From positions 512,001 through 576,000 of the forward strand of contig CAWHDP010000002.1 of assembly GCA_963828125.1 (NCBI GenBank): DNA of 64,000 nt. The letters are read 5' to 3'. Within the stretch, counting starts at the first letter, position 1. Each line of letters starts with the position of its first letter. The translations under genes were made by a program, and so were the position numbers. The stretch is from an uncultured Chlamydiae bacterium. Its GTDB lineage: Bacteria > Chlamydiota > Chlamydiia > Chlamydiales > SM23-39. The notes below the pieces were generated by a model. That model worked only from the letters and a program-made list of their open reading frames with translations. It did not search any database and was not told where the DNA came from. Positions 1 to 64,000 of this stretch are shown piece after piece.

Positions 1-19
1 GGGAAGGCATATTGGAGCC

Positions 20-2479
20 ATGACTGTCACTCCGATGATGTCCCAATGGCAAACATGCAAGGATCAGAGCAAAAACGCCCTGCTCCTTTTTCGTTTAGGC
101 GATTTTTACGAGGCCTTTTACGAGGACGCCCAGATCATTTCAAAAGAGATCGGCCTTACCCTCACAGCCCGCCAAGGGATTCCGATGTGCGGCGTCCCTT
201 TTCACACCGCTGAAAACTACATTGATAAATTGGTCGCAAAAGGGCACAGAGTCGCGATTGCCGAACAGACCGAAGATGCAAAAGCGGGCAAAGGGCTCGT
301 GAAACGGGAAGTCGTCCGGATCGTCACCGCTGGCACCGTCGTCAATTCACAGCTCCTCTCCGACAAGAAAAATAATTTTTTCGTGTCGATTGCAGGGCTC
401 GGATCGGTTTTTGGCCTTGCCATCCTCGATCTCACGACCGCTGAATTCCGCGTACAGGAAATTGAAAAAGAGCAGCCTCTCATAGACGAGCTCTGCCGTC
501 TTCGCCCCAGCGAATTTCTCGTTTCTAAAAACTTTGAATTCCTCAAGGAACTCTCTCATAGTTTTCCCTTCGTCGCCAACGTAAAAAACAGCCTCGATCC
601 CACTTTGAGCTTCGATGTGTTAACCGGCCATTTCGACGTCCAAAATCTCGACGGCTTTGGCCTTCGGGGCAAAACGGCGGCGATCGTCGCCGCTGGCTCG
701 CTCCTCCTCTATTTGAAAGAGGAGTTGAGCCTCTCTTTGGATCACATCCAATCGCTCCAAACCGAATCGCTCTCCCAATATATGTCGATAGACCGCTCCA
801 CCCTCCGGAATCTCGAGATCACCAGTTCGCTCGTCGACCTTCTCGATGTGACCTGCACCCCAATGGGAGCTCGACTATTGCGGCAATGGGTTCAGTATCC
901 GCTCCTCTCATCCCCCGCCATCCACGAAAGGCAAGAGGCGGTCCTCTCTTTCATCAACCGCCCCGAAGTGAGCAGATCGGCGCGCGAAGAGCTCTCGAAA
1001 ATACGCGATCTAGAGCGGCTGATGATGAAAATCTCTGCCGGATACGCGGGGCCAAGAGATCTCTATGCTCTCGGGATCTCGCTCTCCCATCTCCCCGAAT
1101 TGAAAAAACGGCTGTCGTTAGAGGCTCTATTCGACGCTGGCCCCCTTTCCGCCCAAATCCTCTCCGCAATGAACGAAAGCCCTCCGCTTCGGATCGGGGA
1201 AGGGGACATTTTTCAAAACGGTTACAATGAAGAACTAGACAAGTTCCGCCTCCTTTGCAAAGATTCGATGAGTTGGATGGGAGCCTACCAGACGAATCTC
1301 CGCGAGCAAACTGGCATTAAAACACTCAAAGTGGGGTATACCAAAGCCTTTGGCTACTACATCGAGGTCAGTAGGGCCCAAAGCGAAAAAATCCCCGCCA
1401 GCTTCCAAAGGCGACAAACTCTCATCAATGCCGAGAGATTCATCACCGAAGAGCTCAAACAATTCGAGCATCAAGTCCTCACCGCCGAAGAGCGATCGAA
1501 AGCCATTGAAGCGGAACTCTTCGATCAGCTGAGGAGAAACGTGGCAGCCCATGCTCCCGCCGTCTACGCCGCCGCTAAAATCATCGCCCGAACGGACAGC
1601 CTTTTATCGCTTGCGAAAATCGCCGCCGCCAACCAGTGGATCCGGCCCCTTGTGGACGAATCGGACGGGTTAGAGATCATCGAAGGGCGCCATCCGGTTG
1701 TGGAAAAAGCGATCGGCGCCGCCTCGTTCATCGCCAATGACGTCATCCTTAATCCGAGTCAGCAGCTCATGCTCATCACCGGCCCCAACATGGCCGGCAA
1801 ATCGACCTACATCCGCCAAGTAGCCATCCTCGTGGTTCTGGCTCAGATGGGTTCCTTTGTCCCCGCTAAATCGGCCAAAATCGGCGTGGTCGACCGCCTC
1901 TTTTCCCGGATCGGCGCCAACGACGATCTCGTCCGCGGCCAATCGACCTTCATGGTCGAGATGTCCGAGACCGCCCATATTTTAAATCACGCCACCTCCC
2001 GCTCGCTCGTCTTGTTGGACGAAATCGGCAGAGGAACCAGCACCTACGACGGAATCTCCATTGCCTGGGCTGTCGCCGAATATCTCCTCACGACCCATAG
2101 AAAACAGGCCAAAACCCTCTTTGCAACCCACTATTGGGAACTCACCCGATTGGAAAATGAATATCCTCACGCCGCTAACTTCCAAACAGCCGTGCAGGAG
2201 ATCCCCTCGGGTATCGTTTTTTTGCGCAAAATCATCCGCGGCGGCACCGATAAGAGCTACGGAATCCACGTCGCAAAACTCGCCGGTCTCCCCCCAAAAG
2301 CCATCAAACGGGCCGAAGAGATGCTCAAAGAATTGGAGAAAAAACCAGATAGCCAACTGCCGCTCTTCATCTCCACGCCTCAAGAGCATCCTGTCTTGAG
2401 CGCACTGAGAAATCTCGATCCGCTGAATCTCACCCCCATCCAGGCTCACCACAAACTCTGCGAACTCAAGCAGTTGTAG
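20..2479 (+). CDS. mutS: DNA mismatch repair protein MutS
   Basis: TPMMSQW and FRLGDFYE mismatch-binding N-terminus; Walker A GPNMAGKST; STFMVE; DEIGRGTSTYDG; FATHY; SYGIHVAKLAGLP. Confidence 0.98.
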   Translation: MTVTPMMSQWQTCKDQSKNALLLFRLGDFYEAFYEDAQIISKEIGLTLTARQGIPMCGVPFHTAENYIDKLVAKGHRVAIAEQTEDAKAGKGLVKREVVRIVTAGTVVNSQLLSDKKNNFFVSIAGLGSVFGLAILDLTTAEFRVQEIEKEQPLIDELCRLRPSEFLVSKNFEFLKELSHSFPFVANVKNSLDPTLSFDVLTGHFDVQNLDGFGLRGKTAAIVAAGSLLLYLKEELSLSLDHIQSLQTESLSQYMSIDRSTLRNLEITSSLVDLLDVTCTPMGARLLRQWVQYPLLSSPAIHERQEAVLSFINRPEVSRSAREELSKIRDLERLMMKISAGYAGPRDLYALGISLSHLPELKKRLSLEALFDAGPLSAQILSAMNESPPLRIGEGDIFQNGYNEELDKFRLLCKDSMSWMGAYQTNLREQTGIKTLKVGYTKAFGYYIEVSRAQSEKIPASFQRRQTLINAERFITEELKQFEHQVLTAEERSKAIEAELFDQLRRNVAAHAPAVYAAAKIIARTDSLLSLAKIAAANQWIRPLVDESDGLEIIEGRHPVVEKAIGAASFIANDVILNPSQQLMLITGPNMAGKSTYIRQVAILVVLAQMGSFVPAKSAKIGVVDRLFSRIGANDDLVRGQSTFMVEMSETAHILNHATSRSLVLLDEIGRGTSTYDGISIAWAVAEYLLTTHRKQAKTLFATHYWELTRLENEYPHAANFQTAVQEIPSGIVFLRKIIRGGTDKSYGIHVAKLAGLPPKAIKRAEEMLKELEKKPDSQLPLFISTPQEHPVLSALRNLDPLNLTPIQAHHKLCELKQL

Positions 2480-2542
2480 ACTCCAACCCTTGAGTTTGTG
2501 TGTCTCTTCCCACGCCGCTCCATAACGAATATCTGATCAATG

Positions 2543-2615
2543 CGTCCTCGACAGGATTCGAACCTGTGACCTGAAGCTCCGGAGGCTTCCACTCTATCCA
2601 CTGAGCTACGAGGAC
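2543..2615 (-). tRNA. tRNA-Arg(CCG)
   Basis: Minus strand folds as a cloverleaf: acceptor GTCCTCG/CGAGGAC, anticodon arm GAAGC-CT-CCG-GA-GCTTC, T-loop GGTTCGAATCC; no encoded CCA. Confidence 0.96.
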
Positions 2616-2693
2616 ATGGAGAAAGGCAGTATATTCAAACAGAGAGAATGAGGCAAGAGGCGCCCTCATGCGATACCGTAAATTTTACACAGA

Positions 2694-4127
2694 TCAGCGG
2701 ACAAGGATTTCGCCGATGTTTTCAACCATCATCATATTCGTCGTCCCCTTCTTGCCAAAGGGGGCGCCAGCCGTAACGACGACAATATCGCCAAACGAGA
2801 TGAATCCGTGGGCCATTGCGTAGGCGCTGGCGGCGCTGAGGGCCTCTTTGATATTTTGGCACTCGACAGCTAAAACAGGGATCACGCCCCATTGGAAAGC
2901 GAGCTGATGGTAGATAGTGGGAGAAGAGGTCACGGCAATGATCGGGATGGAGGGTCTGAGTCTCGACACGAGGCGAGCTGTCTGGCCGCTCGTCGTAAAG
3001 GCAAAAATGCATTTGGCATTTGCGCTATAAGCGGTCTTGACGGCGGCTATTGAGACTGCGGAGGAGACGTCGTGATCATCGTGCTGGGAATGGAGCTCAA
3101 AAAAGGCGTGGTAATCGAAATCTGTCTCGGCTTCGCGCACAATGCTCCGCATCCGTTGGACCGTCTCGATCGGGTATTTCCCAATGGCCGTCTCGCCGGA
3201 GAGCATCACGAGAGAGGTCGAATCGTAGATGGCATTGGCGACGTCCGACACTTCGGCGCGGGTGGGTCTTGGATTTGTAATCATCGACTCGAGCATTTGG
3301 GTGGCGGTCACGACCGGCTTGCAAGCTTGGCAGCCTTTTCGGATCATCATTTTCTGTAGTTTGGGGACGAGGGCGAGATCGACCTCAACGCCGAGATCGC
3401 CGCGGGCGACCATGATCCCATCGGCTGCTTGGATGATGCTGTCAAAATGTTCTATCCCTTGCGTGCTTTCGATCTTGGCGATGATCTGGATCTCCGGTTT
3501 CCCCTCTTGAGCGAGCAGTTGTCTGATCGTGAGGACGTGGTGCGCGGAGCGGATGAAGGAGGCGGCAATCAAATCTACATCGTGTTTGCAGCCGAATTTG
3601 AGATCTTCGATATCCCCTTCAGTGAGAGCTGGCAGGGGGATTTCGGCCCCGGGGATATTGATCCCTTTGCCGCTCTTCAAAAGACCGATATTGAGGATCT
3701 CGATCCAGACCTCTCTCTCCTCTTTCTTGACCACCTCGGAGATGATATAGCCGTCGTCAAAGAGAATTTTCATCCCAACGGTCACAGCATCGATCACCTC
3801 GATCGGGTCAACCGGAATTTCATCCGGTTGCCCCATCTCTTTCCCAACCAGTTTGAACTTTTGGCCCGGCTTCATGGCCCGTTCGCCTCCGGAGAGCTTA
3901 CCGACGCGGATCTTCGGGCCATGCGTATCAAGCATGATCGCAAGCGGGATCCCCTTCGTTTTACGCGCTTTTTTTAAAGAATGGATCACCCTCAGGTGCT
4001 CTTCGCGGGTTCCATGGCTGAAATTGAGCCGGGCGACGCTCATTCCAGCGTCGATCAACTCAAGGATTTTTTCATAGGTCCCGACGGCAGGACCGATCGT
4101 ACAGACAATTTTTGTGCGTGTGAACAT
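2694..4127 (-). CDS. pyk: Pyruvate kinase
   Basis: RTKIVCTIGP, ARLNFSHG, IIAKIE, DGIMVARGDLG, ATQMLESM, PTRAEVSDVANA, MLSGETA motifs. Confidence 0.98.
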   Translation of the reverse strand: MFTRTKIVCTIGPAVGTYEKILELIDAGMSVARLNFSHGTREEHLRVIHSLKKARKTKGIPLAIMLDTHGPKIRVGKLSGGERAMKPGQKFKLVGKEMGQPDEIPVDPIEVIDAVTVGMKILFDDGYIISEVVKKEEREVWIEILNIGLLKSGKGINIPGAEIPLPALTEGDIEDLKFGCKHDVDLIAASFIRSAHHVLTIRQLLAQEGKPEIQIIAKIESTQGIEHFDSIIQAADGIMVARGDLGVEVDLALVPKLQKMMIRKGCQACKPVVTATQMLESMITNPRPTRAEVSDVANAIYDSTSLVMLSGETAIGKYPIETVQRMRSIVREAETDFDYHAFFELHSQHDDHDVSSAVSIAAVKTAYSANAKCIFAFTTSGQTARLVSRLRPSIPIIAVTSSPTIYHQLAFQWGVIPVLAVECQNIKEALSAASAYAMAHGFISFGDIVVVTAGAPFGKKGTTNMMMVENIGEILVR

Positions 4128-4170
4128 AAGATCATGTTACAAGAACGGCTTTTTTGGTAGAATCACAGAG

Positions 4171-7100
4171 ATGATGATTCTAAAAAAAGTCAGAGTGCAC
4201 AATCTAAAGGGGGTCGATCTGGAGCTCGAGCCTGGGCAGCTCGTGGTCTTCACGGGGGTGTCGGGTTCGGGTAAATCGTCCCTTGCGTTCGATACGATCT
4301 ATGTCGAGGGCCAGCGGCGCTATATCGAATCGCTCTCGCACCAGGCGCGGAGATTCTTGGGCGATTTGCCAAAGCCGGACGCCGAGAGCATTTCGGGTCT
4401 CTCTCCAACGATCGCCATCGAGCAAAAAACGGCTGGACGCACTCCCCGCTCAACCGTCGGGACGATGACGGGGATCTACGACTTTCTCAGAGTACTCTAC
4501 GCTCGCCTTGCGACCCCCCATTGTCCAGTGAGCGGCGAGCCGGTGGCCGCCCAAAGCCGGGAAAAAATCATCGCCGAGGTCCAAAGCTTGAAGCCAGGCT
4601 CCAAGATCGTCATCTTGGCCCCATTTGCACGGAACAAAAAGGGGGAATTCAAAGAAGAATTTGCCGAATTGCTGAGTAAGGGATTCCTTCGGCTCAAAAT
4701 CGATGGGGCATGGGTCGATTTAAGTGAAGAGGTGATCCTCGATCCAAAGGTAGGGCACGACGTCGATATCGTCGTGGATCGGCTCGTCGTGAACGGAGAG
4801 AACCGGTCGCGGATCGCCGAGAGCGTCTCAGCTGCGCTCGAACTGGGCAAAGGGGTTTTCAGCGTGGACGATACAGTCTATTCGCAGTTTGCCCATTCGG
4901 TTCAATCGGGGCTCTCCTATGGACCGCTGGAGCCCCACGATTTCTCCTTCAATCATCCGGCGGGAATGTGCCCTTCCTGCCACGGGCTCGGGGTCACCGC
5001 CGAATTTGATTTGGAGAAAGTCATCGATCCGGAAAAAAGTATCCGCGAGGACTGCTGTTTAGTCGCAAGTTCCTATAATACAGTCCGTTACGGAAATATT
5101 TACAACAACTTAGCCAAGCGGTTCAAGTTCAGCGTCGATACGCCATGGAAAGATTTGTCGAAAAGGGCCAAAGAGGTCTTTTTATATGGCGTAGAGCAAA
5201 AATGGACTCGGATGGATTTCGTCCATCCGGTCAAGAAAACCAGCTGGTTTGAATACGTGTGCTGGAAGGGGGTCCTGAGCGAGGCGAGGGAGCGGCTTGT
5301 GGCGGCAAAGAGCGATCTCTACCGGAAAAAAATGGGCGAACTGATGAGCGAGGGGGTCTGTTCGAGCTGCAAGGGGGAGCGGATAAAGCCCTATCCGGCA
5401 GCAGCGCGGATGGGGGGGAAACGGATCGGTGAGCTGACTGCCATGCCGCTCGAGGAGCTCCTTGTTTTTTTTGAAGAGATACGATGGAGTCCGCTTGAGC
5501 TCAAAATCGGAGAAGAATTGAGAAAGGAGATTCAAGAGCAGCTCTCCTTTTTGATTCATGTGGGCCTCTCTTATTTATCGCTCGATCGGACCTCGCCGAG
5601 TTTAAGCGGCGGAGAGTCGCAGCGGGTGCGGCTCGCCTCGCAAATTGGAGCTGGGCTCGTCGGGGCGATCTATGTGCTCGATGAACCATCGATCGGACTC
5701 CATCCGATCGATCACCATAAATTGATCGATACGCTGAAGGCGCTCAGGGATCAGGGGAATACTGTTTTAGTGGTCGAGCACGATCTCGACACCATTCTGG
5801 CTGCCGACCGGGTGGTCGACGTAGGGCCGGGCGCTGGAGTCCATGGCGGGGAGATTTTGGAACTCACCGATCCCCGCTCGATCACGGGGGGCTACGTCTC
5901 GGGGCGTCTGAAGATCGAACCGCCGAAAAAACGGCGAAAAAAAGAGGGCGAGCTGATCCTGACAGGGGCGTGCCGCCACAATCTGAAAAATGTAACAGTA
6001 TCGATTCCCCTCGGGGTCTTTATTTGCGTTACGGGGGTCTCCGGGTCGGGCAAATCGTCGCTCATCTCAGACACGCTCTATCCTGCGCTGATGAGTCGAT
6101 CGCCCAGCTTAAAGGGGCTAGATCTCATCGATAAAGTGATCGGAGTCGATCAATCGCCGATCGGCCGGACGCCCCGTTCGAACGCCGCCACCTATATCAA
6201 GCTGTTCGATGAGATCCGAGATCTCTTCACCGAACTGCCGGAGAGCAAAATCAGGGGCTTCGGGGCGGGCCACTTCAGTTTTAACGTGAAAGAGGGGTCG
6301 TGCTCTTACTGCGGCGGACTGGGCCAAGTGAAGATCGACATGGACTTCATGGAAGATGCGTGGATTCAATGCCCGCAATGCAAAGGCAAGCGGTTCGAGC
6401 CGGAGATTTTGGCGGTGAAATTTAAGGGAAAATCGATCCACGACGTGCTCGAGATGGACGTCGAACACGCGCTAGAGCTATTCGCAGCTTTTCCTCCGAT
6501 CCGGAAAAAATTGGAGGTACTCAGTTTAGTGGGGCTCGACTATCTGAGCCTGGGTCAGCCATCGACGACGCTCTCCGGCGGCGAGGCGCAAAGGATCAAG
6601 CTCGCCAAAGAATTAGTACGCCCTGCCACCGGAAAGACAATGTTTATCCTCGATGAGCCGACGACTGGGCTCCATTTCCATGACGTCAAAAAGTTGATCG
6701 GGATTTTGCAGCATTTAGTCGACCGAGGCAACACTGTCCTCGTCATCGAGCACAACATGGATCTCGTCAAATGCGCCGATTGGGTGATCGATCTCGGGCC
6801 CGGCGCCGGGGCAAAGGGGGGGGAGATCGTCGGGACCGGGACGCCAGATCAAATCGCCAAACTCAAGACAGCGACAGGGATTGCGCTGAGAGGGGTGCAA
6901 GCTGGGGGGAAGTCGGAAAAAAAATTGGCGGTTATGAAGGAGATTGTTGTGGAAGGGGCGTGCCAAAACAATTTGAAGGGCGTCTCGCTGAAGGTGCAGC
7001 GCGGCAAAATCACAGTCTTCACAGGGCCGTCCGGTTCTGGGAAATCGTCGCTTGCTTTCGAGACGCTCTACGCCGAAGGGCAAAGGCGCTATACAGAGAC

Positions 7101-9555
7101 CCTCCCCCCCTACGCCCGCGCGCAAGTCAAACAACTCCCCAAACCCAAAGCGGAGAGGATCGAGGGGCTCTCTCCATCCATCGCGCTCGAACAAAAGACA
7201 GGCGGACTCAACCCGCGCAGCACCGTTGGAACCATCACCGAGGTTTATGATTTGTTCCGCGTTTTATACGCTCATTTGGGGATTCCGCATGATCCCGAGA
7301 CTGGAAAAGCGATCCAGAACATCAGCAAAGAGAGTATCGTCGAGGCGATTTTTAAGCTCCCTGAAGGGGAAAAAATCCAGATTTTAACGCCAGTGGTCTT
7401 TGAGAAGAAAGAGAGCTTTGAAACGCTCATCGAACGGCTTAACCGCGAAGGGTATCTCCGGATCCGACTCAATGGGAAGATTTATCCGCTAGATGAGCCG
7501 ATTCCCTATGAGAAATTCAGAAAAAACGAACTATTTTTAGTGATCGACCGGTTGGTTGTCGAACGAAAATCTGAAAAAAGACTCTATGAGGCGATCAGCA
7601 AAGCGGAAGGGGTAGTGATTGTAGGAAGAGAGGGGGAAGATTTGCCCTTTTCTTTCTCGGGAAGCGGACGGATTACCCCGCAGAGCTTCTCGTTCAACCA
7701 CGACGCAGGAATGTGCCAAGAGTGCTTGGGTTTAGGGATCACCTACGGCGCCCACCTCGAAGACGATAGGAAATTCCAAAAGAGCTCCATCTACGATATA
7801 GCCGACCGTTTGTTCAAAGAAAAAGGGACGAGCGGCGCTTACAAAGTCTTAGAACGGTATTTTAAAGAGGCGGGCGAAAGTAGAGAGGTGGTTTTGAACG
7901 GCGGGCCCGAAGTGCGGATGAAAGGGGGGCTCACCCTCCGGTGGCGCGGACTGCATCCAGTACTCGCCGGCGCCGCGCGAATGGCTGTAGGTTCTATCCG
8001 CGAGTCGCTCCTCCCCATGATGAGCGCCACCACCTGCTCCGCCTGCAAAGGGATGAGACTGAACCCCATCGCCCGCAATGTCCGGATCAAAGGGCTCTCG
8101 ATTGGAGATTTATGCCATTTAAGCATTGAAAAAGCCTACGATTTTCTCCAAGAACTCGAGGTTCCCCCCTATCTGAAAGAGACCCACGCCCAATCGTTGA
8201 AATTCCTCGAGTTTTTACTCGCCATCGGCCTCCGCTACCTTTCGCTAGATCGCTCTGCGCCGACATTGAGCGGCGGAGAACTACAAAGGATCCGGCTCGC
8301 ACGGCAACTCGGCTCTGGACTCACATCGTGCCTTTACATCCTCGACGAGCCGACGATCGGACTCCACCCTTATAACAATGAACTCTTGACCCGGGCATTG
8401 AAAGACCTTCGCGATCTTGGCAATACATTGATCCTCGTCGAGCACGATCCAATGACGATCCGCGCCTCCGATTATCTATTCGATTTTGGCCCGAAAGCAG
8501 GACGCGAAGGGGGCTATATCACAGCCCACGGAACCATTGCCGAAATTGAAAAAAATCCCGATTCGCTCACCGGCGCCTATTTAAGCGGCCGGAAACAAAT
8601 CCCCATTCCGAAAAAAAGGAGACCCTTCACACCAGGTATCCGGATTGAAAACGCTACGCTACATAATCTTAAAAATATCACCGTCGAAATCCCCAAATCG
8701 GCCATCACGTGTCTAACGGGCGTCTCTGGATCGGGCAAATCGACCTTAATGAGCTATCTGCTGAAAAATCGGGAATTCGAGCGGGTCATCATCGTCGATC
8801 AAAGCCCCATTGGACAAACCTCGCGCGCAGACGTCAGCACCTACTCTGACATCCAGCCTCTCATCCGCGCCCTCTACGCCTCGCTCCCCCTCGCAATGAC
8901 CAAAGGACTCCAGCCCCGCCACTTCAGCCCCAATCACCTCCGCGGCATGTGCCGCACCTGCTGGGGACTTGGCTACAAGACCGTCGATCTCCAATTTCTC
9001 CCTGCCGTCCGCATCATCTGCGACAGCTGCCGCGGCTGCCGTCTCAACCCCATTTCTCTAGAGGTGAAATATAAAGGCAAACACCTCGGCGAAGTGCTCC
9101 AAATGACCGTCAGCGAAGCCCTTGAATGGTTTTCAGCCATCCCCAAAATCGTCAAACGGCTCGAGACCCTCATCTCCGTCGGCCTCCCCTATCTGCAGCT
9201 CGGCCAGGAACTCCCCTCCCTCTCCGGCGGCGAGGCCCAGCGGCTCCGCCTCTCCCGCGAGCTTGCCAAACGGGAGAGCGGCAACACGCTCTACCTCATC
9301 GACGAACCCACCGTCGGCCTCCACCCCGAAGACATCCTCAAACTCCTCAAAATTTTCCACCACCTCGCCGATAAAAAAAACACCCTCGTCATCATCGAAC
9401 ACAATATAGACGTCATTGTCAACGCCGACCACCTCATCGATCTCGGCCCCGACGCCGGCGACGACGGAGGGGAAGTCATGGCGTCCGGCACCCCCGAACA
9501 GGTAGCCCGCTCCCAAACATCTCGGACAGCGAAATATATCAGGGAAATGCTATAG
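4171..9555 (+). CDS. uvrA: Excinuclease ABC subunit A, tandem-fused double-length chlamydial type
   Basis: Four Walker A motifs (TGxSGSGKS) and four LSGGE signatures plus zinc fingers, i.e. two UvrA units in one ORF; start placed at ATG 4171. Confidence 0.96.
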   Translation: MMILKKVRVHNLKGVDLELEPGQLVVFTGVSGSGKSSLAFDTIYVEGQRRYIESLSHQARRFLGDLPKPDAESISGLSPTIAIEQKTAGRTPRSTVGTMTGIYDFLRVLYARLATPHCPVSGEPVAAQSREKIIAEVQSLKPGSKIVILAPFARNKKGEFKEEFAELLSKGFLRLKIDGAWVDLSEEVILDPKVGHDVDIVVDRLVVNGENRSRIAESVSAALELGKGVFSVDDTVYSQFAHSVQSGLSYGPLEPHDFSFNHPAGMCPSCHGLGVTAEFDLEKVIDPEKSIREDCCLVASSYNTVRYGNIYNNLAKRFKFSVDTPWKDLSKRAKEVFLYGVEQKWTRMDFVHPVKKTSWFEYVCWKGVLSEARERLVAAKSDLYRKKMGELMSEGVCSSCKGERIKPYPAAARMGGKRIGELTAMPLEELLVFFEEIRWSPLELKIGEELRKEIQEQLSFLIHVGLSYLSLDRTSPSLSGGESQRVRLASQIGAGLVGAIYVLDEPSIGLHPIDHHKLIDTLKALRDQGNTVLVVEHDLDTILAADRVVDVGPGAGVHGGEILELTDPRSITGGYVSGRLKIEPPKKRRKKEGELILTGACRHNLKNVTVSIPLGVFICVTGVSGSGKSSLISDTLYPALMSRSPSLKGLDLIDKVIGVDQSPIGRTPRSNAATYIKLFDEIRDLFTELPESKIRGFGAGHFSFNVKEGSCSYCGGLGQVKIDMDFMEDAWIQCPQCKGKRFEPEILAVKFKGKSIHDVLEMDVEHALELFAAFPPIRKKLEVLSLVGLDYLSLGQPSTTLSGGEAQRIKLAKELVRPATGKTMFILDEPTTGLHFHDVKKLIGILQHLVDRGNTVLVIEHNMDLVKCADWVIDLGPGAGAKGGEIVGTGTPDQIAKLKTATGIALRGVQAGGKSEKKLAVMKEIVVEGACQNNLKGVSLKVQRGKITVFTGPSGSGKSSLAFETLYAEGQRRYTETLPPYARAQVKQLPKPKAERIEGLSPSIALEQKTGGLNPRSTVGTITEVYDLFRVLYAHLGIPHDPETGKAIQNISKESIVEAIFKLPEGEKIQILTPVVFEKKESFETLIERLNREGYLRIRLNGKIYPLDEPIPYEKFRKNELFLVIDRLVVERKSEKRLYEAISKAEGVVIVGREGEDLPFSFSGSGRITPQSFSFNHDAGMCQECLGLGITYGAHLEDDRKFQKSSIYDIADRLFKEKGTSGAYKVLERYFKEAGESREVVLNGGPEVRMKGGLTLRWRGLHPVLAGAARMAVGSIRESLLPMMSATTCSACKGMRLNPIARNVRIKGLSIGDLCHLSIEKAYDFLQELEVPPYLKETHAQSLKFLEFLLAIGLRYLSLDRSAPTLSGGELQRIRLARQLGSGLTSCLYILDEPTIGLHPYNNELLTRALKDLRDLGNTLILVEHDPMTIRASDYLFDFGPKAGREGGYITAHGTIAEIEKNPDSLTGAYLSGRKQIPIPKKRRPFTPGIRIENATLHNLKNITVEIPKSAITCLTGVSGSGKSTLMSYLLKNREFERVIIVDQSPIGQTSRADVSTYSDIQPLIRALYASLPLAMTKGLQPRHFSPNHLRGMCRTCWGLGYKTVDLQFLPAVRIICDSCRGCRLNPISLEVKYKGKHLGEVLQMTVSEALEWFSAIPKIVKRLETLISVGLPYLQLGQELPSLSGGEAQRLRLSRELAKRESGNTLYLIDEPTVGLHPEDILKLLKIFHHLADKKNTLVIIEHNIDVIVNADHLIDLGPDAGDDGGEVMASGTPEQVARSQTSRTAKYIREML

Positions 9556-9577
9556 TCCGGAAAAAGGAGTTTTCGTT

Positions 9578-9949
9578 ATGTCCGGTCTACATCCCGTTAC
9601 ATCGAGAAAAAAGGCCCAGGCCCTCTCGACCGCTCTGTTTTTAATCGGATTGGCCACCCTGATTTTCACCGACGCCTGGTGGCCCGGCGTCATGCTCATT
9701 ATCGGATTGCCGCTCGCCCTGCGGCAATACTTGCTCGGCAGAACCTATGATATGATGATGACCCTCCTCGTCTTTATCGGCACCTTCGTCACCGTCCAAT
9801 TCGATATCTCCTGGCGCATCTTCCTCCCCATCCTCTTTACCCTAGGAGCTCTCTATATCCTCTTCCGCGAATTCCTAGGACCCGATGAAACCACCGAAGA
9901 GGAGAAAGAGGAAGAACTCAACCGCGAAATTGAAGAGAACAAGAAATAG
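9578..9949 (+). CDS. Small multi-pass membrane protein of unknown function
   Basis: AGGAG ribosome-binding site; about four hydrophobic segments; acidic C-terminal tail. Confidence 0.85.
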   Translation: MSGLHPVTSRKKAQALSTALFLIGLATLIFTDAWWPGVMLIIGLPLALRQYLLGRTYDMMMTLLVFIGTFVTVQFDISWRIFLPILFTLGALYILFREFLGPDETTEEEKEEELNREIEENKK

Positions 9950-10215
9950 GTGAGTTTAAGCAAGAAGCTGACTGTTAGTGGATTATGTTTTTTTACAATT
10001 ATTTATTCTATTTAATACTAGCTTCGTGCTATAATTATTTTCATGAAAAAGAACAGTGACCACAAATCTTCTCTTCTCGTTGCGCCTGCAATGCAGATTA
10101 CAATTCATTGTATTCGGGTCTGACCCGAATCATCCTTGTTTTCCATCACATTTTTTAAGTTAAATAAAAAAAATAAAACAGATTAAAAATAACAATAAAA
10201 AAAAGGAATATTATT

Positions 10216-10554
10216 ATGCCATTAGGATATGTACCAACAGGAAATTATAGACAAGGTCCCGCACCCACGCAACCCGCTCAAGCTGCACAACAACCTGCAC
10301 CCCCAGCCCCGTCGCCCGCAGATGATGCCGCTGTATTGGCGCAATTTCAGGGCATGCAGATGAATGCTGACCCAAAACAAGATAACTGTGCGGTGTGCCG
10401 AAACCCTCTTTCTCAAGAGAGAGTTGTACAATTCCCTTGTTCGCATCAACTGCATGTAAAGTGTGCAGCGGAGTGGGCTAGAGTTCATAGACCGGCCTCT
10501 TGCCCTATATGCCGCGCACCTTTTGTTCTTGTTCAAAATTGCGTCATCCTTTGA
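10216..10554 (+). CDS. Eukaryotic-like RING-H2 finger protein with C-terminal CaaX motif (CVIL); putative E3 ligase effector
   Basis: C-x2-C-x13-C-x-H-x2-H-x2-C-x12-C-x2-C with conserved Trp and CPICR; P/Q/A-rich N-terminus; AAGGA upstream; terminator-like hairpin downstream. Confidence 0.88.
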   Translation: MPLGYVPTGNYRQGPAPTQPAQAAQQPAPPAPSPADDAAVLAQFQGMQMNADPKQDNCAVCRNPLSQERVVQFPCSHQLHVKCAAEWARVHRPASCPICRAPFVLVQNCVIL

Positions 10555-10590
10555 CATATAAAAAATGATCTCTTAATTTTTTTCGTTCGG

Positions 10591-10618
10591 CCCCCTTGAT
10601 TCTAAGGGGGTTTTGTTT
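10591..10618 (+). terminator. Probable intrinsic terminator after the RING gene
   Basis: CCCCCTT-GATTCT-AAGGGGG hairpin followed by TTTTGTTT. Confidence 0.6.
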
Positions 10619-10639
10619 GATAATGAATGATCGTCTGAT

Positions 10640-10761
10640 GGTTCGTGGGAGATGTCCTTGACGCCGGGTCGAAGGGCCAAGAGAAACTCTTTGACTGGAA
10701 GACATGGGATCCCCTCAATGCGCCACCTCTTTTCCCCAAGATAGAGAAAAAGCGGGGTCGC
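10640..10761 (-). pseudogene. Possible remnant of the C-terminus of an AAA_14/DUF4143-type ATPase gene
   Basis: Minus strand reads ATPLFLYLGER, then after a frameshift WRIEGIPCLPVKEFLLALRPG; resemblance recalled from memory only; GC-richer patch in an AT-rich spacer. Confidence 0.35.
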
Positions 10762-10793
10762 TAATGTACAATCTTTAAAAAAAAGACTAATTT

Positions 10794-13382
10794 ATGATTA
10801 ATGTACAATCTTGCTATACCAGATTCACGGCTGCCCATCCCAGTAATAAGACCCCAGAGCCGTCATGGACAGCTGCATCCAATGTTGCGGGAGCCGTTGC
10901 TTATGCCACCATCTCCCCGTTAGGCGCCCTTTTCGCCGCATTAAAAGCGGGAGTCGACATCCTATCGGAAATCCATACCAATCTCATTAACCAGTGCCCA
11001 TCAAACCCGCAAGAAGCTCTGCAATACATTCAAAAGCATCGCATTACAAACGAAAAGGATCGGATTCAGATTCTCGAATCCTGCTTAAGCTTAAATCAGA
11101 GTGCCGCGATAACTTTAGACCATCTCAAACAATTCCAGATCACGGATCAAAATGTATTAATAGAGATCGCCATACGTTATGCGAAGCAACCTGCATGTAG
11201 AACTTTGGAATATATCGCCAACTTCAACATCCAAAATGAAGAAAGTCTTTTTGAAATCGCTAAAATTTGCGCGACTACGAGTTCATATACTCCGAAATAC
11301 ATTAAAAATTTTAGCATAAAGAACGAAACAAAACTCTTTGAAATTGCTAAGCTATGCGCAAATAAGAATGGTGGAACAACTGCGGAACAGATCCAAAATT
11401 TTGGCATTACAGATCCAAGCAAACTTTTTGAAATCGCCATGCTCTGCGCTAAACAGAATTGCCGTACCACGGCTCAATGCATCAAAAAGTTTGGGATCGA
11501 AGACCAAAGTGATCTTTATCAGATCGCAAAGTGGATGGCGCGCTACCAAGCGTGCCACTTCATACGAAACTTTAAGAAATTTGACATTAAGGACGAAAAC
11601 AAACGGATTGAGCTGGCTATGATGTGCGCATCGAAAGATGGCGAGACAACTGCAGCAAATATCGGCATATTTGACATTACAAATGAGATCAAACTTTGCG
11701 AGATCTTCGTGCTCTGCGCAAAAAATCACCCAGCAAAGATAGCAGAATTGCTCACATGGTTTCCGCTTTCATCAACCACCCTCCTCGAAACAACGGTCTG
11801 GCCATTATGCCTTCTCCAATCCCCCGAGGTTCTTAAAGAAATAACAGGGAATTTAAAACCAAAATATGGCCTTCTGGGAGATCTTGCATCCAGGCTCGAA
11901 GAGGATCCAAGTCAATGGGAGTCGGTCATGAACAATTCACAGCTATCTGAGTGGATAAAACAGTCGGGGCTAGATTCTCCCCATTTTTCATCTATTTCTT
12001 CCTGCCTTGCGAAAATGCAACCTCACCACATACGGCAGTCATTGACCTGTTTCTTTCTAGCCGCATTGTCTGCTCTCCATCTGGGATTAGGGCCTGAGGG
12101 ATTGCAGAAAATCTGGAAAAAAGATCTTTTCCTGAAGATCTTACAAATACATGCCCCTCATTTAGCCCCTCGCCTTACAGAAACCCTCCTTCGCCTTGCG
12201 AAAGACGGCTGTGCATTGGACATATATTCCAATGGCACTCAACTAAACTTGGAACAGAAGTATCCATATATGACTTTACTGCGGATGGAGTTCGCATTAC
12301 TTCAAAGCCAAGGAGTGAATATGAATCGTTTCGTTAACATGCTAGATAACACACTCCGCAAAACTTTTAAAGACGCCAAAAAATTCAAATTGTTGCTCGT
12401 AGTTTTAGACAGTCTTGTCAAAGCTGAGTTGGGAATAAAACAAAAACAGGCAGTTTTAGATTGTTTAGTAGATCAATCAGATTTTATAATCAAAAATTTG
12501 GGCAACATATCGATTCTTTTCGATCTGAATGAAGAATCCCTTTTGGAGAACAGTTCAGAAGGATACGAGGCATTGGCGATGCGAGCCATGCAAAAAATTC
12601 TTCCCGTAGGAGATTTGGCTCATGGATTCGACTCATTGATACAAACGTTCGGATCTAGCCGCAATCCCCAAGCCATTTTCCGTTATGCCGCTGGACTCAG
12701 CACTCTGAATCACCCAGAGGTGGATCGATCATTCAAACAATTTTTTCTATCCGTATGCGATGGGACATTTCAGAACGTCCGGTATAATCCCGACATCAAT
12801 CCGCAAATGCAAAAAATTCAAAATTACTCTGCTGATCTAATCCATCTTTGGAAGCAAGGAAAAACGTGCGACCTCAATGATCAGCTCGGGGCTCAAATAC
12901 CTCATTTAAATCATAAAAAATTGAAAATCATTGATACGGACAATCCATACGATCTGCTCCTTTCCGGAACCGAGGTGCAAGGGAGTTGTCAAAGAATCGA
13001 TGCAAATATCGAATATAACAAGGGACTATTAGGTCTATTGATGAACGGAGCTAGACTTTTGGCTGTTGTAGATCCAAATGGAGTCATCCAGACCAAAGCT
13101 GTCATTCGCATTTTGTTCAATCAACAGGAGAAACCAGTTTTGTTTATCGAAAGACTCTATGGAAATGCTCGGTACGGCGATCCACTGCTCTCTTTCGCAA
13201 AAGAACGGGCCAGAGAGTTCGAGTTGCCGCTGGCTGCCACAGAAGTGGGCGAAGGGCCTTTGATTCAAGCCTCCTTAACCTCATTAGGAGGTCCAGCGCC
13301 ATATGAATATAGCGATGCAGGCGGAGAAATCTGCCCACAAGGGATCATCTGTGTATCGAGATACTGCATTCTACAAGAATGA
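10794..13382 (+). CDS. 862-aa protein with eight ~30-aa helical repeats and a C-terminal GSCQ-motif domain; putative effector
   Basis: Long ORF, AT-richer than flanks; repeat consensus approx. I-x-x-F-x-I-x-[DN]-x3-L-x-E-I-A-x2-C-A. Confidence 0.85.
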   Translation: MINVQSCYTRFTAAHPSNKTPEPSWTAASNVAGAVAYATISPLGALFAALKAGVDILSEIHTNLINQCPSNPQEALQYIQKHRITNEKDRIQILESCLSLNQSAAITLDHLKQFQITDQNVLIEIAIRYAKQPACRTLEYIANFNIQNEESLFEIAKICATTSSYTPKYIKNFSIKNETKLFEIAKLCANKNGGTTAEQIQNFGITDPSKLFEIAMLCAKQNCRTTAQCIKKFGIEDQSDLYQIAKWMARYQACHFIRNFKKFDIKDENKRIELAMMCASKDGETTAANIGIFDITNEIKLCEIFVLCAKNHPAKIAELLTWFPLSSTTLLETTVWPLCLLQSPEVLKEITGNLKPKYGLLGDLASRLEEDPSQWESVMNNSQLSEWIKQSGLDSPHFSSISSCLAKMQPHHIRQSLTCFFLAALSALHLGLGPEGLQKIWKKDLFLKILQIHAPHLAPRLTETLLRLAKDGCALDIYSNGTQLNLEQKYPYMTLLRMEFALLQSQGVNMNRFVNMLDNTLRKTFKDAKKFKLLLVVLDSLVKAELGIKQKQAVLDCLVDQSDFIIKNLGNISILFDLNEESLLENSSEGYEALAMRAMQKILPVGDLAHGFDSLIQTFGSSRNPQAIFRYAAGLSTLNHPEVDRSFKQFFLSVCDGTFQNVRYNPDINPQMQKIQNYSADLIHLWKQGKTCDLNDQLGAQIPHLNHKKLKIIDTDNPYDLLLSGTEVQGSCQRIDANIEYNKGLLGLLMNGARLLAVVDPNGVIQTKAVIRILFNQQEKPVLFIERLYGNARYGDPLLSFAKERAREFELPLAATEVGEGPLIQASLTSLGGPAPYEYSDAGGEICPQGIICVSRYCILQE

Positions 13383-13392
13383 CTGTAAAAGT

Positions 13393-14541
<1,149 letters not shown>

Positions 14542-14544
14542 GAA

Positions 14545-14823
14545 TCAATACCGGATATTGAACTTGTTTTTCGCCAACGTCAAAATCGCGTCTACGGCAA
14601 GCTCCGCATCCTCCCCAATCGCCTCCACAACAACCTTCGCGCCCCTCTCAGCGGCCAGCATCAAGATGCCCAAAATCGACTTCGCATTCACCACATAATT
14701 GCGATAACTCAAATTCACCTGGGCATTAAAATGCGCGGCGCACTTAACGAGTTCAGTCGAAGGGCGCGTATGGAGTCCCTTACTATTCAAAACAACAAAA
14801 ATGGCTCTGGCTTTACGTTTCAT
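14545..14823 (-). CDS. ptsH: Phosphocarrier protein HPr
   Basis: GLHTRP (His15 site) and NAKSILGIL (Ser46 site). Confidence 0.95.
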   Translation of the reverse strand: MKRKARAIFVVLNSKGLHTRPSTELVKCAAHFNAQVNLSYRNYVVNAKSILGILMLAAERGAKVVVEAIGEDAELAVDAILTLAKNKFNIRY

Positions 14824-14893
14824 CTGCTTCCCGAATCTCTATATGGCGCAGATGTAGGTGTTACCACAATCCTATTTTCTTTTCAATCAAAAA

Positions 14894-16726
14894 CTAGACT
14901 TTCTCTTTCAATTCCTCTAATAATTTCTCAAAATAATCGAGGGCCGCATTCACTGCGTCCGGTTTTCTCATGTCAACGCCGGCTACTTTCAAAAGGTCGA
15001 TCGGATATTTGCTGCCGCCGGACGACAAAAACTCCAAATACCGCTCTTTCGCCTTCTCATCGACCATCGCTTTCTGAAATAAGGCGAGGGCAGCGCTTAA
15101 ACCTGTCGCGTACTGATAGACGTAGAAATTGTAATAAAAATGGGGGATACGGGCCCATTCTATCTCTAACTCTTTGTCGAGAACCAGATCGGGACCATAG
15201 TATTCTCGATTGAGTTTGATATAATACTCTTTTAACAGGGCTGGGGTCAATGGAACGCCCTCCTCTGCCCACCGGTGGATCTGCAGCTCGAATTCGGCAA
15301 AAAGGGTCTGCCGGAAAATCGTCCCTCGAATCCCTTCAATCTGATAATTGATTAAAAATGCCTGATCGCGCTTCGACTTAGCTTGCCCCTGCAAGTGCTT
15401 CAAGAGCAGCTGCTCATTGAATGTCGAGGCGACCTCGGCGACAAAAATCGGATATTGGGAATAAATATAGGGCTGATTCATGCGGCTGAGGAGACTGTGC
15501 ATGCTGTGGCCCGCCTCGTGCGCTAGAGTCAAAACATCATTCAGAGTTCCGTGGTAATTCATCAAAATATAGGGCATGCTGTCGTAGCAACCCGATGAGT
15601 AGGCGCCTGAGCGCTTCCGGATGTTCTCATACACGTCGACCCACCGGTCTTCCAAAAGCCCTTTCTGCAAATGGCCCTGATATCGGCTCCCCAGCGGCGC
15701 CACAGAGGCGATCACGGCGCGCCGGGCCTCTTCGTAATCCATATTTGATTCCGCCTCTTCGATGAGCGGCACATAGAGATCGTACGGATGAATATCGGGG
15801 AGCTTTAACAATTTTTTCCTCAAAGCTACATACCGGTGCATGAGCGGCAACCTCGCCCTCACTGACGCAATCAGATTTTCATAGACCGCCCGCTCAATCT
15901 GGTTCGGAAACAGGGCCGCCTCTAAACAGCTGCCGAATTTCCGCGACCTTGCGATAAACAGATGGCTCTGCACTTGCCCTTGAATCAACTCGCAAAGGGT
16001 ATTGACATGGGCCTCGTACCCTTGGTGGAGGTGCTCGAAGGCCGATTTCCGAAGGGCCCTATCGGGACTGCGCAAGTAGGAGAGATAGGTCCCATTCGAG
16101 AGGGGACATTCGGCCCCTTTGGAATCGAGCGCCGATTTGAAGGTCATATCTGCATTATTGAGAGCCCCAAAGGCGCGAATCGATGTGTCAAGCGCTTTGC
16201 CGCTAAGGGCCATGATCTCCTCTTCTTGCGGGGAGAGAGTATGGGGCCGCATTCTCCCAATTTTCTCCAAATGAAAACGGTAGGGCGATAGGGCCGAATG
16301 GGCGATCAGTTGAGAAAATTGATCCTCTTTCAACTCGAGAAACTCGGGCTCAATCCACGAGGTCTGTAGACTGAATTCGTGGATCAAGGTTGAAATCAGG
16401 CCAAAATCGCTTTTAAACGTATCATTGCCCAGATCCTCGTCCAACCTAAGATGAGCGTACACATGGAGTTTTTCCAGTTTTCTCTGCAGGGCTAAATATG
16501 AGTCGAAGAGCTCGGCTACAGACAACGGGTCGTGAAGCCTCCCTCTGTACCGGGATAGCTCGGGCCATTTCCCCCCTCCCCCCTTCACATCCTCTAGATC
16601 CTCTTTCCAATTTTGCGGATCTACGTATAGGGCCTCCACATTCCAGCGATCTTCAACGGGCACTTCATTCCGAGTGACAGGCATCTTTTCCTCTTCTTTT
16701 ATGTAATTGGTTCTTAAGGAGTTCAT
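14894..16726 (-). CDS. pepF: Oligoendopeptidase F (M3B)
   Basis: TLAHEAGHSMH zinc motif, KRSGAYS, AEVASTFNE, WARIPHFY, YVYQYATG; start ATG 16726 (or 16684). Confidence 0.95.
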   Translation of the reverse strand: MNSLRTNYIKEEEKMPVTRNEVPVEDRWNVEALYVDPQNWKEDLEDVKGGGGKWPELSRYRGRLHDPLSVAELFDSYLALQRKLEKLHVYAHLRLDEDLGNDTFKSDFGLISTLIHEFSLQTSWIEPEFLELKEDQFSQLIAHSALSPYRFHLEKIGRMRPHTLSPQEEEIMALSGKALDTSIRAFGALNNADMTFKSALDSKGAECPLSNGTYLSYLRSPDRALRKSAFEHLHQGYEAHVNTLCELIQGQVQSHLFIARSRKFGSCLEAALFPNQIERAVYENLIASVRARLPLMHRYVALRKKLLKLPDIHPYDLYVPLIEEAESNMDYEEARRAVIASVAPLGSRYQGHLQKGLLEDRWVDVYENIRKRSGAYSSGCYDSMPYILMNYHGTLNDVLTLAHEAGHSMHSLLSRMNQPYIYSQYPIFVAEVASTFNEQLLLKHLQGQAKSKRDQAFLINYQIEGIRGTIFRQTLFAEFELQIHRWAEEGVPLTPALLKEYYIKLNREYYGPDLVLDKELEIEWARIPHFYYNFYVYQYATGLSAALALFQKAMVDEKAKERYLEFLSSGGSKYPIDLLKVAGVDMRKPDAVNAALDYFEKLLEELKEKV

Positions 16727-16755
16727 ACTCTCTCCGCGACTGGAGGCCGACAGGA

Positions 16756-16782
16756 TTAGCAATCCTGACAATATTGTGCTAA
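16756..16782 (+). promoter_or_regulatory. CIRCE-like HrcA operator upstream of groES
   Basis: TTAGCAATC-N9-TTGTGCTAA versus consensus TTAGCACTC-N9-GAGTGCTAA, directly upstream of the groES promoter. Confidence 0.85.
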
Positions 16783-16788
16783 ATTGTG

Positions 16789-16817
16789 TTGCAAAAAATC
16801 GGATCATCCGCTATATT
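16789..16817 (+). promoter_or_regulatory. Sigma70-type promoter of groESL
   Basis: -35 TTGCAA (16789-16794), 17-nt spacer, -10 TATATT (16812-16817). Confidence 0.75.
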
Positions 16818-16863
16818 CCTTCTTAGATTCAAGAATGCGTTTATCATATAGGAGAAACTACTT

Positions 16864-18795
<1,932 letters not shown>

Positions 18796-18814
<19 letters not shown>

Positions 18815-19506
18815 TCATCCAATGAACCCTCGAGAAGATTCTCGGGGGTTCTTTTTTGTCCGAAAATGCCAAACGGATTGAGCGTGTCTTTAATCCGCTC
18901 CGTCGGATTCAAGAAATTCTGCAAGTATTGGATCAATCCAGCCCCTTCAAAAATGCGGCTGATCAGCTCTTTTGTTGGAAAACCGTCTCGGCTATCGATG
19001 TCCGTAAATTCCATGTGATCGAAGTTTTTCGTCCCCGCGACGCCCAATGCCTCCGCTCCGGGCCCATCTGTGACCACCGTCATATTCTTCAAGGTCAATC
19101 GATGGATGATCACCTCCGCGCCTCCCCTCTTTTCAGGCATGCGGGCGCCGAGCGCCGCCCAGTTGTTGTCGGAACCTGATCTGTTTTGGATCTCGATATG
19201 GATCATGAGATTTTCCAGCTCGATCAGATCGATTTCAGAGGGCGTAGCAGTGAGCGGCCCCCATCGGTAATGAATTTTCGTTTTGGCCACTTCCAAAGCG
19301 TTCCGATCTTGAAAACCGGGCGGATTTGCGATCGTGAAGAGACGGAGGATCGTTTGTCTCGGCCACATACTGATCATCCGCACTGAGACGTCAACCCCTA
19401 ATTTCTGAGTCAGATACGAAGACATAATCGGAGCCTTGACGAGCCAAAGGAACACAAATGCCGCTATGATGATCAAACAAGCTAATCTCCAACCGTGGCC
19501 AAACAT
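18796..19506 (-). CDS. Hypothetical protein with N-terminal membrane anchor, AsmA-like
   Basis: N-terminal hydrophobic helix, then beta-rich region with IANPPGF and SDNNW segments; 3' end overlaps the groEL end. Confidence 0.75.
18824..18857 (+). terminator. Intrinsic terminator of groESL
   Basis: GAACCCTCGAGAA-GA-TTCTCGGGGGTTC hairpin followed by T6. Confidence 0.8.
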
Positions 19507-19512
19507 ATTTCT

Positions 19513-20997
19513 CTATCTCCTGGGCGTGGGGATCGGCCCTTCCATCTCGCCGATCAGTTTATTGAGAAAAGGGATGAGGGCAAAGCCGATGACGGCAAGG
19601 ACAAGGGAAATGAGGCCGTAAGCGATGAACGCATGGCCATAAATTTCAAGAGAAACAGTCCCTGTGATCTCTTTTGGGACATCTGAGATTGTAGCGAGGC
19701 CGCCGCCGATCGCAAAAGCTGCTGACTGAGTCAAAAACCAGACTCCCATCATCAACCCGACGAGATGGCGCGGAGTCAGGCGGGTCACCATAGCCAGACC
19801 GATAGGCGAAATGAGCAGCTCGCCGACCGTTTGGATGAAATAACTGAGAATCAACCACCAAGGCGATGCGTTTCCATCCACGTTGAAAGTGAGGACGCCC
19901 CCGCCGAGGACAAAATATCCGATCGCCATGCAGAGGATGCCGACGCTGAATTTGAGCGGCGTCGACGGGTTCTTATTTTTGTTGTGAAGATGGAGCCAAA
20001 GCCAGCTCAAGATAGGGCTTAAGACGATGATGAAAAACGGATTGAAAAATTGGGTGAATTCCGCATCGATCGTAAACCCTAGGAGCTCTTTGGACATGTT
20101 CCGGTCGGCAAAGAGCATTAGAGAGGTAAACGTCTGATTATAAACCGCCCAAAATCCGATCGAAATGACAGTGAGGATCAGACAGGCAATCATCTTGCGC
20201 CTCGAAGCGTGGAGCTCTTTGACGAGGTAAAAAAGGAGTACGGCAATGATGCCGATAGAGGCGAGGATCAGGATCAAATTTGTCTCTTTTGGATGGAAGA
20301 GGAGAATCTGAAGGACTCCGACGGTAGCGCATATAGCGATGATCAGACCGCAATAGAAAATCACTTTGAAGCTCTTTGATTTATGTAAAGGGCTGTGCTC
20401 CGGGAGGCCCCCCGCAGTTCCAAGCGGCTTTTTGGCGGCCATAAAAGTGAGGAGCGAGATCAGCATGCCGGCTGAAGCTGCAAAAAACCCTGAACCGTAG
20501 GTATAGGCCGCAACGAGAGCCCCTGCAAAAAGCGGCGGAAAAAGGCTGCCCAAGTTAATCCCCATGTAAAAGAGGGTAAACCCCCCGTCCCTTCGGGGAT
20601 CGTTCTCCGCATACAGTTCTCCCACAAGACTCGATACGTTCGGCTTAAAAAAGCCATTGCCGAGGATCACCAAGCTCAAACCCAAAAAGAGCTCGCGCTT
20701 GCCTGGGAGGCCCATGATGGCATACCCCACTAAAAAAAGGATCCCCCCTAAAAGAATCGATTGGCGATAGCCAATATACCGGTCTGCGATCGCCCCGCCT
20801 AGAACGGGCGCCAAGTAGAGCATCGAAGTGAAAGCGCCGTAGAGGAGATAGGCCGAAGAGTCTGTGTAAGAGAGCCCTTTGCTCAAGTAAAGGACCAAGA
20901 TCGTCTGCACCATGTAGAAGCCGAACCGCTCCCATAGCTCAGTAAAAAATAACCAATAGAGCCCCTTGGGTTGGCCTCTGTGATAGATATGTTGCAT
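19513..20997 (-). CDS. POT/PTR-family proton-dependent oligopeptide transporter
   Basis: ELWERFGFY (ExxERFxxY), GNGFFKPN, FYMGINLGS, GELLISPIGL motifs; many TM segments. Confidence 0.95.
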   Translation of the reverse strand: MQHIYHRGQPKGLYWLFFTELWERFGFYMVQTILVLYLSKGLSYTDSSAYLLYGAFTSMLYLAPVLGGAIADRYIGYRQSILLGGILFLVGYAIMGLPGKRELFLGLSLVILGNGFFKPNVSSLVGELYAENDPRRDGGFTLFYMGINLGSLFPPLFAGALVAAYTYGSGFFAASAGMLISLLTFMAAKKPLGTAGGLPEHSPLHKSKSFKVIFYCGLIIAICATVGVLQILLFHPKETNLILILASIGIIAVLLFYLVKELHASRRKMIACLILTVISIGFWAVYNQTFTSLMLFADRNMSKELLGFTIDAEFTQFFNPFFIIVLSPILSWLWLHLHNKNKNPSTPLKFSVGILCMAIGYFVLGGGVLTFNVDGNASPWWLILSYFIQTVGELLISPIGLAMVTRLTPRHLVGLMMGVWFLTQSAAFAIGGGLATISDVPKEITGTVSLEIYGHAFIAYGLISLVLAVIGFALIPFLNKLIGEMEGPIPTPRR

Positions 20998-21114
20998 ATA
21001 GTTTCTCCTAAACGGAACCTACAAGAAAATTTTTCACTCGTCAACAGGGGGGCGTAAAGAGTTTAAAAACCAACCTTTTGCAAACGGTTTCTTTTTAAGC
21101 CATGAGGGGTTATA

Positions 21115-21714
21115 ATGGGGGCAATGAAGCAAGGAACGGCAAAGATCTATCATTGGGGCCTTGAAAAAGCCTCCTCGAATAAAGCCCCCCTTTGGCTCGC
21201 CCTCCTCTTTGGCTTAGAGATCGCCTTATTCATTCCTCTGGATGCGGTTCTCATCTTTTTCTGTCTGCAAAAGCGAAGTCACATTTTTTTATACGTCTCG
21301 ATCGCGACGATCGCTTCGACAATCAGCGGCCTCGCCGGCTATCTTCTTGGCCACTTTCTCTGGGATCTCATCGGGGGTTGGGTGGTTCCCCACTTGATCT
21401 CGGCGAGCGCATTCGAGCGGGTCTCTGGACATATGCAGCAATATGAGCATTGGGCCCTCTTTTTGGGCGCCCTCATCCCTTTTCCCCTCAAGGTACTCAG
21501 CCTTGCGAGCGGCGTATTCCAATTGGGGGTCATCCCCTTTACGAGCTGCTTTGCGATCGCCCGCCTTCTCCGCTTTTCTCTCATTGGAGGAGCAATGGCC
21601 CTCTGGGGAGAGAGCGTTAAATCGTTCGTCGACCGGCATTTCCACCGGATCTTTATGGTGATTGGAGCGAAAGTGGCCGTCGCCCTTTTTGTCTTTTGGA
21701 TTTTAGCTAGATAA
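21115..21714 (+). CDS. YqaA/DedA (VTT domain) family membrane protein
   Basis: FIPLDAVL, GLAGYLLG, PFPLKV...SG, ARLLRF pattern. Confidence 0.85.
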   Translation: MGAMKQGTAKIYHWGLEKASSNKAPLWLALLFGLEIALFIPLDAVLIFFCLQKRSHIFLYVSIATIASTISGLAGYLLGHFLWDLIGGWVVPHLISASAFERVSGHMQQYEHWALFLGALIPFPLKVLSLASGVFQLGVIPFTSCFAIARLLRFSLIGGAMALWGESVKSFVDRHFHRIFMVIGAKVAVALFVFWILAR

Positions 21715-22134
21715 TTCTTTGCGAAAGTAGACCTTTTGCCCTTCGGCAAGATAACCTTGGGCCTGGTAAAAGGCGTGAGCGCCGCTCTCAATCCGGTGAG
21801 TCCCGCTCGTCAGCTCGATGACTGAACAGCCCTCAGTACTGGCAATCGCCTCAGCCTCCCTGAGCAGCCTCTTGCCAATGCCCATGCCCCGCACGATCTC
21901 ATCGACCACTAAACTCACAATCCGCATAAATCGCTCCTCTGAATGAAACTGCGGCAAAATGTGGTAGGCTAAACAACCGACTGCACGGCCATGCATCTCC
22001 GCGACCAGAACCGCAGAGCCGTAGCTGTGTAGATTCTCCTCTAGCGCCCCTTGAGAGACCTTATAGCCGAGCTGACCCATAAGCCCCACAAGCCTCTCCA
22101 CATCCCTTTTCTCGGCCCTGCGGATGATCACCAA
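21703..22134 (-). CDS. GNAT family acetyltransferase
   Basis: LVVDEIVRGMGIGKRLL acetyl-CoA motif A; AHAFY...GY. Confidence 0.9.
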   Translation of the reverse strand: MVIIRRAEKRDVERLVGLMGQLGYKVSQGALEENLHSYGSAVLVAEMHGRAVGCLAYHILPQFHSEERFMRIVSLVVDEIVRGMGIGKRLLREAEAIASTEGCSVIELTSGTHRIESGAHAFYQAQGYLAEGQKVYFRKELSS

Positions 22135-22898
22135 AATCGCCTCGCCTCCCTATACCCCGTCCATGCAGGATCGGTCAATTGGCTGATCCGCAAATAGGGC
22201 CTATTTTCCCTCGCAGAGGTGTGAATGAACGCCCCCTTCTGCAAAAACATCCCCACATGGCGGATATCCTCTGCCGAATCCCCCCAAAAAATCAGATCGC
22301 CAAGAGCAAGATCTTCGATCGCAACCGCTCTTCCTCTCGGATCACGAATCTGCTGCCGAGCATCGCGGGGAAGGCGCAATCCCATCTTCCCGTAGAGCAT
22401 CTGGACATATCCTGAACAGTCATAGCCAAAACTCGAACGCCCTCCCCAAGTGTAGGGAAGTCCGAGAAATTTTTGGCTAAACTTCTTTAAATCGAAGATT
22501 TCGGGCTCCACATCCCCCTTTTGAATATAGGCCTCCCTCCCATCAGGGAGAAGAATTTTAGCCCACCGGGCATCCGAAGCGTCGATGAGCCGCAACCTCG
22601 AACCGTAAGGCAATGAGAAGAGAGGACCGAATTCTGTATCGGGCTCCGCATAAATGTGGGCCTTCAGACGACTCGACGAAATTTGGGACTCATAGTAGGA
22701 GACATGGCTGAGAATGAACGACCCCTCCGCTACCCAGCCCGAGTAGCCGTCCGAAGTCGTGATGTAAATCCAATGGTCTGCATTTTTGCGGACAACGATC
22801 TCTTCACCGAAAAGGGCTTGCGACATAACACGCGATTTTAAAGACGGCGACTCCCGCATGTCGACCACAGGGAGATGCACCAATGGAATGGGAAACAT
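22128..22898 (-). CDS. SH3b + NlpC/P60 peptidase (YkfC-like)
   Basis: Two SH3b-like segments, then PYTWGG...DCSG, LPRDA and HVGM catalytic motifs; no signal peptide. Confidence 0.9.
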   Translation of the reverse strand: MFPIPLVHLPVVDMRESPSLKSRVMSQALFGEEIVVRKNADHWIYITTSDGYSGWVAEGSFILSHVSYYESQISSSRLKAHIYAEPDTEFGPLFSLPYGSRLRLIDASDARWAKILLPDGREAYIQKGDVEPEIFDLKKFSQKFLGLPYTWGGRSSFGYDCSGYVQMLYGKMGLRLPRDARQQIRDPRGRAVAIEDLALGDLIFWGDSAEDIRHVGMFLQKGAFIHTSARENRPYLRISQLTDPAWTGYREARRFW

Positions 22899-22934
22899 AG
22901 CCCCATGTTATTAGATGGGGCTATTTTTTTAAAC

Positions 22935-23141
22935 TTATGAAGACATTGACGTATGATCAGGAGTTGGAGCCTGGGTATTTGTATTCATGCCATTTAGATC
23001 GCCCGCATTGGCTTGTTGAGCCGCTGCTTGCACCGCATTGGCCGCATCGAGCTCTTCTTGCTCTAACAACAACTGCATAAGCTGGTCTTGTAACGCCGTT
23101 TGTGCTGCATTAGTACAGCTGGTCATTCCAGATACATCCAT
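22935..23141 (-). CDS. 68-aa Gln/Ala/Asn-rich small protein
   Basis: AAGGAG RBS 7 nt before ATG; ORF fills the gap between two genes; AT-rich promoter-like region upstream. Confidence 0.65.
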   Translation of the reverse strand: MDVSGMTSCTNAAQTALQDQLMQLLLEQEELDAANAVQAAAQQANAGDLNGMNTNTQAPTPDHTSMSS

Positions 23142-23259
23142 ATAATTTCTCCTTATTATTATATATTCTAACTTAATATAATATTACCACAACACTTATT
23201 TTAATCAAAACAAATTGCTATCCAGAAAATAAACATCTATTGTATCCTTATCCCATTAT

Positions 23260-24822
23260 ATGGAAGAGACCCTTGACGAGGCCGTCCAGAAGCGGCGCAC
23301 ATTTGCCATTATCAGCCACCCTGACGCAGGGAAGACGACCTTGACTGAAAAGCTCCTCCTGTATTCAGGGGCCATCCAGACAGCCGGGATGGTGAAGGGG
23401 CGGAAAGGGAGGAGGGCAGCCACCTCCGACTGGATGGCGATGGAGCAGGAGAGGGGCATTTCGATCACCTCATCGGCCATGCAATTTTCGTATAAAGGCG
23501 TCGTGATCAACGTCCTCGATACGCCAGGCCACGAAGACTTTTCTGAAGACACCTACCGGACGTTGACCGCCGCCGATTGCGCGATCATGGTGATCGACGC
23601 CTCAAAAGGGGTGGAGAAGCAGACGCGCAAGCTGTTTGAAGTGTGCCATCTTCGGAAGATCCCCGTTCTCACGTTCATGAACAAGATGGATATGCCCGGC
23701 AGAGAACCCCTCGATTTAATGAACGAGGTCGAAAACGTACTGCAGATCGAATCGTACGCCTATAATTGGCCCATCGGGATGGGGAAAGAATTCCGGGGCG
23801 TCGTCGATCGGCAAGCGAAGGAGTGCATTTTTTTCGCTAAGACGTCGATCGGCGGCGCCCAGAAAGCCGATTTAATCCGTAAACCCCTGAAAGAGGCAGG
23901 ATCTGAAATTCTCGAAGAGTTGGAGCTGATTGATCTAGCTGGAAACGCCTTTGACAGAGATCGGTTCCTCAAAGGGGAAGTGACCCCCGTCTTTTTTGCT
24001 TCGGCCCTCACAAACTTCGGCGTAGAACCCTTTTTCGACGCCTTCATCCACCTCGCCCCCTGTCCCCATGCCCGCCTCGCCGACCGTCCAGACGGAACCG
24101 AGGTAGAGATCGACCCGATCAAAACCCCCTTTAGCGGTTATGTGTTCAAGCTCCAAGCTAACATGGATCGGCGCCACCGCGATAACATGGCCTTCATCCG
24201 GATCTGTTCAGGGAGATTTGAGAGGGATCTCACAGTCAAACACCACCGGCTCAATCGGGAAATCCGACTCTCAAGGCCTCATGGAATGGTTGCAGGCGAG
24301 AGGACCACCCTCGACTACGCCTATCCAGGCGATGTGATTGGCGTCATCAATCCCGGCCTTTTTGCGATCGGCGACACCCTTTCAGTCACCGGTGGCTTCA
24401 ATTTCAAACCCCTGCCCCAATTCCAGCCCGAAATCTTCGCCAAGCTCTATCCGAAAGACGTCGGCAAGCGAAAATCATTCGATAAAGGGGTTCTTCAACT
24501 TACCGACGAAGGGGCCATTCAACTGCTCCACTCCTACGAGAGAGAAGGAGACCTCATTTTTGCCGCTGTCGGAAAACTTCAATTCGAGGTGATGCAATAT
24601 CGACTCAAAGACGAATATGGGGTCGAAACCATCCTCACCCCCCTCCCCTACCAGTGCAGCGCCTGGATCATCGGCGACATGTCCAAATTTGAAAAGACCA
24701 CCACTTGCCTGCTCGCTCAAGACCGGCAAAATCGGCCCATGGCCCTCTTCACCACACAATGGGAAAAGCAATATTGCATGAAGCAAAACCCTCAACACCA
24801 ATTCGTCGACGTGCTTGTATAA
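23260..24822 (+). CDS. prfC: Peptide chain release factor 3
   Basis: RRTFAIISHPDAGKTTLTEKLL, ERGISI, DTPGHEDFSEDTYR, NKMD, VGKLQFEV. Confidence 0.97.
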   Translation: MEETLDEAVQKRRTFAIISHPDAGKTTLTEKLLLYSGAIQTAGMVKGRKGRRAATSDWMAMEQERGISITSSAMQFSYKGVVINVLDTPGHEDFSEDTYRTLTAADCAIMVIDASKGVEKQTRKLFEVCHLRKIPVLTFMNKMDMPGREPLDLMNEVENVLQIESYAYNWPIGMGKEFRGVVDRQAKECIFFAKTSIGGAQKADLIRKPLKEAGSEILEELELIDLAGNAFDRDRFLKGEVTPVFFASALTNFGVEPFFDAFIHLAPCPHARLADRPDGTEVEIDPIKTPFSGYVFKLQANMDRRHRDNMAFIRICSGRFERDLTVKHHRLNREIRLSRPHGMVAGERTTLDYAYPGDVIGVINPGLFAIGDTLSVTGGFNFKPLPQFQPEIFAKLYPKDVGKRKSFDKGVLQLTDEGAIQLLHSYEREGDLIFAAVGKLQFEVMQYRLKDEYGVETILTPLPYQCSAWIIGDMSKFEKTTTCLLAQDRQNRPMALFTTQWEKQYCMKQNPQHQFVDVLV

Positions 24823-25025
24823 TGACTTTGATCCCAGTATAATAGGACTCTTCGCTATTAGCGACGAGCGATTGGCGAAAGATGGCGTGACAGATTGAGC
24901 AGATTTTCCGCGGATGTGTGAGAAATGCGGGCTAACGGCAGTGTTTTTTTTAAATATTCTTACATTTTCCGACGAAGCTGGTTTTCGCGAGCTCCCGCTT
25001 CCAGCGGGAGCTGCTGAATGTCCAG

Positions 25026-25198
25026 CTAAGCTATGGACGTAAAAAACCAAATCAGATACCATCTCCCCTCCTAAATCCTTTTAGGGAAGAGTGTTGGACT
25101 TACCAGCCCTCATGCACCACAACAATGCCCCCGTTGTAAAACTAAGACGGGATTCATTACGAGGATATAAAATGACTCCTATACGACCAACTAGTCCG
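25026..25198 (+). repeat. Duplicated leader, copy 1 (copy 2 at 26087-26272)
   Basis: Shares long near-identical blocks such as ATCAGATACCATCTCCCCTCCTAAATC and TGTAAAACTAAGACGGGATT with copy 2. Confidence 0.92.
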
Positions 25199-25978
25199 GT
25201 GAAACACCCAGAAACTGTGGAAACTGTGGAAACTGTGGAACAGAAAACATCAAGCCATCCATCCCCTCAGTTATTAACACAATGCGATCCGTTCCAGGGG
25301 GGTGCGCAGAAGACCAAAAGAGTTTTGGCTATCGGTACATACAATGATCAAGATACTGACAAGATGCAAGACCTCTTTACACTCATCCATTCTATGATCG
25401 CGATACGGGATCGGAAGCAGGCTGAGTTAGACGCTATTCAAAGGCAATTGGCGAGTTTGGACAGCTCATCTCTGTCAGCAATTCAAACACAACAACGCGA
25501 GTTGTCTGCATGCCAGGACCGATTAACGTCACTAACTGTTCAGAAGCAAAAGATAGAGATGGAGGCACAAGAGGCTACAAAGACGCTTCACGAACTGGAA
25601 AATAGCGCGCAGCTGAATCCCCCCACAAATGGTCAGGAGCGGGACACAATAGAAAGGGCTATATTAACAGCAAGACAGAAAAAAAGTCGAACAGAGAACG
25701 AAGTCAATGCAAGAAAGTCACAATTGGCGAAAGAAGAGGAAAATGTGCGCATGGCACAGAACCAGTTGCATTATCTAACAAGCCAGACCAACAAGCAGAG
25801 AAAGCCTCTTGTTCAGGCAAAAAAAGCCGCGGCCAAGGCTATCCAAACAAATGAGAGGTTGATTAAAGAGGCCATCAAGCTGCGGGTCGCTGATACATGC
25901 AACAATGATGCAACTGTTTTGCAGGGGCTGTTAGACTTTTTCTTGCCACCCAAGAACGTAAAAGGCGCTCAGGAATAG
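25172..25978 (+). CDS. Coiled-coil protein, paralog 1 of a tandem pair; putative secreted effector
   Basis: GAGGA RBS; MTPIRPTSP start shared with the paralog; Q/E/K-rich heptads; 9-bp repeat x3 encoding ETV. Confidence 0.85.
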   Translation: MTPIRPTSPVKHPETVETVETVEQKTSSHPSPQLLTQCDPFQGGAQKTKRVLAIGTYNDQDTDKMQDLFTLIHSMIAIRDRKQAELDAIQRQLASLDSSSLSAIQTQQRELSACQDRLTSLTVQKQKIEMEAQEATKTLHELENSAQLNPPTNGQERDTIERAILTARQKKSRTENEVNARKSQLAKEEENVRMAQNQLHYLTSQTNKQRKPLVQAKKAAAKAIQTNERLIKEAIKLRVADTCNNDATVLQGLLDFFLPPKNVKGAQE

Positions 25979-26086
25979 CCAATTCATTTTTCCAGGCATT
26001 TATAAATATTATACCACCATCGGCCGATAGCTTGGAATTTGCACTCAGGACTTTGGCGTGAGTTCCAGTTCCAAGTTATTGGCCGA

Positions 26087-26272
26087 CTAAGCTGTGGACA
26101 TAAAAAACCACATCAGATACCATCTCCCCTCCTAAATCTCTTTTGGAGAGGAGTATTTGTATGCTGCGACCACTTACCAGCTCTCATGCGCCACAACAAT
26201 GCCCCCATTGTAAAACTAAGACGGGATTAGTTACGAGGACATAAAATGACTCCTATACGATCAACTAGTCCG
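26087..26272 (+). repeat. Duplicated leader, copy 2
   Basis: Aligns to 25026-25198 with a short internal insertion. Confidence 0.92.
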
Positions 26273-26971
26273 TTGAGCAACCTACCACCTACAGAACCTG
26301 TGGAACTGCAAGCACAAAGCCATCCATCTACCGATTCATCAATAACAGATCATCCGTCCAATGAGCTTGTGCTGATAGTCATATGGTTTGAGACGATCTG
26401 TAAACAACATCACTGCAATATAGCAGAGTTAGAACCATTCTCAGCCTCAATCATGCCTCTGATCGAGACGTGCAATCAGTTCCACTGTGATTCATGCACT
26501 ATTCAACGTGATTTGACGAGTTTTGACAGCACATTTGAGTTAGCAAATAAAAAAACACAACAAGTGTTAGATGAATACCAGAAGGAATTACAGTCACTCA
26601 CTGTTCAGAAGGAAAGAGCAGAGACGGAGGAACGAAACGCCTCTGAGGCGCTTCGCATATTGAGAACGGGCCCAGGGACAAAAACCAAAACGGATAAAGT
26701 CAATCAAATAAAAGAGATATTTGCGGTGCAAAAACAAAAAATGACCCGTGTAAAGCAGGAGTGGAATGATCTAAAAAACACGGCCAATCAGCAGAGACAG
26801 TCCATGGTTAAGAAACAAAAGAAAACGGCCGAGGCTATCGAACAAGCTGAGCAGTCGATTCAAGAGGCCGTCCAGAGGCTGGTCGTTACTAAGTTCCACA
26901 ATGATCCAGGGATATACGAGAAGCTGTTAAATTTTTGCTTTCAGAAAGCACGAAGCGGCGTTGCGCAATAG
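26246..26971 (+). CDS. Coiled-coil protein, paralog 2 of a tandem pair; putative secreted effector
   Basis: MTPIRSTSP start; SLTVQK and IQRxLxSxDS shared with paralog 1; same 3' trailer. Confidence 0.85.
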   Translation: MTPIRSTSPLSNLPPTEPVELQAQSHPSTDSSITDHPSNELVLIVIWFETICKQHHCNIAELEPFSASIMPLIETCNQFHCDSCTIQRDLTSFDSTFELANKKTQQVLDEYQKELQSLTVQKERAETEERNASEALRILRTGPGTKTKTDKVNQIKEIFAVQKQKMTRVKQEWNDLKNTANQQRQSMVKKQKKTAEAIEQAEQSIQEAVQRLVVTKFHNDPGIYEKLLNFCFQKARSGVAQ

Positions 26972-27050
26972 CCAATTCATTTTTCCGGGAATTTATATGT
27001 TATACCACCATCGGCCGATCGCTTTTTCAAACCGCCAAAGCAGATCTGAT

Positions 27051-27082
27051 CAAAAATCCCCGGAGGGGTCTCCGGGGATTTG
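27051..27082 (-). terminator. Intrinsic terminator after rpoC, possibly bidirectional
   Basis: AAATCCCCGGAG-GGGT-CTCCGGGGATTT hairpin between convergent genes. Confidence 0.8.
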
Positions 27083-27088
27083 TAAATA

Positions 27089-31270
<4,182 letters not shown>

Positions 31271-31350
31271 CTAAATCATCCTCTTAAATTAATTTACCGC
31301 CGAACCCGCAGAAGTTTCGCTTCTCTCCGCGTCCAATGGTTAAAATTTCT

Positions 31351-35109
<3,759 letters not shown>

Positions 35110-35139
35110 GGGCTTCGCTCCTGAAGAATTTGTCAAAAT

Positions 35140-35180
35140 AAAAATAAATCAGAGGGGGGCATAAAAACCCCCGCACTGAC
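35140..35180 (-). terminator. Possible terminator/attenuator between rplL and rpoB
   Basis: Minus strand TCAGTGCGGGGG-TTTTTATG-CCCCCCTCTGA followed by a T-rich tract. Confidence 0.45.
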
Positions 35181-35218
35181 ATCATAGCGTGATTGCACTC
35201 TTTTAGCTGCAACTTTTT

Positions 35219-35605
35219 TTATAGGCCTGTCAATTTGACCTTTCCACCAGCTGTCTGGATCTTCTTCTGAATCTCTTCAGCCTCTGCTTTCGGAGCAGAA
35301 GGTTTCAAATCTTTCGGCGCCCCTTCGACGAGATCTTTGGCTTCTTTCAGACCTAGGCCTGTCACTTCGCGCACCGCTTTAATGACAGAAATCTTTTTAT
35401 CATCGGGTATTGGGCCTTCGAGAGTGACTTTGAAGTCAGTCGAATCGGAAGCAGCGGCGGCAGCTGGAGCCGCTCCGCCTGCGGCAGCGGCGGTTGCAAC
35501 AGCGGCTTTTACGCCCCATTTTGTTTCGAGTTTTTCTTTCAGTTTAGCCATATCGAGCACGGACAACTGGCTCAATTTTTCAACGAGATCGTCTAAATGT
35601 TGCAT
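35219..35605 (-). CDS. rplL: 50S ribosomal protein L7/L12
   Basis: Ala-rich hinge; KISVIKAVREVTGLGLKEAKDLVEGAP. Confidence 0.98.
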   Translation of the reverse strand: MQHLDDLVEKLSQLSVLDMAKLKEKLETKWGVKAAVATAAAAGGAAPAAAAASDSTDFKVTLEGPIPDDKKISVIKAVREVTGLGLKEAKDLVEGAPKDLKPSAPKAEAEEIQKKIQTAGGKVKLTGL

Positions 35606-35626
35606 GGATTCAATTCTCCTAAATCT

Positions 35627-36139
35627 TTAACTTTCACTTTTTTGTTCAATGACGGAGAGCGGCCCGGCAAGCGCTGCTTCCATAACAGAAAGCATGTGCG
35701 ACATCGGCGAGATAAATAGCCCCAGCAGCATCGCTCTCATTTCGTCTATTCCTGGCAGCTTGGAGAGCATTTCTACTTCCGCGCCAGGCATTATTTTTCC
35801 ATCAATATGGCCGCAAATCACTTGAATCAGGTTCCCATTCTCCTCAGAGAATTTGAACACCGCTTTCGCAGAGACCATCGGATCATTCTGAGCGACAAAC
35901 ACGACGCCTACATGGCCTTTCAGCAGGGATTCGTCAAGTTTGACGCCCGACTGTTCGGCCGCCTTGACAAACACCCTCTTCTTGACCACTTCCAATGTGC
36001 TTCCCGCTGCGCCAAGAAGGGTCCTGAATTGCCAAGAGGCATTGGGCGCCAGCTTATCGTAGCTCATCACAATCATCGCACTTGAACCATCGATCTTCTT
36101 CTTTATTTCGTCCAAAAGGAGCGGTTTTTCTTTTCTCAT
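35627..36139 (-). CDS. rplJ: 50S ribosomal protein L10
   Basis: Position between rplA and rplL; LSKLPG...AMLLGL C-terminal pattern. Confidence 0.93.
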
Positions 36140-36149
36140 GGGAATCTCC

Positions 36150-36848
36150 TTATGCCAATGTGATGGATTGCAGATCGATCTTCAAACCAGGGCCCATCGT
36201 CGTGGAGAGATACATACCCCTGAAAAAGGCGCCCTTTGCGCTAGCAGGCTTCGACCTTGCAATCGCGTTCAACAAAACCGTTAAGTTCTCAACCAAATTC
36301 GCCGTATGGAAAGAGATCTTGCCAACCGCATTGTTGACATTGCCGGTTTTATCGACTTTGAACTCGATCTTACCTGCCTTAACCTCTTTCACCGCTTTGG
36401 CGACCTCATTCGTTACAGTGCCCGCTTTTGGCGTCGGCATGAGTCCTCGGGGGCCCAACACTTTACCGAGTTTTCCGAGTTCGCGCATCATGTCGGGCGT
36501 TGAGATCAACGCGCTGAAATCAGTCCAGCCCCCTTTAATTTTTTCGAGGAGCTCGTCTGCTCCGGCATAATCGGCGCCAGCCTCAAGAGCCTCCTTCGCC
36601 TTATCGCCTTTAGCGATGACGACCAGAACCACTTTCTGCCCTGTTCCGTGCGGCAAGGAGACGGTTCCCCTGACTTGCTGATCCGACTTTTTCGGATCGA
36701 CGCCGATTTTAAGGGCCAAGTTGACCGACTGATCAAACTTGGGCGCTGGGCATTTTTTCAGCAGTTCGACCGCTTCATCGAGTTTATAAGACCTGTTGCG
36801 ATCGAGCAGCTTCTCGACCTCTTGCATTCTCTTGGATCTTTTTACCAT
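36150..36848 (-). CDS. rplA: 50S ribosomal protein L1
   Basis: [38 protein letters not shown]. Confidence 0.98.
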
Positions 36849-36849
36849 A

Positions 36850-37284
36850 TCAAGCCTCCACCTCGACGCCCATCGAGCGGGCGGTCCCTTCCACCATCCT
36901 TCTGGCGCTCTTCATGGGATCTTTGAGATCGACCCGCATATCTTCGCTTTTCGCTTGGGCGATTTTTTCGACCTGCTCTTTGGTCATTTTGCCCACTTTG
37001 TCGCGGTTAGGCACTTTTGAACCCGACTCAATACCCAACTCCTTGAGGATCATTCTAGATACAGGGGGTTTCCGGGTGATGAACGAGAACGACTTATCCG
37101 CAAAGACACTGATCACAACGGGGAGTATGTCGCCCCCCTGATCTTGCGTTTTCGCATTGAATTCCTTACAAAAAGCCATGATATTGATACCGGCAGAACC
37201 GAGGGCTGGGCCGATCGGAGGCGCTGGATTGGCTTTTCCTGCAGGAATTTGCAGTTTAATTGTTTTGAGTAACTTTTTTGCCAT
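36850..37284 (-). CDS. rplK: 50S ribosomal protein L11
   Basis: [29 protein letters not shown]; start ATG 37284. Confidence 0.98.
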
Positions 37285-37335
37285 TGATTTTCCTTTTTTG
37301 AGTCCTATCAAAAGGGTTTAACCCCTCTCTCCTCA

Positions 37336-37881
37336 TTATCCCGCGTTCTCAGCGGTAGATTGTTCCACCTGCCAGAACTCGAGATCGTCGACCCGCGTCT
37401 CCCGGCCAAAAATCGAGACCATCACGCTAAGCCGCCCTTTTTCGTGGTTCACTTCGGTCACCGTGCCGACGAAGTTAATAAACACCCCATCGGTGATCTT
37501 GACCCGGTCGCCCACATCGACCTTGTGTTTTTGTACAATGCCTTTTTGTCGATCTTCGAGCTCTTTCATGATATCGCCCACCTCTTTCTCGGTCAAAGGA
37601 GTCGGTTTTTCACCGCCCAAGAAATCGATGACGCCAGGGGTGTCTTTCACATAGGCCCAAGACTCGTCGTGCAAATTCATTTTCACCAGCAAATAGCCTG
37701 GCCACATCCGCTTTTCGCTGATTTTTTGCTGACCCCGTTTCACCTCGGATACATTTTCAGTGGGAATCAAAATTTCGACAATGTCATCCGCCATCCCTTT
37801 TGCTTGAAGAAATTCCTCGATCGCCTTCTTCACCTTTTTCTCGTGACTCGACATCACCTGAACGACATACCATTTATGCAT
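37336..37881 (-). CDS. nusG: Transcription factor NusG
   Basis: WYVVQV, PGYLLV, KOW motif GDRVKITDG, SIFGRET. Confidence 0.98.
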   Translation of the reverse strand: MHKWYVVQVMSSHEKKVKKAIEEFLQAKGMADDIVEILIPTENVSEVKRGQQKISEKRMWPGYLLVKMNLHDESWAYVKDTPGVIDFLGGEKPTPLTEKEVGDIMKELEDRQKGIVQKHKVDVGDRVKITDGVFINFVGTVTEVNHEKGRLSVMVSIFGRETRVDDLEFWQVEQSTAENAG

Positions 37882-37887
37882 ACATTT

Positions 37888-38115
37888 TCACCCAAAAATC
37901 ATCCGAATAAAATGGGCAGCGCCATCCATAACGCCCCGAATTCCTAAATCGACCGCGTAGATCGTCAAACCGAAAAAAAATGTGGCCAAAATGACGGCCT
38001 TCGTGCAGAAAAGGAGCTCCTCCTTCGAAGTCCAAGTGACCTTCTTCAGCTCATTTTGCACCTCTCTCAAAAAAGAGACCTTCTTTTTCTCTCCAGCGAT
38101 TGTCGACATACCCAC
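37888..38115 (-). CDS. secE: Preprotein translocase SecE
   Basis: ELKKVTW motif plus one TM helix, between tRNA-Trp and nusG. Confidence 0.93.
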   Translation of the reverse strand: MGMSTIAGEKKKVSFLREVQNELKKVTWTSKEELLFCTKAVILATFFFGLTIYAVDLGIRGVMDGAAHFIRMIFG

Positions 38116-38141
38116 CCCCTTTTCTCATTTTTGGCGCGATT

Positions 38142-38214
38142 CGAGTGCGGAGGGATTCGAACCCCCGACCGGCGACTTTGGAGATCGCTGCTCTACCAGC
38201 TGAGCTACACACCC
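38142..38214 (-). tRNA. tRNA-Trp(CCA)
   Basis: Acceptor GGGTGTG/CGCACTC; anticodon arm GCGAT-CT-CCA-AA-GTCGC; canonical position before secE. Confidence 0.96.
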
Positions 38215-38248
38215 ACATGGGGGTTCCTTTCAGGAACCTCCATTCTGA

Positions 38249-39433
38249 TTATTTCAGGATTTTAGAGACCGTTCCGGCGCCGATCGTTCGGCCGCCCTCG
38301 CGAATCGCAAAGCGCATCCCTTCTTCCATAGCAATCGGATGGATCAGATCGGCCTTAAATTCCACATTATCGCCTGGCATCACCATCTCAGTCCCTGCAG
38401 GCAGCTCGACTGTTCCCGTCACATCCGTTGTTCGGAAGTAAAACTGAGGCCGGTACCCGGAGAAGAACGGCTTATGTCGGCCCCCTTCATCTTTCGTGAG
38501 GACGTATACGGCCCCCTTGAATTCGCTGTGCGGAGTGCATGTGCCAGGAGAGACAAGAACCATCCCCCGTTCGACGTCGTTTTTCTCGATGCCTCTCAAA
38601 AGAACGCCTACGTTTTCACCCGCAAAAGCCTCATCAAGGCTCTTTTGGAACATCTCCAGACCCGTCACTACCGTATCGCGCGTTTCGCGGATACCGACGA
38701 TTTGGATTTTATCGTTGACTTTGATCTTACCGCGCTCGATCCGGCCGGTCACCACTGTACCTCTGCCAGAAATAGAGAACACGTCCTCAATCGGCATCAA
38801 GAACGGCTTATCGATTTCGCGCACTGGAGTCGGGATCTTCTCGTCGACCGTATCCATCAACTTGACGATAGCCTGAACATATTGAGGATCCCCTTCGAGA
38901 GCCTTCAAGGCGGAACCGCGGATGATCGGGACATTTTTGTACCCTTTCGCTTCGAGCAATTCAGTCAGTTCCATCTCGACGAGTTCAACAAGTTCTTCGT
39001 CGCCCTTGCCGATCATGTCCATCTTATTAAGAAAGACAACAATCGCAGGAACACCCACTTGGTGAGCCAGCAGGATGTGCTCTTTTGTCTGAGGCATAGG
39101 CCCATCCGTTGCAGCGACGACGAGGATCGCTCCGTCCATCTGAGCCGCGCCTGTGATCATGTTCTTCACATAGTCGGCGTGACCGGGGCAGTCGACGTGC
39201 GCATAGTGGCGCTTATCCGTTTGATATTCAACGTGAGAGGCGTTGATCGTAATTCCACGCGCCTTTTCTTCAGGCGTATTATCGATCGAGCTGTAATCGC
39301 GGTATTTCGCTTGCCCCTTTTCAGCCAAAACCTTCGTAATGGCAGCCGTCAGCGTCGTCTTACCGTGGTCGACGTGCCCGATTGTACCGATGTTAACGTG
39401 CGGTTTCTCTCTTTTGTAGTTTTCTTTGGCCAT
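38249..39433 (-). CDS. tuf: Elongation factor Tu
   Basis: [38 protein letters not shown]. Confidence 0.99.
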
Positions 39434-39474
39434 TTTAAAACATCCTCCGTTCGGCTCTAGAATTCATTTTTTTA

Positions 39475-39546
39475 TGCCCAAGATAGGAATCGAACCTACG
39501 ACCACATGCTTACCATGCATGTGCTCTACCACTGAGCTACCTGGGC
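39475..39546 (-). tRNA. tRNA-Thr(GGT)
   Basis: Acceptor GCCCAGG/CTTGGGC; anticodon arm CATGC-AT-GGT-AA-GCATG; upstream of tuf. Confidence 0.96.
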
Positions 39547-39645
39547 GCTCTTTTTCAGCGCTCTTTGCAACAGGTTTCAAAAGCTTGCAAGCATAAAGCA
39601 CTTGCAGCAATTAAATCAAACCTTTTCCAACCCGCAACTTTAAAT

Positions 39646-39864
39646 TTATTTTTGGCGATACACGATACGCGCCTTAGTCAGGTCATATGGAGACATCTCC
39701 ACAGTCACCGCATCTCCAGCGTACACACGGATATTGCGCATGCGCATCTTCCCACTTAAATGGGCGATGACGTGCATCCCGTTCTCCAGTACTACGCTAA
39801 AGTTCATATTCGGCAAAAGCTCTTCAACCTTGCCTTCCATCTTGATCGTTTCTTCTTTCGACAT
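39646..39864 (-). CDS. infA: Translation initiation factor IF-1
   Basis: [27 protein letters not shown]; start ATG 39864. Confidence 0.98.
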
Positions 39865-39959
39865 ACCGCATTTTGGCTTGGAAATGCTTCTTATGAAACT
39901 CGATGCAACCATTAAAGTCAATGACTATTAATCATTTTCCCGATAAAATCGGTCTCGCC

Positions 39960-40376
39960 ATGGCTGATTCATTCGAAAAAAAATGTGATGAAGTGAAAAA
40001 AATTTTCAGTATGCTCAGCGCTGAAGAGCGGTATAAAACGTTGATCGAGATGGGGAGAAAATTACCCCGCTATCCCGATGAACTGAAAACGGCAGACCGG
40101 CTTGTCCGAGGCTGTCAGAGCATTTTATACTTAAGCGCCAAGGCGGCGAGCGGCAAAATGTTTTTTGAAGCGGCTGGGGATGCTCTCATCTCGGTAGGGC
40201 TCGCCGCCCTCTTGATCCATTTGTATTCGGGAGAACCCCCCGAAACAATTCTCACTAAGCCCCCGGCCTGCATCGAAGAGCTCCAAATCGCGGCCAGCCT
40301 CTCCCCTCATCGCTCCAATGGGTTGTCCAATATTCATTTAAAAATGAAACAAGAAGCTTTGAAAGTATTGATTTAA
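39960..40376 (+). CDS. sufE: SufE family cysteine desulfuration protein
   Basis: VRGCQS catalytic Cys motif; DALI..GL; LSPHRSNG. Confidence 0.9.
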   Translation: MADSFEKKCDEVKKIFSMLSAEERYKTLIEMGRKLPRYPDELKTADRLVRGCQSILYLSAKAASGKMFFEAAGDALISVGLAALLIHLYSGEPPETILTKPPACIEELQIAASLSPHRSNGLSNIHLKMKQEALKVLI

Positions 40377-40596
40377 TATTACATTAGCAATCAATAAAGA
40401 ACTTTGGACGGCGTATATTTCCAAACAAACACCGTCACCGGAACTGTGGGAATAGGTAGGCAGCGGTCCCTACTCAAAGAGCCAGATGCTGTTAGCAAGC
40501 GGCAGGAGGAGAGCTGAAAGCCTAGTCTTTCAATTTTTTTAGGTGCTTTCTTTATCCATTTTTGGTATAACCTTGAGCAAACAGCCAGGATTGTCC

Positions 40597-41550
40597 ATGA
40601 GTCTGCAAGTTGGGGGCAGCGTTTCTCTCACACATTTTTTGACCGATCTTCATCAGGGCGGGAGTACCCCCTCCCAAATCTTAAAAAAAAATGTTACCTC
40701 GATCGAGAGAAAGGCATTTGTTTTTAATGCGCTTGAAAAAATTTGTTATGTGGCTTTGCTAGCGATCATGGCGGCCATTTTTGCTGTCTCCTACACTACG
40801 GCTGTCCTGACGCCGGGTCTCACACTCGTCATGGCGGGCATGGCCCTATCGACGCCGCTCATCATGCTGAGTCTTCATCCGATTGTGAAAAGAGCTCAAC
40901 AATGGTCTAGGCTCGCTCACACAGAGCGTCAGGTCTATCTTCAGCTCAAACAAATTGAACGGTGGGACTCTTCTCAGGTCGAGAGTTTCCTGAAAGAACA
41001 ACATGTCGATCTGAAGAGGATCCCCCTCGATCATTTAAGGAGGCTGAATCCTCAGGCCCCCCTTTGCGCGCTGCTTCCTCTCATCGCCCGATTCAACTAC
41101 TATAGCGGGCGGTTTCGCGAAATTGAGGCCGGTGTGCAAAAAGCCCTTCCTGCACAAGAGGCTCACTTCGCTAAACGGGAGACAGAGGAGGGAAAACCGG
41201 CTGATCCTAGAGAGAAACAAAAAATCAGATTTGAATCTTGGCGAACGGCTAGGAACCAATTGGAGCTAAACGGCGCCCCCTCGTTCCTCTATGCCGAGGT
41301 GATGCGGCGGTTGCTACAGACCCCCTCGAATCGAGAACTCGATATTCAACCGGAGGCTTACCAAATCCGGACGGTGGGTCTGTTAGCGCCGATGGAGCCT
41401 GCGGCCAGAGCGTTTCACCGAACGTATTCTATCCCAAATGATGATTACCTCCTGTTTTTTGACGGGAGGCCGTCGCTCTCATTGTCTGATATCGAGCGGA
41501 ATGCAGGCTCCCCTCACAAATTGCAACCGGTTCTATTTCCAGAAAAATAG
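40597..41550 (+). CDS. Hypothetical protein with a bilobed hydrophobic segment (Inc-like candidate)
   Basis: ~45-aa hydrophobic stretch ICYVALL...LIMLSL interrupted by TPG, followed by a soluble helical region. Confidence 0.75.
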   Translation: MSLQVGGSVSLTHFLTDLHQGGSTPSQILKKNVTSIERKAFVFNALEKICYVALLAIMAAIFAVSYTTAVLTPGLTLVMAGMALSTPLIMLSLHPIVKRAQQWSRLAHTERQVYLQLKQIERWDSSQVESFLKEQHVDLKRIPLDHLRRLNPQAPLCALLPLIARFNYYSGRFREIEAGVQKALPAQEAHFAKRETEEGKPADPREKQKIRFESWRTARNQLELNGAPSFLYAEVMRRLLQTPSNRELDIQPEAYQIRTVGLLAPMEPAARAFHRTYSIPNDDYLLFFDGRPSLSLSDIERNAGSPHKLQPVLFPEK

Positions 41551-41552
41551 AC

Positions 41553-42254
41553 TTACTGTGCGCTAGTAAAACAGTGAAACAATACGCTAATGTTATGGGC
41601 CGAATGGATCACCATCGGAGCGATGAGGGTATTCTGTTTCCGCTTCCAAAGGCTAAACACGTAGCCCATAAAGCTAGGTGCGAGGATGTTCTTGAGGTGG
41701 GCGGCGCCAAAAACGAGAGCTTGAATCACATCGATGCAAAAATCGGTCGTCCGTTTTCCAAGCTGGATAAAGGTGTGGCGGTTGAGTAGAAGTCCTATGT
41801 CCTCTAGCCTTTCTATGAAAAAGCCTCTAAATAAGATCTCTTCGGCGACGGGGGCCACGATCGCAGCGAGGGAGATCATCCTCCAAGGGTTGGCCAACAC
41901 GGTTTTTGCAAAGTCAGATGGGGGCATGATGGGGAAAGGGACGCCTAGGCTCCAATAAAAAATGTAGATGATCAGGAATTTTAAGAGGATAAGGGTAGCC
42001 CAAAAGGCGAGCCTTTGTTTATCAAAATCTGTGTTGAACCAGTCATTTTTTTCGGTTCGGAGGTACTTTTCGCTCAGCCAGGTGAGGGCCGAGGTGAAGA
42101 GGGAGATTCCGCAGGCGATCGGCAAGGAAAATCCAAGCTGAAAGACGAAGAGGGCGATCGATGCGAGGGCGACAGCGAGAATTTTTTTATGCTGCGCAGT
42201 GAATGCAAATTGAATACCGGGGATGGGAATTTGATATTGAATTTGTGTGATCAT
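41553..42254 (-). CDS. CPBP (Abi/Rce1-like) intramembrane protease
   Basis: EEILFRG, FGAAH and HSAHN motifs; multiple TM segments. Confidence 0.9.
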   Translation of the reverse strand: MITQIQYQIPIPGIQFAFTAQHKKILAVALASIALFVFQLGFSLPIACGISLFTSALTWLSEKYLRTEKNDWFNTDFDKQRLAFWATLILLKFLIIYIFYWSLGVPFPIMPPSDFAKTVLANPWRMISLAAIVAPVAEEILFRGFFIERLEDIGLLLNRHTFIQLGKRTTDFCIDVIQALVFGAAHLKNILAPSFMGYVFSLWKRKQNTLIAPMVIHSAHNISVLFHCFTSAQ

Positions 42255-42281
42255 GTGGGAAGATTTTAGAGCAGGGCTAAA

Positions 42282-43463
42282 TTAAAATAAACAGACAATC
42301 GCGTCTGGCTCGCCGCCGCTGATTTCAACGGTTCCGTCTTTGAGGACGAGGAGGTCGAATTCGAGCCGGACGCCGAATTCTCCGGGAAGATAGATGCCGG
42401 GTTCAAGCGAAAAGCAGGTAGAGGGCAAAATAGGGCGGGTGTCGTGCATTTCGAGGTTGTCCATGTGGGCGCCGCTGCCGTGGAGTTCAATTTCGATATT
42501 GTGGCCGGTTCTGTGGATAAAATAGATTCCGTACCCGGCTTCGCGGATAACGGAGCGGGCGATCTCGTCCACTTCCCATCCTTCCACCCGTTTTTGAAGG
42601 GCCAATCGTTTCCGGACGAATTCTGCGGCCGTTTTTTGGGCTTTCCGGACGATAGAGAAGATCTCTTGTTGCTTTTGGGTGGGTGTAGCGGCCGCGACGG
42701 CGACGCGGGTGATGTCGCCAAAGATGGCTCGCTCGCCTCTCTCTTTGGCCCAGAGATCGATGAGGATAAAATCCCCTTTCTCGATGGGGCTGGAACTCTC
42801 TTTCTCTGGCGCATAGTGAGGGTCGGCGGTGTGGGCATTGACGGCGACGATCGGCGCGTGGTCTGTGATGAGGTGGCGCTCTTTAAATTCGGCGACGATT
42901 TTTTGCTGCACGTCGTATTCAGAGATCGGGTGGCCTCGCTTCAGATGGTCGCCGATCCAATTCCAAGTCGTTTCGGCGATTTGGTCTAGGGCTTTGGCGG
43001 CCCTTCTTTGAGTCTCGATCTGTTCGTCGCTTAAAACGGCGGTGAAATAAGGTAAAAAATCGGCGGAGCTGACCACTTCGACTCCCAATGAACGGATCAA
43101 ATCGACGGTTCCGGCGTCGACGAGGGAAATGTAGGGGATCGCATTTTTCGGCGAGTATTCCATGGCGGCTTTGTTCACTCTTTGCATGAGTTCGGCGAGC
43201 TCTTTTTCGAGGGATTGCCAAGAGGAGTAGAGTCTCAGTTCGCCAGGGAAGGAGTCGAGGATGTGCGGTTCAATGGCGTGGAGAAGTTTGACGGGTTCTC
43301 CGAAGGCGGGGATCCAATAAAAAAAACGGCGGGTGGTCATTTGCTTGGGGGAAAGGTGGAGGAAATGGCGGGCGAGCTCATTTTTGCCGTGAAAATCGTA
43401 GAGGAGCCAGCCGTCGATCCTTCTGGCCTTTAAATACTTTTGAGCCTCTTCGATCCGCTTCAT
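42282..43463 (-). CDS. M24 family Xaa-Pro aminopeptidase
   Basis: Metal ligand motifs IDLW, GDITR, HRTGH, EPGIY, GVRLE. Confidence 0.93.
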   Translation of the reverse strand: MKRIEEAQKYLKARRIDGWLLYDFHGKNELARHFLHLSPKQMTTRRFFYWIPAFGEPVKLLHAIEPHILDSFPGELRLYSSWQSLEKELAELMQRVNKAAMEYSPKNAIPYISLVDAGTVDLIRSLGVEVVSSADFLPYFTAVLSDEQIETQRRAAKALDQIAETTWNWIGDHLKRGHPISEYDVQQKIVAEFKERHLITDHAPIVAVNAHTADPHYAPEKESSSPIEKGDFILIDLWAKERGERAIFGDITRVAVAAATPTQKQQEIFSIVRKAQKTAAEFVRKRLALQKRVEGWEVDEIARSVIREAGYGIYFIHRTGHNIEIELHGSGAHMDNLEMHDTRPILPSTCFSLEPGIYLPGEFGVRLEFDLLVLKDGTVEISGGEPDAIVCLF

Positions 43464-45160
43464 CGGTTGACGCTCTGTATCAGGGCGGCGGCGGCGGCGA
43501 CGCGCAAAATGGGGAACGGTTCTCTGAGGACGCCTACGAGAAAACTGTACGATTGGGCATTGCCGATTTTGCCAAGCGCTTCGAGGATGTGGAGTTTTTT
43601 CTCATGGTCGGCTCCTCCGTAGGCTCCTTGTAGATCCCTCAGCACCGATTCGTCTTTGCCGAACATGGCAAGGACAAGACAGGCCTGGAGTCGGACGTTG
43701 GGGTCGGGGTCGTTCAAGAGCTGCTTGACGACTTCGAGAGCCGATTCGTCCCCTTCATGGAGGAGAGTGGCTGCAGCAACGCCGGAGACGCCCCAATTTT
43801 TTCTTTGTAAAAACGATTTTAGGGCAAAAAGCGCTCTAGGGTCTTCGACGAGGGCAAGGAGCGAGACGAGATTGAGGCGGGTCATCTGATCTTGGGCTTC
43901 CGGGTAGTTGGGGATCTGGTCGTTATGGCGGACTTGGCTCGGGGCCAAGATGTCGAAGAGCGGATTCGGGCGCTTGTCGATCATCCACATCCGTTTTTCG
44001 GTCTCGAGGAAGCGGTAGATGAGATCGCAGCAGGCTTGCACTTCGACTCTTTGGCCGAGCAGGCCAAGGGCGATATTGGCCTGCACGTAGGGGTCAAAGC
44101 TCTCTTTCATGGTTTTGACGGCGAGATTCACCCCTCGGCTGCCGACAGCAGCCAAGGCGGCAGAGGCGAGGCGCCGGTTTTCAGGAAGGGAATCAGAGAG
44201 CCATTTTTCCATGTATTTTTCGCCGAGGGGCGAGTGGATGACAAAGGCGGCCCAGCTCGCGGTGATGGCGACAGCTGGATCGGGGTCGCTGAGGGCGCTC
44301 AGGAGATCTTCTTCTTGGCCTTGATAAAAAAGGCCGAACGCATTGAGGGCGGCGATCCGAACGGAAGGGTGGCTATCTTGAATGAGCCGGATGATCTCTT
44401 CTTTCGCCTCGTCCATCTGGAAGTGGGCGGCGATCGAGCAGGCTAAATGGCGCAAGCCGGCTCTGTTGCTGCGGGCGAGGGTTTTGAATTCGGGGAGCGA
44501 GATCTTCTCGTAGATTTCCAAGAGCGAGGCGATCGCGACTTGCCGCTCTTCGATCGTGGTTTTTTCCGATTGGACAAGCCCTTGCAAAAAGGGGGCTTGC
44601 TCTTTCATTTTGAGGAGGCCTGCGGCTTTAATGACTTCGAGCCGGACCATCCAGACTCTCTCTTCTTTCAGCAGCCGGGTGATTTCGTCTTTCAATGGTG
44701 CGTCTCGAAAGGCGGTAGAGAGTTGCACAGCCACTGAGCGGATGATCGCATTGGAATCGCGCATCATCTTGAGCAAAATGGGGACGGCGCGGGTATCGCG
44801 GGTTAAAAAGGCGCCGATGGCGGCGGAGAGCCTGACTCCGTATTGGGTGGAACGGGTCCCTTTCTTCAAGACGCCCCACGCAAGTTCTTCTAAAAGATGT
44901 CGGTCGTAGAGCAAATCGGGTCGCTGTTGCGTCGAACGGTTCCAGAGATCGAGCGCCTGTTCTTCGAGGCCGCCTGCGGCCAACGCTTCGATCAAGGTTT
45001 TCTCTACGGGGAGCGAATCGGGGTAATGGGCCGCCAAGCTTTGAGCCTCAGAGAGGGCCGAGCCGGGGTCATCGATCAATAAATGGGCCTGCACTCTTCG
45101 GATCCCCTCCTCCTCAGACAATGGAGAGGCGAAAAGAGCGACCGCCAAAAGCCACAACAT
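43460..45160 (-). CDS. HEAT-repeat protein with putative signal peptide
   Basis: Repeated L.D.[DH]P.VR..A..AL units; hydrophobic N-terminus. Confidence 0.88.
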   Translation of the reverse strand: MLWLLAVALFASPLSEEEGIRRVQAHLLIDDPGSALSEAQSLAAHYPDSLPVEKTLIEALAAGGLEEQALDLWNRSTQQRPDLLYDRHLLEELAWGVLKKGTRSTQYGVRLSAAIGAFLTRDTRAVPILLKMMRDSNAIIRSVAVQLSTAFRDAPLKDEITRLLKEERVWMVRLEVIKAAGLLKMKEQAPFLQGLVQSEKTTIEERQVAIASLLEIYEKISLPEFKTLARSNRAGLRHLACSIAAHFQMDEAKEEIIRLIQDSHPSVRIAALNAFGLFYQGQEEDLLSALSDPDPAVAITASWAAFVIHSPLGEKYMEKWLSDSLPENRRLASAALAAVGSRGVNLAVKTMKESFDPYVQANIALGLLGQRVEVQACCDLIYRFLETEKRMWMIDKRPNPLFDILAPSQVRHNDQIPNYPEAQDQMTRLNLVSLLALVEDPRALFALKSFLQRKNWGVSGVAAATLLHEGDESALEVVKQLLNDPDPNVRLQACLVLAMFGKDESVLRDLQGAYGGADHEKKLHILEALGKIGNAQSYSFLVGVLREPFPILRVAAAAALIQSVNR

Positions 45161-45193
45161 CGGTTCCCTTTGTTTTTCTTCTCTCTTAACCGA

Positions 45194-45529
45194 TCAGGCC
45201 ATTTTTCCCAAGACCCTCCCCCCGATCAGGTGGAAATGGAGGTGGAAAATCGTCTGGCCCGCGCCCGCGCCGTTGTTGGTCAAGAACCTATAGTTATCTC
45301 CGATCCCCCGTTCTTCAGCGATCTCCTGAGCCACCCGGACGATTTCTCCGAGGAGGGGATAATCGTGTGGCTCCATCGCCTGGAGATTGGAGATCTCCTT
45401 CTTCGGCATGATCAAAATGTGAACTGGCGCCTCTGGATGGATATCTTCAATGGCGAGGATCCGCTCGTTTTCAAACACGATTTTCGCGGGGAGTTTTTTC
45501 TGGATAATCAACCCAAATACCGTACTCAT
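45194..45529 (-). CDS. HIT family nucleotide hydrolase (HinT-like)
   Basis: FHLHFHLIGG histidine triad; DIHPEAPVHILIMP. Confidence 0.95.
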   Translation of the reverse strand: MSTVFGLIIQKKLPAKIVFENERILAIEDIHPEAPVHILIMPKKEISNLQAMEPHDYPLLGEIVRVAQEIAEERGIGDNYRFLTNNGAGAGQTIFHLHFHLIGGRVLGKMA

Positions 45530-46392
45530 GCATGCCTCAATGCGATATGAAGCGCTTTTAGGGCGTCTTCTTTGGTTTCCCAGATCGAGATGAAGCGTCC
45601 TTTATGGCAAAAGATAGCGCCTGGAATACCCGACACTTTTTTCAGATCTGCTTGATGCAATCCGGCCCACGCTTCGGGCAATGGTTTTCGGATCTTCATC
45701 CGTTCGGCAAGGCTCGGGGGAATGCCTCTCAGCTTCCAGTGGCCGCCGGAGGGCATAATGACGAACTGAGCGGGATGGATCTCCCCGCCTAGATCGAAAA
45801 AATTCTCCAGCCACGGCAAGGATTCTTCGAAGAGGAGCGAATCATTTCCCTCGACCATTGCTTTTTTCACAGCTTCGCGGCAGTTCATCGTATATAAATA
45901 TCTCTGTTTCAGTCTGTCCAAATGGCCGATCGCAAAATCGACCGCGGTGAAAAAGGCCTGATCCATCGCCTCGCTGCTCGCATCGTATTCAATCGGCATA
46001 AAATTGGAAATCACCTGGGAAAACGAGGTGACCCCCTGCTCTAATTTAGCGACGCCATTATCGTGAGCGTCGACTCCCATGACGAGCGATTTATTGAAAT
46101 AGTCGTACAAGTGGGGTTCGATGAATCTTTGTTCCTTTAAATAGAGGAGAACCATCCCTGCGCTGCTCATCGTCCCTTGGTATTCGGCCTGGTGGTGATC
46201 AAAGCGCCTCGCGGCAGGGTCGTATTTACCTCCGACATCGCAGACAAAAGCGCAACGGCCCAAGACTTTCATATCGCGCGTCCGGCGGATTTGATTCCGA
46301 TCGATCAGACCGAAGAGGAGCAAGAGCGAGCAAGCCGTCACCTCGTCTGCGTGAAAAGATCCGTCGTGAGTCCCTAAACTGCGCTGTTCCAT
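45526..46392 (-). CDS. MYG1 (UPF0160) family DHH-fold hydrolase
   Basis: GTHDGSFHADE, DVGG, FDHHQ, SSAG, FCHKGRFI. Confidence 0.93.
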   Translation of the reverse strand: MEQRSLGTHDGSFHADEVTACSLLLLFGLIDRNQIRRTRDMKVLGRCAFVCDVGGKYDPAARRFDHHQAEYQGTMSSAGMVLLYLKEQRFIEPHLYDYFNKSLVMGVDAHDNGVAKLEQGVTSFSQVISNFMPIEYDASSEAMDQAFFTAVDFAIGHLDRLKQRYLYTMNCREAVKKAMVEGNDSLLFEESLPWLENFFDLGGEIHPAQFVIMPSGGHWKLRGIPPSLAERMKIRKPLPEAWAGLHQADLKKVSGIPGAIFCHKGRFISIWETKEDALKALHIALRHA

Positions 46393-46437
46393 TTTTACCT
46401 CGACCCAGTATACTAGATTCTAAAGCGAGATACAACT

Positions 46438-46899
46438 ATGAAGCTTACAAGCCCTGCTTTCCACGAGGGGGGGATTATTCCTTCCCTTTACACATGTGAG
46501 GGGAAAAATATTTCTCCAACGCTCGATATTTCGGGCGTAGCGCCCCAGGCGAAGAGCCTTGTGCTGATCATGGACGATCCCGATGTGCCGAAGACGCTTC
46601 GCGCCGATGGGATGTACGATCATTGGGTGGTTTTTAACATACCGCCCGGCACCCGGCAAATAAGCGAGCGGGCGGCGCCGCCAGGCATTCAAGGGAAGAA
46701 CACCGGCGGTAAAAACCAATATACCGGTCCCTGTCCTCCCGATCGGGAGCACCGCTATTTTTTCAAACTATATGCGATGGACATTCTTCTCGATTTGCCT
46801 CAGGGAGCTACGAAAAAAGAGGTTGAAAAAGCGATGCACGGGCATATTGTAGGCCAGTGCCAGCTGATGGGCCGGTATGAGAAAGGGAAAGGGTACTGA
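46438..46899 (+). CDS. YbhB/YbcL family (PEBP/RKIP-like) protein
   Basis: DPD, HWVVFNI, YTGPCPP, HRYFFKLYA. Confidence 0.94.
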   Translation: MKLTSPAFHEGGIIPSLYTCEGKNISPTLDISGVAPQAKSLVLIMDDPDVPKTLRADGMYDHWVVFNIPPGTRQISERAAPPGIQGKNTGGKNQYTGPCPPDREHRYFFKLYAMDILLDLPQGATKKEVEKAMHGHIVGQCQLMGRYEKGKGY

Positions 46900-46902
46900 C
46901 GT

Positions 46903-49050
46903 TTGGAAAGTTATTTAACTCCTCAGCACTACGATCTGGTGACGCCCGACGGGCGGATTACTGAGCTGCGCCGCATGAATGAAAAAAGAGCGATTGCCAC
47001 CGTTCAGATCGAGGAGATCTCTCCCGCTTTTGTCGGTTATGAAATTGAGCCGGAGCTCGTCGTTTTCAACCTGAAGAGCACCCTTGCTCAACTGGGGCTA
47101 AACGGCATAGGGAGCGACTTCTATTTTGAGAGGAGCAAGCATACCGCCCAGCTGAAAGTAGAACTGGTTGGCATTGGATATCTTGGCATAGCGATGTTAG
47201 GTCTGCTTACGGTGGGCGCCTACATCGGCAAGATCTTTGCCGCTGACGAGCGGAGGCGCGTCCGAGACCCTGACTATCTCATGCGGATGTTTGGGAGAGC
47301 GGATCGGAAAGGCCGTCCCCTCCTCTCGTTGGGGGGACTTGAGGGGAGCGGCGCCTTGATCCTTGAAAAGCTCGACGGGAGAACTATCGCCTATATTTCT
47401 CTTCTTGACGGGGTTCTCACCTATGACACCCAAGTGTATGGTTTTCTCCCTACGCTGGCGAGAGCTCTTGAGAAAAACATGCCTCATACCCGCCAGCTCC
47501 TCCACCTCAATCAGCATTGGCAGCCTGGCGTCCCCCGCATCATCAATCCGCAGGAGGTTCTTCTTGTCAGAACCGCCCCCCTTCACATCCGGACCGTATA
47601 TGCGCACGTCGTGAGCCCGCTCCTTCCCCAAGGGATCCGCCACACCACCGCCGATTTTCTTCAACCCGACACGAGCGCCTCTGGGGACATTTATGAGCTT
47701 TATGGCAACAGCAATCAGATAATCGACGACATTCCCCTTGAGTTTTTTACCCTTGAGCCCCACCGCGAGCACGTTTTTTTTGCCGACCGAGACCAACTCA
47801 TTGCCGCCCTGGACGATTCAAGGAGTCTTTTTGAAGCCTTTGCAACCGCCCCTGAGCCAAAGAACCACCTCGCCTCTGTCTTTGTCGTGAAGGGGACCCA
47901 GATGAGGAATTTGCGAGCGAAAGATTGGATTCTGCGCGAGCCCAATAAGCACGAATTTCCGGGGCTATCGCACCCCGCTCGGCAAGCCCAAATCGTTGAA
48001 AAGTATTTAGAGCACCAACCCTCGTTTCCTTTTCTCAAAGCCATTGAAGACGGGCTGATTACCTCGCAAGGGATTCTCCTCGTCCGCCACTTTCCCACCC
48101 CCCTTCTCAAGCGGATGCTTCTCAACGACCTTGTTCAGAGGTGCCTGAAGCGCATTTATTTTAAGATCCCCTCCTGTTCCCACAACGGTTTTTTTTCGCA
48201 TGAAGACAGAGCCATGCTCGTCGATCTTGCGAAATTTGGCATTCCCGTGTTTTGGGTGGACGATCTCTCTGGGAAGATACTCCAATACGTCCTGAAACCC
48301 GAGAAAGAGGCGGGCCTTTTTGTGCCCACTGGCCTGGTCGAAACATTTCGGAAAGCGACTTTTTTTGGCGTATATGGATCGAACCTACAAGAAGGGACCT
48401 TTGAGAAGGAGCTCCGCGCCCTTTTGGAAGGGGTTCTCGCCCTGCGGCAAACGGTGAACCATCCCCTTCTTTCTAAGGACACTCCCCTTGCCCTTCTTAC
48501 GGGAGGCGGCCCTGGCGCGATGGAAGTTGGAAACCGTGTTGCCAAATCTGTTGGGATCCTCTCTTGCGCCAACATTGTTGATTTTCGCTCGAATGACAAA
48601 ACCGTCGTTAACGAGCAGAAGCAGAACCCCTATATTGATGCTAAGATGACCTATCGACTGGATCGGCTTGTTGAGCGGCAAGCTGAGTTTTATCTTGACA
48701 TTGGCATTTTTCTTCCCGGCGGCATTGGGATGGACTTTGAGTATACCCTGGAGGAAGTGCGCCGCAAGACGGGGAGCAGCCCCGCAAATCCGATCCTTCT
48801 CTTTGGAGAGCCCGATTATTGGCGCCGCAAAGTGACCTCGCGATTTCAGCTCAACCGCGAGACAGGGACCACGAAAGGATCTGAGTGGGTGAGCAACTGT
48901 TTTTATTGCATCCAGACAGCCGAGCAGGGGTTATGGGTGCTGCGCCATTTTTTTGAGAATAAGCTGAACATTGGCAAAGAAGGACCCATTTATGACGATG
49001 GATTTTGCATAGTGAAGAAGGCGTCGACGACCTATACACAAAGAACCTGA
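46903..49050 (+). CDS. Conserved chlamydial-type protein with C-terminal LOG/SLOG-like domain
   Basis: TGGGPGAME and LPGGIGMDFE resemble LOG-family motifs; TTG start right after the upstream stop. Confidence 0.8.
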   Translation: MESYLTPQHYDLVTPDGRITELRRMNEKRAIATVQIEEISPAFVGYEIEPELVVFNLKSTLAQLGLNGIGSDFYFERSKHTAQLKVELVGIGYLGIAMLGLLTVGAYIGKIFAADERRRVRDPDYLMRMFGRADRKGRPLLSLGGLEGSGALILEKLDGRTIAYISLLDGVLTYDTQVYGFLPTLARALEKNMPHTRQLLHLNQHWQPGVPRIINPQEVLLVRTAPLHIRTVYAHVVSPLLPQGIRHTTADFLQPDTSASGDIYELYGNSNQIIDDIPLEFFTLEPHREHVFFADRDQLIAALDDSRSLFEAFATAPEPKNHLASVFVVKGTQMRNLRAKDWILREPNKHEFPGLSHPARQAQIVEKYLEHQPSFPFLKAIEDGLITSQGILLVRHFPTPLLKRMLLNDLVQRCLKRIYFKIPSCSHNGFFSHEDRAMLVDLAKFGIPVFWVDDLSGKILQYVLKPEKEAGLFVPTGLVETFRKATFFGVYGSNLQEGTFEKELRALLEGVLALRQTVNHPLLSKDTPLALLTGGGPGAMEVGNRVAKSVGILSCANIVDFRSNDKTVVNEQKQNPYIDAKMTYRLDRLVERQAEFYLDIGIFLPGGIGMDFEYTLEEVRRKTGSSPANPILLFGEPDYWRRKVTSRFQLNRETGTTKGSEWVSNCFYCIQTAEQGLWVLRHFFENKLNIGKEGPIYDDGFCIVKKASTTYTQRT

Positions 49051-49232
49051 AGAATCGGGAGTTTGGCAAGGAGGCTCCTGAGAATGCTTGTCGGGAACGA
49101 GCGACCCTTGCCGGTAGGCAAGGCGCGAGGGAAGACAGGAACTTTGAGGTAAAGCCGAGTGTATTCTGTCAAACTAATCCTGTAGACGCCCTCGAGTCCG
49201 CATGTCTCACACAGACACGAGAAATGCGGGCT
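49033..49232. repeat. Nested palindromic intergenic element plus a second hairpin
   Basis: AGTTTGGCA(49060-68)/TGTCAAACT(49167-75) enclosing CTTGTC/GACAGG and CCTTGCC-GGTA-GGCAAGG; second stem 49195-49232. Confidence 0.6.
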
Positions 49233-50415
49233 AGAATCCGTAATTGATGTTGTATTCGAAGTAGTGAGTGCGTTTTTTTGCGAATTGTCCCTCTAGGGAA
49301 TAGCCGTGGTGATAGCCGATATAGGCTCGGAATTTACGACCGATCCCCTGGAGCTTGCTAAATTCGTAGCCCGCCCGGTAGGTTCCATCGAAATTGTAGT
49401 CCAGCTGTTCTAAATTTCTCCAGAGTAGGGCGATGAAACACGTTCCATAGAGCCGCTGTTTTAGGAATTTACTCCCCAAGAAACGGGCCTCTGTTCCGTA
49501 TTCGATATAAATCGGCTTCCATTTAAATGTTGGGTCGCTATGGACATAGACCCCTGGGCCGACATACAATCTGATCGCCTCGCTAGCCTGATAGGATGCG
49601 AAGAAATCGACCGCTTCGATGCTTGGATTCAGCCGCTTCACCGTTGGGTGATCGATCATATATTCATCTCCCAAGTGGCCCGAGATATGGTAACCTCTGA
49701 GCCGAAAGGACCAAGGGCCCACTGCGTAGCTAATTGGGATGCCCACGTAGAAGTCTGTGTTGATCAATTCCGCTGAACCGTGCGCGTAATTTGGGTGAGG
49801 ATCCATATTGAAGACCGACCAGATTCCCGCCTCAATTCCGACTTGTAAATCGCCCCCCCAGAAGAGTTCCAGCCATCGGTAAATTGGGAAGTCATCGCCC
49901 AGGGAGACGCCGATACATTTATTGCCGCAGACCCGATCACCGCTGCGCCAACCGATGCTATAAGTGGCGGCTCTAGGATCAGCGATAAGAGGCAAGAACA
50001 ATTCAGTCATTTGAGGGAACCAGATCCCGCTGATTTTAGGGCGTTCCACATATTTTTCTCGGAGCTGTTCATCGGACGGCGGAACCCCGTCGAGTACATG
50101 TACCTCGATGACGCCGGGCACATCTTTGACGAAGGAGACGATACTGTTGGAGAGGAGTTTATTATTGGGCATATTAGCGAGCCACACCTTGTGATTTTTG
50201 ACCAAAACGATCACCCGGTATTCGGCGTAGTGCATATCGACGAGGGCCTGGATATAGCCCTCGAAGTAAGGATCGGAAGCTCCTTGAATTTCTTCAGGGA
50301 TGCTATCTTTTCTCGACAAGACGGCGGCGACGTTGGCCGCCGTCTCATCTCCCGCCGACAGAAAGACACTCCAAGACAAGAAAAGAGCCAAGGCCTTCGA
50401 TTGAATCGTTCGCAT
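49231..50415 (-). CDS. DUF1207-like exported/outer-membrane protein
   Basis: Signal-peptide-like N-terminus, FLPLIADPR, INTDFYVG, HISGHLGDE, terminal aromatic YGF. Confidence 0.8.
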   Translation of the reverse strand: MRTIQSKALALFLSWSVFLSAGDETAANVAAVLSRKDSIPEEIQGASDPYFEGYIQALVDMHYAEYRVIVLVKNHKVWLANMPNNKLLSNSIVSFVKDVPGVIEVHVLDGVPPSDEQLREKYVERPKISGIWFPQMTELFLPLIADPRAATYSIGWRSGDRVCGNKCIGVSLGDDFPIYRWLELFWGGDLQVGIEAGIWSVFNMDPHPNYAHGSAELINTDFYVGIPISYAVGPWSFRLRGYHISGHLGDEYMIDHPTVKRLNPSIEAVDFFASYQASEAIRLYVGPGVYVHSDPTFKWKPIYIEYGTEARFLGSKFLKQRLYGTCFIALLWRNLEQLDYNFDGTYRAGYEFSKLQGIGRKFRAYIGYHHGYSLEGQFAKKRTHYFEYNINYGF

Positions 50416-50542
50416 AGATACAAGATCCTGTTGAGGGAGTTGCAACACTCCATTGGGCATAAATTCGCGCCGCGCAGCGAGTTTTGCAAGGCCCTCTGTT
50501 GATTTCTATATACACACTGAGCGTTTATCGACCAAGAAAAAC

Positions 50543-51748
50543 TCAAGAAGTCGCCTTGACAAAGCGGCTTTGGAGCATTTTGATGCCGCTATAAAAGCAG
50601 AGGGAGCCCCCTATGATGAGTGTTTGTAGAGGACCCAGGGCGACGGTGAGCCACCCTCCGAAAGGAGGTGCGACTGCCCCTCGGAGACCCGCCATGACCA
50701 TGTTGACTCCGGTGAAGCGGGAACTCTCATCCTTCCCTGCGAAAATGGGTCCCGACATATTCCAGACCAGATGGCTTCCTCCCTGCCCGATTCCGTAGCA
50801 AAAGTAGGCTATATATAACCAAGCCACGCTCCACACCGAGAAGCTCAGCAATAGAGTAAAAAGCCCGATCATCAAGAAGACCAAACTCGCCATTTTAAAG
50901 ACGCTCACTTTTTGGATCCAGCGGGACCACAGCGGAGATGACAGAGCAAAGCCAAGTCCCTTAGCGATGGAGACAGCCGCGGCCATCTCCAGATAGGAGA
51001 CGCCTAGGACGTCGACTGCAAATAGGGGGATCGCCGGTTGAATCAGCATCAAGCCGAAACCGCTGACCATGAAGCCCCATTGAAATTTTGAGAAATCGGC
51101 CCTTTCTTTCATTAACCGATAGCTATCCCTCCAGGGCCTGAGCAGAAGCTCCTTCACCGAGAGCCGCTCTGGAGGGCTATTTTCGCCTTCCACCACGATG
51201 CGGGACTGCACTGCGAGAGAGAGGAGCCCTACGACCGCCGCTCCAAAGAACAGTATTTTCCATGATCCCGGATCTTTATCGAGCAGCCCTCCGCAAGCGA
51301 GCGCTAAGCCCACGCCCTCCACGTAGCCCATGGCCGAACTGAGGGAGAAGATCCGATGCCGCTTTTCTTCGGTTAAATTGCGCTTGATGATTTCGAGCCA
51401 GGCCGGAATCCCCGCTCTATAGAAAAACATATAGTTGACAGCAGCTCCGATGAGAAACCAGACCGAATCGACCCAAGGACAGAGGAGGAATGGAGCCCGC
51501 ATGAGGAAGCCCGCCCAAAGGACGTTGGACTTGAGTTTTTGGGTCCGGCCCTTTAACCCGGCACTCCAATAAAATGAGAGGATGGTAATGATTGGCTTCA
51601 AGGAGGTCAGAAGGGCGATTTGGAACGGGGAAGCGCCGAGATCCTTGTAAAGGATGAAGACGAGGAAAGAATAGAGGGTAAAAAGGGGCTCCGTGAGGAG
51701 GTTGGTCCAAATGAGAACCCAACTGATCGTCATGGGCGATTGGGGCAT
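50543..51748 (-). CDS. MFS transporter
   Basis: Two bundles of hydrophobic helices with a central hydrophilic loop; start uncertain. Confidence 0.85.
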   Translation of the reverse strand: MPQSPMTISWVLIWTNLLTEPLFTLYSFLVFILYKDLGASPFQIALLTSLKPIITILSFYWSAGLKGRTQKLKSNVLWAGFLMRAPFLLCPWVDSVWFLIGAAVNYMFFYRAGIPAWLEIIKRNLTEEKRHRIFSLSSAMGYVEGVGLALACGGLLDKDPGSWKILFFGAAVVGLLSLAVQSRIVVEGENSPPERLSVKELLLRPWRDSYRLMKERADFSKFQWGFMVSGFGLMLIQPAIPLFAVDVLGVSYLEMAAAVSIAKGLGFALSSPLWSRWIQKVSVFKMASLVFLMIGLFTLLLSFSVWSVAWLYIAYFCYGIGQGGSHLVWNMSGPIFAGKDESSRFTGVNMVMAGLRGAVAPPFGGWLTVALGPLQTLIIGGSLCFYSGIKMLQSRFVKATS

Positions 51749-51979
51749 ACGACCGTCGGTTCCCAGAGCTTTAACACAGTCCAAATTCCAAGGTTTTGGC
51801 CGGTTACTGTATCCTTGGCGTTGTTTAGATGGATCACTCATGCGAGGAGTATGATAACGGGTGCGAACCATTCTCTGCTATGTATTAAAAAATTGACAAC
51901 AAAATCCTAGAAGTGATCAGTTTCTGATTGCCAAAAGAGGAAAGATTACGTTAAACTTTTATTCTACCATGCCACGCGT

Positions 51980-52053
<74 letters not shown>

Positions 52054-52240
52054 AACTTTTAAAGGCGTGATTTACAAAGCTTTATGTGTCCTATCAGAGT
52101 GTACCCAAACAGCGATTGTCGCTGGCGCGACACACTCCAGACACAGTAAGGCCCTATCACCCACAGCACTCCACAACAAAAGCCTTTCGGCGATTGCCAT
52201 CGTTGCTCACTTTTTAACCCTTAAAAGTGAAGATTAAAAC

Positions 52241-53314
52241 ATGGCAAGCATCAAAAAACGCAAGACCTCAAAAGGAATCAGCTACCAAGCTCAAATCCGA
52301 AACAACGACGGACACCCTCCCCAATCCAAGAACTTCCCAACCATGCAAGAAGCTAAAGATTGGGTAAGGGACGAAGAAGCCCGCCGCCGCCAAGAAACCT
52401 ACTTCCCCGAACAAGCCAAAAAGAAACGCACGCTCACTGAACTCATTGATCTTTATATCGAAGAAATCCTCCCCTCCAAGCCAAAAAATGCAAAAGACAC
52501 AAAACGCCATCTCGCCTGGTGGAAAGGTGAAATCGGCAAGTATGCCCTCAATCTCATTTCCTATGATCTGATTGATAAATGCCGAAAGAACCTGATCCAA
52601 GGAACCACCACTAAAGGCACTCAGCGCAATCCTGCCACGGTCAACCGATATATGGCTGCTCTCTCTGTCGTCTTTACCTATGGATTCAAGCAACGAGGCT
52701 GGCTTAAAGAAAATCCTCTCCTCCGCTTTAGCAAACTTAGAGAATCAAGAGGACGTGATCGTATCCCCACTCCTGAGGAATGCGACCGACTCTTTGCCGC
52801 CTGTAAACAAAGTCGCAACAAACATCTATACAACATTGTCATCCTGGCCCTGACTACAGGGGCGCGACTAGGTGAAATCTTGGGGCTGACATGGGACTGT
52901 GTTGATTTACAGCACAATTGCCTTCATCTTAAAGAGACAAAAAATAGCCGTCCTCGCTCCGTTCCCCTCACTGATTCAATGGCGCAGTTTTTTCAACAGC
53001 TTCAATTTACTAGATTGCCTAATCAACAGTTCGTATTTCCAGGGCGAAAACCTTTTCAAAAAACTTCCATTCGAAAAGCATGGGATGGGGCCCGTAATCG
53101 TGCAGGAATCACCAACCTGCGCTTTCATGATTCTCGTCACTTCTTTTCCACAGTCGCAGCTCAAGTCGCCATGAATACAACCCAGTTAGCCGTTGCGACT
53201 GGGCATAAATCCATGCAAATGTTGCTCCGCTATACGCACCAGGACGCAAACCATACACGCACTCTCACCGAAAGCGTTCACAACAAACTGCTTCAAACAG
53301 GAACTAAATCATGA
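52241..53314 (+). CDS. Tyrosine recombinase / phage-type integrase
   Basis: Catalytic set R (TGARLGE), K (ETKN), HxxR (HDSRH), H (TGH), Y (LRYTH); arm-binding-like N-terminus. Confidence 0.96.
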   Translation: MASIKKRKTSKGISYQAQIRNNDGHPPQSKNFPTMQEAKDWVRDEEARRRQETYFPEQAKKKRTLTELIDLYIEEILPSKPKNAKDTKRHLAWWKGEIGKYALNLISYDLIDKCRKNLIQGTTTKGTQRNPATVNRYMAALSVVFTYGFKQRGWLKENPLLRFSKLRESRGRDRIPTPEECDRLFAACKQSRNKHLYNIVILALTTGARLGEILGLTWDCVDLQHNCLHLKETKNSRPRSVPLTDSMAQFFQQLQFTRLPNQQFVFPGRKPFQKTSIRKAWDGARNRAGITNLRFHDSRHFFSTVAAQVAMNTTQLAVATGHKSMQMLLRYTHQDANHTRTLTESVHNKLLQTGTKS

Positions 53315-54435
53315 ATGGAAATGAACAGCTCGCCAGACAAATGCGTCAAATAGTCACTGATATCGATGAATATTTCAATCTAAAGGGACTGGAGAATCAA
53401 AAGAAAAATCCCCATCAAATCGAAGATCAAACGTTAGAATCAGTTCTTGCATGCCCCTTAAAAAATGAGATTCCTAATTCCCTCTGTTTGCGATCATCAG
53501 ATACGGAACTTTTACTTTGGCCAGGACTTAGACTTCATGATCAAGAAGAACAAAAAAAAGTAAACATTCTATCCATTAACTTAAAAAACCCTTCCTTCAT
53601 TTTTTTCCACAACCCTTTTTTTGATCCGCGTCTCGGAGAAACGATCGCTCAGTCATATGAAAGATTTTTGGCCTTCCGAAGATCTAGAAAACATCGCAAG
53701 TATTCAGAATTAATCGGGAAATGGGGACAAAAGCTGGAAGGAGTGATTTTCAAAAAGAGTCGCTTCATTCCACTTGAACATCTTCTCCTAATTAGAAATT
53801 GGGAACGAATGCTTTTCAATCCCATAGAACGCAACTCAAAAAAAATGCCTATCAAGGGCAGATGGAAAGAAGGAGAAGCCATCGACATTTTAACCGCCGC
53901 TCGGTTGATTCTTTACTTCGCTAAGGAATTCATTCAAAAGCCACATAAGCTGAAAAGCGCGAAAATCGCGTGTCTCCTTTGGCTCTTAATCAGGTTAACA
54001 ATCATTGACGGCGAGAGTTTTTTTTCCCTAGACTACCTCACCTCTCTTAAAGTAAGCGATCTGCATTTGGAATCCGAAATCATCACTATCGAAGGTTCTT
54101 CATTTCCAATATCCAATGGACTCAGTTCTCTTCTCTCTATTCTGATCTCCCTCTCTCCCAACCTTTTGTTTGAGGGCATCCTGGTTGATTCCTTAGACAA
54201 TCTCTTCAAAACCATTTCTCCATCTATTTGTCGCCAAGAAAAACCTATACTCCCAAGCGCATTCCTCTCCTTTCCTCACCTTTGGATCGGTCATAGAATT
54301 CCTCAACCACTACTGCACTCCAAAAGACAGGGATTTGTACTATCGCAACAACTTCACTACGAATGTTTACTCAAGTCTTTGGGGCTACCGACTCAGTGCT
54401 TTTATCAGAGCTTTCTAGATCAAAAAAAGCCATAA
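53311..54435 (+). CDS. Hypothetical protein; C-terminal half resembles a degenerate tyrosine-recombinase catalytic fold
   Basis: ATGA overlap with the integrase; LTSLKVSDLHLESEIITI...FPIS...LLF pattern without catalytic residues. Confidence 0.7.
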   Translation: MNGNEQLARQMRQIVTDIDEYFNLKGLENQKKNPHQIEDQTLESVLACPLKNEIPNSLCLRSSDTELLLWPGLRLHDQEEQKKVNILSINLKNPSFIFFHNPFFDPRLGETIAQSYERFLAFRRSRKHRKYSELIGKWGQKLEGVIFKKSRFIPLEHLLLIRNWERMLFNPIERNSKKMPIKGRWKEGEAIDILTAARLILYFAKEFIQKPHKLKSAKIACLLWLLIRLTIIDGESFFSLDYLTSLKVSDLHLESEIITIEGSSFPISNGLSSLLSILISLSPNLLFEGILVDSLDNLFKTISPSICRQEKPILPSAFLSFPHLWIGHRIPQPLLHSKRQGFVLSQQLHYECLLKSLGLPTQCFYQSFLDQKKP

Positions 54436-54589
54436 CAAGCTCTCATTAAGATAGATGTATAAAAATCTCCGATCATCTCTTTTCCTGTTCATGGGTTGCT
54501 GTGACTTGTGACCTTCAATCAACTAGAATTGTGGGAAATTGACGATGATTATCGTCTTAAGTTTAAGCCAATAAAAAGGAGATTTATTT

Positions 54590-54817
54590 ATGAACCAACA
54601 TTTCCCGATAGAAAACAAAATTTCACCAGAACTACCGCAATATTGCACAGTACACCAGATCGTCAGTGATCGGTCCTTCTGTTTTACCGAATCGATGCTT
54701 CGATACTATATCCTTCATGCGCATAAAAATGGATTCAAAAAAGTAGTCAGACGTATTGGCCGAAAAGTGGTTTTGCGGCGAGATTTACTCATATCCTGGC
54801 TAGAAGAGCATTCGGCT
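54590..54817 (+). pseudogene. Excisionase/AlpA-like DNA-binding protein interrupted by IS21 (native last codons at 57206-57220)
   Basis: AGGAG RBS; winged-helix-like SMLRYYI...VRRIGRKVVL...WLE; removing the IS restores an 80-aa ORF ending HSAKRGL*. Confidence 0.75.
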
Positions 54818-55042
54818 TGTCAAGCGACACCAGAAAGTGACCCACCGGCGACATTGAAAAGTGACCCACCCCCAATCTTTTCTTTAATGACTACGGCTGC
54901 CTAACGACAGCCATATTGGTGCTTTAGCGGTAGTCAGAGGATATGCAAAGCTCTGAGTTGGTGCTGAGGCACAATACTTCTCTTCCACCGAAGGAGAGAG
55001 GAGGCCCCCTCCCCCATGGGGGAGGGGCGAAAACTAAATTTT

Positions 55043-55834
55043 TTACTTCCCTTCTAGAGTCTCCGATTGAAGGACTGTTGTTTTAACCAATCCAGATTTT
55101 CGTTTTTCTTTCAGCCGATAACTTTCTCCGCGAATAGTGACTACATGGCTGTGATGCAAGAGGCGATCTAAAATTGCTGTTGCAACTACAGTATCGCCAA
55201 AAACTTCCCCCCATTCGCTGACTGAACGATTACTCGTAATTAAGGTACTTCCTTTCTCGTATCGTCGGGAGATCAACTGAAAAAATAAATGAGCCGCTTT
55301 CGGATCAAAGGGAAGATATCCAAGTTCATCGATAATCAGCAATTTGGGTTTCGAATACCAAACAATCTTGTCTTCAAGACGACCTTCTTGGTGAGCCCGA
55401 GCGAGCTGGGTCAAAAGAGTGGTCGCCGGAGTAAAAAGAACTGTGTATCCTAACCGAATGGCTTCATTGCCAAGCGCAACAGCTAAATGAGTTTTCCCAA
55501 CTCCAGGAGGGCCTAATAACAGAAGAGCATCTCCATTGGCAATCCAACGACAAGTTCCAAGTTCGCGTATTTGACCGGCATCCAATGATGGCTGCGCACT
55601 AAAATCAAACTGTTCAAGAGTTCTTGCATAGGGGAATTTAGCCATCGAGAATCCACGGCGATTACGGGTGTGTTCTCTCTGCTGCATTTCTTGTTCGCAA
55701 AAAAAAGCTAGAGCTTCTCGTAAATTCATTTTCTTACGAGATGCTTCATCGAGAAGGTTGTCGAGTTTGTCTCGGATAGTTGAGAGTTTCAATCGGTGGA
55801 GTGTAGCTACAAGATTTTCATGATTGATGGTCAT
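55043..55834 (-). CDS. istB: IS21 helper ATPase IstB
   Basis: GPPGVGKTHLA, LIIDELGY, ITSN, AILDRLLHH, GESYR; ATG overlaps the istA stop. Confidence 0.97.
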   Translation of the reverse strand: MTINHENLVATLHRLKLSTIRDKLDNLLDEASRKKMNLREALAFFCEQEMQQREHTRNRRGFSMAKFPYARTLEQFDFSAQPSLDAGQIRELGTCRWIANGDALLLLGPPGVGKTHLAVALGNEAIRLGYTVLFTPATTLLTQLARAHQEGRLEDKIVWYSKPKLLIIDELGYLPFDPKAAHLFFQLISRRYEKGSTLITSNRSVSEWGEVFGDTVVATAILDRLLHHSHVVTIRGESYRLKEKRKSGLVKTTVLQSETLEGK

Positions 55835-57123
55835 TACCAACCTCCTCCGGTAATAGCTTCATACTCGGTAAGAGGACGAAGCAGCTCGGCAGGTTTGATT
55901 GGAGCATTTGGAACTTCCATTTTCATGCACCAATTAGCCCCTACGATTCCCTTTAAATGATGAGGATTGATGGAGCGTTGCCTCTCTCCTATGCAGACAG
56001 GGTGACGGGCTATTTCGTCAGCATCATAGAGGATTTTGACTTCAGTTTCGGTTAATTGTACTGTGACCTCTTTTTTAATGAAGTGCCATGGCACACTGTA
56101 AAAATTTGTATCCACCTCCACACAAGCATCCGTATGGACCGATCTTTGCATCTCTCTTCCCAAATAGAAAGGTGGCTTCCCATTTAGCGGTTGAAGAACA
56201 GCTTTTTCTTCTTTCTCAAAGCGATCGATTGGTTTTTCTCCAGTAGTCCCATGGATTCTGAGGTCTGAAATATCTCTCATCCACCAAACGATATGTTCGC
56301 CAAGAGCCTCCCAGCTTGAGAACTCCCTTCCGGCAATTCCATTATACTTAAAATATTTGACCGTGTTTTCGTCCTTCCCCTTCGTTCTTGCTCTATAAGG
56401 GGCGCATGCTTTGGGCTTGAATTTCCAATAGTTAGCAAACGCATGTAGGCGTTCATTGAACACCACTTCTCGTGTCTGCGGGTTGTGACTGATAACAAGT
56501 GGCTTTGGATTGTCCATTAAGACTTCTGATGGGATCCCTCCAAAATGGTTAAAGGCTCCTTCAAGCCCCTCAAACCAGGCCGATTGTCGTTCATGGATAA
56601 AGGCCTGTATATATTGGCGGCGTGAAAAACCAAGAACTGCCGCGAAAAAATAGATCTTCTTCGGCTCTCCTGCAATCTTGATAGTAATCGATCCAAAGTC
56701 AATTTGCATCTGCTTGCCCGGCGGCGTCTCAAACCGAATCGTCGCCTTTGCTGAAGCAAAGGCCCTTTGTCTAAATAGTTTAACTGCTCTTTCGACAGTG
56801 CGTAGATCAGCTTGCAGATTGTGTTGACGAACCAACTCTTGGCGGATAACCTCTGCATTACCTTTATGGAGGTTAAACATTTCTTCGAGCCAGACATCTA
56901 ATGCTTCCAGCCTCTTAATTCTTTTGGGAATATTATACGGGCGCCATTTCCCTTGTCGCCGGTAGTGTTTAACGGTATTGGCACTAATTCCAAGCTCTTT
57001 GGCAATCCGTCTTTTACCCCACCCTTCTGATGACAAATATAAAATTTTCTCTACGACATTAGGTGGTTCCATTCTCTCTTTACTGTCTCCTGTTACAACA
57101 GCAGAGATTTTATTGGGTTCCAT
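55834..57123 (-). CDS. istA: IS21 transposase IstA
   Basis: N-terminal HTH; RFETPPGKQMQIDFG, LMDN, TKGKDE DDE residues; RIHGTT; start uncertain. Confidence 0.96.
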   Translation of the reverse strand: MEPNKISAVVTGDSKERMEPPNVVEKILYLSSEGWGKRRIAKELGISANTVKHYRRQGKWRPYNIPKRIKRLEALDVWLEEMFNLHKGNAEVIRQELVRQHNLQADLRTVERAVKLFRQRAFASAKATIRFETPPGKQMQIDFGSITIKIAGEPKKIYFFAAVLGFSRRQYIQAFIHERQSAWFEGLEGAFNHFGGIPSEVLMDNPKPLVISHNPQTREVVFNERLHAFANYWKFKPKACAPYRARTKGKDENTVKYFKYNGIAGREFSSWEALGEHIVWWMRDISDLRIHGTTGEKPIDRFEKEEKAVLQPLNGKPPFYLGREMQRSVHTDACVEVDTNFYSVPWHFIKKEVTVQLTETEVKILYDADEIARHPVCIGERQRSINPHHLKGIVGANWCMKMEVPNAPIKPAELLRPLTEYEAITGGGW

Positions 57124-57219
57124 GCTTACTCTCACTTCAAATAGGGGGGTGGGTCACTTTTCAATGTCGAAAGGGGGTCATTTTACACTGTCGCCTGACA
57201 CGGCTAAAAGAGGTCTGTA

Positions 57220-57528
57220 ATGATACAATATAGAATCCATGGAACCACTGCCGAAAATCTTAAAGAAAAAATAACCTCTTTTGATTTCTATTCTAGAGAA
57301 TTGGAGGGCATTCACCTTAAGTTAAAACCCAGATGGACAGAGGCAGGAGTGTGTCCATTTCACCAAGATAACAAAAAAGGATCATTTTATGTGAACCTTC
57401 AGAATGGGGCCTATAGATGTTTTTCATGCGGAGCTAAAGGAGGAGACATCATTCGATTCGTCCAGGAGAGATATCAGGTTGATTTCAAAGACGCTATGCA
57501 AAAATTAAGAAATGACTGGGGATTGTAA
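57220..57528 (+). CDS. Stand-alone CHC2 zinc finger (DnaG-type zinc-binding domain)
   Basis: CPFHQD...SF...CFSCGAKGGDIIRF...F.DA. Confidence 0.9.
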   Translation: MIQYRIHGTTAENLKEKITSFDFYSRELEGIHLKLKPRWTEAGVCPFHQDNKKGSFYVNLQNGAYRCFSCGAKGGDIIRFVQERYQVDFKDAMQKLRNDWGL

Positions 57529-57529
57529 G

Positions 57530-57730
57530 ATGAATGAGCCTCTTGGAAAGATCCTAAGAGCAAAAAGAACGGAATCTGAGCTTTCTCAGGAAAAATTGGC
57601 AGATTTGGCTGGATTGCATTTCACTTATGTGAGTTCGGTTGAGCGAGGCGAGCGAAATATCTCTCTGGAAAATATAGGACGACTAGCAAAGGCGCTGAAT
57701 TGTCGTATCAAGGACTTATTTGTCGAGTAA
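57530..57730 (+). CDS. XRE family HTH regulator resembling restriction-modification controller (C) proteins
   Basis: LSQEKLADLAGLHFTYVSSVERGERNISLENI. Confidence 0.92.
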   Translation: MNEPLGKILRAKRTESELSQEKLADLAGLHFTYVSSVERGERNISLENIGRLAKALNCRIKDLFVE

Positions 57731-58068
57731 GTAAAAACTTAATTCATACAATTAAAAAGAAAAATTAAGTCAATTTCTAGCGACCAAAGATTATTAAAAA
57801 TAGGGATTTTAAAAGTTTTTCAACAAAAGCCCCCAACTTCCTTTGTCTTCCTGATTTTGTTAATGGAATCCCTATCTCTCTTGAAATACGAGCTTTAAAG
57901 GCTGAAATTCCCAGGAATCGTCTCCACGAAAAGCCGCCGCGATTCATCTACTTTTACCTTGTATAAATACAAACAATTTAATTTAAAAATACACCTCTTA
58001 TTTTAGCTTTATTTAGCAACTTCATTCAAGTATAATTCGATCGAATTAATAAATTAAAAGGAGTAGTT

Positions 58069-60546
58069 TTGTCTACTATTGAGATTGGGATTGATTTAGG
58101 AACTACTAATTCTTCCGTAGCCGTCATTCAACAAAGCGATGTGTATATTCTTAAAAATGCATTAGGAGAAGAGAGCACGCCTTCTGTTGTTTATGCTGAT
58201 AGGAACGGAAATATTGTAGTCGGATCGAAAGCAAAACGAGTAATGAATAATTCAAAAGAAAACCTGCAGAATAGCAAGGCTGAAATTAAACGCCTTATGG
58301 GGACTGCAGAAACCATTTCATTTCCAAATCTCAATAAGAAAATGCTGCCTGAAGAAATTTCCGCAGAAATCCTCAAGACTCTTAAAAGCGATGTCCAAAG
58401 AAAGTATCCCGAGATATCACTGAATGCTGCTGTGATTACTGTGCCTGCTTATTTTTCTACTGTGCAGTCCGAGGCAACGAAGCGAGCAGGAAGCTTGGCC
58501 GGTTTTAAGCAAATCGTGCTTCTCCAAGAGCCTATTGCTGCTGCAATTGCTTATGGATTTCTCAATCAAAAAAATGAAAATTGGCTGGTATACGACCTCG
58601 GAGGAGGCACTTTTGATGTTGCCCTCGTTGCCTCACGGGACGGATTTCTTACGGTTCTAGCCCATGCGGGAGATAATTTTTTAGGAGGCAAAGACTTTGA
58701 TGCCGCCATCATCCAGAATTTGATCATTCCTTCTCTTTCTGCTAAGGCCATAGTTCTCGATCCAATAACCCATTCCCAAGTCTTTAGCTATTTGAAAGAG
58801 CTCGCAGAGTCTGCAAAAATCGAGCTTACTGTCAGCGATAAAACAACCATCGACATCGATATCCAAGTAAATCAACTGCAGGTCCAACATTCCCTCGAGA
58901 TATCAAAAGAAGATCTCCTGGAGAGCTGCAGGCACCTGCTCAACAAAACAGTCGATCTCTGTAAGAAAACAATCAGCGATGCGAAAGTCGATCCTGCAAC
59001 AGTTCAAAAGATCGTCCTTGTCGGCGGTCCGACTCAGATGCCTATCCTGCAAGCCTTTTTGAAGGAGACGCTGCACATCAAAGTGGATGGATGTCTGGAC
59101 CCTATCACTGTTGTTGCAAAAGGCGCTGCTATGTTCGGCAATCAAACAAGGATCACTGAACAGAAAGAGAGTGTCAGCACATCAATCGCCGCCTGTGAGC
59201 TAGAAGTGAATTACAATCCAGTTACATCAGATGATGATCAAACAGTCACTGGGAAGGTCTTGCGCTACGCCGAAGCCGTGCAGCCCTATTCAGTGCAATT
59301 TGTGAGTTCTGATGACTCCTTTGCTTCTGAAGAGATTTTAATAAAAAACGGCAAGTTCATACTGACGCTTCCTACAGGGAAAAAGGGCACGCAGTACTGG
59401 ATCTATATTAAAGACAGCAGTGAAAAGTTGATTGCATCCGCGCCAGAAAGCATCCACATCAATCGAGGCGTTTCCATTATGGGAGCCCCTCTCCCCTATT
59501 CAATCGGAGTGTCTGTGATCACGCTGTCCTCTAACAAAGGTTATGCGGAAGCGACAGAGACGATGGAATTTTTCTTCTCTAAAAACAGCATTCTTCCTCT
59601 CAAGGAGAGAAAACGCTTTCATACCGTAGCCGACCTTAAAGCCGGATCATCCGAGAATGGCCTTCCTATTTGCATCTATGAAGGGGAATCTCTGATTACA
59701 AATCGGAACACCTTGGTGTGCCATCTGGCGATTATGGGCAAAGCGATAGCTAAAGACCTGAAGAGAGGCTCTCCTGTCGATATTACAATCGAGATCAATG
59801 AGTCCAGAGAACTCACGGTGATGGCTTATCTCCCTGATTCCGATATTACCCTTAATGCAAGAGAAACTCTCTACTTCGATGCAGCAAAAATCGACGAAGT
59901 AAAAAAGGACTTTACAGAGCAGGTGTCAAGGTCTGAATCCGTAATCGATTCCGAAGAGCCCTCGAATGAAGCGAACGTCATCAAAAATATGATTAAAGAT
60001 ATCCAATCCACCATCGACCATTCGGGAGCTGACTCAGATCAGCAGAGAAAGGCTGAAAAGCAAGTGAAGGATCTAATGATGGCATTGGACCAAATGGAAG
60101 CAAAAACAAAATATAACGGGAATGTCTCTTCATTCTGGAAAGAGTGCCAGGAGCTTTCTGATTATCTGGAAGATTGCAACCCGCCGGAAAAACGAGCGGA
60201 ATATGAAGCTGCCTATAATACCCTGCGCAAAGAGGGCCTCTCTGCCATCGCCAAGCAGGATGCAGTATGGATCGGGCATATTGTCCAGAAGTTGAACCAG
60301 CTGCATTTCAAATGCCAATTCTCTGACACCCGCTTCCTTGCTCCCTGGATTCAGGAACTGATAAAGCTGGCTGAGGAAAAAGCGCATGCCCATCCATCTC
60401 TGTCCGGCCTGATCAGCAGAGCCCAGGACGCTCTGGCTAAATCCGATGTGAAGGAAATGCAGGAAGTCATCCACGCTCTTTATCCATTTACAGGAGAAGA
60501 GGGAAAGCCTCAGGTCAAGTTTGTAAAGTCGGGAATTATGCTATGA
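58069..60546 (+). CDS. Atypical Hsp70-family protein (825 aa), not the housekeeping DnaK
   Basis: [46 protein letters not shown]-like PYSIGV...IYEGE; AAGGAG RBS before TTG; TATAAT at 58031-58036. Confidence 0.95.
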
Positions 60547-62408
60547 CCGCCCAACTGCCGCAAATACTGATCAGGAATTCATTCAATATCCTCGGCCTTT
60601 CTTCCTCATCAGCATTGAAAGAAATAAGAAAAAAATCCCAGCAGCTGCTTCAGTTCGCAAAAATTGAAGAAGTTCAAGAGTTCGATACGGACATCGGCCA
60701 TGTAAGGGAATTCCGGAATGAAGGCGAAATCCGCCAGGCGCTGGAAAGAGTTTCCAGCATCCAAGAACGCTTGCAGGAGATTTTCTTCTGGTTCGACGAC
60801 CACAGCATAGAAAGCCGGAAAGCCGTCGCCCTGATATCCAAGGAAGACTACAGAGGTGCTCTTGAGATTTTCGATAAAGCAGACAAGGCAAATGCCGATT
60901 GGCTTGGATGTAAAAATTTAGCCCTGACGTTGATGTTTCACGCTTTTGCCACCTCCAGCCTCGACAGCTTCTGTCGTTCATTGAATTTTTGGAAGCTCAT
61001 TGCGGAATCAGATGATTTTTGGAAATTCTATGAAAAGCACTATCTTTTGCATGACGAATTGGGAACTTCATCCTCTTTATTCCAGGAGTTCAGAAGCTCT
61101 ATCTGCGAAATTCTTTCAGCGAAAGCAGTTTCTTTCTACCACCAAACAAAGAATCCAGAAGCTATAGGCGCCTGCTATTCCTCATTTGGACGAATTGGAA
61201 AAATCATAGACGTTGAGATCCTTCAACCGATCATTTTGAAGGTAAAAAAAGAAATAGAAGAACTAGAGAATATAGACACCAAATTAGAGCTGGATACAGC
61301 TTCGATCAGGAGAGTCCTTAAAAAAATTCACAAATTCTTCTCTGATCTGGATAAATTTGAACTTTCTGAATACAGCCCTCTGACTCTTCTTAAAAACGAT
61401 ACTGCGGAGAAACTGAGGTCCATATCGGTCGATATCTACAATCAAAATGCCGATTCCGAAATTGCGCGCCTCTTCCTCGAACAAGGCTCCAAGCTTGCAG
61501 TGTCGGAAGCAATTGCGGACAAAATCAAGGCCGACAAAAGACAGCTCCAGGAAAACGAAACATGGCAGTCGGTTTCCGGCAAGTTTGAAAAGGTTAAAAC
61601 CTTGATCGCGGATCAGAGCCTAGAAGAGGCTAAAAGCGCCTATCTGAGCCTAGATAATGAGCTGGCTGGACAATCCGATGAATCTTCAGTAGGAAGCCGC
61701 ACCCAGCTGCTGATCAACTATTGCTCGCTGCTGATGGAGAAGGGGCATGAGCTCTTTGGAAAAAAGAAATTTGGCATTGGAATGCTTGCAATTTCCGGCC
61801 TCTTGAATAGGAAAAGCCACAAAAACGCAATTCTTGCCTTCGAGCATGCTTCAGAAATACTGAAAGACCGGATGCATCTGTTTGATTTTATCGACCCTGC
61901 TGCAAATAGAGCCTCGCTTTCAAAAAACATGGACACCATATCCGGCAATCTAACGAAGTGCGAATTAGCATCCTTGTTCGATCATCATCAGTCTTATCTG
62001 CAGACAGTAGAAGAGATAGCGCATGAGCAACGCAATGAAAACACTCAGATTGCAATAAAACTTCTGGGAGCAGCGGTCTGCTTTAGTATTTTATATCGGA
62101 GATTCTATGGCGTCACACAGAGAAAAATGTGGAAATGGATAGGATGGGGAGCGGCGATCGCATTCTATTTTTTTGTGATCATGGGTAACGACAAACCTGA
62201 GCCAAAAACGTCTTACAAAAGCAGTAGCTATCAATCCAAGCCTTCTTATTCCGCTTCATCCCCATCTTTGAGTTACGAGGAAAAAGAGATCATTGAATAT
62301 CTGCAGATAAATGAACCTGAAATCTTAAAAAACATTAGAAAAGAGGGCTACTCTGATAAACAGATAGCCCGGTATCTAATAGAACACGCTGACGACGAGG
62401 AAGAATGA
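60543..62408 (+). CDS. Helical protein with N-terminal J-domain-like region lacking HPD and a C-proximal TM helix
   Basis: NSFNILGL...KEIRKK J-like helices; TPR-like helical body; WIGWGAAIAFYFFVIMG TM; ATGA overlaps on both sides. Confidence 0.8.
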   Translation: MTAQLPQILIRNSFNILGLSSSSALKEIRKKSQQLLQFAKIEEVQEFDTDIGHVREFRNEGEIRQALERVSSIQERLQEIFFWFDDHSIESRKAVALISKEDYRGALEIFDKADKANADWLGCKNLALTLMFHAFATSSLDSFCRSLNFWKLIAESDDFWKFYEKHYLLHDELGTSSSLFQEFRSSICEILSAKAVSFYHQTKNPEAIGACYSSFGRIGKIIDVEILQPIILKVKKEIEELENIDTKLELDTASIRRVLKKIHKFFSDLDKFELSEYSPLTLLKNDTAEKLRSISVDIYNQNADSEIARLFLEQGSKLAVSEAIADKIKADKRQLQENETWQSVSGKFEKVKTLIADQSLEEAKSAYLSLDNELAGQSDESSVGSRTQLLINYCSLLMEKGHELFGKKKFGIGMLAISGLLNRKSHKNAILAFEHASEILKDRMHLFDFIDPAANRASLSKNMDTISGNLTKCELASLFDHHQSYLQTVEEIAHEQRNENTQIAIKLLGAAVCFSILYRRFYGVTQRKMWKWIGWGAAIAFYFFVIMGNDKPEPKTSYKSSSYQSKPSYSASSPSLSYEEKEIIEYLQINEPEILKNIRKEGYSDKQIARYLIEHADDEEE

Positions 62409-63478
62409 TAAATTTTGACAAACCCTCATTTCCTCCCGGATGGATTCTCCCAGGGGGAGCCAAGATCCTCAAAAGAGTCGACAAACAGCAGTTTGTCGAG
62501 GTATTCAGCCTTGATTCCGGCGAATACCTGTATTTATTTCATGAAGAAGAAATTGTAAAAAGACTGAAAAATCGTGACATTTCTCATGAGATATTATTTG
62601 CGAGCGGAATGCAGGTTGCCGGTAAGAGATATCCCGATCATAAAGATGGGGACATACCCGAGAGGTTGAAAAATCTGATTCAAAGAAAAGGTTTGGATGC
62701 CATTGCTGGAATGTCAACGCTTAAAAATACACTGATCAGAGACGTGATTCAGCCATTTCTGAACTGGGAAGCATATGAAAAATACGGAGTCACTCCTTCC
62801 AACGGCATTCTTTTTTTCGGACCGCCGGGTTGCGGCAAGACATTCATAGCAAAGAAGCTGGCAGAGGCTATGAGAGCCGAACTTATTGAGATGAGCGAAG
62901 GAACCGTAGGCAGTCCCTACATTCACGCAACATCAAATAACATCGTGCAAGCCTTCAGAAAGGCTGAGCAAATAGCTCCATGCGTTCTTTTTGTAGATGA
63001 AATCTCGGGATTAATGCCTAGAAGAGACAGCTTGTCCTCTTCCGAACAATATCGGGAAGCCGAGATCAGCGAATTTTTAATGCACATGGAAGGCAGCGTA
63101 AAGAAGAAGGTCTTGGTTATCGGAGCAACTAATTTTCCAGAAAGAATCGATCCGGCGATTCTACGTTCTGGACGAATGGATAAAAGGATCTTCATTCCAC
63201 CTCCGGATATAGAAGCGCGATGCGAGCTTTTCCACCTGCTGTTAGAAGAAAGACCGATTAGCAACGACATCGATTTTGATACACTTGCGAAGATCACTGA
63301 AGGGTTAATTTCCTCTGATCTGAAGTTAATTGCCAATAACGCCGCCTTGAAGGCATTGCAGGAAAACGCCTTAATATCTATGGCATTATTGGTAGAAGAG
63401 ACTTCCCGATTTAAACCCTCGTTAAGCCAAGCTGATTTGGATCGATATCTCGCATTCGAAGCCTATCGCAGAGATTGA
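62405..63478 (+). CDS. Classic-clade AAA+ ATPase (CDC48/FtsH-like, single module)
   Basis: Walker A GPPGCGKT; Walker B LFVDE; SRH GATNFPERIDPAILRSGRMD; pore loop SPYIH. Confidence 0.95.
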   Translation: MINFDKPSFPPGWILPGGAKILKRVDKQQFVEVFSLDSGEYLYLFHEEEIVKRLKNRDISHEILFASGMQVAGKRYPDHKDGDIPERLKNLIQRKGLDAIAGMSTLKNTLIRDVIQPFLNWEAYEKYGVTPSNGILFFGPPGCGKTFIAKKLAEAMRAELIEMSEGTVGSPYIHATSNNIVQAFRKAEQIAPCVLFVDEISGLMPRRDSLSSSEQYREAEISEFLMHMEGSVKKKVLVIGATNFPERIDPAILRSGRMDKRIFIPPPDIEARCELFHLLLEERPISNDIDFDTLAKITEGLISSDLKLIANNAALKALQENALISMALLVEETSRFKPSLSQADLDRYLAFEAYRRD

Positions 63479-63556
63479 AGCATGGACCAGCAAGGCATAA
63501 CGCCCTCTACATAAGACGTTTTTCAGATCTGTCCAGAAATTCTCAGTCCGCTGGAT

Positions 63557-63613
63557 TTTTAACTTAGAAATAAAACCCACTTGACTATATTGGGCGTTTA
63601 TTCTAAGTTAAAA
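63557..63613 (+). promoter_or_regulatory. 23-bp inverted repeat operator overlapping a predicted promoter of abiEi
   Basis: TTTTAACTTAGAAATAAAACCCA / TGGGCGTTTATTCTAAGTTAAAA; -35 TTGACT 63581-86, 17-nt spacer, -10 TAAGTT 63604-09. Confidence 0.75.
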
Positions 63614-63615
63614 GA

Positions 63616-64000
63616 ATGAGACCCAAAACTTGCTTTCTTGCCCTTAGCCCCCTTCTCAAAAATTCCTCGTTTACATCGAAGGAAGCTCGAGCCCTTGGAG
63701 TATCCTCGGAAGTTCTTGCCCATTACGTCAAAACAGGAAAACTGAAAAGAATCAGCCGAGGTCTCTATCGAAAAGCTGGCCATGAAGAACTTTCCCCCAC
63801 TCAATGGAATGACCTAGTAGAGGCCATTTCCATTATCCCTGGTGGAGTCGTCTGCCTCATATCAGCGCTAGCTCTTTACGATCTGACAGAAGAACTACCT
63901 CGCCAGCATTGGATTGGCATTCGGCACGGGACTTCATCTAGAAGCACCCGCCAGATTAAAATCGTCCGTTTCCGCAATCTGGAACTAGGCAAAACCGAGA
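63616..64000 (+). CDS. abiEi: Type IV TA antitoxin, AbiEi family (partial, runs off the window; not in the ORF track)
   Basis: My translation: MRPKT...EARALGVS..VLAHYVKTGKLKRISRGLYR (winged HTH), then GVVCLISALALYDLTEELP. Confidence 0.88.
   Translation, partial: MRPKTCFLALSPLLKNSSFTSKEARALGVSSEVLAHYVKTGKLKRISRGLYRKAGHEELSPTQWNDLVEAISIIPGGVVCLISALALYDLTEELPRQHWIGIRHGTSSRSTRQIKIVRFRNLELGKTE

Follow-up and report, generated by a model that had tools for sequence, protein, structure and literature searches.

What does a 112-residue protein with a eukaryote-type RING-H2 finger and a terminal CVIL do in the genome of an uncultured soil chlamydia, and is that ending a lipidation signal or a product of chance? 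The question is raised by P0001, an open reading frame in a window of 64,000 nucleotides (the whole stretch of DNA that was analysed), which lies within a 1.92-Mb contig of a 2.37-Mb, 95% complete genome. The features of the locus, in window coordinates and with the basis of each in brackets, are as follows.

10216..10554, + strand: P0001, the 112-aa ORF with RING-H2 and CaaX (ATG to TGA, ending CVIL-TGA).
10216..10380, + strand: low-complexity N-terminus rich in P/Q/A/T, residues 1-55 (composition; low pLDDT).
10321..10350, + strand: predicted helix, residues 36-45 (structure model).
10387..10515, + strand: C3H2C3 RING-H2 finger, C58-C99, with W87, P97, I98 and linchpin R100 (Pfam, alignment, model).
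10540..10554, + strand: CaaX box C109-V-I-L plus TGA stop (ORF translation; contigs of three runs, no differences).
10203..10207, + strand: Shine-Dalgarno-like AAGGA, with the ATG 8 nt downstream (sequence).
10589..10612, + strand: intrinsic-terminator-like hairpin followed by a T run (folding, shuffles).
10027..10035, + strand: candidate promoter, an extended -10-like TGcTATAAT in the AT-rich spacer (by eye).
9950..13392, no strand assigned: lineage-specific insert with the RING gene and an 862-aa ORF (comparison with relatives).

The first-pass annotation had credited P0001 with its own ribosome-binding site and terminator, and both were found again: AAGGA stands 8 nt upstream of the ATG, and the terminator-like hairpin at 10589-10612 had a z of -2.35, with 3 of 200 shuffles folding equally well, such sites overall being in modest excess over chance (3 found against 1.4 expected). 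Its description of the locus as an AT-rich insertion held for the upstream spacer (28.6% GC) and not for the gene itself (51% GC). The GC3 of P0001 was 35%, at the 7th percentile of the genome. A perfect 8-bp hairpin was also seen at 10112-10130, 5' of the RING gene, and a 14-nt exact direct repeat at 10762-10812, 5' of the 862-aa ORF.

The zinc ligands of P0001 are C58, C61, C75, H77, H80, C83, C96 and C99, a canonical C3H2C3 set, and V60, W87, P97, I98, R100 and C109 are also present. The profile PF13639 (RING_2) scored 38.4 bits against a cut-off of 27.3, which, with W87 and R100 in place, bears out the complete C3H2C3 RING with Trp and post-Cys Arg that had first been read from the letters. 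An RBX1 or APC11 identity was rejected on scores of 24.3 against a cut-off of 31 for zf-rbx1 and 23.6 against 25 for zf-ANAPC11; the RBX1-like reading had been suggested by the DNCAVCRN stretch. The closest solved sequences to the RING were those of RNF38, RLIM, RNF126, RNF13 and Arkadia, with 27 sequences at E ≤0.001. A RING finger and an E2 are a textbook pair, and V60, W87, P97 and I98 are the residues that we take to make the E2 contact. With these and the linchpin arginine kept, the E3-type surface predicted for the RING is intact; R62 and A88 occupy positions that are hydrophobic in many RINGs. R100 aligned with the Y position in chain 9q8y of RNF38 R454Y, which is described as a linchpin mutant, the linchpin arginine favouring transfer over mere E2 binding (PMC12326332).

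Folding of P0001 without an alignment gave a pLDDT of 49, and a 46-row alignment was used instead. In the AlphaFold2 model obtained with it, pLDDT reached 93-96 across the block of residues 61-100, and residues 1-55 were of low confidence except for helix 36-45, in keeping with the disordered P/Q/A-rich N-terminus proposed earlier. All the PDB rows listed by Foldseek for the model were E3-ligase entries with a probability of 1.00, the best E being 3.4e-3 and none ≤1e-3. By its eight ligands, its profile score and its predicted fold, P0001 is a member of the RING-H2 family. Helix 36-45, the sole ordered element outside the RING, is suggested by the model as a candidate partner-binding motif. 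The helix has a D-x-x-hydrophobic spacing, which in our view resembles that of ubiquitin-binding MIU helices, but without their central Ala.

The genome that carries P0001 is, by its gene content, that of a chlamydial endosymbiont with type III secretion genes: SctV, SctN and SctJ, the three subunits searched, gave profile matches over cut-off, and four strong nucleotide-translocase matches and F-box-like genes were also found. Prenyltransferase (PF00432), E2 (PF00179) and ubiquitin (PF00240) profiles had no match in this 95% complete genome, the control of the E2 search being silent. As a rule of composition, type III signals lie in N-termini rich in S/T/P/N/Q. Residues 2-25 of P0001 consist to 50% of S/T/P/N/Q, at the 97th percentile of genome genes, and to 4% of D/E/K/L/F/I, within the lowest 0.2%; by composition only, residues 1-55 make a candidate type III secretion signal. 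P0001 DNA was found in four soil metagenome runs, all from one study, and, as a small share, in one marine run, with no RNA dataset among the runs found to contain it. A 158-aa cysteine-rich ORF is repeated without change at eight places on contigs C1 and C2 of this genome (G000) and probably belongs to a mobile element.

The genome has four RING genes, P0001 included. The other three, together with a fifth, degenerate RING-like ORF that has a hydrophobic tail (E 0.006 with a custom profile), are at C2:770083-770826 (+), C2:767882-768334, C2:1322957-1323241 and C2:208670-210373. At the same thresholds, RING genes were detected in 73 of the 103 genomes of the family and in 108 of 300 from the order, compared with 0 of 14 controls, and RING with CaaX recurred in five other sequence clusters; the first-pass view that the combination is unusual was not supported. 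Three RING matches had one internal TGA each (G233:C56, G187:C12; two in one small genome), which may mark broken genes or TGA read as Trp.

That P0001 ends in CVIL followed by TGA was confirmed. CVIL is described as a canonical geranylgeranylation motif: yeast Rho5 ends in it, and a reporter that carries it is shifted in yeast lacking FTase (PMC11304957). It is also given as the end of FBXL2 (PMC9141697). The earlier reading had taken a Leu-ending CaaX as a GGTase-I signal. In the genome itself, Cys stood at position -4 in 39 of 2187 called ORFs, and a strict CaaX was found only on P0001. With a chance of 0.00074 per gene, 1.6 strict boxes were expected among the 2187 genes and 1 was seen; therefore, a CaaX somewhere in the genome is unremarkable, and CVIL alone is within chance. 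The chance that the box of this genome should land on one of its four RING genes was about 0.003 (4 x 0.00074).

The frequency of the box on RING proteins at large was counted in two sets drawn from among the matches listed; there were 80 family and 74 order matches further, and about the last 30 family rows and three order matches with internal stops were left out. Set 1 covered 121 loci, almost all from the family of this genome, with 130 RING ORFs, from which 10 that were open at the 3' end were removed. Among these listed matches, 5 of 120 RING ORFs ended in a strict CaaX, P0001 included; the strict motif was fixed after this set had been examined. Set 2, which was independent, covered 106 loci of other families with 120 RING ORFs, 1 of which was removed; here, again among the matches listed, the box was carried by 2/119 RING and 0/216 flanking ORFs, which is not significant (p=0.13), and only with the genome's own genes added to the controls did p reach 0.002. 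The two sets and the genome's own 567-aa RING protein were pooled to 240 RING ORFs. Without P0001, the pooled set had the box on 6/239 RING ORFs, where 0.2-0.3 were expected, compared with 1/469 flanking ORFs (p=0.007) and 0/2186 of the genome's other genes; after homologues had been collapsed, it was present in 5 of 175 clusters (p=0.007), and all these p-values overstate significance because related genomes are not independent. When the motif was shifted inward by 1-10 residues, 0 or 1 match was obtained per offset. The sole match among the flanking controls was CMVF, and hydrophobic ends can mimic the motif. The 567-aa protein ends in CLKA, which fails the motif, and was left uncounted as a CaaX case; a frame-blind DNA pattern for CaaX plus stop, run on 15 genomes, was uninformative.

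Among the CaaX cases, RING was joined to TPR-like repeats in L327:3560-4681 (G055), L329:1271-2593 (G056), L087 (G003) and L328:3580-4737 (G023), with the ends CSVQ, CSIQ, CQIL and CSLL. Two syntenic orthologues of this type, at 43% identity, have both retained the box (CSVQ, CSIQ). Such RING-TPR-CaaX proteins are likely to be a fuller kind of ligase, with a putative substrate-binding region. The case L177, cut at its 5' end, has a hydrophobic segment as well. L151, a 100-aa RING protein of another family that ends in KKKCTLF, resembles P0001 in the RING only (30%). A hydrophobic segment within the last 40 residues was found in 76/240 RING ORFs, compared with 41/469 flanking ORFs and 161/2187 of the genome's own ORFs, which makes membrane anchoring, as predicted from these tails, a theme of the chlamydial RING group.

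The reading that we favour, with a probability of roughly 60%, is that P0001 is a secreted RING E3 geranylgeranylated by the host and that it would work, as a single-chain ligase, at a membrane facing the host. Its S/T/P/Q-rich N-terminus would route it through the type III injectisome, and host GGTase-I, together with Rce1 and ICMT, would lipidate the tail at Cys109. The linker between the last zinc ligand and C109 is only nine residues long, and the prenylated cysteine would hold the RING near the bilayer. There, V60, W87, P97 and I98 would bind a host E2 of the UBE2D type, with R100 closing the E2-ubiquitin conjugate, and ubiquitin would be transferred to proteins on that membrane. As no folded substrate-binding domain was present in the predicted model, targets would be chosen mainly by the shared membrane, perhaps with help from helix 36-45. 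The sequence of P0001 contains no polybasic stretch and no second free cysteine. Without a polybasic stretch to select the plasma membrane, the sequence allows the inclusion, the plasma membrane or endomembranes, and the inclusion is therefore possible as the target but not indicated.

The first point at which this scheme could fail is its tail. P0001 might be a secreted, active RING ligase that works in the host cytosol, its CVIL being a hydrophobic end that arose by chance and is either unlipidated or irrelevant. The count of 1 strict box against 1.6 expected fits such a protein, as do the short linker behind the RING, the lack of a CaaX on 233 of 240 chlamydial RING ORFs and the end SCSKKK on a paralogue of one CaaX case (L073). 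It is at odds, however, with the enrichment of CaaX on chlamydial RING proteins, with its retention in the diverged RING-TPR orthologues and with the perfect match of CVIL to the canonical GGTase-I motif, and we regard it as unlikely.

A prenylated P0001 might also serve as a decoy or chain seed, which would hold or discharge host E2-ubiquitin at the membrane and so blunt the ligases that would tag the vacuole. The absence of a folded substrate-binding domain from the model would suit this role, and so would the presence of only two lysines (K54 and K82, within the lowest 2.3% of genome genes), which would limit self-destruction. A low lysine content is equally compatible with an active ligase, however, and the linchpin arginine, which is kept, is described as favouring transfer over mere binding (PMC12326332); the decoy is thus given a small chance.

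The surroundings of the gene bear on who its target might be. P0001 and the 862-aa ORF together take up the 3.4 kb that lie between trpS, which ends at 13393, and a conserved gene for a small membrane protein (9578-9949). When the same junction was compared in the regions of 20 relatives, it was empty or nearly so in 6, held unrelated genes in 11, and in 3 the two bordering genes did not lie together; no inserted ORF in these 20 regions matched P0001 or the 862-aa ORF at E <1e-4. The junction is a hot spot for insertions. In G006 it holds a RING-like ORF, which had no Pfam match and an E of 0.04 with a custom profile, and was not counted. The 862-aa ORF itself (10794-13382, + strand) is repeat-rich and has no Pfam match, and 12 of the 102 other genomes in the family contain a homologue; its best matches were titled mostly as Chlamydiae or Chlamydiota MAGs or as uncultured bacteria, with a few other labels. 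This family is effector-like and has no RING; its homologue in G105 (L319:3420-6389) carries a CaaX, CSIL, at the end.

This neighbour could itself be the substrate, P0001 being a meta-effector like Legionella LubX that tags another chlamydial effector, for example the 862-aa protein, for turnover. Both ORFs share one lineage-specific insert, there is the LubX-SidH precedent (PMC13720258), and the CSIL end of the homologue would fit. Against this, a RING gene stood beside 0 of the 12 homologues (loci of 6-9.5 kb each), by which a conserved pairing was rejected, and neither a RING pattern nor a CaaX ORF was seen in 31 loci around the 862-aa gene. A terminator-like hairpin separates the two ORFs, and 11 relatives have unrelated genes at the site. 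A role as meta-effector is improbable.

The origin of P0001 was sought by homology search and a RING tree. A search within the like-length class returned P0001 itself only (1 of 18 candidates), the other searches gave RING-only matches, and no orthologue was obtained in any of them. One library protein, P0016 (377 aa, on short ENA contigs), has several RING fingers and ends in CQIL. Among other chlamydial RING ORFs, 188 of 240 begin the RING within the first 35 residues, whereas that of P0001 is at the C-terminal end. In the tree (77 rows, 55 columns), CaaX needed 5 label changes, at least 4 of them forced by the starred branches; in an AU test, a single origin of the seven CaaX rows was not rejected (p=0.19). 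The tree does not show independent origins of the box, though the architectures, as predicted from sequence, differ. Search and tree named no donor for P0001, its tree neighbours being its own library hits and not chlamydial rows.

Could P0001 then be a recently acquired fragment of a eukaryotic or giant-virus gene, silent or not yet useful? It is a singleton in an insertion hot spot, its GC3 is at the 7th percentile, small RING proteins are common in giant viruses, and the library hits are its nearest neighbours in the tree. A silent fragment would hardly be expected, however, to keep all its ligands and presumed E2-contact residues together with a bacterial ribosome-binding site and terminator; the three other RING genes of the genome are likewise low in GC3 (26-46%), and RING genes are lineage-specific throughout the order. 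We give this possibility little credence.

A eukaryote-type domain with no bacterial orthologue might suggest host DNA mis-assembled into the contig, but this is largely refuted already. The contig in which P0001 is embedded is 1.92 Mb long. Run X1, possibly the source, has a 13.3-kb contig that extends from uvrA as far as the 862-aa gene and is without difference over 8500-13414; in X2, a contig links the start of P0001 to the end of the conserved gene upstream, and X2 and X3 contigs of the same study cover the CVIL stop. The first-pass annotation had proposed read mapping as the check on a chimera; the contigs mapped here make contamination unlikely. The X2 contigs had one difference, at 10273, at low depth. 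A palindromic, REP-like repeat of about 37-40 bp at about 13383-13422 overlaps the end of trpS; it occurs in 14 copies by pattern and at about 20 loci by BLAST, on both contigs of the genome, and breaks short-read contigs.

Beyond the single gene, the host-geranylgeranylated ligase that we favour may belong to a wider pattern, which we put forward as tentative and rather doubtful. Environmental chlamydiae might have a large undescribed arsenal of small RING ligases, aimed mainly by an exchangeable membrane anchor that would be a hydrophobic tail in about one-third and a host-prenylated CaaX in a few. Pared down to secretion signal, RING and lipid tag, P0001 would be the minimal form, and may ride the route of host geranylgeranylated proteins to Rho/Rac-type GTPases. 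That hosts prenylate bacterial effectors is established for Legionella; in the literature searched, as far as its text was available, no report was found of a CaaX-bearing RING ligase in bacteria or of host prenylation in Chlamydiota. If the reading is right, P0001 would give the Chlamydiota their first example of exploited host prenylation and would be, within the literature searched, the first RING ligase of a single chain with a CaaX as its anchor. It would also be a small model, easy to test, of a ligase that is directed by a lipid instead of a binding domain. The RING genes in about one-third of order genomes would then be a class of membrane-anchored effectors that earlier surveys of few genomes had missed. 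A 2014 survey reported no chlamydial RING proteins outside NEX1b and has neither CaaX nor prenyl in its main text (PMC4209131), and in the available text of a 2026 review CaaX, prenyl and farnesyl are nowhere mentioned (PMC13720258).

Several known systems share a part of what is predicted for P0001. The RINGs of RNF38, RLIM, RNF126 and Arkadia/ARK2C have the same ligand pattern, fold, Trp and linchpin Arg, and that of RNF38 is monomeric, but the similarity to eukaryotic RING-H2 ligases extends over about 50 residues only, and the solved matches are RING fragments. The only chlamydial RING ligase described as assayed so far is the Simkania negevensis protein SneRING (SNE_A12920), which was active as an E3 with UbcH5b and partly co-localised with ER and mitochondria (PMC12591485). 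Like P0001, it is a chlamydial RING protein. As described, its RING is N-terminal, with atypical ligands (His for Cys, NxxC), and its C-terminal domain is folded (PMC12591485); the RING of P0001 is C-terminal, with the canonical C3H2C3 set, and the protein has a CaaX box and no second domain. With canonical ligands and without the SneRING C-terminal domain, P0001 was not placed in that family. The RING/U-box-LRR genes of Neochlamydia, NEX1b, have been proposed as effectors of host ubiquitination and, unlike P0001, combine an N-terminal RING/U-box with LRRs (PMC4209131). Human FBXL2 is likewise a ubiquitin-ligase component that ends in CVIL and is geranylgeranylated for membrane targeting (PMC9141697, PMC9988375), but it is a eukaryotic F-box/LRR subunit, described as recognised by GGTase-III via an LRR domain that P0001 does not have, and it is not homologous to P0001. 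A parallel in arrangement comes from Legionella, where a host-prenylated CaaX is reported to anchor AnkB and Pel effectors at the vacuole and AnkB recruits ubiquitination there (PMC2916131, PMC13081727, PMC7542358). AnkB and P0001 are alike in joining ubiquitination to a host-prenylated tail, the prenylation of P0001 being predicted. AnkB is described as farnesylated (CVLC), exported by Dot/Icm and dependent, as an F-box adaptor, on the host SCF complex, whereas P0001, from a chlamydia predicted to secrete by type III, has a Leu-ending motif and carries the RING, with its predicted E2 binding, in itself.

Follow-up and report, generated by a model that had tools for sequence, protein, structure and literature searches.

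An Hsp70-adaptor-AAA+ operon on integrative elements, with an exchangeable adaptor half and a possible role in bacterial defence

Here we describe a three-gene operon, encoding a long Hsp70, a predicted membrane-anchored adaptor and an AAA+ ATPase, in which the last ~1 kb of the adaptor gene has been swapped between near-identical copies, an exchange newly found here. We regard it as close to an even chance that the products constitute a private membrane-tethered capture-and-unfold machine that travels on integrative elements and is directed against a target that changes and comes from outside the operon. That target would most likely be a protein of a phage or rival element at the inner membrane face, and a function in anti-phage defence is plausible, if short of probable. 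More tentatively, the operon could represent the first case of immunity based on a dedicated Hsp70: a membrane-anchored receptor with an exchangeable half would recruit an orthogonal Hsp70 via its purpose-built insert and pass captured phage or rival-element proteins to the AAA+ unfoldase, recombination of ~1-kb tracts resetting specificity. If the role in phage defence is true, the operon would add a new class of immunity, one that targets proteins through mechanical unfolding. The component parts are known in kind, and their combination could amount to a novel form of bacterial defence.

In the 64-kb window (the whole stretch of DNA that was analysed), the three open reading frames lie on the forward strand at 58069-60546 (825 aa), 60543-62408 (621 aa) and 62405-63478 (357 aa), joined by ATGA overlaps at 60543-46 and 62405-08. 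This confirms the arrangement described in an earlier, sequence-only reading, and the Hsp70 nucleotide-binding domain (NBD) and AAA identities given there hold by Pfam and profile matches. The Hsp70 gene has a TTG start preceded by an AAGGAG ribosome site. An AT-rich promoter region had also been assigned to the operon; the upstream region (57730..58068, forward strand) is indeed 70% AT and contains TATAAT at 58031-36, yet it yielded no promoter call in the consensus scan (8 sites vs 9.2 in shuffles), and promoter and terminator scans gave chance levels only. Neither CIRCE nor a GrpE-like gene was found in this region, and a separate housekeeping hrcA-grpE-dnaK locus lies at C2:836893-840429 (hrcA and grpE named by sequence and position). 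The earlier argument that lack of grpE and CIRCE sets the operon apart from a housekeeping dnaK locus is true of this copy, but the absence of GrpE is limited to the chlamydial-type branch. No RNA dataset was found listed for the operon; contigs from four DNA runs cover parts of it and show its presence only.

The surrounding tRNA-integrated island, also proposed earlier, is borne out by a tRNA-Met gene (51979-52054), an adjoining tyrosine integrase gene (52241..53314, forward strand; Pfam Phage_integrase 7.3e-30, and Int_N), a drop in GC content from ~0.51 before the tRNA to 0.38-0.48 after it, and a repeat of the 46-bp tRNA 3´ end. The left att repeat is this 3´ end (52008..52053, forward strand), and because a 100% identical 46-bp copy recurs outside the window at G000:C2:587084-587129, the element is ~23 kb long. 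An IS21-family istA/istB pair (55043..57135, reverse strand; Pfam IstB_IS21 1.6e-85, and rve) is inserted in the element outside the operon. Directly 3´ of the operon, the assignment of an AbiEi gene stands (63616..64000, forward strand, continuing to an AbiEii gene past the window end; PADLOC 4.8e-86 and 1.7e-74), as a neighbour and not a constant part. The AbiEi gene had been read as a pointer to defence; the AbiE pair is present, but its value as evidence is weak because AbiEii relatives occur at five places in the same genome. Across the family, named defence systems lie within ~6 kb at 8 of 24 loci and PADLOC candidate genes at four more, a count made without a matched cargo control; AbiE pairs account for four of the eight, and three of these four sit on related elements.

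Every chlamydial-type locus with a complete adaptor gene (11/11) keeps the order Hsp70-adaptor-AAA, as do 4/4 Patescibacteria-type loci with a downstream view. The spread is as patchy, and the context as mobile, as the sequence-only reading had anticipated: the system was found in 10/400 genomes of its own phylum (10/400, 4/401, 8/351, 0/351 and 0/351 genomes across five phylum samples) and in 0/7 other genomes of its own genus, and insertion sites differ, genes for tRNA-Met, -Pro, -Gln, -Trp, -Ser or -Asn lying near 8/24 cassette loci. In a genome-wide scan, the Hsp70 alignment was overwhelmed by DnaK matches, and 7/80 loci were long-form Hsp70s. Beside the Hsp70 gene, a GrpE-like gene (HHalign 95.4%; Pfam GrpE 9.2e-9 for L126) is present in all Patescibacteria-type (5/5) and Bacteroidota-type (7/7) loci that extend far enough to show it. 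No grpE is found here or in six more chlamydial-type loci whose upstream side is visible, and the GrpE-like profile had no match in chlamydial-type loci and one weak match in the present genome (E 0.085). The present copy is a reduced form of a wider family, the private GrpE having been lost in the chlamydial-type branch.

The Hsp70 (58069..60546; Pfam HSP70 9.3e-84; model pLDDT 81) falls below every DnaK and HscA cut-off, with 283 bits vs the 648 needed for DnaK. Its NBD (residues 1-360; 59148 is the last nucleotide, counting from 58069 on the forward strand) has an intact ATPase site, with D9, K74, E154, D176 and T181 invariant in 28 rows. V150 stands at the position of DnaK R167, the arginine that binds the HPD motif of J proteins, which is kept in 0/46 Hsp70 rows of the family vs 55/55 DnaK rows. 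The DVLLLD linker does not follow straight after the NBD; between the NBD and the linker position sits a ~95-aa domain, predicted to be all-beta and absent from DnaK (residues ~372-466; 59182..59466, forward strand). A linker-like strand and the substrate-binding beta-sandwich follow (residues ~467-600; 59467..59868, forward strand), with loops L1,2 and L3,4 lengthened, the hydrophobic substrate pocket kept and S579 at the position of DnaK D481. The remainder is modelled as an extended helical lid and C-terminal bundle (residues 601-825; 59869..60543, forward strand).

The adaptor (60543..62408) is all helical and matched no Pfam, NCBIfam or PADLOC family. Its N-terminus (residues 5-90; 60555..60812, forward strand) is, by profile comparison, homologous to J domains (HHalign 92.9%, E 3.8e-7 against 48 J domains; five control windows <=0.34%), in keeping with its description as an HPD-less J-like membrane protein. 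The HPD site reads VQEF here and follows the pattern xP[E/S/D]Y in the family, with D50 and R58 near-invariant; HPD is kept in 2/116 adaptor N-termini. In the single-chain model this region has low confidence. A conserved, TPR-like helical-repeat core comes next (residues 91-345; 60813..61577, forward strand), for which fold searches returned generic helical repeats only (best Z 9.8, rmsd 6.6 over 228), and then a variable helical region (residues 346-520; 61578..62102, forward strand). The predicted transmembrane helix (residues 529-547; 62127..62183, forward strand) is only moderately hydrophobic (KD 1.40) and is preceded by a basic stretch; among relatives, 81/116 have a segment with KD >=1.6 within the last 40%. 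The positive-inside rule suggests an N-in topology, which would place the Ser-rich linker and small helical tail (62187..62405, forward strand) outside the inner membrane.

Prediction of the complex, a check put forward in the sequence-only reading, gave a score of 0.62 for Hsp70 with the adaptor, while the best of three controls scored 0.00. This passes a mark that was reached by 116/157 solved complexes and 2/215 mismatched pairs, counts that apply only approximately, own alignments having been used. Model runs share >=93% of contacts with partner pLDDT >=84, and the 25 best contact pairs all join adaptor residues 30-43 to Hsp70 residues 379-431, suggesting that the J-like helix II of the adaptor docks on the inserted beta-domain; the TPR-like core is also part of the predicted interface. 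The model thus supports Hsp70-adaptor binding, and since a solved complex of DnaK with a J domain exists (5nro), its pass may partly reflect likeness. The HPD of the adaptor, except in the two N-termini that keep it, and the R167 of the Hsp70 have thus been lost together in the family. HPD in the J protein together with R167 in the Hsp70 is the criterion for a DnaK-DnaJ pair (PMC8215388).

The exchange is seen most directly between loci L096 and L097, where DNA identity is 0.90-0.97 over the Hsp70 gene and the 5´ part of the adaptor gene, 0.49-0.65 over the next ~1 kb and 0.85-0.95 thereafter. More widely, 29 of 60 protein pairs that are >=85% alike in adaptor residues 5-235 are <55% alike in residues 346-520, with a bimodal distribution; matching controls gave 0/19 for Hsp70 and 0/66 for AAA. 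The AU test for allele exchange gave p = 1.2e-11. The variable region has been exchanged with the remaining 3´ end of the gene, and this part of the adaptor probably sets the target. Because Hsp70 and AAA are 98% and 95% identical across the swap, the swapped part need not match either protein, and because the swap includes the membrane helix and outer tail, the specificity site could be extracellular. Pooled dN/dS values, from 3-5 unsaturated pairs, are 0.05 for Hsp70, 0.04 for AAA and 0.19 for the adaptor, and 0.48 for the variable region, from only four unsaturated pairs. Positive selection was not detected in any region, pooled dN/dS being <1 throughout and dS mostly saturated.

The third protein (62405..63478, forward strand) is a single-domain classical AAA+ ATPase with Walker A at residues 139-146, Walker B at 195-199, the pore loop SPYIH and the second region of homology at 241-257. 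Its 95-aa N-terminal domain is possibly, on weak grounds, the remnant of a kinase N-lobe: HHalign gave 1.75% with a score of 19.4 in the expected register, exceeded by 1/100 column shuffles; a shallower comparison made before it reached 1%, in a different register, and an Atlas search on this domain returned no usable match.

These features would fit together as follows. The adaptor J domain and helical core are predicted to dock on Hsp70 via the inserted beta-domain, replacing the HPD-R167 contact, which would make the pair orthogonal to host DnaK/DnaJ. The exchange of alleles suggests that the target is picked by the adaptor 3´ half; the conserved residues point to ATP hydrolysis and clamping of the target in the Hsp70 beta-sandwich. 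By family precedent, the AAA+ ring would then thread the target, extracting or unfolding it. Nucleotide exchange would fall to the private GrpE-like protein in other branches and here to intrinsic exchange or host GrpE. Among the points against defence, the trio contains no toxic effector (nuclease, NADase or pore), and the bacterium that carries it is apparently an intracellular chlamydia, for which phage pressure is uncertain.

The operon might instead encode a specialised machine for envelope quality control or stress, similar to HscC-DjlB/C, folding or removing a particular set of host membrane proteins, for instance during metal stress, with a variable half that adapts to different host clients. 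We consider this unlikely. HscC-DjlB/C likewise combines a sporadic, specialised Hsp70 with a neighbouring membrane-anchored J protein of the same layout (N-terminal J domain and C-terminal anchor, here predicted by hydropathy), and HscC shares the lengthened L1,2 loop and, with the chlamydial-type branch, the lack of a private GrpE. HscC is a precedent for sporadic, membrane-linked Hsp70s with a tie to Cd2+ resistance (PMC8215388), TerB-like and DUF6804 membrane genes lie downstream in Bacteroidota-type loci, and the L135 and L009 copies sit among housekeeping genes; the visible surroundings of these two, also as a point against defence, include neither defence nor mobility genes. The two gene sets nonetheless differ, as had been stated from the sequence. 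HscC has 556 aa (membership range 550-580) and keeps the R167 equivalent, whereas the present Hsp70 has 825 aa and a ~95-aa beta insert and has lost it; identity is 33%, over the NBD only, and HscC falls outside the 24-row family clade (support 99, in a quick tree with HscC on a long branch). DjlB/C keep HPE and have no detected homology to the adaptor (hmmsearch E 0.25-0.31, HHalign 0.06%, two templates only), and the hscC locus has no AAA gene. The absence of CIRCE upstream and of copies in the seven other genomes of the genus also speaks against host quality control. Operons with 93-97% DNA identity have swapped the 3´ half wholesale, which fits a changing outside target better than it fits host clients.

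Host DnaK remodels lambda and plasmid initiators, and the operon could analogously serve its element, either by remodelling the complexes that replicate, package or transfer it or by excluding rival elements. Primase-like, terminase and coupling-protein neighbours (L098, L105, L110, L004 and L128) favour such a service, which we hold to be quite improbable given that the trio stays constant on element backbones that vary between loci, and that the adaptor had no match in viral contigs and the Hsp70 C-terminal half none in 50,697 phage records and one in 72,556 plasmid records. No more probable is a guard or signalling switch, in which Hsp70 keeps the adaptor or AAA off until a phage protein or protease releases it, with abortive death following through AAA activity or the membrane part. 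Replacement of the DnaK allosteric residues R151, R167 and D481 throughout the family would suit a switch, as would the kinase-fused AAA of Bacteroidota-type loci, its catalytic loop non-canonical in 5/6; precedents are DnaK acting as the guard of DancE (10.64898/2026.10.06.757031) and the involvement of DnaJ in bNACHT25 sensing (PMC12169576). The catalytic residues and substrate pocket are retained, however, and the dedicated GrpE-like factor of other branches implies a complete Hsp70 cycle. It is very improbable that the operon is a passenger, decaying or neutral, that serves no function at present: the L095 Hsp70 is split into two frames and G120 and G277 hold adaptor fragments only, but here all three frames are intact, and pooled dN/dS is low in all three genes.

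Consistent with the earlier failure to recognise it as a named defence system, Hsp70 and the adaptor had no match in PADLOC-DB 2.0.0 (2023 library), and no published description of the gene set was found, although lists of predicted defence families could include it. The AAA protein is a general relative of IetA of IetAS (PADLOC 5.9e-32), but scores 103 bits against a cut-off of 510 and has no adjoining S8 protease partner. DnaK-DnaJ-GrpE with ClpB likewise joins an Hsp70, a J protein, an AAA+ motor and (as in the other branches only) a GrpE-type factor; here, however, the AAA is a single domain of the classical clade and not Clp, HPD and CIRCE are absent, and the system is mobile and rare, with a separate host dnaK locus and an Hsp70 longer than DnaK (~640 aa). 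GAP1-N2 systems have a private Hsp70/GrpE/J set with a proposed role in conflict (Kaur et al. 2020, PMC7159879); an operon Pfam scan and reading of the loci found no GTPase or FNIII-DnaJ protein, and an AAA+ protein instead. CoCoNuT type III includes CnuD, an Hsp70-like protein in a predicted defence operon (PMC11090510), whereas the present operon has no McrB GTPase, HEPN or helicase and its Hsp70 ATPase site is intact. A 2026 review describes the DnaK derivatives of bacteria as "dark matter" that is still largely unexplored (PMC13580251). For one of these, the family offers a concrete, testable model in which the near-universal HPD-R167 contact has been dropped and a new docking domain possibly gained, which bears on how J proteins may work without HPD; the natural alleles of the exchangeable adaptor half make target specificity testable.

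A four-helix membrane gene, missing here, lies 3´ of the trio in L096, L097, L098 and L105. A short IIB loop was rejected as independent evidence of GrpE loss, being a single event on the tree; the loop has 23 residues in 4/5 GrpE-less rows (one unparsed), 25 in the DnaK of the same genome and 26-29 in 6/7 GrpE-bearing rows (one unparsed).

The operon described by the sequence-only reading on the plus strand of the window was borne out: Hsp70 (58069-60546), adaptor (60543-62408) and AAA+ ATPase (62405-63478) are three open frames of 825, 621 and 357 aa, joined by two ATGA overlaps. The trio lies in a low-GC stretch after a tRNA-Met, with an integrase upstream and an AbiE pair downstream, in agreement with the tRNA-integrated island and AbiEi neighbour reported earlier, and the host dnaK locus stands apart from it, as had been claimed. 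The proposed promoter is plausible from the sequence upstream of the trio (70% AT with a TATAAT), but the scan called none. The last 46 bp of the tRNA-Met are repeated, unchanged, at 587084-587129 of the genome's own contig (G000:C2), and recur less exactly at 593357 and 605008. Several elements thus stand in tandem, and the first, of ~23 kb, carries the operon. At least three elements apparently lie in tandem at this tRNA (G000:C2:564008-605054, starting at window position 52008), with an integrase-like ORF near each of the three att copies; by eye, their contents include a second AbiE pair, what look like broken type I-E cas genes, and large ORFs of Rhs/YD-like type. In two runs, contig depth over an IS21 copy (window 54816-57200) was several-fold above that of its flanks, as a multi-copy element would give. 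Elsewhere in the window (16757-18814), a groEL with a CIRCE-like inverted repeat ahead of it is broken into one frame at 17163-18146 and another at 18143-18814, reflecting either a frameshift or an assembly error.

The Hsp70 has a normal nucleotide-binding domain (NBD) with intact catalytic residues, scores far under the DnaK and HscA cut-offs, and carries a beta-domain of ~95 residues inserted between the NBD and the substrate-binding sandwich. Its model resembles ATP-state Hsp70s (for 6eob, TM 0.79 normalised to the target, with 631 columns aligned at rmsd 4.0), and its peptide pocket, in an alignment read by eye, is hydrophobic like that of DnaK, with longer loops. In DnaK, R167 contacts the aspartate of HPD and forms a clamp with D481 (PMC8215388). 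Arginine occupies the R167 position in 0 of 46 parsed rows of the long Hsp70 family (47 given) compared with 55 of 55 DnaKs, and the D481 position is an invariant serine in the family. A quick NBD tree places 24 long Hsp70s in a single clade (support 99) that excludes both DnaK and HscC, and the Patescibacteria-type group is sister to the chlamydial-type group (97).

The adaptor matched no family in Pfam, NCBIfam or PADLOC, and its own family is large (375 representatives with E values of 1e-10 or lower). Its suspected HPD-less J-likeness was confirmed, the first 90 residues being homologous to J domains (92.9%, E 3.8e-7) and five control windows giving 0.34% or less; HPD is kept in 2 of 116 adaptor rows, and 88 of the 116 have a proline at the HPD position. 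The J domain is followed by a predicted helical-repeat body and C-terminal membrane helix. Profile comparison ruled the adaptor out as a DjlB/C homolog. The complex prediction called for by the sequence-only reading scored 0.62 for Hsp70 1-610 with adaptor 1-345 (best of three controls, 0.00). Of 157 solved complexes 116 reach the mark, as do 2 of 215 mismatched pairs, rates that hold only roughly here, where our own alignments were used; likeness to the already solved DnaK-J complex may help this score. The runs agreed in at least 93% of contacts with partner pLDDT of at least 84, and each of the 25 pairs with the lowest error links helix II of the adaptor's J domain to the inserted Hsp70 domain, which is absent from DnaK. 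The model supports a putative private docking mode in place of HPD-R167.

The ATPase has one classical-clade AAA domain, in which Walker A/B, arginine fingers and an aromatic pore loop are present, and its scores stay under the cut-offs for Cdc48 and IetA. The operon AAA is fused to a kinase domain in six Bacteroidota-type loci; the short N-terminus of the window's AAA matched the kinase weakly (1.75%, with 1 of 100 shuffles scoring higher) and may be a remnant of such a domain. The trio would work like a specialised Hsp70-J-AAA machine.

Named close homologs in the homolog search were mostly chlamydial, from which the host is probably a chlamydia. In the own phylum 10 of 400 genomes match, seven with a whole gene and the own genome included (one further genome was unscored); the count was 0 of 7 other genomes in the genus and 1 of 68 in the family. 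With a wider profile, samples centred on a Gracilibacteria and on a Muribaculaceae genome gave at least 4 of 401 and at least 8 of 351 genomes respectively (centre genomes counted), and samples around Paenibacillus and around a gammaproteobacterium gave 0 of 351 each; all four counts are floors, since few candidates were scored. Gene order proved conserved, as had been predicted, with Hsp70-adaptor-AAA in 11 of 11 chlamydial-type loci with a whole adaptor gene (the window, L095-L100, L104-L106 and L108; the duplicate L107, L101 and L111, which contig ends cut, and the fragments in genomes G120 and G277 were left out). The Patescibacteria type reads GrpE-like-Hsp70-adaptor-(membrane gene)-AAA in L004, L110, L126 and L128 (L127 is cut and L109 a duplicate), while the Bacteroidota type reads adaptor-GrpE-like-Hsp70 in 7 of 7 loci with kinase-AAA next in six (L131 is cut). 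More distant long Hsp70s at L005, L008 and L112 have a GrpE-like gene and no AAA. The GrpE-like genes are true GrpE homologs (95.4% and a Pfam match), and their presence in the other layouts suggests that the window holds a reduced form.

The layouts vary further. A small membrane protein lies between adaptor and AAA at L126:6008-6592 and L128:3971-4453, and by eye its C-terminus looks like the outer tail that in L110 (8001-9872) is fused to the adaptor, a possible fission. A CFI-box-CTERM domain, not a plain membrane helix, ends two Bacteroidota-type adaptor relatives (L134:10202-11905 and L135:9812-11569), and a DUF6804 membrane gene ends the operon in both the Bacteroidota-type L132 (14226-14525) and the Patescibacteria-type L126 (7689-8003). 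An extended Muribaculaceae operon (L009:5543-18124) holds two adaptor paralogs, GrpE-like, Hsp70 and kinase-AAA genes, two TerB-like genes (by eye), a second AAA and TY-Chap1-like genes.

Among chlamydial-type loci, mean identity was 0.79 for Hsp70, 0.80 for AAA and 0.78 for the J domain, and 0.39 for adaptor residues 346-520. Between L096 and L097, DNA identity is 0.90-0.97 as far as the 5´ part of the adaptor, Hsp70 included, falls to 0.49-0.65 for ~1 kb and is 0.85-0.95 thereafter; this drop and return shows that the low identity reflects exchange and not speed alone. L097 and L098 had no such drop. Among 60 close adaptor pairs (45 proteins; the pairs are not independent), 29 were less than 55% alike in residues 346-520, with a gap in mid-distribution; the corresponding controls were 0 of 19 for Hsp70 and 0 of 66 for AAA. 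A clade of five rows, supported at 99 on residues 5-335, was rejected on residues 346-520 (AU p 1.2e-11, using 24 of 45 rows and a group chosen after sight of both first trees). Since the module changes though its partners remain 95-98% identical, what it faces is most likely not part of the operon. The L095 AAA gene is farther from the window's than is the L095 adaptor gene (dS saturated versus 0.59), hinting at a second exchange.

Around 24 loci, 192 ORFs lie within 6 kb; the neighbour scan covered 181 of them, together with three more neighbours and eight cassette genes. Named systems stand beside the trio at 8 of 24 loci, a raw count without a matched control: AbiE (L001, L096, L097 and L098), McrBC (L004), type III RM (L127), type I RM (L132) and, at L100, a vWA-PP2C-kinase triad with no PADLOC match, which we take to be TerY-P-like. 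Candidate defence genes were seen at L110, L126, L129 and L133, and AbiE is common in the own genome. That these neighbours point to a defence role is suggestive only.

Our leading reading, which we hold at slightly under even confidence, is that the trio, tethered to the membrane, would capture a changing foreign target and unfold it; the main gap in this reading is the missing effector, as no nuclease, NADase or pore is encoded among the three genes. Envelope quality control resembling HscC is a doubtful alternative. The operon might instead serve the mobile element that carries it or act as a guard switch, both of which seem rather improbable. That it is a relic is scarcely credible; the trio is real and intact. 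Against named families, the suspicion that this is no recognised defence system held, as the trio belongs to none of those tested, and our literature search found no published description of the gene set, although subscription papers and supplements may hold one.

Decayed copies also occur, as lone adaptor fragments with neither Hsp70 nor AAA at L102:8959-9201, directly 3´ of an AbiE-like pair, and at L103:9887-10174, and the Hsp70 of the closest relative (L095:7002-9306) is split into two frames. At L098:3202-6884 and L105:6219-9801, the trio lies inside small elements, perhaps phage satellites, that also encode a methylase and the large terminase.
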